A DNA stretch of 64,000 nucleotides from a virus. The stretch lies in the IMG/VR virus record IMGVR_UViG_3300027833_000016. One strand, given 5' to 3'. The notes beneath the pieces are model-generated. The model saw only the letters and a list, made by a program, of their open reading frames with translations. It made no database searches and was not told where the DNA came from. Both the position numbers and the translations under genes were made by a program. Of the stretch, positions 1-64,000 are shown piece by piece. Numbering within the stretch: position 1 is the stretch's first letter; each line of letters starts with the position of its first letter.

Positions 1-153
1 GTTGACGATTACGAGTTAATGAGTTATAATATGCAAGAGATCAAACGTTATGTTAATCAGATGAAGGAAGTTATCGTGTATTACCGTACCATCAATGACT
101 TTGAAGAAGAACCTAAACCCGAAGAGCAACCAATAGAGGAAACCGAAAGATGA
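1..153 (+). CDS. 3' end of a probable o-spanin (Rz1-like); partial at window edge
   Basis: Frame 1 reads VDDYELMSYNMQEIKRYVNQMKEVIVYYRT..., resembling the Y..L..N..E..RY..Q...I.YY pattern of T4-like outer spanins; its stop overlaps the next ATG (ATGA). Confidence 0.5.
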   Translation, partial: VDDYELMSYNMQEIKRYVNQMKEVIVYYRTINDFEEEPKPEEQPIEETER

Positions 154-491
154 AAACGCTTGTATTTGCATCATTGTTATTAGTAGGATGTCATGCAGTA
201 TCAGCACCTTATGTTGAATTTAAGAGTAAAGCAAAGGTCACTAGTGACTCTTATGCAGTGTCTTATTTTACAAACGATGCTGTCAACCACATACGGTTGG
301 GTAATACATGGAAGAATATATACTTTGAAGGCGGTAAGATGACCAATGGTGTATCCACCGAAGCAGGTTATAAGTTCAAGAACTTAGGTGGATCAAACTT
401 TACTTTGAAAGGTAAGGTAGAGAGTACTAAGTTAGATGCAGGTCAGTGGAAGCACGGAGTTGAAACAGAACTTCGTTACACCTTCGATTAA
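150..491 (+). CDS. small secreted outer-membrane beta-barrel-like protein
   Basis: Signal peptide (MKTLVFASLLLVGCHAVSA), alternating amphipathic strands, and a C-terminal ETELRYTFD resembling a BAM beta-signal. Confidence 0.6.
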   Translation: MKTLVFASLLLVGCHAVSAPYVEFKSKAKVTSDSYAVSYFTNDAVNHIRLGNTWKNIYFEGGKMTNGVSTEAGYKFKNLGGSNFTLKGKVESTKLDAGQWKHGVETELRYTFD

Positions 492-539
492 CAAATCATA
501 TACATACATACAGAGAATAAATAATAAGGTTCGAAGAAT

Positions 540-1016
540 ATGTATGAATATAGTGCAAAAATTGTTAGAGTGGTTGATGGCGATACTGTGGACGTTGACC
601 TTGATCTTGGTTTCGGTATCGTGTATGCTAATCAGCGGATTCGTCTATATGGTATCGATACTCCTGAGTCGCGTACAAGAGATCTGGTCGAGAAAGTCTT
701 TGGGAAGATTGCATCAAAGTTCCTTGAAGGAAAACTTGGGGAGCGATGCAAGATCCGTACTCGAAAGGACGGAAAGGGAAAGTACGGACGTATCCTCGGA
801 GAGTTTGTTGTCTACGATCCAACGACTGATTCGGAGATGACCGTCAATGATATTATGATCCGCGACCACTATGCGGTTGCATACTTTGGTCAGAGTAAAG
901 AAGATATCGAAGAAGAACATATTATCAATCGCGCAAAGTTGGCAGAACATTACGGTCACCCTAGCGAAGATGGACAGTACACACAATTGAAAGAATCATT
1001 TGGATTAGACTTTTAG
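540..1016 (+). CDS. thermonuclease (SNase-like) family nuclease
   Basis: RVVDGDTVD, RIRLYGIDTPESRT and GKYGRILG motifs. Confidence 0.9.
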   Translation: MYEYSAKIVRVVDGDTVDVDLDLGFGIVYANQRIRLYGIDTPESRTRDLVEKVFGKIASKFLEGKLGERCKIRTRKDGKGKYGRILGEFVVYDPTTDSEMTVNDIMIRDHYAVAYFGQSKEDIEEEHIINRAKLAEHYGHPSEDGQYTQLKESFGLDF

Positions 1017-1024
1017 GATAGATT

Positions 1025-1654
1025 ATGAGATGGAATGTACTTGGTAATGGGGACAATGCCCATATGTTTGAACGTGGGCAAGATGGTAGGTTACTGATAT
1101 GTAATATGCCTCCCTTCGAAATACCCAACAGTGAAGTCTATGCAACCTGCATGGTAGATTACAAGATGATGTTGGCACTAGCACAGGGTCACATCAAACT
1201 CGATATGTATGATTGGGTTCTTGGTATGCGTCCCAGACATTGGATGGAGATGAACCCTGCGTTCTATCTCAAGTATGCTCAGAAGATCAAAGCAATGCAT
1301 ACACACATACCTCAGTATGCACAATTGGAAGGACAAGACGCAGGACAGGCATCCACTAACTATTCCTGTGGACATATGGCAATCGACTATGCTTGTCGTG
1401 TTAAGGGCGCAACAGAAGTACACATCTATGGTTTTGATGCTATGTTCGATACTAACCTCAGATCTTATACAGACCTATTGTTAGAATCAGATCGTAGTGA
1501 ACAGAACACCTATAGGATTGCCAACAACTGGAGACCAGTATGGACTGGACTCTTTAAAGAGTTCAAGCACGTTAAGTTTTACTTGTATCACAAACATGAT
1601 AGACTGCAAGTGCCAGTAGGTAAGAACGTAACCGTAATAGTAAAGGAGAGATAG
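1025..1654 (+). CDS. sialyltransferase/MptE-like (GT29/Maf-type fold) hypothetical protein
   Basis: N-terminal VLGNG, plus SCGHMA and EVHIYGFD motifs typical of this fold. Confidence 0.45.
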   Translation: MRWNVLGNGDNAHMFERGQDGRLLICNMPPFEIPNSEVYATCMVDYKMMLALAQGHIKLDMYDWVLGMRPRHWMEMNPAFYLKYAQKIKAMHTHIPQYAQLEGQDAGQASTNYSCGHMAIDYACRVKGATEVHIYGFDAMFDTNLRSYTDLLLESDRSEQNTYRIANNWRPVWTGLFKEFKHVKFYLYHKHDRLQVPVGKNVTVIVKER

Positions 1655-1655
1655 T

Positions 1656-1805
1656 ATGCCAAGTAAAGAAGATCTAGTAGTAGTATTGGGTAAGTTAAGC
1701 AACTTCATAGGAGACACATTGAGTGACTTCGTTTCGTGTTGGAGAATATACCCTAACGTACTTATTTGGTGTGGACTTGCATTCTTAATTGCCGCATTTG
1801 TATAA
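1656..1805 (+). CDS. small membrane protein (49 aa)
   Basis: AAGGAG RBS; MPSKEDLVVV...LIWCGLAFLIAAFV; read by eye, absent from the ORF track. Confidence 0.6.
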   Translation: MPSKEDLVVVLGKLSNFIGDTLSDFVSCWRIYPNVLIWCGLAFLIAAFV

Positions 1806-1808
1806 ATA
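1801..1808 (+). promoter_or_regulatory. T4-type late promoter TATAAATA
   Basis: Exact consensus 35 nt upstream of ATG 1844. Confidence 0.75.
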
Positions 1809-1843
1809 AACGTATATTACAAACCATTACATACAGGTCACCC

Positions 1844-2536
1844 ATGCAGAAGTTTAAGACATTCACCGAACAAGTAGAGTTACAAGAAGGGGTCAATGAT
1901 CCTGCCATCTTTAAAGCAGTATTCCTAGCAGGTGGGCCCGGTTCGGGTAAGTCATTCATAGCAGGTAAGACTGGTCTTGGATCTTTCGGATTCCGTGTCA
2001 TCAACTCCGATGACGCGTTCGAGAACTCTATGAAGAAAGCAGGAATGGAGATGTCACCCGAAGAGATCTTCTCGGTCAAGGGTCAGGAACTTCGTGGTAA
2101 GGCAACAGAGATTACTGCCAAGAAGAAAGAGATCTATCTTAAAGGTCGGTTGGGTATTGTTATTGATGGTACTGGTAAAGACTTTGACAAGTTAAACAAG
2201 CAACGCAAAGAACTAGAGAAGTTGGGTTATGATTGTGCGATCATCATAGTCAACACTAACTTAGATACTGCCGTAGGTCGTGACCAAGCACGAAAACGTA
2301 CTATCGGTAAGAAGATGTTAGAACCAATGTGGCAAGCAGTGCAAGACAATATTGGTAAGTTTCAGACCGCATTCGGGCGAAGCAAAACCTTTATCGTAGA
2401 TAACTCAGACGGTAAAGACTACGAGAAAGAAACAATGGCGGCATACAAAGGCGTTGGTGTCTGGGCAAAGAAAGCACCAGACAACTCCAAAGCGCGTAAG
2501 TGGATTGCCAGTGAGACAAAGAAGAAGACTCGATAA
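1844..2536 (+). CDS. zeta-toxin/AAA_33-like P-loop kinase
   Basis: KAVFLAGGPGSGKS Walker A, INSDD and IVIDGTG motifs; ATG 1844 preferred as start. Confidence 0.8.
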   Translation: MQKFKTFTEQVELQEGVNDPAIFKAVFLAGGPGSGKSFIAGKTGLGSFGFRVINSDDAFENSMKKAGMEMSPEEIFSVKGQELRGKATEITAKKKEIYLKGRLGIVIDGTGKDFDKLNKQRKELEKLGYDCAIIIVNTNLDTAVGRDQARKRTIGKKMLEPMWQAVQDNIGKFQTAFGRSKTFIVDNSDGKDYEKETMAAYKGVGVWAKKAPDNSKARKWIASETKKKTR

Positions 2537-3451
2537 TTACTCGAAGTCATATCCCGATGGGTAAGTAATACCTCCGGGAGTTTTGTGGCAGTCAATCATA
2601 GTATCTAGTATAGAGTATTCTATGTTCCTGTCTGCCTCAGACTCTTCTCTGAATCTATCATCCCAGATAGTCCGACTAACAAACACCTCGTTCAACCAAT
2701 CAGAATTATTCTCACGGACACCACCAATGTATTTGTCGTGGTCTTTGTCCTGATAGTTAATATCAATGATCTCAAATCCTTCACAACATATTGGCGAGAA
2801 CGTAGATCGAATGTGATGTTCGGTGAATCCCTCGTCTTCTCCAGTCTTAGGTACACCTGCAAACACAACCGCATCATACATTGTATTATGTGGGGGTGTT
2901 ATAGTAACATTACCACCGTGCTTGTATTGCTCGGATGCAGGAACAAGATCAATCTCGTATCGTTTATATAACGAGTGCATCAACTGAGTGAACCTAGACT
3001 CTGGTGGTTTGGCAGTATGCATTTGGAAGTCTCTGTAACCCATTGCCATCTTGACAATAGGAAGAAACTGAATCCAGATGTTAGGATCTACCATAGTAGT
3101 ATCGGCAGACTTGAACGTTGGAGTTGGATGTAGGTTACGATCAGACTTACGAGGATATGTCCAAGATGCTTGTGCCGCATTGAAGTGACCAACAAACAAC
3201 ACCTTATTGAATCCCTTCAACGAAAGATAGTTAAGTACCATAGGGCAGTAGTTGAACACATCATTAACAGTATGAGAGTCGGCATCCTTCCATCGTGTAA
3301 CTAGATCATTGGTACGCACTTCTGCATCTATGATGTAGTTTAACTTACCCCATTGGTTCTGCTTATCTTTCTTATGGATATAATTCCCAACAGATGATCC
3401 TGCCGACCTTTTACCCTTCTGAAGAAGTTCATTCACTGCTCTATATTGCAT
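2537..3451 (-). CDS. hypothetical protein (304 aa)
   Basis: Long ORF with AAGGA RBS, downstream of and likely co-transcribed with 3455..3718. Confidence 0.8.
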   Translation of the reverse strand: MQYRAVNELLQKGKRSAGSSVGNYIHKKDKQNQWGKLNYIIDAEVRTNDLVTRWKDADSHTVNDVFNYCPMVLNYLSLKGFNKVLFVGHFNAAQASWTYPRKSDRNLHPTPTFKSADTTMVDPNIWIQFLPIVKMAMGYRDFQMHTAKPPESRFTQLMHSLYKRYEIDLVPASEQYKHGGNVTITPPHNTMYDAVVFAGVPKTGEDEGFTEHHIRSTFSPICCEGFEIIDINYQDKDHDKYIGGVRENNSDWLNEVFVSRTIWDDRFREESEADRNIEYSILDTMIDCHKTPGGITYPSGYDFE

Positions 3452-3454
3452 GGT

Positions 3455-3718
3455 TTATCCTTTATAAATCTTTTGTATGTGAGTCTCGAATAGTTCGATC
3501 TTCTCTAGTCGTTTTGGCCACAGGATATAATCCTTCTCAGGATTCTGTTTTAAGTTGTTCAGCAATGGTTGGATGCCATTGTACAACTTGTCTAGTCGTT
3601 CTTTGTATGTATCCACTTCGTCAGAGGTAGCACTGGCACTAGCAACGGCACTTTGTACTGCCTCTAGTTCGTCCTCATCTACAATGGTAAATCCAAAGTC
3701 AAAGATCTCGTCACTCAT
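3455..3718 (-). CDS. conserved phage hypothetical protein (FDFGFT..DEDEL type)
   Basis: FDFGFTIVDEDEL and NPEKDYILWPKR patterns recalled from T4-like phages. Confidence 0.8.
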   Translation of the reverse strand: MSDEIFDFGFTIVDEDELEAVQSAVASASATSDEVDTYKERLDKLYNGIQPLLNNLKQNPEKDYILWPKRLEKIELFETHIQKIYKG

Positions 3719-3746
3719 ATTTATACCTTTATTTTGCGTTTACCTT

Positions 3747-3754
3747 TATTTATA
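3747..3754 (-). promoter_or_regulatory. T4-type late promoter TATAAATA (minus strand)
   Basis: TATTTATA on the plus strand, upstream of the start at 3718. Confidence 0.7.
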
Positions 3755-3756
3755 CC

Positions 3757-3795
3757 TTGACAAAGTTCCAAAAATACTATATAATGGTATAAATA
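3757..3795 (+). promoter_or_regulatory. sigma70-type early promoter followed by a late promoter
   Basis: TTGACA(3757)-N17-TATAAT(3780), then TATAAATA at 3788-3795. Confidence 0.85.
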
Positions 3796-3809
3796 AGTGG
3801 AGAATTAAC

Positions 3810-3995
3810 ATGAGTGCAATAGGTAGCGTAATACAGCAGGTACAGGAGTTTGTAGATCCTATGTTATATAGTGGGTATACGAACAAACAGATCTTAGATG
3901 AGTTCCAGATAGTATATCAAGACGATCCGAACTTCTTCTATATGAACAAGATTATCACGGAACAACTCCGTGGTCGATCACTTCTAACGGAGTAG
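3810..3995 (+). CDS. hypothetical protein
   Basis: GGAG RBS and ATG 3810 (MSAIGSVIQQ...), just after the promoter. Confidence 0.75.
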   Translation: MSAIGSVIQQVQEFVDPMLYSGYTNKQILDEFQIVYQDDPNFFYMNKIITEQLRGRSLLTE

Positions 3996-4004
3996 ATACA
4001 ATCA

Positions 4005-4190
4005 GTGAAGAACTGGGACAACAAACAATCCAAATGGACAATTTGGAAACACGCACTTGGGTCATTCTCCGATGAACAGACCTATGGGCAAGACGATAAG
4101 ATTGCATTGATCAGAACGATCATTGTGGGTAGCAACCTATTGTGTGCGTATTTGTTTATGATTAATATTGTAGTAGGATGGATGGGATGA
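4005..4190 (+). CDS. small membrane protein
   Basis: IWKHALGSFSDE..DDKIALIRT followed by a hydrophobic segment. Confidence 0.7.
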   Translation: MKNWDNKQSKWTIWKHALGSFSDEQTYGQDDKIALIRTIIVGSNLLCAYLFMINIVVGWMG

Positions 4191-4354
4191 GACGTGGTAC
4201 CCAACCACTAGCAGTTCGTGCCAAGCAACACATATCTATTTGTTGTAAGACTCTCTGCGAAAGAGAGATAGTAGAAGAATATATTAATCAATTAGAAGAG
4301 AGAGTAAAAGAACTTGAGCAAATGGTGGAGAATCTGGGCAAAGAGTCTAGGTGA
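4187..4354 (+). CDS. small coiled-coil hypothetical protein (55 aa)
   Basis: ATGA overlap with the previous ORF; MRRGTQPLAVRAKQHISICCKTLCEREIVEEY... Confidence 0.6.
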   Translation: MRRGTQPLAVRAKQHISICCKTLCEREIVEEYINQLEERVKELEQMVENLGKESR

Positions 4355-4493
4355 GAAAGTTGGTGAGACGGACAAGCAAGCAAACACGATTGCAGGTGTC
4401 CGTACCGTGTGGTGGTTTACCCATATGGCAACCTGTGTCGCAATCATCCTTAATGCCATTGCCAATCACGGTTGGGGTCTGTTAGGACTGTGA
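4314..4493 (+). CDS. small membrane protein (WWRIWAKSLGEK type)
   Basis: KWWRIWAKSLGEKVGETDKQA...IILNAIANHGW; layout similar to 4005..4190; start codon uncertain. Confidence 0.65.
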   Translation: MSKWWRIWAKSLGEKVGETDKQANTIAGVRTVWWFTHMATCVAIILNAIANHGWGLLGL

Positions 4494-4837
4494 TCACCGT
4501 AACACCAGATGCATTAGTCGTTTTACGACAGAGATTAGTCTCGCGTCCTGACTGTAATGGTATTAGGTTAGAAGTTAAAGGTGCAGGTTGTAGTGGGTAC
4601 GCATATCATATGGAGTACTCATACGCAAGAAAGCATGATGATGTTATTGTTCCACTAGAGGAAGTGTCCCTAGTGATAGACCCCAAGAGTATGTTATTTA
4701 TGACTGGAACACGGTTAGAATATGTAGTCGAAGGATTCAGTGAAGGATTTCAATTCGTCAACCCCAATGTGACAGGGGAATGCGGATGTGGTGAGAGTTT
4801 CTATTATGATGGCGAAAAAGTACCAACTAGCGAATAA
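4490..4837 (+). CDS. iscA: A-type Fe-S carrier protein IscA/HesB
   Basis: GIRLEVKGAGCSGYAY and NPNVTGECGCGESF motifs; GTG start at 4490 (GTGA overlap). Confidence 0.93.
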   Translation: MITVTPDALVVLRQRLVSRPDCNGIRLEVKGAGCSGYAYHMEYSYARKHDDVIVPLEEVSLVIDPKSMLFMTGTRLEYVVEGFSEGFQFVNPNVTGECGCGESFYYDGEKVPTSE

Positions 4838-5432
4838 CTACCAACTAAGAGGTTGGGAACTGATATCTGAAGTGATACCGAAATCACAGATTGATGCTAT
4901 CAAAGAAAACGCATTACCTATGCGACACAAAAGTCGTGAGTTCTCTAAGTGGGACGGAATATCATGTGCAGGTAGATTCAACGGTGACTTGATGGAGTTT
5001 TATACTTCAGATGCCATGAGGTCAGTTGCAGAGAGTATTCTTGGTTCCAAAACATATCTATTCAACGATCAAGTAGTATACAAGTTGCCACATGATGGTA
5101 TGACCTTCGAAGCACACTTTGATAACCAGTATGGCACGAACATCGATGGGTCTATACATACAGTCAATCTCAGTGTTGTACTAGACGACTTTACTCCTTG
5201 GAACGGAACCTTGTCATTACAGAACGAAGACGATGGTGAGTGGGTAACGGTCTATCCAAAAGCAGGGGATATTATTGCCATAAGAGGATCTACCTTACAT
5301 AAGTCTACTGAGAACATTTCAATGAGTCCACGAGGACTGTATGCTTGCGTATACACTGAATCACCTATGAATATGACTGGGTTCTATAACACCTTATTCG
5401 AAAAGGTTATAAGAAAGTGTCATGTTATATGA
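4806..5432 (+). CDS. PhyH-family 2OG-Fe(II) dioxygenase
   Basis: FNDQVVYK, HFD (HxD), LDDFT..NGTL and distal His in GSTLHKS. Confidence 0.85.
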   Translation: MMAKKYQLANNYQLRGWELISEVIPKSQIDAIKENALPMRHKSREFSKWDGISCAGRFNGDLMEFYTSDAMRSVAESILGSKTYLFNDQVVYKLPHDGMTFEAHFDNQYGTNIDGSIHTVNLSVVLDDFTPWNGTLSLQNEDDGEWVTVYPKAGDIIAIRGSTLHKSTENISMSPRGLYACVYTESPMNMTGFYNTLFEKVIRKCHVI

Positions 5433-5451
5433 TAATAGTCTAAGAAAGGGG

Positions 5452-5480
5452 TTGCGCGGTACATAGAATGGTGGTATAAT
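5452..5480 (+). promoter_or_regulatory. sigma70-type promoter with extended -10
   Basis: TTGCGC-N17-TATAAT with TG at 5472-5473. Confidence 0.7.
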
Positions 5481-5507
5481 AGTACCCTATTCAGTGATAA
5501 AGAGAAG

Positions 5508-5810
5508 ATGATTATGAAAGACAGAATATTCAACTATGCCAAGACAATTGATACTAACGTGTTCTACTTCAATCGTGTTGCAGATGCGTTTACTTCTAAG
5601 TTAGATTGGTATGATAACGATGACGTTGATATGATTGTCGTTGACGCGACCAACACCTCACAAGAGACTGACAACATCTTCTCTTTCCTTTACCAAACTG
5701 AACCTAACACTGATCAAGTATGGATGCGCTTTGCCAAAGAGTACGAAGTGACCAATGCTGATCTGATTCTTGATCCAACTAAACCTTCTTATATGATACA
5801 GGTGAAATAA
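5508..5810 (+). CDS. hypothetical protein
   Basis: ORF downstream of the early promoter. Confidence 0.75.
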   Translation: MIMKDRIFNYAKTIDTNVFYFNRVADAFTSKLDWYDNDDVDMIVVDATNTSQETDNIFSFLYQTEPNTDQVWMRFAKEYEVTNADLILDPTKPSYMIQVK

Positions 5811-5812
5811 AT

Positions 5813-6169
5813 ATGTTTAATAATTATACTGCTCAAGCAACAACTGGTGCCGCAGGGGGATTCACTCTCGCTTTCGGTGGTCTTGATATGGCGGCACTTC
5901 GTGTCGAATGTGTTCTAGGTGAGACTCCTATGGTTGACAAAGAAGTATCTCTGTCTGCCAAGAAATACGATGTCGCTTCACTTATGATCGGTGAGAAGTT
6001 TATCTCTTACGATCTGATACTACGCATGATGCTCAAAGATGGTGTTATCACTCGACAGAGCAAAGTTAAGATCGGTGCTACTGGAAGACTTCGTGAAGTC
6101 TATGACTGTAAGACACAGAAAGCATACCGTATGTGGGGTAAGACTTACTATGGGTGTGTGACAAAATGA
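5813..6169 (+). CDS. hypothetical protein
   Basis: AGGTG RBS; tightly packed with neighbours. Confidence 0.75.
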   Translation: MFNNYTAQATTGAAGGFTLAFGGLDMAALRVECVLGETPMVDKEVSLSAKKYDVASLMIGEKFISYDLILRMMLKDGVITRQSKVKIGATGRLREVYDCKTQKAYRMWGKTYYGCVTK

Positions 6170-6273
6170 TTGACTTTATCGCATCACTAACATTCGGTGA
6201 GGGGTTATCCCTCCTCATCCTGTTTGGCGTGTTTATCTTGTGGGTAGAGATTAAAGGGAGAGACGAGCAGTGA
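6166..6273 (+). CDS. tiny membrane protein (35 aa)
   Basis: ATGA and GTGA overlaps at the two ends; one hydrophobic stretch. Confidence 0.55.
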   Translation: MIDFIASLTFGEGLSLLILFGVFILWVEIKGRDEQ

Positions 6274-6413
6274 GTAAACCACGCAACCCTGTTGCTAAGT
6301 TCCAACGCAAGTACAACAAGGCAAAGGTATTTCTTGATCGCAAGCGTGAAGCAAAGAAGCAAGGCAAACTTGTGTATGCCGAATACCCACCACTAAAGGA
6401 TAGTGACCAATGA
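6270..6413 (+). CDS. small basic protein (RNPVAK type, 47 aa)
   Basis: GGGAG RBS; MSKPRNPVAKFQRKYNKAKVFLDRKREAKKQG; stop overlaps ATG 6410. Confidence 0.65.
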   Translation: MSKPRNPVAKFQRKYNKAKVFLDRKREAKKQGKLVYAEYPPLKDSDQ

Positions 6414-6979
6414 ATATATTTAGATTAGATAATGATCCTGTTGTTGCCGCACAGATGATGTGTGATAAGCACGTTGTCAAAATGGTGACCGAATATGGTC
6501 AACTACTTTCTACTGCTCACCGTGTATTAATGGGTACTCCAGAGAAACGTCTATCCAAGTCTGGCAAGCGTATGGTCGATCACTATGTAGTAAAAGGTGC
6601 CGCCAAAGAACGACTGCTATATAAGGTTGCCCATAAGAATCATCCGTCTGCTATCTGGGCACGAGAGAATAACGAAAACTACCGATGGTTATACAAGCAC
6701 TTCCAAGCAACCGCGAAGGAGTACGAACATCGTTATGGACGTGTACACAAGACATATAAAGATCTAGGTGGTATGTTATGGTTCTCACCTATCGTACCAG
6801 ACGGTACTGATTACCGATGGGCACGAGAGACAGAGATGCCTCAGTGTATGCCTGATCACTGCAAGCAAGACGATGTGGTTGATGCTTACCGGAAATACTA
6901 TATAGAGGAGAAGAAAGGTTTTGCTAAGTGGACTAAAAGAAAGACACCCGACTGGTTTCACAAAGAAGATGTCGGTTAA
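6410..6979 (+). CDS. pyrimidine-dimer DNA glycosylase (DenV-related) family protein
   Basis: MNIF.LD.DP..AAQ..CDKHVVKM, HKNHPSAIWAR and PQCMPD motifs. Confidence 0.8.
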   Translation: MNIFRLDNDPVVAAQMMCDKHVVKMVTEYGQLLSTAHRVLMGTPEKRLSKSGKRMVDHYVVKGAAKERLLYKVAHKNHPSAIWARENNENYRWLYKHFQATAKEYEHRYGRVHKTYKDLGGMLWFSPIVPDGTDYRWARETEMPQCMPDHCKQDDVVDAYRKYYIEEKKGFAKWTKRKTPDWFHKEDVG

Positions 6980-7112
6980 GGAAGTCATCGCCACAGCAAT
7001 CCTATTGGTATGGTTATCTGCGTCATTAAACAAGTATGACGAACTATATGGAGTAAGAATGTCAATGCGTAGAATGAATGAGTGCCGGAAAGTGTTGACA
7101 ACCCCAATCTAG
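6969..7112 (+). CDS. small membrane-anchored protein
   Basis: MSVKEVIATAILLVWLSASL hydrophobic N-terminus. Confidence 0.5.
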   Translation: MSVKEVIATAILLVWLSASLNKYDELYGVRMSMRRMNECRKVLTTPI

Positions 7113-7123
7113 CGTGGTATAAT
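7095..7123 (+). promoter_or_regulatory. consensus sigma70-type early promoter
   Basis: TTGACA-N17-TATAAT with TG extension. Confidence 0.88.
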
Positions 7124-7152
7124 ATAAACTTAATACACAGACAAGGATACCA

Positions 7153-7323
7153 ATGAACAAGCGACTCAGACATTTGCAACTTAGATCAGCGCAGACTGCG
7201 CAACAAAGTAGAAGAAGAATGATGAGACTGAATGTGTTATTTGAACAAGAAATTAAATCAATTGAAGGAGAAGATCCGTTATGGCCTATACAGAAAAACA
7301 GTGGAAAGCAGATGTCGAAGTAG
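7153..7323 (+). CDS. small basic hypothetical protein (56 aa)
   Basis: AAGGA RBS directly after the promoter; MNKRLRHLQLRSAQTAQQSRRR... Confidence 0.55.
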   Translation: MNKRLRHLQLRSAQTAQQSRRRMMRLNVLFEQEIKSIEGEDPLWPIQKNSGKQMSK

Positions 7324-7592
7324 CAAAGGGCGTTCTGAAAGAAACTTATGTGAACAACATCGTCTACGTTCAAGAACGTGTTAAAGATGGTGCTAAAGAA
7401 GATGAATTGAAACAGATCGAAGATCTGATCATGGCGAACGAGCGACTTATCGTTTACTTTGATGAAGGTGATGAGTGGGTTAAAGAATTACATGAACAGG
7501 CAAAAGGCGATGGTGCCGATGATGCCGAATTTGAGGAAGTAAAAGATGATGAAGACGAAGTTGCAAGAATTGACAATGCCAGAAACTCCTGA
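7281..7592 (+). CDS. acidic hypothetical protein
   Basis: AAGGAG RBS; 103 aa. Confidence 0.75.
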   Translation: MAYTEKQWKADVEVAKGVLKETYVNNIVYVQERVKDGAKEDELKQIEDLIMANERLIVYFDEGDEWVKELHEQAKGDGADDAEFEEVKDDEDEVARIDNARNS

Positions 7593-7887
7593 AGAAATTA
7601 ACATCGAAGAGAAAGCAGACCATCTTCAAGTTATAAAGAATGGTCTTGTTGGTGCGTTACGCGATGGTGTGACACACTTACAGTTCAGGAAGGTTAACGG
7701 TGACACGCGCAATATGATTGCCACCCTGAAGACTGACTTGATCCCCGAAGATAAGATCCCCGAAGCAGGTAAGGAACGTAAAGAGTCTGTTGCACTAGTT
7801 GTGCTGTATGACCTTGAAGTTGCTGAATGGCGTTCACTGCGAACCGAGAACCTTGTCGAATATCGGTGTGAAGCATGGCAAGCGTAA
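7576..7887 (+). CDS. SH3/Sm-like beta-barrel protein (WYL_2/DUF2693-like)
   Basis: F.KVNG..R.M.ATL and VLYDLE..EWRS.R motifs. Confidence 0.7.
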   Translation: MPETPEEINIEEKADHLQVIKNGLVGALRDGVTHLQFRKVNGDTRNMIATLKTDLIPEDKIPEAGKERKESVALVVLYDLEVAEWRSLRTENLVEYRCEAWQA

Positions 7888-8444
7888 AGCGCAAACGGAA
7901 ACCCATGTCCGAAGAGCAACGTCTCGCGGCAGTCGAAAGACTTGCCAAGGCGCGTGAAGCACGAGGACATGATGGTTCCAAGAGCGTCCATCCCTTGTTA
8001 TTGGAACAAGACGAGGATAGTCCTATCCATTGGAAGAAGGTTCGAGTATGGGTCAAGGAGATCCAGTCAGAACTTACCTCAATGAAAGCAAAGAGACTGT
8101 CCAAGGATACTAAAGAGAGACACGAGTATCAGATACTTGAAGTCTACCTTGGTAACCTGAAGAAGTTCCTAGAGTCTAGCATATGGTTAGACATGAGATA
8201 CGGAAGACATCGTGAAGGAAGGATGAAGACTGTCGTTACGACAATGGCATACTTTCCGTGTGGAAGACCTAAGAGGACTGTAGGTCATTATTATAAAGAT
8301 GTTGGTGTTTACACCGAGGAAATGAAACATGACGATGACAGAATTTACAGTACAGACAACTACACCCCAGACCCCAGACAACTTTATGAACAAGAAGAAG
8401 TTCTCGAAGATGGTGGAGAGGACGGTGAGGAACTCTGGACTTAA
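7875..8444 (+). CDS. conserved phage hypothetical protein
   Basis: KPMSEEQRLAAVERLAKAREAR N-terminus; lies upstream of gp33. Confidence 0.75.
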   Translation: MASVKRKRKPMSEEQRLAAVERLAKAREARGHDGSKSVHPLLLEQDEDSPIHWKKVRVWVKEIQSELTSMKAKRLSKDTKERHEYQILEVYLGNLKKFLESSIWLDMRYGRHREGRMKTVVTTMAYFPCGRPKRTVGHYYKDVGVYTEEMKHDDDRIYSTDNYTPDPRQLYEQEEVLEDGGEDGEELWT

Positions 8445-8595
8445 TTACATGGATTCTATTGTGCATATGTGCGATAAGAATAACATGGAAGTAGAGGACG
8501 TTAAGAAGTATTTGACTACCTCTATCATTGACTGCCTTGAAAGTGAGGCAATGAGTTTGAACTTTCTAGAGAAAACTAATTCACTAGATGTTTAA
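8329..8595 (+). CDS. gp33: late transcription coactivator gp33
   Basis: FSKMVE..V....YMDSIVHMC..NN.EVE.....L......LESEA..LNFL pattern and position before gp32; alternative start at 8386. Confidence 0.85.
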   Translation: MTMTEFTVQTTTPQTPDNFMNKKKFSKMVERTVRNSGLNYMDSIVHMCDKNNMEVEDVKKYLTTSIIDCLESEAMSLNFLEKTNSLDV

Positions 8596-8602
8596 ATAAC
8601 AC

Positions 8603-8631
8603 TTGACTTATGTGTATAAATAGGTTACAAT
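8603..8631 (+). promoter_or_regulatory. nested early (TTGACT-N17-TACAAT) and late (TATAAATA, 8615-8622) promoters for gp32
   Basis: Both consensus elements are visible, with the late box inside the spacer. Confidence 0.8.
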
Positions 8632-8711
8632 ACTATGGTACAATAAAGTACAAAGTGAAAATACGCTGTGTAACACAACTGTAATACAATGCATATACTG
8701 GAGAAAATAAT

Positions 8712-9629
8712 ATGTCTTTTGCAAACCTAAAGTCTCGATCAACCGATATGAGCAAACTAGTAACTGCCGCGCAAGAAGCGTCAGGTCAAACAACCAAAAC
8801 CAATAAGTACGATGATGATCGCAAGTGGAAACCTACCGTTGATGATAACGGCAATGGTTACGCTGTGATTCGTTTCCTCCCTGCAATGGAAGGGGCAGAT
8901 ATGCCTTGGGAACGATATTGGGATCACGGATTCAAAGGCCCGGCAGGTCAGTGGTATATTGAGAAGTCTCTCACTACCATTGGTCAGAAGGATCCTGTGT
9001 CCGAACTGAATTCACGTTTGTGGAATTCGGGTATCGAAGACGATAAAGAAACTGCTCGTAGGCAGAAACGTAGACTACACTATGTGTCAAACATCTTAGT
9101 AGTAAACGATCCAACTAACCCCCAGAACAATGGGAAAGTATTCTTCTATGAGTATGGTAAGAAGATCTTTGATAAGATCATGGATATGATGCAACCACAG
9201 TTTCCCGGTGAAACTCCGATTAACCCATTCGACTTCTGGGCAGGTGCAGACTTTGAATTGAAGATTCGTAATGTTGCAGGATATCGCAACTATGACAAGT
9301 CTGAGTTCAAATCAACTACTGCTCTATATGACTCAGATGAAGTTAAGTTGGAAGCAACTTACAACCAACAGTATGACCTACATGAATTTGTAGATCCTGC
9401 TAACTACAAGTCTTTTGATGAACTTTCTTCTAGATTAGAATTAGTTCTTGGAACGGCAGTTGGTGGTAATGTAACACAAAAGAATGAAGCACTCACTCAG
9501 ACTGCTGAGATGAATGTGGGACGTTCTGCTCCTCAACCAGAGATCGTTTCTGCTCCTGCCCCAACGGTAGGTGCGGCATCTGATGAAGAGGATACTCTAT
9601 CTTACTTTGCTAAGATGGCACAAGAATAG
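8712..9629 (+). CDS. gp32: single-stranded DNA-binding protein gp32
   Basis: GNGYAVIRFLP, WYIEKSLTT.GQKDPV, GKKIFDKI, RNYDKSEF motifs and C-terminal DTLSYFAKMA. Confidence 0.97.
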   Translation: MSFANLKSRSTDMSKLVTAAQEASGQTTKTNKYDDDRKWKPTVDDNGNGYAVIRFLPAMEGADMPWERYWDHGFKGPAGQWYIEKSLTTIGQKDPVSELNSRLWNSGIEDDKETARRQKRRLHYVSNILVVNDPTNPQNNGKVFFYEYGKKIFDKIMDMMQPQFPGETPINPFDFWAGADFELKIRNVAGYRNYDKSEFKSTTALYDSDEVKLEATYNQQYDLHEFVDPANYKSFDELSSRLELVLGTAVGGNVTQKNEALTQTAEMNVGRSAPQPEIVSAPAPTVGAASDEEDTLSYFAKMAQE

Positions 9630-9762
9630 GTGATTGGAACTCAGTGAGTGAAAATCTGCTGATATTAAACTCACCTTTAACTAAAACACTAAACCAGACG
9701 TGGGTCACGGAGAAGTTTCGAACCAGTTGATCGGGTGTAGGGATGGAGTGATAAGTGTTTAT

Positions 9763-9796
9763 AAGGGGTATGACTGGATGTCATCCCCTTTTTTTA
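9763..9796 (+). terminator. rho-independent terminator between convergent gp32 and iscU
   Basis: GGGG-T-ATGAC-TGGAT-GTCAT-CCCC followed by T7. Confidence 0.8.
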
Positions 9797-10164
9797 TTCC
9801 TGTAATCTGCTATCGCAGTCTTAATCGCGTCCTCTGCTAGGACAGAACAGTGTATCTTAACAGGTGGCAATGCTAACTCTTCTGCCAATTCTGTATTCCG
9901 TATGGTGTTTGCTTTATCCAAGGACTGACCAATGACCCATTCGGTAAGTAGACTACTAGAAGCAATAGCACTACCGCAACCGTAAGTCTTGAACTTCGCA
10001 TCTTCTATTATTCCTTCTTCGCTTACTCTTATCTGTAGTCTCATAACATCACCACACGCAGGGGCACCTACCATACCAGTGCCCACGTTCTTATCGTGTT
10101 CGTCCATCTTTCCCACGTTTCGGGGATTCTCGTAATGGTCTAGTAACTTCTCACTGTATGCCAC
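9781..10164 (-). CDS. iscU: Fe-S cluster scaffold IscU
   Basis: DHYENPRNVG, GAPACGDVMRLQI, GCGSAIASSS and LPPVKIHCS motifs; GTG start at 10164. Confidence 0.96.
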   Translation of the reverse strand: MAYSEKLLDHYENPRNVGKMDEHDKNVGTGMVGAPACGDVMRLQIRVSEEGIIEDAKFKTYGCGSAIASSSLLTEWVIGQSLDKANTIRNTELAEELALPPVKIHCSVLAEDAIKTAIADYRNKKRG

Positions 10165-10165
10165 T

Positions 10166-12226
10166 CTAGTTAATCCATTCCATGTCGTGGAAACTTCTAT
10201 CATTGTTATCTTGGGTTGGTAGATTATTATCAATGATTGCCGCAGTGTTACTGTTACTATTGTTTGTTACTGTCGATGTCTGGGGAGCAATCATAACGGC
10301 ATTAGTACCACCTGCCGCTTGCGCGTTCTCCTTAGACATTGCATCTAACTCAGCACCTCTTCTTGCTTTGATGTCTTCAATATGTGCAAGTTTGCTATCG
10401 GTTTGACCCAAGATGCGTTTGCCAAATGCGCTGTCTTCTTCTAGTTGCACACCCTTGAACTTACCAGTAGACTTGATCTTTAACAGTTTCTCTTCGTCTC
10501 TGAGCAATTTATCTTCGGCACGTCGATCCCTGTCTGCTCTGATCTGGGCACGTTTCTTTCTCTTTGCTTCCTGATCTTTTTGGTATGCAGGATCGTCTAG
10601 ATCTTTAAGGAATTCCGCTGTGGCCGCGTTCATTGGTTTCTTAGGATTAGTATCACTTGCCGCTTTAGTCTTCGTAACTTCTACAGGAAGTTCAGGAATC
10701 TCAGATTCGTTCTTTTCTACAGGAAGTTCAGGAATCTCAGATTCGTTTGTATTCTCTGCTCCCACTGCTTCTACAGGTGGGGGTGGAGCAACATTAACAT
10801 AATCGTAGACTGCATCTGGTACTAGTTTACCTAACAGTGAGTCTGCGTCTGGTAGTATACTACCTATCAGTTCCTTTAGTTTATTCAATGCCATTAACGC
10901 GAAGTCACCGACTGCACTCTTGGCATCATCAAACTTACCCTCAAGACCGAGCAACTGAAGGATCTTTGTGAATGCTCCAGTGACCAACGTCTTGATAGTA
11001 TTCCAAATCCTAGTAGGAAGTTCTAGTAACCATTCGAAAGTAAACCCTTCCCCATCTAACCCAAGCATATCACCAACCGCAGAGAACCAATCAGTGATTC
11101 CTTGTATAGCATTTTGTATGATCAAGTCAAACTTTAGTTTGAATATCTCTCCTGCATTATCTGTGTTGGTGAATATGTCACCAATACTACCAAACAAGTC
11201 TCCAATCAAATCCATTAGACTGAATTCCGAGACCATCTTTCCAAACTCTTCAAAACCAAGAGTCTTTAATACGAAACCCATAATCTTCTTTGGTATCCAC
11301 AGTACAAGATCAACCAAACCACCAATAATATTCTTTGCAAGAGAACCTAAGAAGTCAACGATACCTCTTGTCATCTTCTTTCCGAACCCACCTTCCTGCT
11401 CCTTGAATCCTTTGAATCCATCAAACAGACCGATTAAACCACTGATGACTTGACCAACGATAGGAATCTTAGTACCGAACACTTTGAATGCATTAAAGAC
11501 TTTTCCTAAAGTTCCACCCTTAGAAAACATATTACCAAACCCACTCAACAACTTCGTAGGGCCAGCGAACAGGTTCTTGAAGGTTGCCACTATTTTTGCT
11601 AACAGACCACCTGCTTTCTGACTAGACTCTATTGACTTACCAACGGCACGGAAGGGAGTCAGTAAGAATCGTATCCCTTTACCAATATTATTCATTATCT
11701 TAGACATCGTGCCCATAGGTTTGAATGCACCATTGACACCCTTACCCATACTCTTGAAACCTCTAGTACCTGCCATGAATGCATTACTAACGTTCTTCAA
11801 GTTCCTACTTAGACTCTTTACTCCCTTGGCAATAGAAGAACGGAATCCTGCTGTTGCTTTATCAATCCAAGTACCTTTGAGTAATTTAGAGGCAAACCCA
11901 CCTAACCAAGTTGCCACACCAGTGACGAATCCTGCGACTGCCGCACCGAGAGTTAGGGCAAATCCTGCGATACCCATTCCACCAGTGAAGTCATCTTTCT
12001 GGAAACCTTTGATAGGAGAAGACTTGGGTTTATCGCCCTTACCTTTCTTATCGTCTCTGCGCTTCTCTTCATCGTCAAGTTTATCCCCCGCAAACGACTT
12101 CAAGAACTTTTCCATGTTCTTGTTTAGGTTCGTTAACTGGGTAGTAGTCGCTTTATCTCCACTCTTCGTTGTATCGTTGAGTTCTCTTAAACCGACTGCT
12201 ACTTGTTTTAGGTTGGTCTCTGCCAT
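10166..12226 (-). CDS. baseplate hub / tape-measure protein (gp29-like)
   Basis: Helical G/F/K-rich and hydrophobic central region, C-terminal APQTSTVTNNSNSN; downstream of gp26/gp51. Confidence 0.7.
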   Translation of the reverse strand: MAETNLKQVAVGLRELNDTTKSGDKATTTQLTNLNKNMEKFLKSFAGDKLDDEEKRRDDKKGKGDKPKSSPIKGFQKDDFTGGMGIAGFALTLGAAVAGFVTGVATWLGGFASKLLKGTWIDKATAGFRSSIAKGVKSLSRNLKNVSNAFMAGTRGFKSMGKGVNGAFKPMGTMSKIMNNIGKGIRFLLTPFRAVGKSIESSQKAGGLLAKIVATFKNLFAGPTKLLSGFGNMFSKGGTLGKVFNAFKVFGTKIPIVGQVISGLIGLFDGFKGFKEQEGGFGKKMTRGIVDFLGSLAKNIIGGLVDLVLWIPKKIMGFVLKTLGFEEFGKMVSEFSLMDLIGDLFGSIGDIFTNTDNAGEIFKLKFDLIIQNAIQGITDWFSAVGDMLGLDGEGFTFEWLLELPTRIWNTIKTLVTGAFTKILQLLGLEGKFDDAKSAVGDFALMALNKLKELIGSILPDADSLLGKLVPDAVYDYVNVAPPPPVEAVGAENTNESEIPELPVEKNESEIPELPVEVTKTKAASDTNPKKPMNAATAEFLKDLDDPAYQKDQEAKRKKRAQIRADRDRRAEDKLLRDEEKLLKIKSTGKFKGVQLEEDSAFGKRILGQTDSKLAHIEDIKARRGAELDAMSKENAQAAGGTNAVMIAPQTSTVTNNSNSNTAAIIDNNLPTQDNNDRSFHDMEWIN
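10679..10747. repeat. 33-bp exact direct repeat x2 (period 36) encoding NESEIPELPVE
   Basis: TTCTACAGGAAGTTCAGGAATCTCAGATTCGTT at 10679 and 10715. Confidence 0.9.
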
Positions 12227-12228
12227 TG

Positions 12229-12363
12229 TTACTGCCCTTGTTGTTCTTGTTTAATTCTATCGTTCTCTTCCTTTACATAATCAATTAACATACTTACATA
12301 TATCTCCCTTTCCCACGGCATCATTGTATCTATTTCTGCTAGATTATAATGATGGTGTTGCAT
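12229..12363 (-). CDS. gp51: baseplate hub assembly protein (gp51-like C-terminal segment); possibly expressed by frameshift from gp26
   Basis: MQHHHYNLAEIDTMMPWEREIYVSMLIDY; the frame stays open upstream to 12426. Confidence 0.8.
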   Translation of the reverse strand: MQHHHYNLAEIDTMMPWEREIYVSMLIDYVKEENDRIKQEQQGQ

Positions 12364-12413
12364 CAACGAAAAGTTGGTCTTATAATGATTGACCAAGTTA
12401 TCGTGAGAAAGGT

Positions 12414-13139
12414 TTATGACAAAAAATCAGATATCCCTTTCAGTTTCCTTTCTACCGTCTCTCCGCAACCTTCACACGCAAATTTAAGATCATGTTCTAT
12501 TGCAGGTAGTTCACTTAGGAACTTTGACACACCTGCAAACTGGTCTGATGTCATGGACTCAATGAAGTCAATCAACTCTTCTTGTGTTGATTCACTGGCA
12601 TCGATCCTTTCGTCTTCGGTTAGGATGGCGGCAATTGATTGTGCTAACATAGCAAAACCCATCTCCGTCTGATCACCCTCTTCGAGATCCATCTTCAGTA
12701 CATCCGAGTACTTTGGGTATTGCATCTCTACTGATATATTGTCTGTTATCTCAATTGTGCTTTCCTGATCTTCGGGGAACTTAACTTGAATTGCCGCGAT
12801 GTCTAGCGACACTTCGTTCTTATGTCCACACCCTTCATGGGAGCAAGGTACCACAATAGTCGCACTCTCTCCAACTGACTTAGATCTAACCTGAGTAAAC
12901 AGATACTCTACGTCAAATGTCGTTAGACTTCTTGCATCTATGTTTTCAATACAAGCGTCTAGTGTATTGACGATTGCATTCAATGCTTCTTTCTGATGAC
13001 CAGTCTCAAATGCAATCATTAGTATCTTCTCTTCTTTGACCAAGTATGGTCGGTAACTGACAGTATCTCCAGTAGAAGGGACTTTACAAGTGTATTGCGG
13101 TGATTCGTTTAGTTTTGGTAATGCCATAATATTCTCCAA
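12414..13139 (-). CDS. gp26: baseplate hub assembly protein gp26-like
   Basis: MALPKL..P.Y...PSTG..YRPYLVKEEK, RSKSVGE, two Cys pairs, C-terminal GISDF. Confidence 0.85.
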   Translation of the reverse strand: MENIMALPKLNESPQYTCKVPSTGDTVSYRPYLVKEEKILMIAFETGHQKEALNAIVNTLDACIENIDARSLTTFDVEYLFTQVRSKSVGESATIVVPCSHEGCGHKNEVSLDIAAIQVKFPEDQESTIEITDNISVEMQYPKYSDVLKMDLEEGDQTEMGFAMLAQSIAAILTEDERIDASESTQEELIDFIESMTSDQFAGVSKFLSELPAIEHDLKFACEGCGETVERKLKGISDFLS

Positions 13140-13152
13140 TATTAAATAATAA

Positions 13153-13887
13153 TTAAATCTTTCCTAATAGAAAGTTTGTTAATGATGAAATAGCACCACG
13201 ACCAATTGCTTCGCCTGTGCCTGTATGTTGTCCTACCGTGCTTTCCCAATCAGTGTACGATAGTTGTACTGTCAATTCCATTACACCTTCTTCTGCATTA
13301 CCTAACTGTTGATCAGAGATCGTAGTTGGGTAACACTCTCGTAATGAAACCGAGTATGTCTTCTTCTCATTGAAACTTGCACCTGCATCTATCTCGCCTT
13401 GCTGTAGATCAATCGGGCCAACCTTGGGTAGTCTGTTCCGTAGGAAGGATGGGATCTTATCTACGAACCCCAACTGCTTCTTGAAGATAGACAATCTAAG
13501 TCCTCTCTCTATTAACGCAATCTTCACTGGGTATGTATAATCTTCGAAGTAACCTACGGTACGACTCACTGGATCGTGTGCCTCTGCTTGCCATGCTTCG
13601 AAGTACTGTCGTGCCACATGATCGTTTCCTACCAAGAAGGTCAATGTTAGATCTGTAGTAGCATAACCATTAGCAATCTTGCGTAAGGTTGTTCCCATTT
13701 GCTTATCGATGGATGTGATCTGCCGTCCCGGTAATGACGCAACCGTACAGAAAATGTTCAATGCCTGTGCGTCTACAGGAAAGGTAGATAGTTGGGGTAG
13801 TTGAACCATGAACTGATTCGCCTTTGCCAAACCACCCGACTTACTGAGTTCTGCTTTTAATGTTTCTATTGATGAACCTGCACTCAC
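13153..13887 (-). CDS. baseplate tail-tube initiator (gp54-like, tube fold)
   Basis: GGLAKANQF, C..ASLPGRQ, YFEAWQ, L.ECYPTTI and LTVQLSY..W motifs. Confidence 0.7.
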   Translation of the reverse strand: MSAGSSIETLKAELSKSGGLAKANQFMVQLPQLSTFPVDAQALNIFCTVASLPGRQITSIDKQMGTTLRKIANGYATTDLTLTFLVGNDHVARQYFEAWQAEAHDPVSRTVGYFEDYTYPVKIALIERGLRLSIFKKQLGFVDKIPSFLRNRLPKVGPIDLQQGEIDAGASFNEKKTYSVSLRECYPTTISDQQLGNAEEGVMELTVQLSYTDWESTVGQHTGTGEAIGRGAISSLTNFLLGKI

Positions 13888-14468
13888 TGAATCTGACTCC
13901 TACTATCGTAATGTACTTTATAACTGTTTGCCTTACGGAACTGAGCAGTAGGTAAGAAGATTGCAACTTCCCATTCTGGTGCTAGTACTTCCGCGAACTT
14001 ACTTGTTACCTGTGAGTTCAAGTAATGCTTTAGACAAGGTTTGAAGTATCTTAAACCAGAAGACTTCTTCAACATCCTATAGGTCAATGAAAACTTGGCA
14101 TCATCTGTCAACTTACTACCCTGTATATCCATTAAGTTTGCGAAGAACTGCATACGCAACTTAGGTGGCAGGTAGTGTAAGTTAAGTCCCATAAACCCAC
14201 CTTTGGCAGGGCCGAGTACGATGACCAATGGAAAGATATCATAGTACGGTAATTTGTCTTTATGTTTAGGATCATACATAAACATCTGCATAGAACCGAT
14301 GATCTGCTTGGCACCTTGCTTCAACTCATCTTCTTGCATTAGTGCCGTTCTATTGATCGACCTCATATTCTGTGCTTTCTTTAAAAACCACTCACGACTT
14401 TCTTTGGTGCGAGGTGTTATACCTGCACGGAATGCTTGTCGTTCTAGTCTTTGTAAAATCTTAGACAT
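13884..14468 (-). CDS. gp2: DNA end protector protein gp2
   Basis: YDPKHKDKLPYYD.FPL, GLNLHYLPP and KPCLKHYL motifs. Confidence 0.92.
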   Translation of the reverse strand: MSKILQRLERQAFRAGITPRTKESREWFLKKAQNMRSINRTALMQEDELKQGAKQIIGSMQMFMYDPKHKDKLPYYDIFPLVIVLGPAKGGFMGLNLHYLPPKLRMQFFANLMDIQGSKLTDDAKFSLTYRMLKKSSGLRYFKPCLKHYLNSQVTSKFAEVLAPEWEVAIFLPTAQFRKANSYKVHYDSRSQIQ

Positions 14469-14495
14469 TGTTAATCCTGTAATAACTCATGTGTT

Positions 14496-14503
14496 TATTT
14501 ATA
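14496..14503 (-). promoter_or_regulatory. late promoter TATAAATA upstream of gp2
   Basis: TATTTATA on the plus strand. Confidence 0.7.
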
Positions 14504-14509
14504 TGAATA

Positions 14510-15043
14510 TTAACGCTTTGCTCGTGGTTTCTTTACACGAGTCTTTGCTTTAGGTCTGAATGGGGGTAAAGGTTTAATAGGTTTCTTTGATCGTAATGGT
14601 TTAGGCATCAACCCCATTGCTTGAAGTTTCTGTTCAGTCCAGATCTCGAAGTGCCACCCCCTATCTGCCGCATACTTGGTTGCTTCTTTCCACTTACTCT
14701 GGTTCTTAATATAAGTCATACCCTCGTTCAGGACGATACGTCTGGATCTACCTTGACCAGTTTTGGGTGGTAATGTCTGGGCATGGGGTTTCACCTCTAC
14801 CAATACGGTACGACCATCCCTGAACTTTATCAAGAAATCCATGAAGTACCGATGAATTCTCTTGTCAGTCTCGCATAAGTATGGTATAATGACTTCTTCG
14901 GAGTTCCACTTAACTACCTGTGCGGAATCGTCACACCACTTCATAACGTGCCTTTCCCACATACTTCGATACTGCACCTTGGTGTGATCGCCTAGATACT
15001 TATCTTTATTCGAAGGTTTGTATCTTCCCTTGTAAGTTTTCAT
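14510..15043 (-). CDS. gp4: head completion nuclease gp4 (TnsA-like)
   Basis: YKGRYKP.N..KY.GD, YRS.WE, HRYFMDF, EVKP..QT and NQSKW motifs. Confidence 0.93.
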   Translation of the reverse strand: MKTYKGRYKPSNKDKYLGDHTKVQYRSMWERHVMKWCDDSAQVVKWNSEEVIIPYLCETDKRIHRYFMDFLIKFRDGRTVLVEVKPHAQTLPPKTGQGRSRRIVLNEGMTYIKNQSKWKEATKYAADRGWHFEIWTEQKLQAMGLMPKPLRSKKPIKPLPPFRPKAKTRVKKPRAKR

Positions 15044-15078
15044 ATAAATAGAATCATAAGAATTTAAACCTATTTATG
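15043..15078. promoter_or_regulatory. divergent late promoters between gp4 and gp48
   Basis: TATAAATA (+, 15043-15050) and CATAAATA (-, 15071-15078). Confidence 0.7.
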
Positions 15079-15088
15079 GATTAGTTAA

Positions 15089-16210
15089 ATGCTAGATAAA
15101 TTAAAGACAAAAGCACAACAAAAAGCGGATGAACTAAAAGCAGGTGCTACTGGTTCCTATGAAGGAGGTGCTACCACTCCCAATACTGCTGAAGTTGCTT
15201 CTGGCAGTAAGAGGTTATCATACCCTTTAGATGATACCGACTATAAAGCAAGGGTTATCTTTAGTGTGCTTGGCACAGAGGATACTGGTATTGGTGATAG
15301 TTTCAGTCAATTGGCAAAGGTCGATGATAGTAAAGCAAAGGCAATCAAGGCACAGATCCAAGATAAGATTGATGAGGCAAAGGCAAATTCAAAGAATGGG
15401 GAACTTCGCCAGTCTGATATCGATGACGTTGAGGAACTAGTTGCCGAGGGTAAACAACTCAAAGCACAACAAGCACAGTTCGAAGGTCTATCAAAACAAG
15501 CAAACACCAAATCATCTATTGATGATGTGGGTGACAAAATATCATTGTACCTTCCTATGGGTCTTGCATTTCGAGACAACGTAACCTATGAGAACTTCGA
15601 TCTAGGTGTTGTTGGGGGTGCGATAGCACAGGGCGCAGGTATGGCAAGTGCTATGACAGACGGCATTGGTTCATTCATTAGTGGACTAAAAGGGCCCGGT
15701 GGTAATGATCTTGCCAAACTAGCAGGTGTTCAGTTGGCAAAGAAAGCAGGTTCGTTTGGTGCAGAAGCACAAGCGGCATTAAAGATTCAGGGTGGCGTAA
15801 CACTAAACCCTAACTCGCGTATTATGTTCAAGCAACCTAACATACGAGAGTTCGCATTCGCATTCAAGTTTATCGCAAGGTCAGCAGAAGAACAAAAGTC
15901 AGTCAATGAGATCATTAAGATATTCCGCACTGAACTATACCCTTCTAGTATTGATGCTCAAATTGGTGGACAAACTATTTCATTGGGTTACAACTTCCCA
16001 AAGAAATTTCAACTCTCTTTTGAGTATGATGGAGGAGAAATTCCCGGACTGGCAAAGATAAAACCTTGTTATCTCCGTGACGTATCTACTACATTCAACT
16101 CATCACAAATGGCAATGCACGAAGATGGTAACTTCATGGAAGTCGATATGACTCTAAGTTTCCAAGAGACTGCCGCATTGACCCAATCAGATATTGAGGA
16201 CGGATTTTAA
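15089..16210 (+). CDS. gp48: baseplate tail-tube cap gp48
   Basis: ISLYLP, NP....FKQPNIREF.F.FKF and M.LSFQE motifs; synteny. Confidence 0.85.
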   Translation: MLDKLKTKAQQKADELKAGATGSYEGGATTPNTAEVASGSKRLSYPLDDTDYKARVIFSVLGTEDTGIGDSFSQLAKVDDSKAKAIKAQIQDKIDEAKANSKNGELRQSDIDDVEELVAEGKQLKAQQAQFEGLSKQANTKSSIDDVGDKISLYLPMGLAFRDNVTYENFDLGVVGGAIAQGAGMASAMTDGIGSFISGLKGPGGNDLAKLAGVQLAKKAGSFGAEAQAALKIQGGVTLNPNSRIMFKQPNIREFAFAFKFIARSAEEQKSVNEIIKIFRTELYPSSIDAQIGGQTISLGYNFPKKFQLSFEYDGGEIPGLAKIKPCYLRDVSTTFNSSQMAMHEDGNFMEVDMTLSFQETAALTQSDIEDGF

Positions 16211-17271
16211 TGTCATACTTTAAGAACTTCCCACCTGCTCTATACAAGTTTGGTGACGAACAATCCTTTGCGCTTACGACTAACTTGTCCCAGTATGTGG
16301 ATCTGATTGATCAGGTGAAGGTCAATGATATTTTCCTTCAGGACTATCTTATTCCTGCCAACGAGAGACCCGATCAAGTATCATTTAAAATCTATGGTAC
16401 TACTGACCACTACTGGACACTGTTTCTTGCGAACGATCATATCAGAGAGAATGGTTGGCCGTTAACCCTGAATGAAGTAGACACTGCCGCGATTAAACGA
16501 TATCCGCACAGGCAGGTTACTGTAAAGATTAAACAACAAGATGTCGTGGACTACTACGATGATGATAACAAACCAATCTTTAGAACTAAACTTGTAGGTA
16601 CTTCGCCTGATCAGTTTCAGATTGGTTCTAAGGTTACTGGTAACGTCTCTGGTACTCAGGGTATCATACTAAAACGTGATCTTTCATTAGGTACCTTTAT
16701 CATTGATACTATTAATGTGTCTAACCTATCTGAGATTATTGAACAAGTGGTCGTTCCTAACGGTAATGGTATTGTTGTTTTAGAAAGAACAGATGTTAAC
16801 GAGGCAGAGACATTTGACTTACCACTCCAGTGGGTGTTACTAAAGGATGATGTTCCTGTTAACGTAACAAAGACACTAGATCCCTTTAAACGTAAGGCAA
16901 CAATAAGCGGTATACCGTTTAGTCCTACTTCAGTATATAAATTGTCTTACTGGTTAAGTACCAAGAACTTGACAGACGGTAAGTTTACTGCGAACGAAGA
17001 ACTATCCTATCGTAACCCAGATGGATTCGATACTTCAATGATCGTTGAGTCTGATGTTGAACAATATAAAGGTACTCATCACTACGAAGATGCGACTGGT
17101 GCATGGGTGGATATTGATCCGCTATCCCAGACGATACCTTCGGGGGCGGTAAAGGTAACTTTCCTAGACAACCTACGAAAGAACAACGAGAAGTTGAGAC
17201 AAATTAAGATACTAAAACCTTCTTCTATTAAAGGTTTGGTGAATGAGTTCGCAAAAGTAATGAGTGAATAA
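16210..17271 (+). CDS. gp53: baseplate wedge subunit gp53
   Basis: MSYFKNFP, ERPDQVS..IYG...YWT, WPL, HHYED and NEKLRQIKILKP motifs. Confidence 0.88.
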   Translation: MSYFKNFPPALYKFGDEQSFALTTNLSQYVDLIDQVKVNDIFLQDYLIPANERPDQVSFKIYGTTDHYWTLFLANDHIRENGWPLTLNEVDTAAIKRYPHRQVTVKIKQQDVVDYYDDDNKPIFRTKLVGTSPDQFQIGSKVTGNVSGTQGIILKRDLSLGTFIIDTINVSNLSEIIEQVVVPNGNGIVVLERTDVNEAETFDLPLQWVLLKDDVPVNVTKTLDPFKRKATISGIPFSPTSVYKLSYWLSTKNLTDGKFTANEELSYRNPDGFDTSMIVESDVEQYKGTHHYEDATGAWVDIDPLSQTIPSGAVKVTFLDNLRKNNEKLRQIKILKPSSIKGLVNEFAKVMSE

Positions 17272-18620
17272 TGGAAAGACAATCCCAGTTTAAATACAAG
17301 GTAGCAAAGATTACGTCCGATAGGATGGGTGATCAGTTTACCTTGGATGTTCGTCCATTGATTGTTGAACTCGTGTTCTTCGAATCTTTGGACAAACCAT
17401 ATGTGACAGGACAGATTGCGATCTCTGATGATCAAGCAATCTTTGATAGTATTACATTCTCTGGTACAGAAAGAATTAATCTCCAAATGATGAGTGAGTT
17501 GTCTGCTAGTGAGAATGAAGATGTTGTTATGGATAGAAGTTTTGTTCTAACAGGCATTGACACTATTGTCAAGTCATCTAACTCTGGTTCTTCTTCGATC
17601 TATGTGTTCTCCTTTATGGACGAACACGCAATGATCAGTAAGACCAAGAACATCTCTCGCTCAGTAAAGGATGACCTCAATACCGAGATTTTAAAGTTAT
17701 GTGGTAATGAGTGTGGTGCTGATGTTGATATGTCTTATGCGTCTGAGTCTGTCCAAGGTAACTTCCGTGGTATCATACCCTATATGCATCCATTAGAAGC
17801 GGCATCATGGTTGTGCGGTAAAGCAACAACTAACCTTGGTATGCCATTCTTCTTATATGGTACTGCATTCGACAAGAACATAAGACTTGGTTCTTTGGAT
17901 AAGATGTTGGAGCAACCTGCATGGAATGAAGATATACCATTCCTGTTCTCTCCTGCCAATACACAGAAGCAAGAGTTGACTGGCGATCCTACGTCACAGT
18001 ACTTCCAAGTACAGAGTATGAAGTCTACGTCATTACAGAATACATTTAAACAACTACAGACAGGTGGTATCGGTTCAAGATATACTGTTACTGATATATC
18101 TAACGGACGTAACACTTCACAGCATTTTAGTATAGATCGTATGATTGATCAAGCAAATGAGGCAGGTCTTATTGATAAGACTAAGCAGAACATATACGAT
18201 CCCGAATATAAGACTCCTGACTTTGATGTTGTTAACATCTCTGGCGATCATCTACATGACACAGACGCACAGATATTCCACAATGTAGTTTCTCGCGGAG
18301 TGTATGGTGATAAGAAATCTTTGCATGACGAAGTAAGTCCTGCTATGTTCCTCAAGAAGATAGAGAATCTGGCATACCGTAATGCAATCTATAAGAATAT
18401 GATTGACGTTACATTACCGGGACCGGGATTCATTAAGTCTGGTGGTACTGTCGGTGACAAGATTAAGATCAATGTATTGAATGATGATAACGGTAAGGAT
18501 GGTGGACTTGATAGACTAAGGAGTGGTGATTTCCTTGTTTACAATACAAGACATACCTTTAAGAATGCTCGTCACGATGTGGCACTTACCGTGTTCAAAT
18601 TAGAGAAGGGATCAAAATGA
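17271..18620 (+). CDS. baseplate hub protein (gp27-like)
   Basis: FESLDKPYVTG.I...D, GTE.I, IIPYMHP and SGDFLV...RH motifs; lies between gp53 and gp5. Confidence 0.6.
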   Translation: MERQSQFKYKVAKITSDRMGDQFTLDVRPLIVELVFFESLDKPYVTGQIAISDDQAIFDSITFSGTERINLQMMSELSASENEDVVMDRSFVLTGIDTIVKSSNSGSSSIYVFSFMDEHAMISKTKNISRSVKDDLNTEILKLCGNECGADVDMSYASESVQGNFRGIIPYMHPLEAASWLCGKATTNLGMPFFLYGTAFDKNIRLGSLDKMLEQPAWNEDIPFLFSPANTQKQELTGDPTSQYFQVQSMKSTSLQNTFKQLQTGGIGSRYTVTDISNGRNTSQHFSIDRMIDQANEAGLIDKTKQNIYDPEYKTPDFDVVNISGDHLHDTDAQIFHNVVSRGVYGDKKSLHDEVSPAMFLKKIENLAYRNAIYKNMIDVTLPGPGFIKSGGTVGDKIKINVLNDDNGKDGGLDRLRSGDFLVYNTRHTFKNARHDVALTVFKLEKGSK

Positions 18621-19483
18621 TTAAGTATTATGGAGACAAGACACGATGGTTCGTGGGCGATGTCATTGACGGAACACCCCCTTATGGTTATGAAGGTAGG
18701 GTACGAGTGCGCATACACGGTGTACACAATCCGTCTGCACGTCAAATAGCACAGAACGATCTACCTTGGGCACAGGTTGTATTGCCTACTACCGAAGGTG
18801 GCGTGTCTGGTTTGGGTACTACTCCAAGAATAGAAGCAGGGGCACTAGTCTTTGGTTTCTTTATGGACGGAAAACAATCTCAGGTTCCTTTGATCCTTGG
18901 GTCAATACCTCGTACCGAATACCCTAGTCCAGTACAGAAATCTGTTGCATATCAAGATCTAACCGAAAGAACTGATCCTAACGTAGAGTTCTACAATATA
19001 TCAAAATCAGGTATCAATGAGAAGGATCCTTCTCTTGGCAACGAATTGTCTATGCAACCTATCACAGAAGTGATGGCAAAGTATCGTAGAGATATTGCTG
19101 TAAGATTCTTTTTGTCAAATGGTTACACAATCAAGCAGTCGTGTGCTATCGTGGGTGTTATGGCAGAGACAAATCCTACATTCAATACTACTTATGAGAA
19201 TGCAGGTGGTATTGGATTGATGGGATGGAGCGACATAAGATTAACTCGACTCAAACAGTTTAGCACATCTTGGATGTATTTTAGCGTACAACTTGCCTTC
19301 ATTATGTTTGAACTAAATACTACAAAGGTAGATGCAAACGTTCGTATACTTAACTCTGATGTTATTGATAAGAGTAAAGGTAAGTCTTTAGGTGAGATAC
19401 TTTCTAGATTCTATGCTCCTATTGTAAACGATTATAGTTCCCAAGTCAAGAGAGTATATGAAATATATGCTAATAAGGTATAA
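18617..19483 (+). CDS. gp5 N-terminal OB domain fused to a phage tail-lysozyme-like domain
   Basis: WFVG.V, GRVRVRI.G.H, DLPWA, V.GFFMDG..Q.P.ILG; C-terminal AIVG..AET...GIGLMGW..R...L resembles Phage_lysozyme2. Confidence 0.8.
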   Translation: MIKYYGDKTRWFVGDVIDGTPPYGYEGRVRVRIHGVHNPSARQIAQNDLPWAQVVLPTTEGGVSGLGTTPRIEAGALVFGFFMDGKQSQVPLILGSIPRTEYPSPVQKSVAYQDLTERTDPNVEFYNISKSGINEKDPSLGNELSMQPITEVMAKYRRDIAVRFFLSNGYTIKQSCAIVGVMAETNPTFNTTYENAGGIGLMGWSDIRLTRLKQFSTSWMYFSVQLAFIMFELNTTKVDANVRILNSDVIDKSKGKSLGEILSRFYAPIVNDYSSQVKRVYEIYANKV

Positions 19484-19485
19484 CG

Positions 19486-21480
19486 ATGTCTAAGATAGAT
19501 ACAATCAATGCTAAACTTGCCGCCAATGCCAAACAGGTCGGAGCAGAGTCGCACACTGGTAATATTTTACAAGCGGCAAAGAACGCTACCGAAGTAAAGA
19601 AAGCAAACACGTTGACCGTGCTTGGTAGTGATGTGGGTGCGGTGACGAATGGTTATCAGAGTTTAGACAACTGTCCTATTAGTCAGACCGATCCAAGCAA
19701 ACTACTAAACAATGTATTATCAGGTGATACCTCTAGTAAGTTGACTCAGGTGATGCCTAGTGCTACTGCATTCCCTAGTACTGATCCTGCCGCATTCAAG
19801 GTAAAGACACTGGGTGCCGCGACTACCTCAATGGTAGCACAGGTTATCCAAACAAATGTATTCGATAGTGCAGGTGATCTAATAGGTCACGATTCTGCAT
19901 CCTTGGGATCATTGGTTCCTACCGTGACACTTGGTGCTGATGTAACTCAGACGGTAAATGAAGTAATGACTTCCTTGACTGGAATCGTACCTCCACTGGA
20001 ACCAATTACTATTGTGTCTTTGGGTGGGTCTGCCGTAGATGCTATCGCAGGTGCTATAGTAGAAGCAAAAGAATCTAAAGCAACTATCCTCGCTAAGATC
20101 AGCACCGTGGCAGGTGAAGCAAGTAAACAAGCAGGTGGGGTTGGACAAGATTCATTGAAAGGCAGTGCCGACATGAAGAAGGTAATGCAAGAAAAGGATA
20201 CATTAGTCGGTGAGGTTCTGGGTGCAGTAAGTGCCGTAGAAGGTCTTGCTGATACTGCCGCTGAAACTGCCGCAAATGCTGTAGGATCTGCGCTTGGTGG
20301 ACTACAAGACAAATTAGAAACTAGTGTCGGTGACCTTACTGCATCTATTGAAAATGGAATGTCTGATGTATTGGATGGTGTTGCCAAGGCAGTAGGCGAA
20401 GGTCTTTCTAATATTGTTGGTCAAGTTGCGGATGGATTATCTGATGTGGTAGGTTCGTTACAAGTATTGGGAGAACAATTGACAGGTGCATTGAAGAGTG
20501 CTTTCGCAGGTGCGATAGGTGGGTTGCCATTATCTGATGAAAAGATTTCCGAATTAACATTGCTTATGCAAAAGGGTGATGATGTTTCCAAGACTAAAGC
20601 GGCAGTGATACTGGCGCAAGCGGCAGATCCTAGTCCTGCTATGAAGAAGGTTATTGCAGACGCAGGTGATAATGCCTCTACTGTAACTGGTTTTAAAGAA
20701 CTAGTAGAGTCTAAAGCAAGGGCGGCAGGTATTCCTACCGCAGAAGTACAGAAGTTTAGTGCTACTCAAGACAAGATTGAAGCATCATTAGAAGCAGTGA
20801 CTACTACTATTGCAGGATCTAATGTATCCGAAGCAGGTACATTCTATAAAGAAGAAGTAGATCTAGCAGAACTTGCCAAAAGATATAAAGAATCAAGTAC
20901 TAAAGTATTCCCTTATGTTAACTCTAAGGAAGAACTTCAGTTAGAGATCCGCAAGACAACTCGTGATGTTAGTGAGATCGTAGTCCATGCCACCGAGAGT
21001 TACACCAATGCTAATATCGGTAGTGAAGAGATTCATATACGACACATCGAAGCAGGGCATGATGGTATTCAATATCACTATGTCATTAGACGCGATGGTA
21101 CACTACAACGTGGTATGCCAACGGATACTCCGAGTACTGCCAGTGCTATTCTGGGGCACGACAAGAACTGTATTGATGTTGCATTGGTCGGTGGTGTTAA
21201 CGTACCGTCCGAAGCAGACTATCCATTGTTAAATTTAAGTGCATCATCATTTACCCAAGCACAGATGAAGACTCTAGAAGCAGTATGTGAATCATTCTAT
21301 CTGAAAGTTTCGGGTGGTCAAGTGATGGGTCACAATGCTATAGATAGAAACTCTCAAGATCCATACTTTGATGTTGTGTCTTATGTCGAAAACAAGTTCG
21401 GCAAGAAGAGTGTGTACAAAGACCTTCTGACCGAAACATCATTATCACTGAAAGACTTGATTACGAAGAGAGCAGTATGA
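19486..21480 (+). CDS. virion protein with C-terminal N-acetylmuramoyl-L-alanine amidase (Amidase_2) domain
   Basis: IVVHAT, GIQYHYVIRRDG, GHN and DPYFDV motifs; long A/G/S-rich helical N-terminal region. Confidence 0.8.
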   Translation: MSKIDTINAKLAANAKQVGAESHTGNILQAAKNATEVKKANTLTVLGSDVGAVTNGYQSLDNCPISQTDPSKLLNNVLSGDTSSKLTQVMPSATAFPSTDPAAFKVKTLGAATTSMVAQVIQTNVFDSAGDLIGHDSASLGSLVPTVTLGADVTQTVNEVMTSLTGIVPPLEPITIVSLGGSAVDAIAGAIVEAKESKATILAKISTVAGEASKQAGGVGQDSLKGSADMKKVMQEKDTLVGEVLGAVSAVEGLADTAAETAANAVGSALGGLQDKLETSVGDLTASIENGMSDVLDGVAKAVGEGLSNIVGQVADGLSDVVGSLQVLGEQLTGALKSAFAGAIGGLPLSDEKISELTLLMQKGDDVSKTKAAVILAQAADPSPAMKKVIADAGDNASTVTGFKELVESKARAAGIPTAEVQKFSATQDKIEASLEAVTTTIAGSNVSEAGTFYKEEVDLAELAKRYKESSTKVFPYVNSKEELQLEIRKTTRDVSEIVVHATESYTNANIGSEEIHIRHIEAGHDGIQYHYVIRRDGTLQRGMPTDTPSTASAILGHDKNCIDVALVGGVNVPSEADYPLLNLSASSFTQAQMKTLEAVCESFYLKVSGGQVMGHNAIDRNSQDPYFDVVSYVENKFGKKSVYKDLLTETSLSLKDLITKRAV

Positions 21481-22916
21481 CTACAACAACTAAAAAGGTA
21501 TCGATAGGTGACAATCCCGCAGTAGAGAATACTGAAGGGGTACCAATTGATGGTTTCCAAGATCCCACAGGTGAGTATCCCAAGAGAGAATACCACTACG
21601 GATCATCGATAAACAAATCTGCTCGTGGACTAAAGGTAGAGAACCTTTATCTGGGTGGTGGTACCGAAGGGGTATCGCTGAATCTAGAAGACCAAGAACC
21701 TTCTCGTTTCCCTTTCAACCAAGTCAAGGAGACTTCCTCTGGACATATCATCTCATACGATGATACTCCCGGTGGTGAACGCGTACTTATCAAACATCGT
21801 ACAGGTGCAGGTGTAGAAGTTCGGGCAGATGGATCTGTCATTATCTCTTCTTTGAATAATAAGGTTGAAGTAACTGGGGGTGACCAAACTGTTATTGTTG
21901 AAGGTAATGGTAAGTTGGTGTATAATGGTAACCTCAACCTAGAAGTTACTGGAGATTACAATGTCAATGTTGGGGGCGACTACAACGTCAACACCAACGG
22001 CAATCAAAACACCAAGGTAAGAAAGAACAACATAACCGAAGTAGGATTGAACACAAACTATCTTACCAAAGGGACTCATGTCCAGAAGACAGTAGAACAC
22101 GAGTCGCGTATCGTATTAGGTAACGAGAATCATATCGTTAAGGGATACTGGAGAAACCAGATTGGTGCAGAGATCGAAATGTTCACTGGTAACCGTTTCC
22201 AAGTATCTGCTGAAGAAGAGTTTGCAATCACTGCACTTCAAGGTAATATCTCTGCGACTGAACTCTCAGTAATTGGTATGAAGGGTGTGATTGGTGGTGA
22301 GGCAGTTGAGTTTACATCTCCTGTCTATATGGGGCCAATGGGTGCCACACCATTTACTTCGGGTGCATCTTTCTATGGTTCATTCCACGGACAGGCACTA
22401 GAAGCAATCAAATCTAACTATGCATACAAAGCAGAGAATGCCAAGACTTCCGAGAAAGCAAGTAAGGAAAGTCCGGGACAACCAAGTGGTGGTGCCCCAG
22501 AAGTACCTACCAATATGGAAAGTCTTACCCCTGTTAAACCAGTACCAATTTGTGATGCGGTTTCGGGTATACTTTCTGATGGACATCTTTCTATCCGTGC
22601 AGTTTCAATCGATCCGCTTGATGCATTGAGAAACTCGTTATTATTACGAGACGATTATGCAGGGTTGTTTGAGAAAGATCCAACCATTGATGAGATTAGA
22701 TCAACGCTAAGAGACGTTGCCAACCGAACAATTAAGAATGAAGAAGATCAGAAGTTCGTTGATATACTAATACAGAACGAAGTGATAAGTGCCCAATGGG
22801 AAGCACCATTACCATTTAAGATAGGTCGTGTTGCAAAAGGAACTGCTACAACTCCAACATTCGGATACACCGCATTAGGTAACTCAATAGACCATAGAGG
22901 AAAGATATTCAAATGA
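21477..22916 (+). CDS. gp5 C-terminal beta-helix spike region
   Basis: DP.G.YP, ET.SGH...YDDTPGGER..I.HRTG and V.G[DN] octad repeats. Confidence 0.82.
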   Translation: MTTTTKKVSIGDNPAVENTEGVPIDGFQDPTGEYPKREYHYGSSINKSARGLKVENLYLGGGTEGVSLNLEDQEPSRFPFNQVKETSSGHIISYDDTPGGERVLIKHRTGAGVEVRADGSVIISSLNNKVEVTGGDQTVIVEGNGKLVYNGNLNLEVTGDYNVNVGGDYNVNTNGNQNTKVRKNNITEVGLNTNYLTKGTHVQKTVEHESRIVLGNENHIVKGYWRNQIGAEIEMFTGNRFQVSAEEEFAITALQGNISATELSVIGMKGVIGGEAVEFTSPVYMGPMGATPFTSGASFYGSFHGQALEAIKSNYAYKAENAKTSEKASKESPGQPSGGAPEVPTNMESLTPVKPVPICDAVSGILSDGHLSIRAVSIDPLDALRNSLLLRDDYAGLFEKDPTIDEIRSTLRDVANRTIKNEEDQKFVDILIQNEVISAQWEAPLPFKIGRVAKGTATTPTFGYTALGNSIDHRGKIFK

Positions 22917-23518
22917 TAGTTTTACCTGACCAGAAGTTCAACCCTAACTTCCAAGACATAATATCGTCTAGTACGAAACTAGCACCGGGAGTTTCACTTG
23001 CTAAGTTCCTTGGCACCAAAGGCAACCCATGTAGTTTGACAACCGTACCCAAGTATCAGAATGACCAGACAGAACGGAAACAACTAGCACGGAACCTATA
23101 CCTCCACGCAGAACTGTTCCGTAGTGTTAATGGTAATACTGATATGTTCAAGGACGTTCGTTTGATTGTGACCGAAAGTGTCTACCGTGGTGGCCCAATA
23201 GAAACAGTTGCAGGTGATAACCTCACTAAGCAAGAAGGTCGATTGGTAGTATATAAAGTAGTGGGAGAAGACGGAAAGATCGATTATGAGAGAACGTTTG
23301 ATCTAGCAGTGTTTTGGAAAGACTACATGAACTATGATAAACTCTCATTAGAATACGATATGTGGAATCCCAATGGTGTACTGAATGCGCAGATTGCAGT
23401 CGAAACACCCAAGGTACCAGAGTCTTTTGATGTATCATTTGGTGGTAAAGTACAGACTAACTTTAATGGGTCGCTTTTATCGGCAGATGAACTCACAGAA
23501 GTTCTAGAAGATGTATAA
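22913..23518 (+). CDS. hypothetical baseplate-associated protein
   Basis: ATGA-coupled, between the gp5 spike gene and gp25. Confidence 0.75.
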   Translation: MIVLPDQKFNPNFQDIISSSTKLAPGVSLAKFLGTKGNPCSLTTVPKYQNDQTERKQLARNLYLHAELFRSVNGNTDMFKDVRLIVTESVYRGGPIETVAGDNLTKQEGRLVVYKVVGEDGKIDYERTFDLAVFWKDYMNYDKLSLEYDMWNPNGVLNAQIAVETPKVPESFDVSFGGKVQTNFNGSLLSADELTEVLEDV

Positions 23519-23521
23519 ATA
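23514..23521 (+). promoter_or_regulatory. late promoter TATAAATA
   Basis: Exact consensus upstream of gp25. Confidence 0.75.
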
Positions 23522-23548
23522 GAACTATAAGAATTTTAGGATAGTAAG

Positions 23549-23998
23549 ATGGCAAGAGCATTCTCAGTAGAAGACGGTAAACTTGATAACCAAGTCACGT
23601 TAAACGCTACAAACAACCGCGAGTACATAGACATTGATATGTCTTTCTCTGCGAAACCGACTGGTGACATTTATAAAAAGAATGCTGTGGCGGCAGTTAA
23701 GCAGTCACTCAAGAACCTATTAATGACAGCACGAACCGAGAAACCATTCCAAGCATACTTTGGATGTAATCTCAATTCGTATTTGTTTGAACTTGCAGAC
23801 GCAGGTACAGTAGGTGAGATCAAGATTGCTATCCGAGAGAATGTAAGAGTGTATGAACCAAGGGTCGATCATAAGAAATTGGTCATCCGATGTGTATTGT
23901 CTCCAGACGATAACACTCTTACAATAACATTAGTTTTTAACGTATTGAATTCTGGCGAACAATCAGAGTTCACAACACGACTGAATAGGTTACGATAA
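23549..23998 (+). CDS. gp25: baseplate wedge subunit gp25
   Basis: Y.DID.SF, AVKQSLKNL..T...EKPF...FG, LFE and YEPRV motifs. Confidence 0.92.
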   Translation: MARAFSVEDGKLDNQVTLNATNNREYIDIDMSFSAKPTGDIYKKNAVAAVKQSLKNLLMTARTEKPFQAYFGCNLNSYLFELADAGTVGEIKIAIRENVRVYEPRVDHKKLVIRCVLSPDDNTLTITLVFNVLNSGEQSEFTTRLNRLR

Positions 23999-25977
23999 TG
24001 GCAACAACAATACACAGTTCTTCTTTAGACTTCACAGCGATAAAGAATAATTTAAAGACATACTTACAGCAACAGTCTGAGTTTAAAGACTACGACTTTG
24101 AAGCGGCAGGTCTTTCAAATATTCTTGATGTGTTGGCATACAACACGCACATGAATGGACTGACTGCCAACTTTGCCTTGAACGAATCGTTCTTGAATAC
24201 TGCACAGTTGAGATCCAGTGTTGTGTCACACGCAGAGACTTTGGGTTATGTTCCTGCGTCTAAGACTGCCGCACAAGGAACAGTCAACCTATCCTTCAAC
24301 ATTGGTATCGACCAAGAAGATGTACCTGAGAAATTACAGGTATCTTCTGGTTATAAGTTTACCTCTTCTGTTAACGATGCGTCATATACATTCCAAACTC
24401 AAGAGTTAATCGAAGCAACTAACGATGGCAATAACTTCTTTCAGTTTCAGACACTAGATGGATCCACAGAGATTCCTGTCTTCGAAGGTATTGCTAAGAC
24501 TAAGACATTCTTCGCAGGTGAAGATACCGAAGGTACGCTGTACATAATCCCAGATGTAAACATGGATCGATCTACTGCTGTAGTAAAGGTATACGAGAGT
24601 GCAACGTCTGGCGACTTTACCTCTTTCATTAACCTAGAGGTTGCGAACAACATTGACGTAACAACTCCTGCATATATCCTCAAGGAAGCACCTAATGGAT
24701 ACTATGAGTTGTCGTTCGGTAATGGTTCTACTTTAGGTGCAGTACCTACCGCAGGTTCCAAGGTCACAATAGAATACTTATCAGTAGATGGTTCTAATGC
24801 CAACGGTGCGAGATTATTTGAACCAGTTGATACTATCGAAGTAACCGAACCCACGAGTGGTATCGGTCTCGAACGATTACCTGTCGTATCTACTACTAAC
24901 CGATCAGTCGGTGGTTCTGCCAAAGAGTCACTCGCATCTATTCGTAAGAACTCTCCGTATCGATATGCCTCACAGAACAGAATGGTAACCCATGCTGACT
25001 ATGCTTCCTTAGTACTTCGTACATACGGTTCATTGATTGATGACATCATTGCATGGGGTGGAGAAGATAACCTAGTACCAGAGTATGGTATGGCATTCCT
25101 CTCTATCAAGTTCAAGTCAGACGTAACTGACAGTCTCAAAGAAGTAACTAAAGACAACATCCGTGTGTTGGTTGATCAATTGTCAATTGCCTCCTTTGGA
25201 TTGAAGTACACAGATCCAGTAGTAACTTTTATTGAAAACAATGTGTTCTTTCAATATAACCCAGATTACACTAACTTGTCAATCAATGCTTTACAGGAAT
25301 CTGTAAGAAACGTGATGACTAATTACTATACGACTAACACTGGTAAGTTCGGACAAGCATTCAGACGTTCGCAACTACTCGCATTGATTGATGACGTGAG
25401 TCCTGCTATCCTATCTTCTCGTGCAGATGTTAGTATGCAACAACGTTTCACCCCCTCTGGTGGCGTAGAAGGTAACTTCAGTTTTGACTTCCCGACTCCG
25501 ATATCTAATCCTCTGATTGATCAGAAGGTTATTAGGTCTTCGGTATTCAAAAAGACTACTGCCAAAGGATTATTGAACTGTCAAATAGTAAACAAAGAGA
25601 CAAAGAACATCGTAACAATTGATACGCTAACATCGAACGTAATTGTTGTTGGTAAAGTTAATACAGTTACTACTGCCGCACTTGGCGAGAACAATATAAC
25701 TACCACGTCCTCTAGTACTCAAGAAGTTCAACAAGGTCTAGTATTACAGATCATTGATACTGGTACAGGTGATGTTGTTGTAGATAACGTAGGATACTAT
25801 ATTCCCGGTGCAGGTATAGTGCATCTAGTAGGATTCAAAGCAGACGAATCTATTGAGATCAAGATTAGTGCTATACCTGCCAACCAGAGTGCGATAGTAC
25901 CAAATAGAGAATACATTCTCGAATACGATAACACTAGACTAAGTGCTAAAGGTCTGCGTACTACAGCGAGTAACTAA
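23998..25977 (+). CDS. gp6: baseplate wedge subunit gp6
   Basis: LDF..IK.NLK.YL, DYDFE..GLS.ILDVLAYNTH, NESFL.TAQLRSSVVSHA and QNRMVT..DY motifs. Confidence 0.93.
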   Translation: MATTIHSSSLDFTAIKNNLKTYLQQQSEFKDYDFEAAGLSNILDVLAYNTHMNGLTANFALNESFLNTAQLRSSVVSHAETLGYVPASKTAAQGTVNLSFNIGIDQEDVPEKLQVSSGYKFTSSVNDASYTFQTQELIEATNDGNNFFQFQTLDGSTEIPVFEGIAKTKTFFAGEDTEGTLYIIPDVNMDRSTAVVKVYESATSGDFTSFINLEVANNIDVTTPAYILKEAPNGYYELSFGNGSTLGAVPTAGSKVTIEYLSVDGSNANGARLFEPVDTIEVTEPTSGIGLERLPVVSTTNRSVGGSAKESLASIRKNSPYRYASQNRMVTHADYASLVLRTYGSLIDDIIAWGGEDNLVPEYGMAFLSIKFKSDVTDSLKEVTKDNIRVLVDQLSIASFGLKYTDPVVTFIENNVFFQYNPDYTNLSINALQESVRNVMTNYYTTNTGKFGQAFRRSQLLALIDDVSPAILSSRADVSMQQRFTPSGGVEGNFSFDFPTPISNPLIDQKVIRSSVFKKTTAKGLLNCQIVNKETKNIVTIDTLTSNVIVVGKVNTVTTAALGENNITTTSSSTQEVQQGLVLQIIDTGTGDVVVDNVGYYIPGAGIVHLVGFKADESIEIKISAIPANQSAIVPNREYILEYDNTRLSAKGLRTTASN

Positions 25978-27128
25978 TGCCAAACCATACTATCTTAGAT
26001 AAAACATTAGTAGACACGAATAGACGTGACATCAATCTTCGGGAACCCCAAGTTGAGTCCGTCTTACCCGATCATATTCTAGCAGAGTATCCGAAGTTTG
26101 TCTCGTTTCTAAAACACTACTATGACTTTGAGTCACAGAATACATCCTTAACTCGTTTCTTAAACAATATGTTCGAGACGAGGGATGTTACACAGACTGA
26201 CAAAGATCTACTAAGTTATTTCGAAGACGAGTATCTATTAGGTCAGAACTACTTCAAAGGTTTCGTAGATAAGAGGACTGCTGTTAAGTACTCTAGTTAT
26301 CTCTACAGAACCAAGGGTACTAGATACTCTATACAACAATTCTTCAAGACATTCTTTGACATTGAACCAGATGTAGTGTATACTAAACAATATATATTTA
26401 CATTAAATGAATCAAAGGTAGGTGCAGAATCATCTAGATATATCACCGACAACAAATTATATCAAACCTTTGCTGTACAGATTAGATCAGAATTATCTAT
26501 CGCGCAGTGGAGAGATGCCTATAAGTTGATCGTGCATCCGGCAGGAATGTATCTTGGTGGACTTACACAGATCGTAGGTGCCGCAGGATTCGATAATGCT
26601 CAGTACGATCCGGGCGAAGCAATTAAACCACCAATCGTATTGGAAGGTCAGGCAGGATTCGAGAATCTGGCGTTCGAGCAGAACACCGCACTATTCGACT
26701 TTGGTATAACAAGTGACGCAGGTGCCGTATTGAAATTCAGAACTAGATTGGGTAGTAGCGCAGGTAAGGCACAAGATAGTGCAGATCTTGCACTAGGTAT
26801 TCCACGCGGTAATGATTGGTCAGATCTTGAGAATCTTACTGTCGATAACCTTGATAGAATGTATTCTAGTCTTGGTGAGTACCTCACTCCAGATAGTCCA
26901 ACGTTGGATGATGATAGTGATGGATCAACATTGTACAGTGGATTCGACTTATCTTCTAGCGAACTGATCGACCAAGAGACATTCACTTGGAACCCTGCTG
27001 TGACTAGGTTCGACTCTGCTAACTCTGCATTGCTAGTTACAGATACAATAAATAGAGGAGCAATACGCTCCGTAGGCGATTCTGATTCTGAGATATCTTT
27101 GCGTGAGATAATCAGAAGAGGGATGTAA
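25977..27128 (+). CDS. baseplate wedge subunit (gp7-like)
   Basis: YPKFVSFL.HYY, YRTKGT..S...FF and VHPAGM motifs; synteny. Confidence 0.7.
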   Translation: MPNHTILDKTLVDTNRRDINLREPQVESVLPDHILAEYPKFVSFLKHYYDFESQNTSLTRFLNNMFETRDVTQTDKDLLSYFEDEYLLGQNYFKGFVDKRTAVKYSSYLYRTKGTRYSIQQFFKTFFDIEPDVVYTKQYIFTLNESKVGAESSRYITDNKLYQTFAVQIRSELSIAQWRDAYKLIVHPAGMYLGGLTQIVGAAGFDNAQYDPGEAIKPPIVLEGQAGFENLAFEQNTALFDFGITSDAGAVLKFRTRLGSSAGKAQDSADLALGIPRGNDWSDLENLTVDNLDRMYSSLGEYLTPDSPTLDDDSDGSTLYSGFDLSSSELIDQETFTWNPAVTRFDSANSALLVTDTINRGAIRSVGDSDSEISLREIIRRGM

Positions 27129-27135
27129 ATAATAG

Positions 27136-27143
27136 TATAAATA
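27136..27143 (+). promoter_or_regulatory. late promoter TATAAATA
   Basis: Exact consensus upstream of 27169. Confidence 0.75.
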
Positions 27144-27168
27144 GAAGTAATAATATTCGGGAAGTAAG

Positions 27169-28188
27169 ATGACTAGACAAGTATTAAACAGAGGAACGAT
27201 TGCGAATGATGGCACAGGCGATACGCTTCGCGGTGCCGCATTAAAGATCGAACAGAACATTATCGAGATCTACAATAAGTTAGGTGACGGTGATGCACTG
27301 ACTCCTCTTATTGACTTCGATTCGGCAGGGATTATCTTTAAAGATTCCGCAGGTGGATCATTCTCGTCTCGAATTGGTGTTGTTGCTCCGACTGGTAATA
27401 ACCTAATCTATGTCCCGAATGCTTCGGGTCAGTTGGTTATGGATGCCGCAACTCAGACACTCACCAATAAGACTCTGACTAGTGCGGTTCTTACCACTCC
27501 TCAGATCAACGACACTAGTGCTAATCACCAGTATGTTGTTGCAGTAAGTGAACTTGCCGCAGACAGAACAGTCACACTCCCATTGTTGGGTGCCGCAGAT
27601 GAGTTTACATTCAATAGTCATACACAGACACTTGTTAACAAGACACTTACTGCTCCACGAATAGATAATATTCGTATGGGTGATGGTGATGGTATACTTG
27701 ATAGTGCAGGTAACGAACAACTATTATTTGTTGCAGACTCCTCTTCTCCAGTTAACTATCTTCGCATTACAAGTGGACGTACCAATGTTGCACCGATACT
27801 TAAAGCAGTAGGCGAATCTACTACTTCATTGTCATTGCAAGGATCTGGTAATGGTGCTGTACAAATTGACTCTAAACTTGTTCTTAAAACACAAAGTGTG
27901 GGTGGTGCAGGTGCGTTAAGTGTTAATGTTCCAGTATCAGTTATCGTGAATAATTCTGGTGCAACTTATACTCTACCTAATGGTACTCAGACTGGTGAAG
28001 TGAAGTATATAACCAACACAAAGAATGTTAATGCCGTTATCACACCAACATCATCTAACATTGGTGCAGTTTCTACTATAACATTGACACAAAATGACTC
28101 AGTAATGCTTATGTGGTTCACCAACCAATGGGCAATAATAAATACATATGGTGCGTCTACTGGATCCTCTGATCCGGCAGTTGCCTAA
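27169..28188 (+). CDS. baseplate wedge / fibre connector with gp9/gp10-type N-terminus
   Basis: G..ANDGTGDTLR.A..KI..N..EIY motif; QTLTNKTL repeats. Confidence 0.75.
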   Translation: MTRQVLNRGTIANDGTGDTLRGAALKIEQNIIEIYNKLGDGDALTPLIDFDSAGIIFKDSAGGSFSSRIGVVAPTGNNLIYVPNASGQLVMDAATQTLTNKTLTSAVLTTPQINDTSANHQYVVAVSELAADRTVTLPLLGAADEFTFNSHTQTLVNKTLTAPRIDNIRMGDGDGILDSAGNEQLLFVADSSSPVNYLRITSGRTNVAPILKAVGESTTSLSLQGSGNGAVQIDSKLVLKTQSVGGAGALSVNVPVSVIVNNSGATYTLPNGTQTGEVKYITNTKNVNAVITPTSSNIGAVSTITLTQNDSVMLMWFTNQWAIINTYGASTGSSDPAVA

Positions 28189-28211
28189 CAACATAAATTA
28201 GGAATAGATAA

Positions 28212-29582
28212 ATGCCAGTAGTAACCGATACATTTAAAAAACAAGTCTTGGACGATCTCCTTGCTGATCAAGTCAATGCGTCCATAAGATATTATGCCGC
28301 AATTGGTAGATCAGAAGACTGGAACGATTCGGATGTGGCAACTGTTCCTACGAATGATGCCGCAAGTGCGCGAGATGCTCGTGGTGGTTTCCAATCACTC
28401 AAACTTATTGAGGATGCTTCTTATGTTATTCCTCGTAGAATTTGGATTGCTAACCTGATCTACTCTGCCTATGATGACAATGATGTTGGGTTCCCAGTGA
28501 ATCCTTTCTATGCTATCAACGCTAACAACGAGATCTACATTTGTTTGGAGCAGGGTAAGAAGCAGGATGGTACATCTCAGTTGTCTACCATTCAACCTAC
28601 AGGTAATACTATTGGTACTCCTTTCCGTACTGCGGATGGATACACTTGGAAATTCCTATACTCTATTGGTGCATTGAGAGCAGACAAGTTCTTATCCTCT
28701 GCATATCAACCAGTACGGTATGTTGCCTCAACTGACTCAGACAGTCCTGCCGAAGATCTTCAACAAGAGATCGTACAGAACAATGCAATTCCGGGACAGA
28801 TCGTAGGATACGCAATCACCAATGGTGGTTCGGGTTATACTTCTACTCCTACAGTAAGCATTATCGGTAACGGTACTAACGCAAGAGCATATGCAGTTAA
28901 GTCTGGCGAAGTAATCATCGACATTAAAGTTGTAGCAGATAGTTCTGGCAACTCTAGTGCGTCTTACTTCGGTAAAGACTATGACTATGCTAACGTAGTT
29001 ATTACTGGTGGTGGTGGTACCTCGTGTACTGCACGTCCTATTATAGGACAACGTGATGGTATCGGTGCTAACCCAGTAATTGATCTTAAATCAAATGGTA
29101 TGATGTTTAATACAAAACCAGAAGGAATAGAAGGTGGTGACTTTGTTACAGGTGATGAGATCTTCCGTCAAGTATCACTCGTTCGTAATCCTCGTGTTGA
29201 CTCTGCAAATGGGACTCTTCTCACTTCTACCACCGCTAGGGTTTTAGACAAGATTCGATTCAACTCTGGTGCGTTCTTGAAGTCTACTGTACAGAAGTCT
29301 ACCATTAGTGGTGCGACCTCTGGTGCTACAGCAATTCTTGATGACACAAATGATTCGGATACTGTATGGTATCACCAGAACACAACAACAGGATTTACGC
29401 CTTTCGCAGTAGGAGAAACTGTGTCGGTAGTTGGTAATGCATCTATCACTGGAGTTATTGCCGCAAAGACTCAGGGCGAAGCAGATCCTTACTCTGGAGA
29501 TCTCCTATATATAGATAACCGATCACCAGTAACACGATCTACCGACCAAACCGAAGACTTGAAAATAGTAATCACTATCTAG
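28212..29582 (+). CDS. gp8: baseplate wedge subunit gp8
   Basis: Y..IGR..DW, IPRR.W, YICL, DGYTWKFLY and GDLLYIDNR....R..DQTED.KI motifs. Confidence 0.88.
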   Translation: MPVVTDTFKKQVLDDLLADQVNASIRYYAAIGRSEDWNDSDVATVPTNDAASARDARGGFQSLKLIEDASYVIPRRIWIANLIYSAYDDNDVGFPVNPFYAINANNEIYICLEQGKKQDGTSQLSTIQPTGNTIGTPFRTADGYTWKFLYSIGALRADKFLSSAYQPVRYVASTDSDSPAEDLQQEIVQNNAIPGQIVGYAITNGGSGYTSTPTVSIIGNGTNARAYAVKSGEVIIDIKVVADSSGNSSASYFGKDYDYANVVITGGGGTSCTARPIIGQRDGIGANPVIDLKSNGMMFNTKPEGIEGGDFVTGDEIFRQVSLVRNPRVDSANGTLLTSTTARVLDKIRFNSGAFLKSTVQKSTISGATSGATAILDDTNDSDTVWYHQNTTTGFTPFAVGETVSVVGNASITGVIAAKTQGEADPYSGDLLYIDNRSPVTRSTDQTEDLKIVITI

Positions 29583-29591
29583 GATTAAGAA

Positions 29592-32500
29592 ATGCCAAAT
29601 ACGTTTACAGAACAGACAATGAGATCGACCTATAAGGACGATTATAAAGATAGTGATAATTACTCACAGATCTTATTCAACGCAGGTCGTGCGCTTCAAG
29701 CGCGTGAACTTACGCAGATGCAGACTATCATCCAGAAAGAAATCCAACGGTTTGCTAATAATGTATACACCAAAGACGGTGTGGCAACTCAGACTGGTGG
29801 TATAACTGTTCAGAACTGGCAGTTTGCCAAGATCTCGAATGATGCGAACAACACGTTCGATACTACTGATAACCTTAACGGTGTTGTCCTTACTGGTTCG
29901 GTGTCTAGCATTAAGGTAAAGGTTTACCGTGCAGTCGCGGCAACTGGTACTGATCCAGATACAATCTACATTCAGTATCTAGAAGATCCTACTGCTCGTA
30001 GTCCTGCTACTACTTTCCTAGAACCTGCTCGTGTAACTCCGGGAGAAGTTCTTTCTAATGGATCGAACATCAACCTGACAGTACAGACTACTAACACAAC
30101 TGTAAACCCTGCTATTGGTACTGCGTGTGCGGTAGAAGTCGGTTCTTCTGAATTCTATGTTAAAGGACACTTTGTATTTGCACCAAAGCAAGAGTTGATC
30201 GTATCTAAGTATTCGGCAGATGCAACGGCAGACATTGGTTATAAGATTGTACAAGATGTTGTTACTGTATCAGATACAGACGCATTATACGATAACCAGA
30301 ATGCAACTCCTAACCGTTCAAGTCCCGGTGCTGATAGACTACGAATCAGACTTACTTTGGCAAAACGATCATCATTGGTCGCAGGTGAGACCTTCGTATA
30401 CTATGCTACTATGTTCCGTGGTGTTATGGAGAACGAAGTAACTCAGACAGAAAACTATGGTTTCCATGATCATGTCGCTACACGCGTCCGTGAGATTCAT
30501 GGTGACTTCATTACAAAATATTGGAAGATTGGTATTGCTCCAGACGCAAATAGTACAACCAACTTCATCATGCGAGTAGATCCGGGAACTGCATATATTG
30601 ACGGTCACCGTATTGCTACTAAGCAAACTCAAAGTCTTATTGTTCCTCGTGCTACTGATACTATTGTTCGTGAAGAAGATCAGGTTGGTGTTGACTACGG
30701 CAACTACTTCTACTTCAACGATGGTGTTGGTATGTTGGATATCGATGTCTGTGAAGCAGTTAACCTTTATAAAGGTACGGCAGGTCAAGACTCAGTAATT
30801 GGTACTGCTAACATTCGTGCAATCACCGAAGGTTCTTCGGGTACAAGAGTAGATGGAAACTCTTACGATAGCGTACCTGCATATAAGGCACACCTATTCA
30901 ACATTAACCGTACTAACTTTAACTGGTCACTTGCAGACGTTTCGTCTATCAAGTCTGTTGCAAACACTCATTATGTCAATACTGTTAAGACAACTAGTAG
31001 TGGCAATGCGATTAACAGTGCGGCACTACTTCACGAACCAAAGAAGAATGCTTTAATCTTTGATACGCCTTTGCGTAGACCAAAGAACTTCTCTGATGTC
31101 ACTATGACATTTATGAAGAAGTATAACTTCACTTCTAGTGGTACCACTCACTTGATTAATCTAACTGATGCAGGTGAATCATTCGTTCGTGCTAGTGATG
31201 TGATTGTCGCATCTACTACAGATTTTAATCCGAACGGTGTATCTGCCGCGATCTCTACCGCAGGTAATAAGAGAATAACTTTCTCTGGTCTTACTGGTAG
31301 TGTCGCATACGAAGTTATCGTATTCATTAAGAAGACTAATGCTACTGTTAAGTCCAAGACCCTAACGTCTGCGACTGTTACTGCCGCATTGGATTCTGAT
31401 GGTCAAGGTCGTTACTACTTAGATCTTGGTCAATCAGATGTCTATAGTGTTGAACGTATTCGTAAGACTGACTCCGATGGATCAGATCTCTTTACTAACT
31501 TCTTGTTTGATGCAGGTAACCGTACTACTCACCAAGCAGATGGTAAGTTAATCTGGTCTGGTGGTGGTCTTGATAGTTCTACAGATGGTCAAGTCTTTGC
31601 TCGATACAAGTACTTCGCAAACTCTACCGCAGGTTCATTCTTTGCAGTCAACTCTTATGATGGTCAGTTAGACTATCTTGATGTTCCTGCTCAGAGTCTA
31701 CCTACTGGTGGCAAGGTATCTTTGCGTGACGCAATCGACTTCCGTCCTTCAATGAACGGTTCTGGTGCGTTTAGTGCAACTGATGTGCCACCTTTACCAG
31801 TACCATCTGATACAATTATCGCAGATGCCGAATACTACTTGCCTCGTGCAGACCGTTTGGTTATCTCAGACAAGAGCGAACTACGTTATATTACTGGTTC
31901 ATCTTCTCTTAATCCTAAGTTCCCTGACATTCCAGTGGATTGTATTGATCTTTATAAGGTTAAGTTAGGGGCGAACACTCTACACACCCAAGATCTCAAA
32001 ACAACTATTATCCCTCGTAAGGGATATACGATGCAAGACATCAACAAGTTGGAAGAGAAACTTGATCGTCTAGAAGAGATGACTACACTTTCATTACTTG
32101 AGTTGAACACTAAGTTCTTGCAGGTATTAGATAGTTCTGGTGTTGATCGTTCTAAGGCAGGTTTCTTTGTAGATAACTTCTCTAACCATTCCCACACTTC
32201 GATAGGGACTCATGTTGGTGGCGGTGGTAAGTCTTCGATTGATCCCCATGCTAAATTGATGCGTCCTACTTACTCAGAAGATGCTATCGATATGTACTAT
32301 GATAGTAATCACTCTCTACAGTTAAACACTGTTAAGAAGGGTGACTTCGTTACACTAGATTACTCTACGGTTGGATACCAATCACAAGAACTTGCATCTA
32401 ATACAGAGAACCTTGCACCATTCTATGTGCAGACTTCTATTGGCGCATTGTCAATATCTCCTGAAACTGATAACTGGTTTGATACACAGAAAATCGGTGA

Positions 32501-35500
32501 GACTGTTGTGGGTACTGCAACCGAACTAGACTTAACCCATGCTTTATCTTGGAACAACTCTGAGAACTCTTGGTATGGTGTTGATCCTAGTGAACTGGAT
32601 GTTGGTGATGCTTCTAACTCATTCGTCTCTGGTACTTCTACTCAGGTTACTCACAATTCATTAGACCCAATCCTCATTGGTACTCAGGTGAGTGAAAAAC
32701 TAGGTGAGTGGGTTAAAGTTGGTAACGTAACTGATGTCGAAACACTGTATACCGAGACAGTAGAAATCTCTAGGGAACGTGAAGAAGAAATCTCACGAAC
32801 TGTTATCGATTCATATTGGCAATCAATCGTGGACGGCACTTGGGAAGATTACTGGGGCGACTGGGAAGGTCACTGGGATGGCGCGAACTGGGATGGCGCG
32901 TATGGCGTAGGCACTGAGTTTTGGTATGGCGATTTCGGTCTAGGTGGAAATAGTTACGGTGGCGGTGGTCTTTATGGTTGGGGTGCTTTCGACTGGTCAT
33001 TCGAAGAAATCACTACAGATATGTGGGATGTTATTACTTCCGAAACAAGAGAGACTGTACGAACTGCTAACACTTCTACATACGAAGCAACTCGAACAAT
33101 CAATACAGAGAATACCTACGAAGGTACTGTAGAGACAACTACTGCCACAAGCACTTCAAGCACAGTAAACCGTGTTGCAAGTGAGTCAACTATTCGAGAC
33201 ATTATTGGTACTCGAATCGTAGATGTTGCAGTTATACCATTCATGCGTCCTATTAGAATCAACTTCAAAGCAGAAGGACTTCGTGCTAACACACAGTACT
33301 ACCCATTCTTTGACGGTGAGAACGTATCTACTTTCTGTAGAGAAGAGACTGTATACCAAACTTATGGTGACAAGTCTTATACTCTTGCACAAGGTGTTGA
33401 AGATGATGAGGGGACTCAACGTCCTACACAGGATCACTCACAGGGCAAGACTAACTTAGTCGCCAATGCAGACGGTGAGATCATAGGTTCTTTCGAAGTT
33501 CCTAACGGTACTCACATGAGATTCAAGACTGGTAGTCGAACCTTTGCACTGTATGATATTAATGCTTCGGATCGTCACTCTGCTATGTCTTTTGCTGAGA
33601 CAGTATTTACTTCGTCAGGTGTTTTGAATAAGACCGAAGATAACGTACAAGTAACTCGCATACTCAAGATTGTTGGTGGTTCGACTGTTTCAGTTGAAAC
33701 CTCTACGGCAGTTGAGAATACAGTATGGACAGAGAGTGTTGTAACTACCGAGGTTGCCACCGATGTTAAATCAACATCTACTACCACTGTAATTGCAGGG
33801 GATCAGTCAACTACGCGTGAACACGTCGATCAGACTGTTGTAGTGGACTACGGTTGGGGAACTTATCCAGTAGATCATACTACTGACACAGTAACTCCTC
33901 CCGGAGGTTCTGGTACACCAGAAACTCAACCACCAGAGCAAGTTCCTAACAGAAATAGAAGTAAAGGCAACCGAGGAATGCAACAATCGGGAGCAAGATA
34001 TGTCGATCCTATTGCACAGACTTTCCAAGTACTAGAAGCAGGTGGTATCTTCATGCCTAGTGCTGAAGTATACTTTGCAACTAAGGGTAGCACTTCGGTA
34101 AGATGTGAGATTCGTCCTGCTGTTCAGGGAAGACCTTCTTCTACTTCTATCTTGGCATTCAAGGTTCTTAAAGCAAGTGAAGTTAACTTGGTACCGGCAG
34201 GTTCTACAAACAAAGAGATGCTACAAAACTCTACTAAGTTTATATTTGACAATCCTCTGTTCCTTGCTCCGGGAGAATACTCAATTGTATTAATTCCTAC
34301 AGACAACAACCCAGACTATAATGTCTATGTTGGTACTGTTGGTGAGTTCCAGTTGGGATCATCTACTGCGTTTATCTCACAACAACCAACTCTGGGTGGA
34401 TTCTTTAAATCTCAGAACGGTAAGTTATGGGAACCATCTAGTGACATTGACTTATGTTACAGACTTAACTGTTGTCAGTTTGTTAGTAGCGGTAATGCGA
34501 TATTTGAGAACAGTAATGTATCACCACAAGCACTAGGCAAAGACCCATTACTTGTTGACTCAGGCAGTAACGTTCGAGTAATGTTACAGGGTCATGGTTT
34601 ACGCGCAGGTGATATGACTTGGATTCGTGGTATTGACTCCGCAACTAACTTTGGTAATGGTCTTACTGGTGCTGATGTAATTGGCCCTAGAACAGTCATC
34701 CAAGCAGATAACTCTGGTTACACATATGCCGCAGATGCTAACGTAACTTCTCGTAAGTGGTTCGGTGGTTCTTCTGTGACTTCACAACGTAACATTAACT
34801 TTGACAGACTCAAACCAATAATGAACTTAACTCAACCTTCTTCGACTAACATTACGTTGTCTATGAAGACTACTAGTCAATCTGCTCTGGCAGGTGATCA
34901 GATTAGGTTCGTAAAAGATAGTAAGTTTAATATTGTTGAGAACAACAAATGGATTGAGTTTGCTCAACCAAAAGCAATCTACAATAGACGTACCGAGAAC
35001 TTGACTGGTGCCGGTAAGTTAGCAGGTAATAGATCTGCTACTCTACAGGTTACTATGGCAACGACTAACCCATTCCTATCTCCAGTACTTGATCTGGAAG
35101 GAATGAGTCTGAATGCTTGTGCTAACTTGATATCTAAACAAGACTCTGCCGCAACTGTCGGTTACAATGTTCCGTTAACTTATGTATCAGAGAGATCACC
35201 TCTCAATGGTACCGAATCTGCGAAGCATATAACTAAGGTTACTACTCTAACAGATGCCGCAGTTGGTCTCAAGATATTACTTGCCGCTAACCGTCCTCCT
35301 GAGTCTGACTTCCAGATTTACTGGAGAGTGGCGAGTGCTTCAGATCCTATCCAGAAGATGGCATGGACTATTGCAGATGCAGAAGTATCCCCACAACCAG
35401 ATACGAACAAGAACGTGTTCCGTGAGTATCGTTACCTAGTAGGTGGTGAAGGTGGTACTATGAGTCCATTCACGCAGTTCCAAGTCAAGATTGTTATGCG

Positions 35501-35564
35501 ATCTACTAACAGTGCGAAATGTCCTACCTTCCGTGACTTACGCATAATGGCATTGGCAGTATAA
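29592..35564 (+). CDS. giant virion structural protein (DUF4815/VrlC-like)
   Basis: Y.DDY...NY.QILF..GRALQARELTQMQT, YTMQDI..LE.., GFFVDNF, DPIAQTF and FKSQNG motifs. Confidence 0.8.
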   Translation: MPNTFTEQTMRSTYKDDYKDSDNYSQILFNAGRALQARELTQMQTIIQKEIQRFANNVYTKDGVATQTGGITVQNWQFAKISNDANNTFDTTDNLNGVVLTGSVSSIKVKVYRAVAATGTDPDTIYIQYLEDPTARSPATTFLEPARVTPGEVLSNGSNINLTVQTTNTTVNPAIGTACAVEVGSSEFYVKGHFVFAPKQELIVSKYSADATADIGYKIVQDVVTVSDTDALYDNQNATPNRSSPGADRLRIRLTLAKRSSLVAGETFVYYATMFRGVMENEVTQTENYGFHDHVATRVREIHGDFITKYWKIGIAPDANSTTNFIMRVDPGTAYIDGHRIATKQTQSLIVPRATDTIVREEDQVGVDYGNYFYFNDGVGMLDIDVCEAVNLYKGTAGQDSVIGTANIRAITEGSSGTRVDGNSYDSVPAYKAHLFNINRTNFNWSLADVSSIKSVANTHYVNTVKTTSSGNAINSAALLHEPKKNALIFDTPLRRPKNFSDVTMTFMKKYNFTSSGTTHLINLTDAGESFVRASDVIVASTTDFNPNGVSAAISTAGNKRITFSGLTGSVAYEVIVFIKKTNATVKSKTLTSATVTAALDSDGQGRYYLDLGQSDVYSVERIRKTDSDGSDLFTNFLFDAGNRTTHQADGKLIWSGGGLDSSTDGQVFARYKYFANSTAGSFFAVNSYDGQLDYLDVPAQSLPTGGKVSLRDAIDFRPSMNGSGAFSATDVPPLPVPSDTIIADAEYYLPRADRLVISDKSELRYITGSSSLNPKFPDIPVDCIDLYKVKLGANTLHTQDLKTTIIPRKGYTMQDINKLEEKLDRLEEMTTLSLLELNTKFLQVLDSSGVDRSKAGFFVDNFSNHSHTSIGTHVGGGGKSSIDPHAKLMRPTYSEDAIDMYYDSNHSLQLNTVKKGDFVTLDYSTVGYQSQELASNTENLAPFYVQTSIGALSISPETDNWFDTQKIGETVVGTATELDLTHALSWNNSENSWYGVDPSELDVGDASNSFVSGTSTQVTHNSLDPILIGTQVSEKLGEWVKVGNVTDVETLYTETVEISREREEEISRTVIDSYWQSIVDGTWEDYWGDWEGHWDGANWDGAYGVGTEFWYGDFGLGGNSYGGGGLYGWGAFDWSFEEITTDMWDVITSETRETVRTANTSTYEATRTINTENTYEGTVETTTATSTSSTVNRVASESTIRDIIGTRIVDVAVIPFMRPIRINFKAEGLRANTQYYPFFDGENVSTFCREETVYQTYGDKSYTLAQGVEDDEGTQRPTQDHSQGKTNLVANADGEIIGSFEVPNGTHMRFKTGSRTFALYDINASDRHSAMSFAETVFTSSGVLNKTEDNVQVTRILKIVGGSTVSVETSTAVENTVWTESVVTTEVATDVKSTSTTTVIAGDQSTTREHVDQTVVVDYGWGTYPVDHTTDTVTPPGGSGTPETQPPEQVPNRNRSKGNRGMQQSGARYVDPIAQTFQVLEAGGIFMPSAEVYFATKGSTSVRCEIRPAVQGRPSSTSILAFKVLKASEVNLVPAGSTNKEMLQNSTKFIFDNPLFLAPGEYSIVLIPTDNNPDYNVYVGTVGEFQLGSSTAFISQQPTLGGFFKSQNGKLWEPSSDIDLCYRLNCCQFVSSGNAIFENSNVSPQALGKDPLLVDSGSNVRVMLQGHGLRAGDMTWIRGIDSATNFGNGLTGADVIGPRTVIQADNSGYTYAADANVTSRKWFGGSSVTSQRNINFDRLKPIMNLTQPSSTNITLSMKTTSQSALAGDQIRFVKDSKFNIVENNKWIEFAQPKAIYNRRTENLTGAGKLAGNRSATLQVTMATTNPFLSPVLDLEGMSLNACANLISKQDSAATVGYNVPLTYVSERSPLNGTESAKHITKVTTLTDAAVGLKILLAANRPPESDFQIYWRVASASDPIQKMAWTIADAEVSPQPDTNKNVFREYRYLVGGEGGTMSPFTQFQVKIVMRSTNSAKCPTFRDLRIMALAV

Positions 35565-35794
35565 TGAAACGCACATTGACTGCTGTAAAAGATGAACCCG
35601 ATTTTGCCAGAGATGGTGAGTCGGGTGGCATTATTAATATAAATAGAACTGAGATACAGAATGCTAAAGAACGGAAGAAGAACCGCCAAGCAAAACTTGC
35701 GGATGAAAAGAATCTGAAGGATAAGGTAAGTAATCTCGAAAATGATATGCGAGATATTAAATCCTTACTTTCACAACTAGTAGAGAAACTATAG
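35564..35794 (+). CDS. small coiled-coil protein typically following DUF4815 genes
   Basis: RD..SG.IIN.N motif and LENDMRDIKSLL. Confidence 0.75.
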   Translation: MKRTLTAVKDEPDFARDGESGGIININRTEIQNAKERKKNRQAKLADEKNLKDKVSNLENDMRDIKSLLSQLVEKL

Positions 35795-38590
35795 ATGTCA
35801 AGACCATTTACTAAATTATCAGACTCGTTTAAGATATTACGAGACAACCTGAATACGACATCGTATAACGTTGGCGATCCAGATAACTTACTTACTTATG
35901 GTGACAGTGATGTTGTCATGGCGATCAACGAGATCGAAAGAGTCTTTGATGCTTCGGCAGGTGAAATATTATATCCTACTGGTAATGCCCTACAAGGCGA
36001 GACTGCAACTCGACTATTGATTAGTACTGCACAAGCAAGTGGTACTGATATTCAAATGAATGTCGGAGCAAACTTCAACGTCAATGCAGTAGGTGATATT
36101 AACCTAGATGCAGGTGGAGCGAACATCAACTTCCTTGATGATTCGGTTGCACGTTTCAACTTTACATTGGGTGGAACTAACGTAGTAGACGTTACTGGTA
36201 TCCTTGACCTTAATATTTCAAGTGACCTAGATGCAGATATTGCAGGTAACTCAATACTTACAACTACTGGATCTCAAACTCAAGAGGGTACATCCCTTAA
36301 CTTAGACTTCTCTGGTGATATCACCTTAGATGCTGATGGTCAAAACATCATCTTTAAGAATGGCGTAGGCGGTGATACAGTAACGCATACTCTTCTCGAC
36401 AATGCAAAGTACACTATTGCCGCACCTGATGACTACACTATTGATGCTGTAGGAGATATAGTACTTGATGCGGGTGGAGACAATATAACACTGAAGGATT
36501 CAGGTACTACTCGTATCGGTTATACCCTTGGTGCTACAAATACTATTACGACTACTGGCAACTTAACAAACAATACGTCTGGTGCAGTAGTTGATTCTGC
36601 CGCATCATACACAGGTACATTCACTGGTGCATATGCTACTACCGCAGGTGGTAATCAAACTGCCACAGTGGGTGGTAACTATGTCCTAGATGCAAACGGT
36701 GACATAACCCTAGACGCGAACGGTAATGATATTATCCTTCGTGATGGTGCAGATGATCGAATCAAACACACACTTGGTGCTACTAACACTACTGCCGTGA
36801 CAGGTAACTATACTGTCGATGCGTCTGGAGACATTGTTCTCGATGCAGGTGGTAATGACTTAGACATTAAAGGTGCAGGTACTACTCGTTTCGCATATGG
36901 TCTTGGTACTAGTAACACAATAGATGTTACAGGAAACTTAACACAGACTATTGCAGGTGCTTATTCAGATAGTGCTACTGGTGCTTATCATATTGGTGCT
37001 ACTGGCGCACTTGACATTGTTAGCGCGTCAACTTTAGTAACTAGTTCTAAGGCACAGACTCACACATCTAACGGTGCATATAACGTCAATGTAACAGGTG
37101 CCGCTAAGATTGCCGCATCAACTACTATCACATTAGACGCGGCAGGGGATATTATCCTTGACGCGGCAGGTGATGACGTAATCCTTAAAGATGCAGGGAC
37201 AGAGTACGGAAGATTCAAACACGCAGGTGCCAATCAATTAGGTATCTACTCTAATGGTATCCTGACTGCAACACTGAATGACTCAGACATTGTATTCAAC
37301 AACGATGTTAACATTGAGAATGATCTTGATGTAGACCGTGACTTGAATGTTGATCGTAACACTACCTTAAATGGTAATGTTGATCTGGGTAATGCTACTG
37401 GAGATACTATCTCTTTCCTTGGTCGTGTTGATACAAACATCGTACCAAGCACAGACGGTACTCGTGACCTTGGTTCTGCCTCACTAGAGATGCGACATGG
37501 TTTCTTCGATGGAACAGTAACTACTGATAGTCTTGTCACAGACAGTGCAGACATTGCTAACTTTAATGTTGTTTCCAATACAATAAGTAATCCTAATGCA
37601 GTGACCCTAGATGGTGGTAATGCCATTAATCTAGACACTCATACTGGTTCGTTGACAATGAAGAAAGCAGGGACTACTCGTCTTGCATATACGCTTGCCG
37701 CGAACAACGTATTAAATGCGACTGGTAGTTTGACTACTAATGCTACTACCCTGATAAAGGACTCTGCTACTACTAGTCACACAACTGTAGCAGGTACTTC
37801 GATAGTACATACCGCAGGTACCACACTGACTAATACGTCTGGTGGTGCAATGCAACAAACGTCTGGTGGAAACTGGACTGCGACTGTAACAGGTGCCGCT
37901 AAGATAGATGCGTCAACTACCATCACATTAGATGCGAATACAGACATTGTTCTTGATGCAAATGGTGGTGACGTATATCTCAAAGACAACGGAACACAGT
38001 TTGGTCGATTCCAAAACAGTAGCAACCAGTTAGATATATACTCTGGGACTACACTTGCAGTAGCAATGGACGCAAGCAAAGTAGAGATTCATGGTCGCGC
38101 ATTCTTCGTAGACAGTGGCGTGAATACTGTTGCACAGAACATAGCAGGTTCTATCAATGAGATACATACCCAGTTAGATTCGGCAGTATCAGAGATCCTT
38201 GTTAACAAGGGAAACATTGCTACCAATGATGCAGAACTTGCAGATCATCTTTCAAGACTTGATTCTGATAGTACTCAGTTGGCAGTTAACATTGGAAGAC
38301 TCGATTCTGATAGTACTCAGTTGGCAGTTAACATTGGAAGACTTGATTCTGATGCTACTTTCTTGCAGTCTAACCTTGGTAAGATAGACACTAATACAGC
38401 AAACATAGCGACTAACGTAAGTAACATTACTGCTGTCAATACTTTGGTAGGAACTCTGAATACATTAGATTCTTCTGCTCCGGGCGGTTTCTTCAAAGGT
38501 ATAAATAATGATAGTATCGTTAAAGCGTTAAATGAACTGGCAACTAGAACTGTCCTTATCTATGACGAAAGCGGTACTCTTCTAAACTAA
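35795..38590 (+). CDS. tail fibre-like structural protein with LDA.G.DI beta repeats
   Basis: Repeated GDI.LDA.G..I..K units, C-terminal coiled coil, ends in LIYDESGTLLN. Confidence 0.7.
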   Translation: MSRPFTKLSDSFKILRDNLNTTSYNVGDPDNLLTYGDSDVVMAINEIERVFDASAGEILYPTGNALQGETATRLLISTAQASGTDIQMNVGANFNVNAVGDINLDAGGANINFLDDSVARFNFTLGGTNVVDVTGILDLNISSDLDADIAGNSILTTTGSQTQEGTSLNLDFSGDITLDADGQNIIFKNGVGGDTVTHTLLDNAKYTIAAPDDYTIDAVGDIVLDAGGDNITLKDSGTTRIGYTLGATNTITTTGNLTNNTSGAVVDSAASYTGTFTGAYATTAGGNQTATVGGNYVLDANGDITLDANGNDIILRDGADDRIKHTLGATNTTAVTGNYTVDASGDIVLDAGGNDLDIKGAGTTRFAYGLGTSNTIDVTGNLTQTIAGAYSDSATGAYHIGATGALDIVSASTLVTSSKAQTHTSNGAYNVNVTGAAKIAASTTITLDAAGDIILDAAGDDVILKDAGTEYGRFKHAGANQLGIYSNGILTATLNDSDIVFNNDVNIENDLDVDRDLNVDRNTTLNGNVDLGNATGDTISFLGRVDTNIVPSTDGTRDLGSASLEMRHGFFDGTVTTDSLVTDSADIANFNVVSNTISNPNAVTLDGGNAINLDTHTGSLTMKKAGTTRLAYTLAANNVLNATGSLTTNATTLIKDSATTSHTTVAGTSIVHTAGTTLTNTSGGAMQQTSGGNWTATVTGAAKIDASTTITLDANTDIVLDANGGDVYLKDNGTQFGRFQNSSNQLDIYSGTTLAVAMDASKVEIHGRAFFVDSGVNTVAQNIAGSINEIHTQLDSAVSEILVNKGNIATNDAELADHLSRLDSDSTQLAVNIGRLDSDSTQLAVNIGRLDSDATFLQSNLGKIDTNTANIATNVSNITAVNTLVGTLNTLDSSAPGGFFKGINNDSIVKALNELATRTVLIYDESGTLLN
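38254..38353. repeat. 42-bp tandem repeat (about 2.4 copies) encoding RLDSDSTQLAVNIG
   Basis: GATTCTGATAGTACTCAGTTGGCAGTTAACATTGGAAGAC occurs twice. Confidence 0.9.
38500..38507 (+). promoter_or_regulatory. late promoter TATAAATA upstream of repeat protein 1
   Basis: Exact consensus about 95 nt before ATG 38603, inside the upstream CDS. Confidence 0.55.
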
Positions 38591-38602
38591 GTAGGAAAGA
38601 GA

Positions 38603-41600
38603 ATGTCGAATAATAAGACATTACCGTTAAAGTTAAAAGACAGTGATGGTAATCTCCAACAGATCAGTGCAACGGAGAAGAACTATGTTGCCTACCTTGC
38701 AGGACTACAGAACGCGCAAGCGGATAGTAGTGATGTAGGTCTTCTCACGCTTGCCTCTAGTGGAAACCGAGGAATCGGTTCCACCCTAGACACCTACTAC
38801 CCAGAACCAGTAGGTACGCATCCTTACGACCAAGTTTCGGTAATCAGTAGCACAAAGAACCTGTTCCAGATTAATGGTACGGCAAGCGAAGCAGATAGTG
38901 ACTTCCGTCTACCCATTGCTCATTTCGGGGCGCACGTTTACGAACAACCTGCTTCGAACTTCAATGCCTTTAGTGATGAGATCAATGCTCGTATTGCTCT
39001 ATCGGACTATCCGGGATCTTTAAAGTTATCTCCAACTGCTCCTAGTTCTGACTATAGCATACTAGTACCTTCTGTCCTGTTAGATAAACGTGCCGACTCC
39101 GCAGGTAATGCGATTATCATTAACGATTACTCTATCTGGCGTAGAGATACAATGACTGCACCTAGTGCTATCCTTGATAGTAAAGGTGGCATATCAAGTC
39201 TTGCAGGTATTAAGAGATCCAATGGAGACTCTGGTACATTCCAAGGTATACAGAAATTAACTGACAGGCAGATCCAAGTATCTGTTGGTCAACGCGCAAA
39301 GACTAGACGTGCTATCAGTGGCAACGTTGGTTCATACGAACTTCGTACTGCTTCGCAAGGTGCCCCTGCCACAGGTACTTGGGCATCTAAGGGTACTGCA
39401 ACAAACACTATTCGACTGGTCAATGAAGTTGCGTACACAAGAACTAGTACTCGATCTCGTGGTTCGGCATATGCAAGAACTCGTGTAGGTAACTATACAA
39501 GAAATTCTACTCGTAATGACCCACAGAACTTTGCAGGTAATTATGGAAATACCTATGTAGGTAACTACACCCGAACATTTGCAGGTAACTACACTGGTGA
39601 CTTCACTGGTGACTATACTCGTGACTTTGTAGGTAACTACACTCGTGACTTTGCAGGTAACTATGTTGGTGATTACACTGGTAATTATACTGGCGATTAT
39701 TCTCGTAACTTCACACGCAACCGCGCATCTACGTTTAACCGCACTAGGGCAAGTACTTACGCAGGTAATTATACAGGCAACTATTCCAGAAACTTTGCGC
39801 GTACTCGCGTCTCAAACTATATTCGTGGTCGTGTATCAACCTATCAACGTGGGTTCGCAGGAAACTATACTCGTATAATAGCAGACCAATACGCAGGTAA
39901 CTTCGTTGGTAACTATGCTCGTACTGGTATTGTTTCTAGAATAAGTACCTATACACGAACTCGTATTCAAAATAGAGTATCAAACTACGCTCGTGCTTTC
40001 TTAGGCAACTATGTTGGTGGTTCTGATGGTGGTACTACATATGGTAGCAACACTGCATACGGCAGAACTAGAATCGCTATAAGTACTCGTGACTTCGAAG
40101 GTAACTACGCAAGAAACTTTGAACGTACTCGTGAATCTAACTATGCTCGTAACTTTGCAGGAGAGTATGCAAGAGACTACTTCCGTACATTCGTAGGTAA
40201 CTATGCTCGTGACTTCGCAGGTAACTATATAGGAAACTATGTTGGTGCTGATGGTGGCGGCACTGTTTATGGCACTAACAGAGCATTTGGTCGAACTCGT
40301 ATACAGAACAGAATAAGTACTTACATAGGCAACTATACACAGATTCGTACATCTTCCTATTCAGGTAACTTTACGAGAGGCACTTATTTTATAGGAAACT
40401 ATATTGGAACTGGTTGGCCAACAAGTGAAGTAAATCGATATGTCGGTAACTATAGTGTGGGATATACTCGCATATATGCCGCAAATGCACAAAACTTCCA
40501 AGGTAACTACGCAGGTGATCCATCAAATACTGAGTATGGTGGTTTCTACACTGGTATCGAAAGTACTGCAACATTCACTGGTGACTTTCAGAGAACTAGG
40601 GTGGCACTGGGGGCATTTCATAGGGCATCTAATGTCGGTGATGGAAATTATCTTAGAAATAGTGCCACTGGATACACTAGAACCAAAGCATCTACTATAA
40701 TCTCAGTAAGGGAAAGAGCAAGTACGAATATTTATTATGCCAGAGATGGTTACCCGAAAGGCGGCAATCCGCTATACTATTCTGGTTCAGGTTTCTATAC
40801 AGGTAACTACACAGGCACCGCTAATTTTACTGGCAACTTCCTTAGATTGTTTGTGGGCAACTACGTCCGTACCTTCAATCGAGTATCTAGTCAATCGTTC
40901 AGTAGTGTAACGATTGATACAAGGAACGTAACCTTTACTGGAAACTATCTTGGTAACTATGCTCGTGCCTATGCAGGTACCTATATTGGTAACTATGTAG
41001 GTGCTGATGGTGGTGGCACTGTTTATGGATCTAACACTGCATTTGGTCGAAACAGAAACTCAGGTTACGCAAGAAACTTTGAACGTACTCGTGAATCTAA
41101 CTATGCTCGTAACTTTGAGGGTAATTACTCAAGAGACTTTGCAGGAATACGCAGTAGTTCTTACACAGGAAACTATGTCGGCAACTATGCTCGTACCTTT
41201 GTAGGTGACTATTCTAGAAACTATACGAGAACATTCGTAGGTAATTACACTGGTAACTATCAGAGATTGTTTACTGGTAACTATACAAGAGACTATAACA
41301 GAACTTCTACGCGAACAAGTATCGTTAACAGAACCTCTGCATATAATAGAACTCGTGTATCAAACTATTCTCGTTCTTTCACTGGTGACTACACAAGAAA
41401 CTTTGCAGGTAACTATGCAAGAAACTATTCGGCAGACTATACTAGAATAAGAGCATCATCTTTTTCTAGGACTAGAACTTCTAACTTTACTAGAAACCGT
41501 GGTTCGGCATATGCAGGAGATTACACAAGAACTCGTGTTACTGATTCTGTTGGCGAATATAGTAGAGCATATAGTCGTACCCGAACAAGTAACTACACTA

Positions 41601-41845
41601 GAAACTCTACTAGAGATTCGACCAGAAACCGTGATTCGGCATATGCAAGAACTCGTGGTTCTACTTTTACTAGGTCAAGAACAAGTGCGTATACTGGTGA
41701 CTTCACTGGAGATTACACAAGAAACTTCGAAGGTAACTACTCACGGAACTTTGCAGGTAATTATGTCGGTAACTATGTTGGACAGACTATCGGTAATAGT
41801 ATATTCAACGTGGAGACTTATACCTTATATGTAAGAACTGCATAG
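38603..41845 (+). CDS. R/Y/G/N/T tetrapeptide-repeat protein 1 (putative fibre)
   Basis: About 275-aa N-domain homologous to that of 41899..46773 (LK...GNL, YLAGLQ, NARIALSDYPG, VGSY.LR.A.QG.P..GTW..KGTATNT); xGNY/xRxR repeats; C-terminal ETYTLYVR.A. Confidence 0.85.
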   Translation: MSNNKTLPLKLKDSDGNLQQISATEKNYVAYLAGLQNAQADSSDVGLLTLASSGNRGIGSTLDTYYPEPVGTHPYDQVSVISSTKNLFQINGTASEADSDFRLPIAHFGAHVYEQPASNFNAFSDEINARIALSDYPGSLKLSPTAPSSDYSILVPSVLLDKRADSAGNAIIINDYSIWRRDTMTAPSAILDSKGGISSLAGIKRSNGDSGTFQGIQKLTDRQIQVSVGQRAKTRRAISGNVGSYELRTASQGAPATGTWASKGTATNTIRLVNEVAYTRTSTRSRGSAYARTRVGNYTRNSTRNDPQNFAGNYGNTYVGNYTRTFAGNYTGDFTGDYTRDFVGNYTRDFAGNYVGDYTGNYTGDYSRNFTRNRASTFNRTRASTYAGNYTGNYSRNFARTRVSNYIRGRVSTYQRGFAGNYTRIIADQYAGNFVGNYARTGIVSRISTYTRTRIQNRVSNYARAFLGNYVGGSDGGTTYGSNTAYGRTRIAISTRDFEGNYARNFERTRESNYARNFAGEYARDYFRTFVGNYARDFAGNYIGNYVGADGGGTVYGTNRAFGRTRIQNRISTYIGNYTQIRTSSYSGNFTRGTYFIGNYIGTGWPTSEVNRYVGNYSVGYTRIYAANAQNFQGNYAGDPSNTEYGGFYTGIESTATFTGDFQRTRVALGAFHRASNVGDGNYLRNSATGYTRTKASTIISVRERASTNIYYARDGYPKGGNPLYYSGSGFYTGNYTGTANFTGNFLRLFVGNYVRTFNRVSSQSFSSVTIDTRNVTFTGNYLGNYARAYAGTYIGNYVGADGGGTVYGSNTAFGRNRNSGYARNFERTRESNYARNFEGNYSRDFAGIRSSSYTGNYVGNYARTFVGDYSRNYTRTFVGNYTGNYQRLFTGNYTRDYNRTSTRTSIVNRTSAYNRTRVSNYSRSFTGDYTRNFAGNYARNYSADYTRIRASSFSRTRTSNFTRNRGSAYAGDYTRTRVTDSVGEYSRAYSRTRTSNYTRNSTRDSTRNRDSAYARTRGSTFTRSRTSAYTGDFTGDYTRNFEGNYSRNFAGNYVGNYVGQTIGNSIFNVETYTLYVRTA

Positions 41846-41854
41846 TATAATTCT

Positions 41855-41862
41855 TATAAATA
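41855..41862 (+). promoter_or_regulatory. late promoter TATAAATA
   Basis: Exact consensus upstream of GTG 41899. Confidence 0.78.
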
Positions 41863-41898
41863 AAGATAAGTTAAATTGAACTGATAGAGAATTAATCT

Positions 41899-44800
41899 GT
41901 GGCAAAGTCGAACATACCGCTAAAGGCAGAAGGAACAAATGGTGATCTGAAGGAGTTAACTCCTACGGAAGAGCATTACCTCGCCTATCAAGCAGGACTG
42001 CAATTAGCGGCAGGTACCACAGACGCAGGTACTCTACATAAAACTACTGGTACCACTATCGGTACGTTCGTTGATACTTACTACAATGAGGCAGACGGCA
42101 CACACCCTGCCTCTGCCATAACTTCTGGTAGTACATCTACTCCCCTAAAGCAAATACAAGGTACTGCTAACTACACTGGTGCGAACTATCGCAGACCAGT
42201 AGGGTATCTGAACAGTGGTGCCGAAGGTCTATATGAATTCCCCGACTCTGATATGTCTATTCTTACGACTAGACTTAATGCTCGTATTGCTCTATCAGAT
42301 TATCCCGGAACATATAAACTAGGAACCTCTGCTCCGTCAAGTGACTATAGTGCCTTACTGTCAAACGTATACACCGATACATTAGGTAACGGAACAAGCA
42401 CAGTATACAACATCTACAAACGAAATACAATGTCTGCCCCCTCAACTATCAGACCTATGGGTTTGGTTGGTTCTGATTCGGCAGGGTCGTTTAGTGGTAT
42501 TCGTGAACTAAATGATAACGAGATCAAGCATACGTTTGGTCAACACGCCAAGACAGAACGTGCAGTAGTAGGTAACATTGGTTCTTATCAGTTAAGATCT
42601 GCTACCCAAGGTGTTCCTTCTGCTTCTGGTACATGGGCGGCAAAGGGTACTGCTACTAATACAAAGAGAACAACTTCGGAAGTTGCGTACACAAGAACTC
42701 GCGCATCCGCATATACTCGTACTCGTGGTTCTGCTTATGCAAGAACTCGTACTTCGGCATACACAAGAAATTCTCTTCAGACCTTTACTGGTACTTACGC
42801 AGGTGACTTTGTAGGTAACTACACTCGTGCCTTTGCAGGTAACTATGCAAGAAACTTTGCAGGAAACTACGTTGGAGACTTCATTGGTAACTATCAACGT
42901 ACTCGTGTGTCTCAGTACACAACTAATTTCACAGACGTATTTACTAGAAACTTCGTAGGCAACTATCAGCGTATTCGAGTATCAAATTATACTCGTGACC
43001 GTATTACTGTATTTACTGGTAACTTCATAGGAAACTATGTTCGTACTCGTATCTCTGCATATGCTAGAACAAGTACTCGAACAAGAAATAGTAACTACAT
43101 TAGAACTCGAACCTCTGCATACACGACTGTCTTTGCAGGTAACTATGTTGGAGACTTTGTAGGCAACTACTCACGAACTCGTGTGTCTGGTTACTCTGGT
43201 GCTTACACTAGAATAAGAAACTCTGCCTATATTAGAACTCGTACTTCAACATATACGCGTGATCGTGTTACAAACTTTACTGGTGACTTCATTGGTAACT
43301 ACTCAAGGACTCGTAGTTCTGCATATATCCGTGATAGACTAGTAACCTTTACTGGTGACTATGTTGGTAACTATAGCAGAACATTCGTAGGCAACTATGC
43401 CCGAACGTTTGTTGGTAACTATGCTCGTGCCTTTGCAGGTAACTATGTTGGCAACTATGCGAGGATCTCAACAAGAACTCGCGCATCCAACTACACTGGT
43501 AACTACAGTAGATCATTTGCAGGAAATTACATAGGCAACTATGCTCGTGCCTTTGCAGGGGACTACATAGGCAACTACAGTAGAACTTTCGTAGGTGACT
43601 TCATTGGTAACTTTACTGGCAACTATGCTCGTGGGTTTGCAGGAAATTACATAGGCAACTATGCTCGTGGATTTACTGGTGATTTCATTGGTAACTTCAC
43701 TGGCAACTATGCTCGTGGGTTTGCAGGTGACTATGTTGGTAACTATGCTCGTGGATTCTTAGGCAACTATGGTCGTACCAGATACTCTGCATACATTCGA
43801 AACAGTACTAGAATCTCTACTCGTATTCTTAACTATACCAGAATATCGACTCGTACCTCTACTCGCATTCTAGACTATCAGCGTACATCCACAAGAACTA
43901 GCACACCTACCGAAACGTACACACGAATTGGTTACTATGCAGGTGACTTCATTGGTAACTATACGCGTATCAGTACAAACACTGGTACCTATATTCGTAT
44001 CAGAACTGCGACAGGAACGTACACAAGAGATCGTACTGCTACAGGAACATACATTAGAATTCGTATTCCTACTAGCACAAACACTGGAACGTACACACGA
44101 AACCGTATTGCCGCATACCTTGGTAACTATAATAGACTCCGAATTGCTATCAGTACAAACACTGGTACATATATTAGAACTCGTATTGCCTCATACATTG
44201 GTAACTACGGAAGACTTCGTATTGCAATCAGTACAAACACTGGTACTTATATCCGTATCCGTACTGCCGCGTACCTTGGTAACTATACTCGTACATTATA
44301 CTACGCAGGTAACTTCGCAGGTAACTACACTCGTACTCTATACTATACTGGTAACTATACTCGTACCTTATACTATATCGGTAACTTCACTGGTAACTAT
44401 ACTCGTACATTGTATTACACAGGTAACTATACTCGTACTCTTTATTACATTGGTAACTACACTGGTAACTACACGAGAAACCTTGCATACCTTGGTAACT
44501 ATGCCAGAACTCGCACCGCTACTGGCACATACATTAGAATTCGCACCGCTACTGGCACATACATTAGAATTCGTACTATTATTGGTACATACATTCGTAC
44601 CTCGACCAGATCACGTCTTTCGCAACCGTCATACACAAGAACATCGACTCGTACTTCTACTCGCAGTGTTGCATATACGCGAATAGGGGGTAAAGGTGGT
44701 ACTACCACTTTTTACTACATTGGTACTGGTTACTACGCAGGTAACTTCACTGGTAACTACGCAAGAAACCTATACTACGCAGGTAACTTCACTGGTAACT

Positions 44801-46773
44801 ATGCCAGAACATTGTACTACACTGGTAACTATACCAGAACATTGTACTACACTGGTAACTATGCCAGAACATTGTATTACATTGGTAACTATTCTCGTAA
44901 CCGTATTGCTATTGGCACATACATTAGAATTCGTGTTCCTACTCGCACCGCTACTGGTACTTACATTAGAATCCGTGCCGCTACTGGTACATACATTCGT
45001 ATACGACTAACCAACCGTATTGCTACTGGCACATACATTAGAATTCGTACTGCGACTGGTACATACATTCGTACCTCTACAAGAACTAGTACTCCTACAG
45101 GAACTTATACTAGGAACCGTATTGGTTCGTACACAGGTAACTATACTCGTACATTGTATTATACTGGTAACTATACTGGAGATTACTCTAGAAACCGTAT
45201 TGGTTCATATGCAGGTAACTATCAGCGTACTTTATATTATACTGGTAATTATCTTGGTAACTATACTAGAAACCGTATTGCCGCATACCTTGGTAACTAT
45301 CAGCGTACTCTGTATTATATCGGAAACTATACTGGTAATTACACTAGAACATTGTACTATATCGGAAACTATACCCGAACTCTATATTACACTGGTAACT
45401 ATCAGCGTACCTTATATTATACTGGTGACTACACTAGAAACTCTACTCGTACCTCTACTCGTATCCTTGGGTACACTAGAATCGGTTCATACGCAGGTGA
45501 CTTCGTAGGTAACTATACGCGTATTGGTTTCTATGCAGGTAACTATACTGGTGACTATGTTCGAACAGGATACTATACTGGTGACTTTATAGGTAACTAT
45601 GCTCGTGCGTTTGTTGGTGACTATTCACGGAATCGTATATCTACCTATAATAGAACATCAACACGGAATCGTATCTCGACTTACATTAGAACTCGTGTTA
45701 CTAACTATACTCGTAACCGTATCTCGACTTATACTCGCGACTCAACTCGTAACCGTATCTCTACTTATATTAGAACTCGTGTTACTAACTATACTCGTAA
45801 CCGTATCTCTGCGTATGCAAGAACCAGTACGCGTAGTCGTATCTCTGCATATGCTAGGACTAGTACTCGTGCAAGATCTTCTGCTTATATTAGAATCCGT
45901 GCGTCAACCTTTGCAGGTAACTATACTGGCGAATATTTAAGAACCTCGACTCGTACTCGTAACAGTTCTTATATCCGTAACCGCATATCAACCTACACTA
46001 GAAACCGTGTGTCTGCATATGCTCGTACTCGTATCACAGATTATGTTGCAAACTATGTCGGCAACTACTCACGAACGTTTGTGGGAGAGTACACGCGTAA
46101 CAGTATTCAAGTCTTTGCAGGTAACTTCGTAGGCAACTATGCAAGAAACTTTGTGGGTAACTATTCTCGTTCATTCGAAGGTAACTACACAGGAACATAC
46201 AGTAGGAACTTTGCAGGAGAATACACAAGAACTCGTGTTACTGATTCTGTTGGCGAATACACAGGAAACTTTACTCGTAACTTCGTAGGTGACTATACTC
46301 GTAACTTCGCAGGAGATTACGTTGGAAACTACACTCGTGGGTTTGTCGGAGAATATACTCGTGACAGTATAGCAACCTTTGCAGGTAACTTTGTCGGTAA
46401 CTACTCAAGAGACTTTGCAGGAGAGTATGCAAGAACTCGTGTAAGTAACTACACTGGGGACTTCGTTGGTAACTTCACTAGAAACTTCGTTGGAGAATAT
46501 AGCAGAAACTCAGTAAGAACTTCAACACGAACTCGTGCATCTACTTTCACTCGTAGTCGTATCTCTGCGTATGCAAGAACATCCACAAGAGTTAGTGCTG
46601 ATGATTTCGTAGGAGATTTCACAGGAAACTTTACTCGCGACTTCGCAGGTAACTATTCTAGAGCGTTTACAGGTAATTATAGTAGGAACTTCGCAGGTAA
46701 CTATGTTGGTACTACAGTTAATTCAGGAACAGAAGTAATAGAGACGTATACATTGTATGTAAGAGTCGCATAA
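41899..46773 (+). CDS. R/Y/G/N/T repeat protein 2 (1624 aa), putative giant hairpin fibre
   Basis: Paralog of 38603..41845; residues 265-1602 are built from 4- and 6-residue units. Confidence 0.88.
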   Translation: MAKSNIPLKAEGTNGDLKELTPTEEHYLAYQAGLQLAAGTTDAGTLHKTTGTTIGTFVDTYYNEADGTHPASAITSGSTSTPLKQIQGTANYTGANYRRPVGYLNSGAEGLYEFPDSDMSILTTRLNARIALSDYPGTYKLGTSAPSSDYSALLSNVYTDTLGNGTSTVYNIYKRNTMSAPSTIRPMGLVGSDSAGSFSGIRELNDNEIKHTFGQHAKTERAVVGNIGSYQLRSATQGVPSASGTWAAKGTATNTKRTTSEVAYTRTRASAYTRTRGSAYARTRTSAYTRNSLQTFTGTYAGDFVGNYTRAFAGNYARNFAGNYVGDFIGNYQRTRVSQYTTNFTDVFTRNFVGNYQRIRVSNYTRDRITVFTGNFIGNYVRTRISAYARTSTRTRNSNYIRTRTSAYTTVFAGNYVGDFVGNYSRTRVSGYSGAYTRIRNSAYIRTRTSTYTRDRVTNFTGDFIGNYSRTRSSAYIRDRLVTFTGDYVGNYSRTFVGNYARTFVGNYARAFAGNYVGNYARISTRTRASNYTGNYSRSFAGNYIGNYARAFAGDYIGNYSRTFVGDFIGNFTGNYARGFAGNYIGNYARGFTGDFIGNFTGNYARGFAGDYVGNYARGFLGNYGRTRYSAYIRNSTRISTRILNYTRISTRTSTRILDYQRTSTRTSTPTETYTRIGYYAGDFIGNYTRISTNTGTYIRIRTATGTYTRDRTATGTYIRIRIPTSTNTGTYTRNRIAAYLGNYNRLRIAISTNTGTYIRTRIASYIGNYGRLRIAISTNTGTYIRIRTAAYLGNYTRTLYYAGNFAGNYTRTLYYTGNYTRTLYYIGNFTGNYTRTLYYTGNYTRTLYYIGNYTGNYTRNLAYLGNYARTRTATGTYIRIRTATGTYIRIRTIIGTYIRTSTRSRLSQPSYTRTSTRTSTRSVAYTRIGGKGGTTTFYYIGTGYYAGNFTGNYARNLYYAGNFTGNYARTLYYTGNYTRTLYYTGNYARTLYYIGNYSRNRIAIGTYIRIRVPTRTATGTYIRIRAATGTYIRIRLTNRIATGTYIRIRTATGTYIRTSTRTSTPTGTYTRNRIGSYTGNYTRTLYYTGNYTGDYSRNRIGSYAGNYQRTLYYTGNYLGNYTRNRIAAYLGNYQRTLYYIGNYTGNYTRTLYYIGNYTRTLYYTGNYQRTLYYTGDYTRNSTRTSTRILGYTRIGSYAGDFVGNYTRIGFYAGNYTGDYVRTGYYTGDFIGNYARAFVGDYSRNRISTYNRTSTRNRISTYIRTRVTNYTRNRISTYTRDSTRNRISTYIRTRVTNYTRNRISAYARTSTRSRISAYARTSTRARSSAYIRIRASTFAGNYTGEYLRTSTRTRNSSYIRNRISTYTRNRVSAYARTRITDYVANYVGNYSRTFVGEYTRNSIQVFAGNFVGNYARNFVGNYSRSFEGNYTGTYSRNFAGEYTRTRVTDSVGEYTGNFTRNFVGDYTRNFAGDYVGNYTRGFVGEYTRDSIATFAGNFVGNYSRDFAGEYARTRVSNYTGDFVGNFTRNFVGEYSRNSVRTSTRTRASTFTRSRISAYARTSTRVSADDFVGDFTGNFTRDFAGNYSRAFTGNYSRNFAGNYVGTTVNSGTEVIETYTLYVRVA
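42691..46704 (+). repeat. about 4-kb low-complexity coding repeat block (GGTAACTA[CT] and ACTCGT units, 12/18-nt periodicity)
   Basis: Dozens of GGTAACTA[CT] units and local exact duplications. Confidence 0.9.
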
Positions 46774-46778
46774 AAGAC

Positions 46779-46808
46779 TTGACATACCATGATGATATAT
46801 AGTATAAT
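46779..46808 (+). promoter_or_regulatory. sigma70-type promoter
   Basis: TTGACA-N18-TATAAT between the fibre gene and the three-gene cassette. Confidence 0.7.
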
Positions 46809-46840
46809 GGTAATTGAATTTTAATCGGAGATGAAGTAAG

Positions 46841-47305
46841 ATGAGTTATAAAAGATGGATGGATAATGCATTCTGGGAAGATGATACTAAAGAGAAGTTG
46901 AATTGTATCCTAGAGATAATGGATGACGTGGAACGCGAGACACGACAAGTAATGTTGTTGCAACGCACTAACAAAGACGGAACGCCAAACGAACTGTTCA
47001 ATGAAGTTATTGATGATCTAGGTGTAGAGTCGGTTGATCGAAACACCGAAGACCGTAAGGTACGCAAGGCGGCAGAGAAGGAAGAAGGTCAACAAAGAGA
47101 TGTTGAGTTTGCTCGTGCGCGGAAGTTGGAAGAACTGTTCAACTACAAGTTGGAGATCTTTGAGACCGAAGAGATTAAGAACTCTAAGAATCGTAAACTC
47201 AAAGGTAAGTTGAGACGCGCCAAGTCTAAGATTGAAGTAAACTTATATGCAATGATGTTGTTGCAAGAGGTTCTTGAACCAACGGAAGTAGTTGCTGATG
47301 AGTGA
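46841..47305 (+). CDS. hypothetical protein (charged, helical C-terminal half)
   Basis: GGAG RBS; KLEELFNYKLEIFE.EEIKNSKNRKLK.KLRRAK. Confidence 0.8.
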   Translation: MSYKRWMDNAFWEDDTKEKLNCILEIMDDVERETRQVMLLQRTNKDGTPNELFNEVIDDLGVESVDRNTEDRKVRKAAEKEEGQQRDVEFARARKLEELFNYKLEIFETEEIKNSKNRKLKGKLRRAKSKIEVNLYAMMLLQEVLEPTEVVADE

Positions 47306-48035
47306 TAAGACTGAAGGATATGTACTGGTTGCATCCAATAAGATTAACTTCTATAGGTATGCAATCAATCTAGCAGAGTCTATCTTAGACTTCTATCCTG
47401 ATGCCAAGATTACTTTGTTCTGCGAAGAATGGATGTTCGAAGAACTTCATCGTGATCTCTTTGATAATGTTGAATGGTGTACTGGACACTACCGTGCCAA
47501 GTTAGAAGGTATGGCAAGATCTCCTTATGACCTAACCATGTACCTTGATGTTGATATGGAAGTAGAACACGAAGACATTAGTACTTGTTTCCAAATCTTG
47601 AGAGATAGCGAACACGATATGTTGTTCTCTGCATTGACCGATGATAGATCATATGTCTATGCTGAACGAGACTTTGACACCCCCGAAGGTAAGGCAAAGT
47701 TTACTCTATGTGGTGGTATATGTTTGTATGATATGACAGTACCTATCATCAAAGAGTTTGTTGCAGAATGGGAAGACTTGACCAAGAGACAAATGGATAA
47801 GGAATGGTGGCCAGAAGGTTACATCGATTCCCTGAAGTCTTGGGATCAGTTCTCTCTATGGTGGTTGACAGAGAAGGAAGATAAGTACAAAGATTTAAAC
47901 TATGGCATCATCTATGATGATCTGCGATGGAACTATTACAACGCTTTTAATTGGCATAAGACCAAACCAGAGTCAGGGCCAGTTATTGTACGGCACTACT
48001 CGTGCGGATTAGATAAGGACGGACACATATTATGA
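47298..48035 (+). CDS. GT-A fold glycosyltransferase (GT8-like)
   Basis: AINLAESI, K.....SPYDLTMYLDVD (DxD), WDQFSLW and RWNY motifs. Confidence 0.75.
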   Translation: MSDKTEGYVLVASNKINFYRYAINLAESILDFYPDAKITLFCEEWMFEELHRDLFDNVEWCTGHYRAKLEGMARSPYDLTMYLDVDMEVEHEDISTCFQILRDSEHDMLFSALTDDRSYVYAERDFDTPEGKAKFTLCGGICLYDMTVPIIKEFVAEWEDLTKRQMDKEWWPEGYIDSLKSWDQFSLWWLTEKEDKYKDLNYGIIYDDLRWNYYNAFNWHKTKPESGPVIVRHYSCGLDKDGHIL

Positions 48036-48727
48036 GTTATATGCAAGACATACCAATTAAAAACAGAGAACTGTTGCAGAGATTAGACGCATACAGAGAC
48101 TTTCTCTTGGATGATAAAGAACAGTTCCAGAAGGACTTCCATCTTTCGTGTTCACAAGAGGCAAGTCAACGTCACTTCTGGGCAGGTAAAGATCATCTAG
48201 AAGAGATCCAAGCACAGGGAAGCAGACACGAAGGTTTCCCCGATAAGATGTATGGATATGAGATGAGTATTGGTCGCAAAGACCATGAGTTCTTTGAGGG
48301 AGACACCCATCCATCTATACGAACTAAACGAACGGCAGACATTGCCTTTATGAACAAAGATATTATGCAATGGTTGGGCACTCGTTGTAATGCTCTTACT
48401 GCATGGTATCCTCCCGGTGGTTTCATCTCTTGGCACAACAATGCTAACGCGGCCGCATACAATCTAATATTCTCATGGTCTGAAACTGGAGACGGACAAT
48501 TTGAGTATGTAGATCCTGTATCGAAAGAAATTGTCGTTATGAAGGATAAGCAGGGTTGGAACTGTAAGGCGGCATACTTTGGTCACTATGGTGAACCAGA
48601 GAACCTATTCTATCATGCGGCAAAGACCGACTGTTGGAGATGCACAGTATCATTCACATTTGATATCTCACAAGCATCTGTAGACTACAGAGACGATTTA
48701 ATAGAAGAAATCACCTCAGAAATCTAA
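48032..48727 (+). CDS. 2OG-Fe(II) oxygenase-like (DSBH) protein
   Basis: WYPPGGFISWHNNAN, distal FYHAA and R.TVSF motifs. Confidence 0.65.
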   Translation: MSYMQDIPIKNRELLQRLDAYRDFLLDDKEQFQKDFHLSCSQEASQRHFWAGKDHLEEIQAQGSRHEGFPDKMYGYEMSIGRKDHEFFEGDTHPSIRTKRTADIAFMNKDIMQWLGTRCNALTAWYPPGGFISWHNNANAAAYNLIFSWSETGDGQFEYVDPVSKEIVVMKDKQGWNCKAAYFGHYGEPENLFYHAAKTDCWRCTVSFTFDISQASVDYRDDLIEEITSEI

Positions 48728-48755
48728 GTTTGTTGGAACTCCAGTTTCCAAAACA

Positions 48756-48763
48756 TATAAATA
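48756..48763 (+). promoter_or_regulatory. late promoter TATAAATA
   Basis: Exact consensus upstream of 48800. Confidence 0.75.
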
Positions 48764-48799
48764 AAACCATACACATATAATAAGGTTTGAGAGACTGGA

Positions 48800-49159
48800 A
48801 TGGCAGATTACGAAGATTTTACTATCGACCAAGGTGCGGATGTAGCAATTGAACTACACCTGCAAGAACAGGATGGTTCTGTTAAGAACCTCACTGGTCA
48901 CACACTTGCGGCAAAGATGAAGCGGAGTTATAACTCTGTGGACTCTGATGAAATAGTATCCTTTACAGCAACTATCGCAGATCCCGCTTCTGATGGGATA
49001 GGCATCTTGGCACTCACAAATACTCAATCTGGCGCATTAAACGCAAGACTTAGATATGTCTATGACGTAGAACTGTCCTTTATAGACAGCGGATCTAACA
49101 CAATCATCGAACGAATACTGGAAGGAAAGATTAAAGTCAATCCTTCGGTAACAAGGTAA
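48800..49159 (+). CDS. small virion adaptor protein (BppU N-domain-like)
   Basis: IDQGAD, LTG....AKMKRSY, RYVYDVEL and RILEG.I.V.PSVT motifs. Confidence 0.6.
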   Translation: MADYEDFTIDQGADVAIELHLQEQDGSVKNLTGHTLAAKMKRSYNSVDSDEIVSFTATIADPASDGIGILALTNTQSGALNARLRYVYDVELSFIDSGSNTIIERILEGKIKVNPSVTR

Positions 49160-49164
49160 CCAAT

Positions 49165-49389
49165 ATGGCAACTACTGTATCCCTTCGGGGCAAGACTAAA
49201 GTAAAGAGAGTCATAGTAGGGAAACCTGTTAGACGTGTTATTGAAGCAGGTAATAGCATCAACGCGATAACTGGTGTTAACACAGATGGTGCAGTTGAAG
49301 GATCAATATTGGTTTATAATGCATCAACTACAGCATGGGAAGCAACGACAACTTTAGATCAACAAGAACTTAACGGAGGCCAATACTAA
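49165..49389 (+). CDS. small structural protein
   Basis: GSILVYNA....W; C-terminal LNGGQY. Confidence 0.7.
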   Translation: MATTVSLRGKTKVKRVIVGKPVRRVIEAGNSINAITGVNTDGAVEGSILVYNASTTAWEATTTLDQQELNGGQY

Positions 49390-51164
49390 TGGCATCATTA
49401 CTAAGAATTAAAAGAAGTGCGACTTCGGGAAATCCGTCTGCACTTGGTCAAGGTGAATTAGCATATTCATACTTGGCAGACAACGGAAGCAATGGTGGTG
49501 ATAGACTATACATTGGTACTGGCAGTGAAATCGCAGGTAATGCGGTCAATCACGAAATCATTGGTGGTAAGTATTTCACAGCGAAACTGGATCATGCATT
49601 AGGTACACTGACCCCGAACAGTGCTATCCTAGTAGACGCAAACAGTAAGATTGATATACTTAACGTTGATAACCTAACTCTCAACGGCAACACGATTAGT
49701 ACTACCGATACAAACGGTAACCTAATAGTATCTCCTCATGGGTCAGGTGTTGTATCTGTAGCAGGGAGCAGAATTTCCCACCTACTTACTCCAACCGCAG
49801 ATTCCGATGCAACAACTAAAGCATATGTTGATGGTAAGTTTGCCGCAGTTGATGTCGTATTCTCTCTAGCAGGTGATGGTGGTACAGACACATTCAACGC
49901 AGGTACAGGAACATTAACGTTCGATGGTGGAACTGGTCTTACTAGTGCCGTCACAGACGATCAAGTATCTTATGCACTAGACAATACTGCCGTAACCGCA
50001 GGGTCATATGGATCAGCAAGTGCTATTCCTACCTTCACAGTAGACGCACAAGGTCGATTGACTGCCGCAGGTACCGCAAGTATCTCTACTGAGTTGACTG
50101 TTAACGGTGCCCCAATCTCATTAGCAGACTCCGCATTATCCTTTGCCGCATCTGGTAATGGTATTGCGATGGGTTTCAACCATGCTACTAACACAGTAAC
50201 ATACACAACCTCCGATGCTACTACATCTGGCAAGGGTGTTGCACAGTTCCTAGATTCTGACTTTGCAGTCGCTTCTGGTATTGTTAGTCTCAAGGGTAAT
50301 GTGTTATCTCATGTAACCACTGATACTGGTGCCATGACTCTACCTAACCATAGTATCTCTATACTTGGTGGTGAGGGCATGAATGTCACTCACGCAGATC
50401 AAAGTATTGCGATCACTGGTGAAGACGCTACTACAACCAACAAAGGTATTGCATCTTTTGCTTCGGCAGACTTTGATGTATCCTCTGGTGCAGTTAGTCT
50501 TAAAGCAGGTTCGGTTGCTAACGGTGACCTCGCGAATGACGGTATTACTATTGGTGATACTGATACTTCTTTGGGTGGAACAGTTACAGATCTTACTGGT
50601 CTGACTGGCGCAACTATTGACACTATCCGTATTAACGGAAACACCATTAGCACAAACGGTTCTACTAATGAGTTGATCTTAGATCCATTAGGTGGTGACA
50701 GTGTTACTGGTAAGGTTGTCATTCTTGGTGACCTCCAAGTCAACGGTACACAAACTATAATTAACTCAGTCAATATGTCGGTTAACGATAAGACATTGAC
50801 TCTGGCAGACAGTGCCGCAGACGCAGCCGCGGCAAACGGTGCAGGTATCGTAATCGCAGGGGCAAGTGCTAACCTAGTATATGCCGCATCTGGTGATAAG
50901 TGGACTGCCAACAAAACGTTTGATGCACCTGAGATCATGCGTAACGGTGTTGCACTAGAAGAGTATATTGAAGACATCATGGGTGCATCTATTGCAGTCG
51001 GTGAAGGTCTTGACTTTGCTTACAATGATACCGCAGGTACACATACATTCACTGCGGAGATAGCAACAATTACAAACAAAGGTGTTGCGTCATATGATAG
51101 TGACGTATTTACTGTAACATCTGGTGCGGTAACTGTAACCTCACTTGATGGCGGTACATACTAA
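49389..51164 (+). CDS. tail fibre / structural protein with Mtd_N-like N-terminus
   Basis: IKRS....P..L.QGELAY, VTAGSYGS...IPTFTVDAQGRLT, AT.TNKG.A.F repeats; C-terminal LDGGTY. Confidence 0.7.
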   Translation: MASLLRIKRSATSGNPSALGQGELAYSYLADNGSNGGDRLYIGTGSEIAGNAVNHEIIGGKYFTAKLDHALGTLTPNSAILVDANSKIDILNVDNLTLNGNTISTTDTNGNLIVSPHGSGVVSVAGSRISHLLTPTADSDATTKAYVDGKFAAVDVVFSLAGDGGTDTFNAGTGTLTFDGGTGLTSAVTDDQVSYALDNTAVTAGSYGSASAIPTFTVDAQGRLTAAGTASISTELTVNGAPISLADSALSFAASGNGIAMGFNHATNTVTYTTSDATTSGKGVAQFLDSDFAVASGIVSLKGNVLSHVTTDTGAMTLPNHSISILGGEGMNVTHADQSIAITGEDATTTNKGIASFASADFDVSSGAVSLKAGSVANGDLANDGITIGDTDTSLGGTVTDLTGLTGATIDTIRINGNTISTNGSTNELILDPLGGDSVTGKVVILGDLQVNGTQTIINSVNMSVNDKTLTLADSAADAAAANGAGIVIAGASANLVYAASGDKWTANKTFDAPEIMRNGVALEEYIEDIMGASIAVGEGLDFAYNDTAGTHTFTAEIATITNKGVASYDSDVFTVTSGAVTVTSLDGGTY

Positions 51165-51175
51165 GAAACAATAAT

Positions 51176-51193
51176 CCCCCTTATATAAGGGGG
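51176..51193. other. perfect 18-bp intergenic palindrome
   Basis: CCCCCTTATATAAGGGGG between two fibre genes; no U-tract follows. Confidence 0.7.
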
Positions 51194-51211
51194 TTAATAT
51201 AAAGGTGACAT

Positions 51212-52987
51212 ATGTCTACGACTTTACTTAAAGTCAAAAGAAGTGCGGTAAAGGGCAAGACTCCTGCCGTTGGTAATGTTGAACTTGGCGAGATCGCAAT
51301 CAACACCAATGATGGAAGACTGTTCTTTAAGAGAACTGACTCCGCAGGAAACAACTCGATTAAGACACTCACAGAGATTGTTGGTGGTACTGGTATTACT
51401 AATACCGCAGGTACTCTATCAATAACTAACTCTGGTGTGACTGCCGCAACCTATGGATCTTCCACACAAGTTCCTGTATTCTCCGTTAATGCACAGGGTC
51501 AGATTGACTCTGCTACTTATCGTACAGTTGCAGGTGTGAGTGGTGTCACCTTTGATTCGTCCGAAGCAACAATAAATGTATCTACCGCAGACGGTGGATC
51601 TTTCAATGCTCGTATTGGACTAACGTCATTCTCTACCTCAGATCTATCCGAAGGTACTAATCTATACTATACTACTGCTCGTGCAGACTCCGATGCAAAG
51701 AATGCGATTGGTGTCTCTGGTGCAGGACTTTCATACAATGCATCTAATGGCACGATAACAATTGCTGAGACTACCTATGGTGGTTTCGACTCAGACTTCA
51801 CAGAGAAGTCAACCTCAGATCTATCCGAAGGAACCAACCTTTACCATACCACTGCAAGAGCAAGGGCGGCAATTAGCGTCACTGATGCCGCAGGAGACGG
51901 TACTCTTGCATATAACGCAAGTACTGGTGTAATTACATACAACGGTATTACAGACGCACAGGTTCGTGGTAAGTTATCTGGTGGAACTGGTATCACATAT
52001 AATAGTGGTACAGGTGCTATAACTACGACTGATGGGGATATCGTTCACGATAACCTAAGTGGATTCGTAGCAAACGAACACATTGATCACACTAGTGTAT
52101 CAGTAACCGCAGGTACAGGTTTGACAGGTGGTGGTACTATTGCCGCGACTCGAACTCTGAATGTAATCGGTGGCAAGGGTATCATTGCAAACGCAAACGA
52201 TATCCAAGTTGACTCTGGTAACATTAAGGGAATGTTCTCTGGTGGTACTGGTGTTACATACAGTAACGGTGCAATCAGTATTGGTCAGGCAGTCGCAACT
52301 ACGGATGACGTAGTATTCAATGACTTGGTTGTATCTGGTAACTTAACAATCACTGGTTCACTGACAGACATTGCAACTACTAATCTGACAGTAACCGATA
52401 AGAACATTGTCATTGCAGACAGTGCTACTACTAGTGCATTGACAGACGGAGCAGGTATAACATTCGGTGCTTGGAGTTCGGGTACTAAACCTCTACTCAA
52501 GTGGGATCACGGTAATACTCGTTTTGATTTTAACAAACCATTAGCGGCATCTAGTTTTGCAGGTAATATTACAGGTAACGTAACTGGTACAGTATCAGAT
52601 ATATCTAACCACACTACTGCTGATCTAAGCGAGAACACTAACCTCTACCACACTACTGCAAGAGCAAGAGGTGCCATAAGCGGCACAACTTCTGGCACTG
52701 GGTTTGGTGGACTATCGTATAACAGTACTAGTGGTGCAATGACCTATGCAAAGGTCACAACTGCCAATATACGAAATCAGATTAATGTGGCAGGTGACCT
52801 CGCATATGATAGTGCGTCTGGTCAGTTGTCATTCAGTGAGACATACTCAAGTGCCGCAGAACTACTGACCGCACTAAAGACAGTTGATACAAACTCAAGT
52901 GGACTGAACGCAGATACACTTGATGGAGAACAGGGATCACATTACAGAATTAATGTCTACAATTCCAGTGGATCATTATTAAACTAA
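51212..52987 (+). CDS. tail fibre / structural protein with Mtd_N-like N-terminus
   Basis: KRSAV.GK.P....ELGE.AINT.DG; STSDLSEGTNLY.TTARA repeats; C-terminal RINVYNSSGSLLN. Confidence 0.7.
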   Translation: MSTTLLKVKRSAVKGKTPAVGNVELGEIAINTNDGRLFFKRTDSAGNNSIKTLTEIVGGTGITNTAGTLSITNSGVTAATYGSSTQVPVFSVNAQGQIDSATYRTVAGVSGVTFDSSEATINVSTADGGSFNARIGLTSFSTSDLSEGTNLYYTTARADSDAKNAIGVSGAGLSYNASNGTITIAETTYGGFDSDFTEKSTSDLSEGTNLYHTTARARAAISVTDAAGDGTLAYNASTGVITYNGITDAQVRGKLSGGTGITYNSGTGAITTTDGDIVHDNLSGFVANEHIDHTSVSVTAGTGLTGGGTIAATRTLNVIGGKGIIANANDIQVDSGNIKGMFSGGTGVTYSNGAISIGQAVATTDDVVFNDLVVSGNLTITGSLTDIATTNLTVTDKNIVIADSATTSALTDGAGITFGAWSSGTKPLLKWDHGNTRFDFNKPLAASSFAGNITGNVTGTVSDISNHTTADLSENTNLYHTTARARGAISGTTSGTGFGGLSYNSTSGAMTYAKVTTANIRNQINVAGDLAYDSASGQLSFSETYSSAAELLTALKTVDTNSSGLNADTLDGEQGSHYRINVYNSSGSLLN

Positions 52988-52997
52988 GGTAAAGAAC

Positions 52998-53759
52998 ATG
53001 GCATCACCAGACACTAGAGACGAACTAATCGACTACTGCTTTCGATCATTGGGTGCGCCCGTACTCGAAATCAACGTGGCAGACGAACAAGTCGAAGATC
53101 GCGTAGACGAAGCATTACAGTGGTTCCGTGAAATGCATCCTGATGGAAAGAGACGATTCTACATTAAGCACCAGATCACACAGGCAAACCTTGACAACAA
53201 ATACATCGACCTAACCGAAGATGTGATATCTGTTATCCGTATGTTCCGTGTTAACAGTGCCCACGCGTCTACTAACTTCTTTGACATCAAATATCAAATG
53301 CGAGTGAATGATATACATATGTTAGGATCTGCTACCGCAGACCTTGGTTACTACGAACAAATGGAACAACATCTATCATTACTTGATATGAAACTAAGTG
53401 GGGAACCACAGATCACCTTTGATAGACAAGCAGACCGTGTACATATTCATCACGATATGTCAGAGTTCCTTCTTGGTAACTATGTGATACTAGAAGTCTA
53501 TGGTGATCGAGATCCCGGAGTTGCCGCGAACTCTCCCTTGAATTCTTTATGGAATCATAAGTTTCTCAAAGCATACACTATTGCATTGATCAAGAGACAG
53601 TGGGGACAGAATATGTCTAAGTTCGAAGGTATGCAACTTCCCGGTGGTGTTGTTATCAACGGCAGACAGATATACGATGATGCCTCGGCAGAGATCGAAC
53701 AATTAATGGTCAAGTTTAGAGAAGAAGAAGACGTTGGCCCAATGTTCTTCATAGGATAA
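52998..53759 (+). CDS. gp13: neck protein gp13
   Basis: LIDYC.R.LGAPVLEINV..EQ.EDR.DEA and KRQWGQN.SKFEGMQLPGGV..NG motifs. Confidence 0.93.
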   Translation: MASPDTRDELIDYCFRSLGAPVLEINVADEQVEDRVDEALQWFREMHPDGKRRFYIKHQITQANLDNKYIDLTEDVISVIRMFRVNSAHASTNFFDIKYQMRVNDIHMLGSATADLGYYEQMEQHLSLLDMKLSGEPQITFDRQADRVHIHHDMSEFLLGNYVILEVYGDRDPGVAANSPLNSLWNHKFLKAYTIALIKRQWGQNMSKFEGMQLPGGVVINGRQIYDDASAEIEQLMVKFREEEDVGPMFFIG

Positions 53760-53763
53760 ATTA

Positions 53764-55521
53764 ATGGCAACTAACCCTTGGGTATCATCTGGTGGATTCC
53801 GTCCTGAACAGAACTTGTATGAAGATCTCGTAATTGAGTCTTTAAAGTTCTATGGTCAGGATGTCTATTATTTACCTCGTGAACTAGTCAATGTAGATAA
53901 AGTCTTCATGGACGATGTGCCGTCACACTTTAGTGATGCGTATAAGATAGAGATGTATGTTGAGAACGTTGATGGGTTTGGGGGTGAGGGAGATCTCTTC
54001 TCTAAGTTCGGTGTTGAACTTCGTGACCAAGCAACCTTCGTTACTGCTCGTAGACGTTGGAAGTCTCTGATCGGTGACAAACTAGATTCATATAACTTCC
54101 GTCCTAGAGAGGGTGATGTAATATACATTCCATTCTCTAAGTCTATGTTCGAGATCTTTAAGGTCGAGACAGAAACTCCGTTCTATCAATTGAACCAGTT
54201 ACCTACCTTCCGACTACAATGTGAGTTGTTCGAATACAATGACGAAGACTTTGATGTTGGTATCGATGAGATCGATGACATTGAACTAGAAGGTGCCTAT
54301 CAGTACAAACTGAATATGGCAAGTGCTGTGAATGCTAATGCCACTGCCTCATCATTAATAGATGATAACGGTAGAGTATATGGATTAACTCTGGAAAATC
54401 GTGGTATTGGTTATAACACTGCTCCTACTGTTACAATAGCATCTCCACCCGGAAACAACAAGAAGTTTGGTACAGGTTCTTTGGACGTAACCAAAGGTCG
54501 TGGTGTTGAAGCATCATACACACAGACCCACGTCAATGGTAGTGTCGAAGCATGGGTGTATATAAATACATTACCTGCTTCAGGTACCCAAGCAATCTTC
54601 TTTGAGACTGGTGGTAGTGGTCAAGATGACAAGACATACTTCTGGGGTGTTGGTAGCACAGGACAGTTAGTATACTCTCGTGGTAATAATAACGGTGGTG
54701 GTATTGATACACTCACCAATAATGATATCTTGTTTGAAGCAGGAACGTGGCACCATATTCTTATTGGAGCATCTGGCACAAACAACCTAGTAATCTACTT
54801 TGACTTTGTTAAGAAGTACGATGCCAATGTCGCAGGTGTTACTTGGAATTGGGTATCTGCTAATGGATTCTCGGTGGGTGCCGATGCCGCACGAACAGTC
54901 GATGGTGTTGATTGGAAAGCACTACAAGGTTTCGTTGATGAGTATCGAGTAAGAGTTGGTACCAAGGCACAGATCATCGAAACACGATATGACTCCGCAG
55001 GTACTACTAATCTGGCAACTCAGACTGCCGCATGGACATCTGATAGTGCAACTGCATACCTCAATAACTTTGATCCTATCGGTGCTACTGGATCCTCTGT
55101 TTTAGATTCGTCTGGTACGGTCAATTCTATACTACAGATCGAGCAAGGTTTATATTATGATGTTGCCCCTGCCGTAACTATTTCTCCTCCATACACTGGT
55201 GGACAATACAAACGTGGTGAAATAGTAACTCAGACTAATAGTTCTTATACGATCAAGGGAGAAGTTGTTGCTTGGTCAGATAGTGATAATACCCTATACC
55301 TTGCACACGTTGGTGCGACAGACGGCAAATTACACACCTTCTCGAAGACCCAACAAGTGATTGGTGCGAGTGCGGCATACGCACCGACTTTGGTATCTGA
55401 ACTGATGGAAATCAACGTTTCTCCTACATTAGGTGGAACTACACAGAATAATTTCTTTGATGACTTTGAATCAGACTTCTTAGACTTCTCTGAAGGTAAC
55501 CCATTCGGAGACATGGAATAA
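53764..55521 (+). CDS. gp14: neck protein gp14 with inserted LamG-like domain
   Basis: EQNLYEDL.IES.K.YGQDVYYLPR, RPREGD.IY.P, PFYQL and C-terminal DFSEGNPFG motifs. Confidence 0.88.
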   Translation: MATNPWVSSGGFRPEQNLYEDLVIESLKFYGQDVYYLPRELVNVDKVFMDDVPSHFSDAYKIEMYVENVDGFGGEGDLFSKFGVELRDQATFVTARRRWKSLIGDKLDSYNFRPREGDVIYIPFSKSMFEIFKVETETPFYQLNQLPTFRLQCELFEYNDEDFDVGIDEIDDIELEGAYQYKLNMASAVNANATASSLIDDNGRVYGLTLENRGIGYNTAPTVTIASPPGNNKKFGTGSLDVTKGRGVEASYTQTHVNGSVEAWVYINTLPASGTQAIFFETGGSGQDDKTYFWGVGSTGQLVYSRGNNNGGGIDTLTNNDILFEAGTWHHILIGASGTNNLVIYFDFVKKYDANVAGVTWNWVSANGFSVGADAARTVDGVDWKALQGFVDEYRVRVGTKAQIIETRYDSAGTTNLATQTAAWTSDSATAYLNNFDPIGATGSSVLDSSGTVNSILQIEQGLYYDVAPAVTISPPYTGGQYKRGEIVTQTNSSYTIKGEVVAWSDSDNTLYLAHVGATDGKLHTFSKTQQVIGASAAYAPTLVSELMEINVSPTLGGTTQNNFFDDFESDFLDFSEGNPFGDME

Positions 55522-56297
55522 TGTTTGGAACACACTTCTATCACAAACGAGTCAGGACTGCCGTATCGGTATTCGGTTCTTTGTTCAATAACATATATGT
55601 TTTGAGAACAAATAAAGACGGAGAAGTTATCTCCCAAGTTAAGTGTCCTCTGTCATATGCACCCAAGAGATCTTTCATACAAAGACTCGAAGAGATGAGA
55701 TCTGGCGAAGAGTCAGAACGTAGGGTCGCAATGAAGTTACCTCGTATGTCATTTGAGATTACCTCTATGTCATATGATGCCCAAAGACAATTACCTAAGA
55801 CTAATAATTTCTCTACCGCAGTAGCAGGTAGTACTACGCAACGCGCTCAGTTCTTTACCTCCGTACCATATGATATGACATTCGATGTCAACATCTATGC
55901 TAAGAGTCAGGATGATGCATTGCAAATGGTTGAGCAGATCTTACCTTACTTTAACCCACAGTACACAGTGACGGTTAAACCATTCTCTGCCGACTACCCA
56001 GAGATCAAAGAAGATATCCCTGTAACGTTACAGTCAGTATCTTTCTCGGATGACTTCGAAGGATCGGTAGGTGACCGTAGAACAATCATCTACACACTTG
56101 CGTTTGGCATGAAGATATCCTTCATGGGGCCACAGACCAATAAGAGCATTATTCGTGAAGTTAACAATAACCTATATAATATAGGAGCAGACAGTGATGT
56201 CTTCCTTACGCGCTTGCAGACTACGCCCACACCTAATGGGATATCTGTTGATAGCGACTATGGGTTTAATTTAACATACCTTGACAGTGCTAGTTGA
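55521..56297 (+). CDS. gp15: tail sheath stabiliser / terminator gp15
   Basis: FYH...R..V..FG.LFNNI, P.SYAPK, LPRMSFE and QMVEQILPYFNP motifs. Confidence 0.93.
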   Translation: MFGTHFYHKRVRTAVSVFGSLFNNIYVLRTNKDGEVISQVKCPLSYAPKRSFIQRLEEMRSGEESERRVAMKLPRMSFEITSMSYDAQRQLPKTNNFSTAVAGSTTQRAQFFTSVPYDMTFDVNIYAKSQDDALQMVEQILPYFNPQYTVTVKPFSADYPEIKEDIPVTLQSVSFSDDFEGSVGDRRTIIYTLAFGMKISFMGPQTNKSIIREVNNNLYNIGADSDVFLTRLQTTPTPNGISVDSDYGFNLTYLDSAS

Positions 56298-56386
56298 TGA
56301 CCGTTAAGAACTATGCTCGTTACCTAAGATACAAGTATGGTTATAGACAGTCTAGAAAAGGTACATTGGTAAATATATTAGTATGA
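56297..56386 (+). CDS. 29-aa basic micro-ORF between gp15 and gp16
   Basis: TGATG overlap with the gp15 stop and ATGA overlap with the gp16 start; MTVKNYARYLRYKYGYRQSRKGTLVNILV. Confidence 0.4.
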   Translation: MTVKNYARYLRYKYGYRQSRKGTLVNILV

Positions 56387-56730
56387 CAGAAGAAGAAAAG
56401 ATTGCACAAGACTATGAACAGTCCAGAGATACTTACTACGACCTTATAGAGAAGGGACGTGAGTCTTTGGAGTTGATGATCGAGGTCGCTCGTGAGAGTG
56501 AACATCCTCGTGCCTTTGAGGTTCTGTCTGGTATGATTAAGAACATATCTGATGTCAACGACAAGTTGATGGATCTCAATAAGAAGCACAAAGAGATCAA
56601 CAAGGCAGACCTACCTGCTCTTCCGCAAGGAGGAACAACCAACAATAACGTATTCCTTGGATCAACTACTGAACTTCAACGTTTTCTACAGAATGAAAAG
56701 AATGTGATCCCCCATGACGATACAGACTAA
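56383..56730 (+). CDS. gp16: terminase small subunit gp16
   Basis: DYE.SR..YY.LIEKG, ESEHPRAFEV and NNVFLGSTTELQ motifs. Confidence 0.93.
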   Translation: MTEEEKIAQDYEQSRDTYYDLIEKGRESLELMIEVARESEHPRAFEVLSGMIKNISDVNDKLMDLNKKHKEINKADLPALPQGGTTNNNVFLGSTTELQRFLQNEKNVIPHDDTD

Positions 56731-58327
56731 AGACTCATATCTCGGCAACCCTCAAGTAAAGAGAGATGGGGTCGAAGAACAGTGGGACAAACATAAGTTA
56801 AGAGAATATCAAAAATGCATGAACGACCCTGTATACTTTTGCAAGACCTATGTGAAGGTGATACATCTTGATCGCGGTCTGGTGCATTTCGATCTATACC
56901 CATATCAAGAAGATATGTTCAAGCACTTTGACGAGAATAGGTTCTCTATTGTCCTTGCTTGTCGGCAGTCTGGTAAGTCTATTAGTAGTGTGGGTTATCT
57001 ACTATGGTACGCACTCTTCAACCCAGAGAAAACAATCGCAATCCTCGCAAACAAAGGTGCCACTGCACGAGAGATGCTTGCGCGAGTTACGCTCATGTTG
57101 GAGAACCTTCCGTTCTTCCTTCAACCGGGATGCAAAGCACTCAACAAAGGATCAATCGAATTTAGTAATAACTCTAGAATTATTGCCGCGGCTACTTCTG
57201 GTTCTTCTATTCGTGGTATGTCTGTTAATCTACTCTTTCTTGATGAGTTTGCTTTTGTTGAAAAGGCTGCTGAGTTCTATACTTCAACGTATCCGGTTGT
57301 CTCTTCGGGTGTTGATACAAAGGTAATCATTACCTCTACTGCTAATGGCGTGGGTAATCAGTTCGAGAAGATCTGGACAGGTGCCGTACAAGGTGTCAAT
57401 GAATACAAACCATTCCGTGTGGACTGGTGGGATGTTCCCGGACGTGACGATGAATGGAAGAAGCAAACTATTGCTAACACATCTTCATTGCAGTTCGATC
57501 AAGAATTTGGTAATACCTTCTTTGGTACTGGAGATACCCTGATCAATGCAGAGACACTGATGGGTTTACGCGGTCAGGCACCTCATCTTGTTTTAGAGTC
57601 GGGTGACTGTTTAATCTATAGCGAACCACAACCCGAACATGAATATATTATGACGGTAGATGTGAGTAAGGGAAGAGGGCAGGATTATTCGACATTTAAT
57701 GTCATAGATATTTCCGAAAGACCGTTCAAACAAGTTGCGGTCTATAGAAACAATAGTATCTCTCCATTGCTCTTTCCTAATATTATATATAAGTATGCGA
57801 ATCTCTACAATGAGGCATGGGTAGTAGTTGAGGCAAATGATCAAGGTGGTGTGGTCTGTAATGGATTATACTACGAACTAGAGTATGAGAACCTCCATGT
57901 ATCCAGTGCAACTAAGGCAAACGCACTAGGCATTGAGATGAACCGCAAGGTTAAGAGATTGGGTTGTTCTGCTATCAAAGATATCATCGAAGAGCAGAAA
58001 CTACAAGTCTATGACGAGAACACCATACTAGAGATGTCTACCTTCGTGGGTAAAGGTCAGTCATACGAAGCATCTGATAACAACCATGATGACTTGATGA
58101 TGAACCTAGTGATGTTTGGTTACTTTGTGTCCACTCAGTTCTTTGCAGACATGACAGACATCAACCTTAAACAAATGATGTTCCAAGAGAGAACACAAGC
58201 AATCAGCGATGACGTGGTTCCCTTCGGATTTATAGATGACGGATCTTCCTATATAGAAGAGACAGATAATACTTGGCAAGGTGGATGGCACGATATAGGC
58301 GATACCACAGGTGACCGCGATTGGTAA
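56714..58327 (+). CDS. gp17: terminase large subunit gp17
   Basis: YLGNP, RQSGKS Walker A, LFLDEFAF Walker B, ITSTANG, DVSKGRGQDYS and HDDL motifs. Confidence 0.97.
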   Translation: MTIQTKDSYLGNPQVKRDGVEEQWDKHKLREYQKCMNDPVYFCKTYVKVIHLDRGLVHFDLYPYQEDMFKHFDENRFSIVLACRQSGKSISSVGYLLWYALFNPEKTIAILANKGATAREMLARVTLMLENLPFFLQPGCKALNKGSIEFSNNSRIIAAATSGSSIRGMSVNLLFLDEFAFVEKAAEFYTSTYPVVSSGVDTKVIITSTANGVGNQFEKIWTGAVQGVNEYKPFRVDWWDVPGRDDEWKKQTIANTSSLQFDQEFGNTFFGTGDTLINAETLMGLRGQAPHLVLESGDCLIYSEPQPEHEYIMTVDVSKGRGQDYSTFNVIDISERPFKQVAVYRNNSISPLLFPNIIYKYANLYNEAWVVVEANDQGGVVCNGLYYELEYENLHVSSATKANALGIEMNRKVKRLGCSAIKDIIEEQKLQVYDENTILEMSTFVGKGQSYEASDNNHDDLMMNLVMFGYFVSTQFFADMTDINLKQMMFQERTQAISDDVVPFGFIDDGSSYIEETDNTWQGGWHDIGDTTGDRDW

Positions 58328-58340
58328 TTAAAGGAATATT

Positions 58341-59000
58341 ATGAGAAATATTATACTACAACACTTCACAGGCAAACTAAGACCACTAGATAAACTCTCT
58401 GTAGAAAACATCTCCGCATATGCTGAACGCATAGGTGTCGAGTATCAGTTCGTGGAAGGTCAGGTCTTTAGGGAACATCTTACACCCCCCTGTCAGAAAG
58501 TACATATCCTAGATGAGAAGTGGGACGAATACGATGACGTATTGATGTTGGACATTGATATGTTTGTTACAAAGAACCTCAGACTCAATGTCTTTAAGGC
58601 AGAAGGAGTAGGGTTCGCGGCAGGTGTAGTACAGAGAGGTCTAAAGAGAAAACTTATAAATGAAGGTCGCATTGATGAGAACACTGGTTACTGGGGTGGA
58701 GCATTTTATAAACTGACTCGCGAACAGAGACAGAAACTTCGGTCTGCAATCCCAGACAATGATGAGTGGATGGATAGATACAATCAACCTTACAAGTATG
58801 AGGATGAGGGTATTATATCAGAGTTGTTCTATAGAAGCAAGTGTGAATGGAAAGATGCTGATCCTATGTGGCAACAAGATAGTTATCTACCTAACCACCA
58901 AGCAGGGATGATTCATGTCCGTACCAAGATAACACCCGAAGGGCCAAAGCGAGAGAAGATAGAGAACTACTATAGTATGCACATGGCAGGAATTCTTTGA
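58341..59000 (+). CDS. GT-A-type glycosyltransferase-like protein
   Basis: NIILQHF, YA..IG.EY, QK, YDDVLMLDIDM (DxD) and DEG motifs. Confidence 0.65.
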   Translation: MRNIILQHFTGKLRPLDKLSVENISAYAERIGVEYQFVEGQVFREHLTPPCQKVHILDEKWDEYDDVLMLDIDMFVTKNLRLNVFKAEGVGFAAGVVQRGLKRKLINEGRIDENTGYWGGAFYKLTREQRQKLRSAIPDNDEWMDRYNQPYKYEDEGIISELFYRSKCEWKDADPMWQQDSYLPNHQAGMIHVRTKITPEGPKREKIENYYSMHMAGIL

Positions 59001-59737
59001 ACATAATACTACAACACTTTGCAGGTACAATGCCAGAGTGGGCAAACCAAGCAGAGAAGACGATGCGCAAGTATGCCCATGCCACAGGCGCAGAGTATGA
59101 ACTAGTCCTTGACTTTCCTATGGGAGAGGAGTTGGGGTTCACACCACAGAAACTTTGTATGCTTCAAGAGAAGTATGACAAGTACGATCAAGTGTGTATG
59201 ATTGATATGGACACTATTGCCACACCCGAACATGAAAGTTTCTGGGACAGACCAGAGATTGGTGTACTACATGACAGGGCAATGGGTGGACATAATGCAC
59301 TCAATGCCGTGACAGGAGAACCACACCGTAGTAGAACATACAATGCCGCACCTGCATTATACAAAGAAGGGGCGCATATATTCTTTGGTAACTGGATCAA
59401 GTTGAACCGTGAACAGAGAGTAGAGTTAAGAAAACACTGGGATCATAACTTGTTTGTATTGTCGCTCAAGGATAAACATCCCGGAGATGAGATCATCCTA
59501 CACTACCTCCTACATAGATCAGGTATACTTGACGGCAAGACTGTCGAAGAGATCTGTATGCGATGCGAGGGAGATGACCTTTCTAAACTAAAGTTTCGAG
59601 AGCATGACAGACACGACAAGAAGTTCTGCAACCAACCCGAAGACTCACTACCTAATGCCTCTATCATGCACTTCTGCGCAGGTAGGAAACGAAATATTAT
59701 ACCAACAATCAGACAAATGTATCCAGAGGGAATATGA
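58997..59737 (+). CDS. GT-A-type glycosyltransferase-like protein (paralog of 58341..59000)
   Basis: NIILQHF, YA...GAEY, QKL, YDQVCMIDMD, DE and HFC motifs. Confidence 0.65.
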   Translation: MNIILQHFAGTMPEWANQAEKTMRKYAHATGAEYELVLDFPMGEELGFTPQKLCMLQEKYDKYDQVCMIDMDTIATPEHESFWDRPEIGVLHDRAMGGHNALNAVTGEPHRSRTYNAAPALYKEGAHIFFGNWIKLNREQRVELRKHWDHNLFVLSLKDKHPGDEIILHYLLHRSGILDGKTVEEICMRCEGDDLSKLKFREHDRHDKKFCNQPEDSLPNASIMHFCAGRKRNIIPTIRQMYPEGI

Positions 59738-60105
59738 GTGACGATCTATTAATACCCAAAGATAAGATAGACCCTAAGTACCTAGAAGAGAACGGAGACC
59801 TCTGGACAGAAGATAAACTAGAGGAGTATGCCAAGAAACATAGTCATGGTGTGGCGAACAGACCTCGTGGCAACTATACTATATGCGACATACACCGATT
59901 AATATATCACAAGATCTTATCTAAACCAGAGACTCTGGTAGAGAAAGATGTTCAGGCAGAAGTAATACAACTACTAGAGCAAGCGTTTGTGATTGCTAAG
60001 AAGACCGATGCTCGACTGAGGATGTATAAACACGACTTTGATGAGGGTTGGTGGGAAGAAGAGAAGAAGAAACATGAGGACTGGATGAAGGAGTTGAGGA
60101 AATAA
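59734..60105 (+). CDS. hypothetical protein
   Basis: ATGA-coupled; TICDIHR.IY and AKK.DARL..YK motifs. Confidence 0.75.
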   Translation: MSDDLLIPKDKIDPKYLEENGDLWTEDKLEEYAKKHSHGVANRPRGNYTICDIHRLIYHKILSKPETLVEKDVQAEVIQLLEQAFVIAKKTDARLRMYKHDFDEGWWEEEKKKHEDWMKELRK

Positions 60106-60133
60106 GTACGCTTATTCTGTAAATAACAATTCT

Positions 60134-60141
60134 TATAAATA
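60134..60141 (+). promoter_or_regulatory. late promoter TATAAATA for gp18
   Basis: Exact consensus. Confidence 0.8.
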
Positions 60142-60207
60142 AAACTATTGAACATAAACGTATTATGATAACCGTATTATTCGTTAACGAAACTAAAGGA
60201 AAATGTT

Positions 60208-62004
60208 ATGGCTGTTAAACCATCATCTCCTGCAATCAATATCAGTGAAATCGACAAAACGGCAATCGTGCCCGCAGTTGGTTCTTCTGGTGGTGGATTC
60301 GTAGGAAACTTCCGTTGGGGCCCCGTACACCAAAGAACACTAATTGCTGATGAAACAGGATTAGTTAGTACTTTTGCGGCACCTGACGACGCGAACTCGG
60401 TAGATTTTCACTCTGCCGCGTACTTTCTTAAATACTCACAAACACTACAAGTCGTTCGAGAGAACAACGGTGGATCTAACGCACACAGTGCATTAGTACC
60501 ATTGACCTCTGACTCTGCTACTGTGAACAACCTTTCTCATTGGACGAACACTGTATCGTCTGCTGTCGGTGAAGGTGGATCAAAGATCTCTACTGGTACT
60601 TGGGTTGCAAAATATCCCGGAGAATTAGGTAATGCATTGACAGTATCTTACTGTCCCGCAGGAGATTCCGCAAGTGCCGATCACTTTACAGGTTGGGGAT
60701 ATGCTTCTCAGTTTGATGGAAAACCGGGAACTTCTTCTTACGCAACTTCAAATGGCGCATCTAACGATGAAGTCCACGTTGCTGTAATTGACCGTACTGG
60801 TGCTATCTCTGGAACTCCCGGATCTGTACTAGAGAAGTTTGAATACCTCTCTGTTGCTAAAGGTGCTACGACTTCTGATAATTCACCTAACTATATCTCA
60901 GACGTATTGAATGGACAATCTCAATATATCTGGAATGGTTACTTCGGTGATGACTCTGCATTCGGTGCTTCTTATAGTAACCTTGGTAGCAACTGGGGAA
61001 ATACTCCAGTAGTCGGTACCGCAACTAACTTCGGTTTAAGTACCGCACTTAGTGATGCTATGCGTACCAACAACCTTGGTTCTGGCGACGAAAGTGCCGC
61101 ATTAGGTACTGGAGATCTACAGGGTGGTTATGATCTGTTTGAAGATAAACTTCAGACTGAAATTGACTTCTTGATTGCTCCACAACATGGTTCTGCCGGA
61201 GACGGTGCAACTGTTGTGAATGATCTAGTATCAATCGCAGAAGCAAGAAAAGACTGTGTAGTAGTAACATCTGTCGATAAGACAGGTATCGTGGGTAAGA
61301 CAGATGCACAAGCAACAACTAATGCTGTAACATTTGCTAACTCGTTAACGAAGTCATCTTACTTAATCTTAGACAACAACTTTATTAAAGTCTTCGATAA
61401 GTATAATGACAAATATATCAACCTCCCTGCCGCGTCAAGCACCGCAGGACTAATGGCGGCAACTGATATTATTGCTGATCCTTGGTATTCACCCGCAGGT
61501 CAAAGGCGTGGTAACTATCGTGGTATCACTGATATCCTCACTAACCCCAACCAGACTCAACGTGACTCACTATATAAAGCAGGTGTTAACCCTATCGCGA
61601 ACATTCCCGGTACTGGTTTGATCTTGTTTGGTGATAAGACTCTTCTGGGTAGACCTTCTGCCTTTGACCGTATCAACGTGCGTAGATTGTTTATCGCAAT
61701 TGAGAAGTCTATTGGAGAAGCGGCAAAGTCTGTAATGTTTGAATTCAACGACGAGTTTACTCGTGCAGAGTTCGTGAACATTGTAGAACCCTTCTTGCGT
61801 AGAGTTAAAGGTCGTAGAGGTATAACTGACTTCCGTGTAGTTTGTGATGAAACAAACAACAATCAGGAAGTTGTGGACAATAACCAATTCGTAGCGTCAA
61901 TCTTCGTCAAACCTGCACGTTCTATCAACTTTGTTCAATTGAACTTTGTTGCTGTTAGAACAGGTGTGGACTTTGAAGAAGTTGTCGGTTCGGTAGGAGC
62001 ATAA
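60208..62004 (+). CDS. gp18: tail sheath protein gp18
   Basis: SP.I...EID.T, F.WGP, WYSPAG..RG, FGDKT, SAFDRINVRRLF and KPARSINF..LNFVA motifs. Confidence 0.97.
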   Translation: MAVKPSSPAINISEIDKTAIVPAVGSSGGGFVGNFRWGPVHQRTLIADETGLVSTFAAPDDANSVDFHSAAYFLKYSQTLQVVRENNGGSNAHSALVPLTSDSATVNNLSHWTNTVSSAVGEGGSKISTGTWVAKYPGELGNALTVSYCPAGDSASADHFTGWGYASQFDGKPGTSSYATSNGASNDEVHVAVIDRTGAISGTPGSVLEKFEYLSVAKGATTSDNSPNYISDVLNGQSQYIWNGYFGDDSAFGASYSNLGSNWGNTPVVGTATNFGLSTALSDAMRTNNLGSGDESAALGTGDLQGGYDLFEDKLQTEIDFLIAPQHGSAGDGATVVNDLVSIAEARKDCVVVTSVDKTGIVGKTDAQATTNAVTFANSLTKSSYLILDNNFIKVFDKYNDKYINLPAASSTAGLMAATDIIADPWYSPAGQRRGNYRGITDILTNPNQTQRDSLYKAGVNPIANIPGTGLILFGDKTLLGRPSAFDRINVRRLFIAIEKSIGEAAKSVMFEFNDEFTRAEFVNIVEPFLRRVKGRRGITDFRVVCDETNNNQEVVDNNQFVASIFVKPARSINFVQLNFVAVRTGVDFEEVVGSVGA

Positions 62005-62007
62005 GAC

Positions 62008-62538
62008 ATGGCGATTTTAGGTGTAGATGACTTCAAGTCAAAACTAAAAGGTGGTGGTGCCCGTCCTAACCTCTTTAACTGTAAAGTTAACTTTCCTGCC
62101 TTTGCTATCGGTGATGCTGAATTAACATCATTTATGGCAAAAGGTGCGCAGTTACCTGCTTCCGTAATCAACCCAATCGTTGTTCCATTCCGTGGGCGAC
62201 AGTTGAAGATTGCAGGAGACCGAACTTTTGAAGATTGGACTGTAACTATTATAAATGATACTGGATTCGAAATTCGTGACGCTATGGAACGATGGATGAA
62301 TGGTATCAATTCACACAACGCAAACACTGGTTTCAACGATCCTGCTGAATACCAAACTGACCTTGCTGTTGAGCAACTGGACAAAGATGGACAGAAGTTG
62401 AAAGTATATCACTTCCGTTCTTGTTTCCCAGTCAACATCTCAGCAATTGACTTGAACTATGATACTGTCGATACTATCGAAGAGTTTCAGGTAACGTTCA
62501 ACGTTCAATACTGGGAAGCAGATGGCGTAACTTCATAG
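62008..62538 (+). CDS. gp19: tail tube protein gp19
   Basis: GGGARPNLF, VPFRGRQLK.AGDRTF..WT.TI.ND and IEEF.V motifs. Confidence 0.96.
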   Translation: MAILGVDDFKSKLKGGGARPNLFNCKVNFPAFAIGDAELTSFMAKGAQLPASVINPIVVPFRGRQLKIAGDRTFEDWTVTIINDTGFEIRDAMERWMNGINSHNANTGFNDPAEYQTDLAVEQLDKDGQKLKVYHFRSCFPVNISAIDLNYDTVDTIEEFQVTFNVQYWEADGVTS

Positions 62539-62559
62539 TTACGACAGGACTAAATATAT

Positions 62560-62586
62560 GCGAAGGGGGGACTTTCTCCCCTTCGT
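62560..62586 (+). promoter_or_regulatory. GC-rich hairpin in the gp20 leader, after a late-like ACTAAATA box (62549-62556)
   Basis: CGAAGGGGG...CCCCTTCG stem. Confidence 0.55.
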
Positions 62587-62607
62587 ACTATATCTAAAGG
62601 ATAGGAA

Positions 62608-64000
62608 ATGGCAGACGATAACAACAACATTATTAAACTATTCGGTTTCGAACTTTCTCGTACTAAGAAGAGAGAGCAAGGAAAAGAAAATGATAAACTT
62701 CCCAGTATCGTTCCGAAGACGGATGACGATGGGGCAGGATATGTTACCGCGTCTGGTTCACACTACGGACAGTACATTGATATCAATGGTGACAATGCGA
62801 AGGATAACGCAGAACTCATTATGAAGTATCGCGGAGTTGCTCAACATCCCGAAGTGGATGCGGCAATCGAAGACATAGTGAACGAGAGTATCTCTGGTTC
62901 AGAGAACGAATCACCGGTTACGATCAACCTAGATGGTGTTGAAACATCTGATAAGATCAAGAAATTAATTAATGAAGAGTTCGATAATGTCACAAGTATG
63001 TTGAACTTTTCAGATCTAGGACATGATATATTCAGGTCTTGGTATGTGGATGGACGATTAGTTCACCACTTAATTGTTAACGAATCTAACCTCAAGGCAG
63101 GTATCCAAGAGATACGTCCTATTGATGCTGTTAAGGTTCGCAAAGTTAAAGAAGTTAAGTATAAGAAAGACGATAAGACTGGTGCAAAGATTGTAGACAA
63201 GACAGAAGAGTTCTATGTCTTCCAAGAGAAGAACCAGACTCAGAGTGCAGTCAAGTTAACACCAGACTCCGTGTCGTATGTTACCTCTGGTATCACTGAC
63301 CCGACTAAGAAACGTGTCGTATCTTTCTTACACAAAGCAATCAAACCTATCAACCAACTGCGTATGATGGAAGACAGTCTAGTAATATACAGACTTGCTC
63401 GTGCGCCCGAACGTAGAATCTTTTACATAGACGTGGGTAACCTTCCTGCTAACAAAGCAGAGCAACACATGAAGGAGATCCAGACTCGTTATCGTAACAA
63501 GTTAGTATACGATGCAAGTACTGGTAACCTCAAAGATGATCGTAAACATATGTCTATGCTCGAAGACTTCTGGTTACCTCGTAGAGAAGGTGGTCGTGGT
63601 ACTGAGATCAGCACACTTCCCGGTGGTGAGAACCTTGGGCAGATTGATGACATTGTATACTTCCAGAAGAGATTGTATCGTTCATTGAACGTGCCTATTG
63701 GTAGGTTGGAGCAGGAATCACAGTTCAGTCTAGGAAGATCTACAGAGATCTCTAGAGATGAAGTGAAGTTCCAGAAGTTTATTGACCGTCTGAGACGTAG
63801 GTTCTCTGGACTGTTCACAACTATCTTGAAGAAGCAGTTGATCCTTAAACAGATCATCACCCCCGAAGACTGGGAGCAATTCAAGAACGACATACAGATT
63901 GACTTTGTTAGAGATAATCACTTTACAGAGTTGAAAGATTCTGAGATACTTAGAGAAAGACTAAGTACTATGGATCAGTTATCACAATACGTTGGAGAGT
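62608..64000 (+). CDS. gp20: portal protein gp20 (partial, runs off the window)
   Basis: Read by eye: LFGF, HPEVDAAIEDIVNE, WYVDGR, LHKAIKPINQLRMMEDSLVIYRLARAPERRIFYIDVGNLP and EDFWLPRREGGRGTEI. Confidence 0.97.
   Translation, partial: MADDNNNIIKLFGFELSRTKKREQGKENDKLPSIVPKTDDDGAGYVTASGSHYGQYIDINGDNAKDNAELIMKYRGVAQHPEVDAAIEDIVNESISGSENESPVTINLDGVETSDKIKKLINEEFDNVTSMLNFSDLGHDIFRSWYVDGRLVHHLIVNESNLKAGIQEIRPIDAVKVRKVKEVKYKKDDKTGAKIVDKTEEFYVFQEKNQTQSAVKLTPDSVSYVTSGITDPTKKRVVSFLHKAIKPINQLRMMEDSLVIYRLARAPERRIFYIDVGNLPANKAEQHMKEIQTRYRNKLVYDASTGNLKDDRKHMSMLEDFWLPRREGGRGTEISTLPGGENLGQIDDIVYFQKRLYRSLNVPIGRLEQESQFSLGRSTEISRDEVKFQKFIDRLRRRFSGLFTTILKKQLILKQIITPEDWEQFKNDIQIDFVRDNHFTELKDSEILRERLSTMDQLSQYVGE

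Follow-up and report, generated by a model that had tools for sequence, protein, structure and literature searches.

In SMC and Rad50 proteins the chain folds back on itself, the N- and C-terminal parts form a head, and a small hinge or turn lies at the far end of a very long, two-stranded antiparallel rod. These rods are alpha-helical coiled coils, and the proteins are ATPases acting on DNA. Among phage fibres, a comparable layout is described for the tip needle of T4 gp37 (Bartual et al. 2010), where, according to the passages of PMC6957217 on the tip, D11 (residues 882-1009) is inserted into D10, which is made of residues 811-881 and 1010-1026, with both ends basal and the receptor-binding tip distal. 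The same passages state that seven His-bound iron ions hold the needle together, and the part of PMC9659904 on the needle gives it as a six-stranded antiparallel beta structure built from three chains.

We analysed a virus-derived stretch of 64,000 nucleotides (IMG/VR record IMGVR_UViG_3300027833_000016, hereafter the window), on the plus strand of which all features given below are located. One of its open reading frames (38603-41845), here called paralog 1, translates into a protein of 1080 aa which we annotate as a putative fold-back fibre protein, and another, paralog 2 (41899-46773), encodes 1624 aa and served as the reference hairpin from which pair scores were taken. The neighbours of paralog 1 are baseplate-wedge and fibre genes, as in the baseplate/fibre module of T4-like cyanomyoviruses, so its gene context resembles that of T4 gp37. 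As in gp37, the chain of paralog 1 would run out and back, with its base made of the N-terminal domain plus the C-terminal strand and with the repeats as the insertion.

Basal domain and relatives

Homologs of paralog 1 were found in at least 72 protein clusters from metagenomes, with E values down to 1e-187, and one relative, Phage C48C1, was found among cultured phage records besides the genome of the window itself. The fibre family is common in marine metagenomes and nearly absent from cultured phage records. Pfam and PHROG scans with paralog 1 and with its residues 578-766 returned nothing significant, a sequence search of the PDB with paralog 1 gave no match at E ≤ 1, and a Foldseek search with the AlphaFold2 model against the PDB and BFVD gave none at E ≤ 0.001. 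Matches in the ESM Atlas were to unnamed viral clusters only, and full-text literature searches found no published description of the repeat or the fibre.

The N-terminal basal domain was delimited to residues 1-278 (38603-39436) by family-wide conservation and by an AlphaFold2 pLDDT of about 90. Approximately 270 aa of it are conserved across the fibre family, and the first 332 residues of the protein are 98-99% identical among paralog-1 orthologs. At the other end of the protein, the C-terminal strand with the motif ETYTLYVR, followed by the stop codon (41777-41845), is carried by nearly all full-length relatives. AlphaFold2, run on the whole of paralog 1 with an alignment of 30 sequences, gave pLDDT values above 90 across most of the basal domain (residues 1-270) and modelled a strand at residues 260-282, with pLDDT down to 77 by residues 271-280. 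The C-terminal strand (residues 1054-1078, pLDDT 62-97) was placed in the N-terminal domain. It is also covered by the best structural alignments for the basal domain, which ran from residue 44 to residue 1080. These structural matches were weak, being to beta-prism-like domains with Z scores of 5-7 (best 6.8), with no fibre protein among the matches listed. For residues 285-1051 the pLDDT was below 50, so that the repeat region is left without a usable model and the prediction is silent on branching; the case for a ribbon is therefore built entirely from sequence statistics and comparative evidence.

Proposed pairing of the two arms

The region between the two basal parts, residues 279-1058 (39437-41776), repeats with a period of four residues. 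In paralog 2, one ungapped antidiagonal brings together 102 R:G and 106 Y:Y pairs, compared to 62 R:G pairs for the runner-up, and it spans about 668 positions without a gap, centred on a GGKGG turn. The corresponding rule consists of R:G, Y:Y (aromatic with aromatic), R:F (R with aromatic) and S:R, and it governs the outer ~70 residue pairs of paralog 1. In the register set by the conserved anchors of paralog 1, Y278 stands opposite Y1058 and the residue numbers of each pair sum to 1336. When 121 shifts were compared in each of 58 relatives, the conserved-anchor register came out best in 28.

A sequence-only reading of the window, made earlier, had claimed that the outer ~17 unit pairs of paralog 1 follow the same rule as paralog 2 and that the register weakens further in, and both observations were borne out. 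The best-scoring run from the base extended over 70 residues, or about 17.5 units. Across the well-supported N arm of the base stem (residues 279-350; 39437-39652), which lies opposite residues 986-1057, the anchor register gave 28 rule-pair positions, compared to an average of ~21 for other in-phase registers, and it ranked first to third of 60 in paralog 1 and three orthologs. Beyond residue 350 it ranked just 6th to 15th of 60. It is plausible, not distinctive, in the continuation of the N arm (residues 351-470; 39653-40012), and over residues 351-865 no single register fitted the paralog-2 scores. The C arm of the base stem (residues 986-1058; 41558-41776), which is the partner of residues 278-350, is identical in sequence in ortholog O1.

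Where the arm sequence is regular, length changes between relatives were mirrored across the arms. Paralog 2 and its ortholog differ by mirrored changes of 92/92, 26/26 and 26/26 residues, and among more distant relatives, when P0077/78 is compared to P0079, a change of 36 aa located 84 residues from the N anchor is accompanied by one of 38 aa located 86 residues from the C anchor. In paralog 1, ortholog O1 shows 4-aa deletions at residues 352-355 and at the mirror site 978-981, both segments being present in the remaining two paralog-1 orthologs; this is the one coupled event that backs arm pairing within paralog 1 itself. Unmatched length changes among four paralog-1 orthologs occurred solely in the motif cores described below, at residue ~520 and at residues ~636-641. 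Three orthologs carry an unmatched 10-aa insertion at residues 636-641, and L007 carries an unmatched 20-aa insertion at residue ~520, between Gly-rich motifs 1 and 2. The latter indicates that strict pairing with the C arm does not extend to this part of the N arm, which could form a local hairpin by itself. In paralog 1 a closing stem built on the pairing rule of paralog 2 is thus supported by the rank of the anchor register here and in many relatives, by the mirrored 4-aa/4-aa deletion and by the first and last stem strands in the AlphaFold2 model.

A pairwise covariation scan of paralog 1 against ortholog O1 with double-difference scores yielded many diagonals scoring 45-68 (sd 15), none of which stood out, the scores being dominated by rare pairs of the score table. 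Three R/G changes with a pair sum of 1311 seemed to compensate each other, and were rejected since that register does not match the phase of the aromatic ladder and scores about -526 bits. The mirror correlation of divergence between the arms peaked at a pair sum of ~1328 with r of ~0.55-0.6, a value resting on two block pairs, and a similar correlation could arise from gene conversion among the motif flanks. At the DNA level, the repeat region is not a palindrome; just one weak inverted repeat of 51 nt (71% complementary) was found in it.

Tip module and Gly-rich motifs

A 14-residue piece that had been likened to the tip of paralog 2 was found at residue 713 (40739), and its likeness to that tip runs ~20 residues further than noticed and is kept in the paralog-1 orthologs. 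The resulting KGG tip module (residues 713-742; 40739-40828) has its homologs exactly at the centre of the paralog-2 hairpin and of stem B of O2, an ortholog of paralog 2, and is the probable distal turn of paralog 1. It is present in only four of 86 family proteins checked. Measured from this homology, the N and C arms are 668 and 670 residues long in paralog 2, 712 and 936 in O2, and 441 and 339 in paralog 1, whose imbalance of 102 is similar to that of its orthologs (109, 121 and 121). Counted from the anchors, the KGG tip is thus reached after 441 residues on the N side and 339 on the C side, and some 100 residues of the N arm would have no partner and would be looped out. The distal third of paralog 1 is irregular. 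The period-4 pattern degenerates in residues ~592-691 (40376-40675), a stretch which contains the unmatched 10-aa insertion of three orthologs and whose length is close to the imbalance of 102, and judged from its sequence this irregular part of the N arm is the likeliest candidate for the looped-out side excursion.

An excursion of known size is available for comparison in paralog 2. In two related phages an insert projects from the C arm of paralog 2, of 222 aa in one and of ~235 aa in the other. In O2 the excess of the C arm, 224 residues, equals the 222-aa insert plus 2, and the fold predicted for this insert (pLDDT 86) matched jelly rolls of CBM4, CBM22 and CBM16 (E = 5e-5), making a carbohydrate-binding-like jelly roll the predicted structure. 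The layout with two stems and a non-repeat stretch within the C arm is found again in the second phage, L007.

Three copies of a Gly-rich turn motif had been noticed inside the repeat region, and all three were confirmed, at residues 471-487 (40013-40063), 547-563 (40241-40291) and 799-815 (40997-41047). Their conservation differs. Motif 1 is absent from ortholog O1, where its core is deleted, and is 3 residues shorter in L007. Motif 2 is the sole copy common to all four orthologs, and a 3-aa length change is located inside it. Motif 3 occurs in the copy of this genome only, being absent from all three orthologs; the 100 nt at positions 40952-41051 around it are an 88% match to positions 40196-40295 in the motif-2 region, and we read this as a probable trace of recent gene conversion. 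A 12/12 co-deletion in O1 suggested that motifs 1 and 3 lie opposite each other on the two arms, an idea rejected because L008 lost motif 3 alone. Relatives carry a comparable Gly-rich motif arranged 2+2 or 3+1 across the two arms, and in places it is tandemly duplicated as a 29-aa unit. This arrangement and duplication make the motif look like a short self-contained bulge.

The sequence-only reading had further claimed that each motif copy is flanked by locally complementary units. The flanks scored 15-19 bits, and this is not above chance, since the best local hairpins at arbitrary centres in the same protein scored 12.4 ± 6.9 bits (90th percentile, 19.9). Nussinov-type folding of the unit string with paralog-2 pair scores reached 186 bits against 118 ± 7 bits for unit-shuffled strings (z = 9.3), a result that leaves branching standing at this level. 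The excess fell to z = 5.8 when blocks of 8 residues were shuffled, and to z = 3.2 when blocks of 16 residues were kept intact, which indicates that similar units grouped in blocks, and not specific pairings, account for much of the folding score. The best structure could not serve to call a topology, as it shifts with the penalties and differs between paralog 1 and an ortholog of 86% identity. Thus, of the proposed stem with several side hairpins, the closing stem holds, as does the departure from a plain hairpin in the weaker sense of unequal arms (441 and 339); three long branches capped by the motifs do not, given flanks at background level, an unstable topology and motifs that are lost in relatives.

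Readings of the repeat region and comparison with known systems

We lean, with modest confidence and on the sequence patterns above, towards paralog 1 being a virion fibre of a T4-like cyanophage in which a single chain runs out and back with unequal arms. Its basal domain would be formed jointly by residues 1-278 and the last ~20 residues, and between them two antiparallel strands of four-residue units would form what is presumably a beta ribbon. One face of this ribbon would set Arg against Gly, aromatic against aromatic, Arg against Phe or Tyr, and Ser against Arg, while the opposite face would carry small or beta-branched residues. The stem at the base would share its register with paralog 2, the KGG module (residue ~719) would make the distal turn, and the ~100-residue surplus of the N arm would leave the stalk sideways, most likely at residues ~592-691, in a manner comparable to the insert on the C arm of paralog 2 in two related phages. 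The three Gly-rich motifs would be short, dispensable loops or bulges of the arms and not the tips of long branches. By analogy to other phage fibres the protein is probably a trimer, and its predicted function is binding to the host surface.

The main rival keeps the closing stem and the KGG tip and adds three long side hairpins capped by the motifs, which would make a multi-tipped receptor-binding fibre of cloverleaf shape. Besides the folding excess over unit and 8-residue shuffles, it can draw on a stem of 13 pairs whose loop contains motif 1 and which recurred in 98% of runs with perturbed parameters, on a 28-pair stem of 25 bits with motif 2 in its loop in ortholog O1 (54% of runs), on the arm imbalance of 102, which demands some excursion of the N arm, and on the unmatched 20-aa insertion of L007. 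We consider this cloverleaf not supported, and unlikely, because hairpin scores at the three motifs equal those at arbitrary centres, the topology varies with penalties and between orthologs, the excess shrinks with 16-residue blocks, and the motifs are not all kept among orthologs (motif 3 in one copy only, motif 1 lost in O1, the C-arm counterpart lost alone in L008) and look in relatives like short bulges. A broader proposal, in which the R:G, Y:Y, R:F and S:R rule acts like base pairing and sets the stem, arms and junctions of a branched single-chain beta ribbon, seems similarly doubtful to us; evolution would then remodel the fibre through coupled indels and the insertion of binding domains at junctions.

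The pairing could also lie between chains, two or three copies or one copy each of paralogs 1 and 2 running antiparallel with no chain folding back. An antiparallel homodimer would likewise give mirror complementarity and coupled indels, and the paralogs are adjacent genes with a common rule. This is quite improbable in view of the C-terminal strand, which is modelled beside strand 260-282 of the same chain, of the KGG turn at the exact centre of paralog 2, and of the O2 arm imbalance, which in single chains is as large as the inserted domain; moreover, the arms of the paralogs, 390 against 668 pairs, cannot zip over their whole length. Least probable of all is the absence of specific pairing, in which the repeats form a low-complexity stalk or a beta-solenoid of period 4, and the arms look complementary just because Arg-rich blocks alternate with Gly-Asn-Tyr-rich ones. 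The inner registers of paralog 1, which are not distinctive, the folding score kept by block shuffles and the AlphaFold2 model without a hairpin in the repeat region would all fit it. Against it stand the sharp single antidiagonal of paralog 2, the anchor register found best in almost half of the relatives, mirror indels of equal size in three independent comparisons, and the mirror order itself, as a solenoid predicts direct repeats at the coil period.

If the fold-back ribbon is true, it would be a fibrous protein class not yet described, in which one chain gives a stalk of ~100-200 nm and a four-residue rule can be read from the sequence. Such a design would tolerate unequal arms, with a carbohydrate-binding-like domain or an irregular stretch hanging off one arm while the flanking stems stay in register despite the insert. 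This would explain the fast variation of fibre length and binding modules in marine cyanophages, and would offer a natural template for the design of long rigid protein rods. The branched ribbon, if true, would be a programmable protein architecture without a described counterpart.

Compared to T4 gp37, whose needle has ~130 residues, 780 residues lie between the anchors in paralog 1 and 1340 in paralog 2. The gp37 needle is ordered by His-bound iron, whereas the repeat region of paralog 1 has a single His (residue 673), no His-x-His iron-binding repeats, and the four-residue R:G and Y:Y rule instead. Unequal arms with side insertions, as proposed for paralog 1, are not among the features reported for gp37 in the passages cited above, and no PDB chain matched paralog 1 in sequence. 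The likeness to SMC and Rad50 proteins is an analogy of design only, the strands of the phage fibre being proposed as beta.

Gene neighbourhood and repeat units

The window carries the structural module of a T4-like cyanomyovirus. Its baseplate-wedge genes (24-29.6 kb) precede those for a DUF4815 protein (1990 aa), a fibre-like protein (931 aa) and then two paralogous repeat proteins, paralog 1 (ORF 38603-41845, plus strand, 1080 aa) and paralog 2 (ORF 41899-46773, plus strand, 1624 aa). Pfam has a family for neither paralog, and a PDB sequence search with paralog 1 gave no match. Phage C48C1 (Kyanoviridae) is the sole deposited phage genome with a homologue (L001, record 141011-151054), a 3347-aa "hypothetical protein" about 3 times the length of paralog 1, while at least 72 metagenome clusters share the N-terminal domain of the paralogs. 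Three small overlapping genes (154, 247 and 231 aa; 46841-48727) lie immediately 3′ of the two fibre genes, and three genes of equal sizes come after the homologue in Phage C48C1. They had no match in Pfam or PHROGs, and may encode fibre assembly or modification factors. The 931-aa upstream protein (35795-38590) repeats beta units of about 45 residues (DIVLDAGG-type) and carries near-identical, coiled-coil-like 14-residue repeats at its C-terminus; its sole match was a weak PHROG baseplate hit. This protein, too, is probably a fibre or is attached to the baseplate.

Residues 279-1058 of paralog 1 consist of four-residue units of few types, xGN[YF], xRx[YF], xRxR and xSxY. The pairing rule was derived from paralog 2, where a single ungapped antidiagonal, centred on a GGKGG turn at residue 933, holds 102 R:G pairs, compared to 62 for the runner-up, together with 106 aromatic:aromatic pairs and interspersed R:F and S:R pairs. 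All of these fall on alternate residues, which would place them on the same face of a ribbon of two antiparallel strands, with the T, A, V, I, N and D of the remaining positions on the opposite face. No inverted DNA repeat of any significance was found in the paralog 1 region, and the mirror order thus belongs to the protein.

Pairing register and base stem

Almost every full-length relative has ETYTLYVR as its C-terminal motif. A conserved aromatic 18 residues past an invariant Trp and another 14 residues ahead of ETYTLYVR were used as anchors, the sum of their positions being the predicted pairing register. The prediction was exact in paralog 2 and its 1934-aa ortholog and, with a score table learned from paralog 2 alone, the best among 121 shifts in 28 of 58 relatives. 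In paralog 1, where the pair sum is 1336, the highest-scoring run that starts at the base was 70 residues long, and residues 279-350 formed 28 rule pairs; other in-phase registers gave about 21. The anchor register ranked 1st to 3rd of 60 over this segment in paralog 1 and three orthologues, and just 6th to 15th beyond residue 350, in agreement with the sequence-only reading, in which some 17 outer unit pairs mostly followed the rule of paralog 2 before the register weakened.

Length changes gave independent comparative evidence. The related phage record G001 (IMG/VR) encodes orthologues of both paralogs, O1 and O2 (86% and 86.7% identity). O1 has 4-aa deletions at 352-355 and at 978-981, which mirror each other within 3 residues in the anchor register; both segments are kept in the other two orthologues. 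Arm lengths of paralog 2 and O2 differ by 92/92, 26/26 and 26/26 residues, and among further relatives, P0079 is shorter than P0077 and P0078 by 36 aa at a site 84 residues from the N anchor and by 38 aa at a site 86 residues from the C anchor. The stem and its pairing rule are real.

AlphaFold2 modelled the N-terminal domain of paralog 1 at pLDDT of about 90, with strands at 260-282 and 1054-1078 (the latter at pLDDT 62-97). Since the best structural alignments of this model span residues 44-1080, the C-terminal strand is part of the basal domain, whose fold matches were weak (beta-prism-like accessory domains, Z 5-7).

Glycine-rich motifs and unequal arms

Three copies of a Gly-rich turn motif (starting at residues 471, 547 and 799) and a 14-residue piece at 713 were found where the sequence-only reading had placed them, and most of what that reading observed was confirmed. 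It took the motifs, flanked by locally complementary units, to mark several side hairpins of a cloverleaf-like, multi-tipped receptor-binding fibre. A Nussinov/Zuker-type folding whose pair scores came from paralog 2 gave 186 bits for the native string, against 118 ± 7 for unit shuffles and 141 ± 8 and 160 ± 8 for 8- and 16-residue block shuffles, so that a score no better than shuffled strings, which had been named as refuting the proposal, was not seen. The topology shifted with the penalties chosen, and the inner stems predicted for an orthologue differed from those of paralog 1. Under perturbation no more than four sets of stems exceeded 90%: the base stem, recovered in two parts at 98% (274-286 with 1050-1062) and 90% (288-305 with 1031-1048), and the pairings of 411-425 with 511-525, 431-442 with 446-457 and 458-470 with 494-506. 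Hairpin scores at the motifs (15-19 bits) were inside the background (12.4 ± 6.9), the complementarity of the flanks being no better than chance.

The motifs themselves are not constant. Motif 3 is present in this copy alone, three orthologues having ordinary Arg-type units there, and with its left flank (40952-41051) it is 88% identical over 100 nt to the motif-2 tract (40196-40295); from this match, its probable origin is a recent conversion within the gene. Its tract has no compensating N-arm change, and in the orthologue L008 motif 3 is missing with the N arm unchanged. Motif 1 is deleted in O1. Three relatives whose N-terminal 300 residues are about 70% identical (P0007, P0009, P0011) have an 18-residue Gly-rich motif, GAQGTG...VFVG, which may be a counterpart of the paralog 1 motif; 3-4 copies are spread over both arms (2+2 or 3+1), and one protein has a tandem 29-aa motif duplication in a single arm. 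A three-tipped cloverleaf is thus unsupported, given the unstable topology, the background-level flank scores and the loss of motifs in orthologues. With the one-arm duplication, these results lead us to regard the motifs as optional short loops or bulges, though motif 2 may sit in a local hairpin of the N arm.

Homology to the paralog 2 tip begins at residue 713 and covers about 30 residues, and among 86 family proteins checked this tip module was confined to the two paralogs, O1 and O2. Tip-to-anchor distances are 668/670 residues in paralog 2 and 441/339 in paralog 1, leaving about 100 N-arm residues without a partner; arm excesses in paralog 1 orthologues were 109, 121 and 121. Because its arms are unequal, the paralog 1 chain is not a plain hairpin. 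Unmatched length changes in four orthologues all fell in motif cores, at about 520 or at about 636-641. An irregular stretch at residues ~592-691, whose length fits the imbalance and which contains an unmatched 10-aa insertion, appears to be the likeliest excursion from the stalk.

Inserted modules and comparison with T4 gp37

In O2 the distances are 712/936, and the excess of 224 equals 2 plus the 222 aa of a non-repeat, unmatched C-arm insert (L006:4003-4725, in the G001 record). The insert, absent from paralog 2 of the window, lies where stem A (264-630 paired with 1546-1912) meets stem B (644-966 paired with 988-1310), and paralog 2 of the related phage L007 has the same layout, with a non-repeat insert of about 235 aa at the same position. 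The O2 insert has a confident predicted fold (pLDDT 86), and its model matches CBM4, CBM22 and CBM16 jelly rolls, as well as the lectin-like half of clostridial toxin binding domains (both E ~5e-5); the prediction for this insert is a jelly roll of carbohydrate-binding-like type. The domain family to which it belongs counts 1395 representatives, and several of the ~440-aa relatives that were checked have Laminin_G_3 after the domain. In the metagenome protein P0076, the N-terminal domain of the fibre family precedes Laminin_G_3, eight FG-GAP repeats and then repeat units, which suggests that the basal domain is an adaptor able to carry various binding modules. Taken together, the jelly-roll insert, its Laminin_G_3 company and the P0076 modules favour a host-surface role, probably glycan-binding.

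Our literature search found no published description of this fibre or repeat. In the T4 gp37 needle, both chain ends build a collar domain into which an elongated domain is inserted; three chains together supply six antiparallel strands, and seven iron ions are bound by His (PMC6957217, PMC9659904). Neither a sequence nor a fold match to gp37 was found; paralog 1 does not have the His motif, and the present proteins are 6 to 10 times longer. In predicted topology and gene context, however, paralog 1 resembles the gp37 needle, which is the closest described design.
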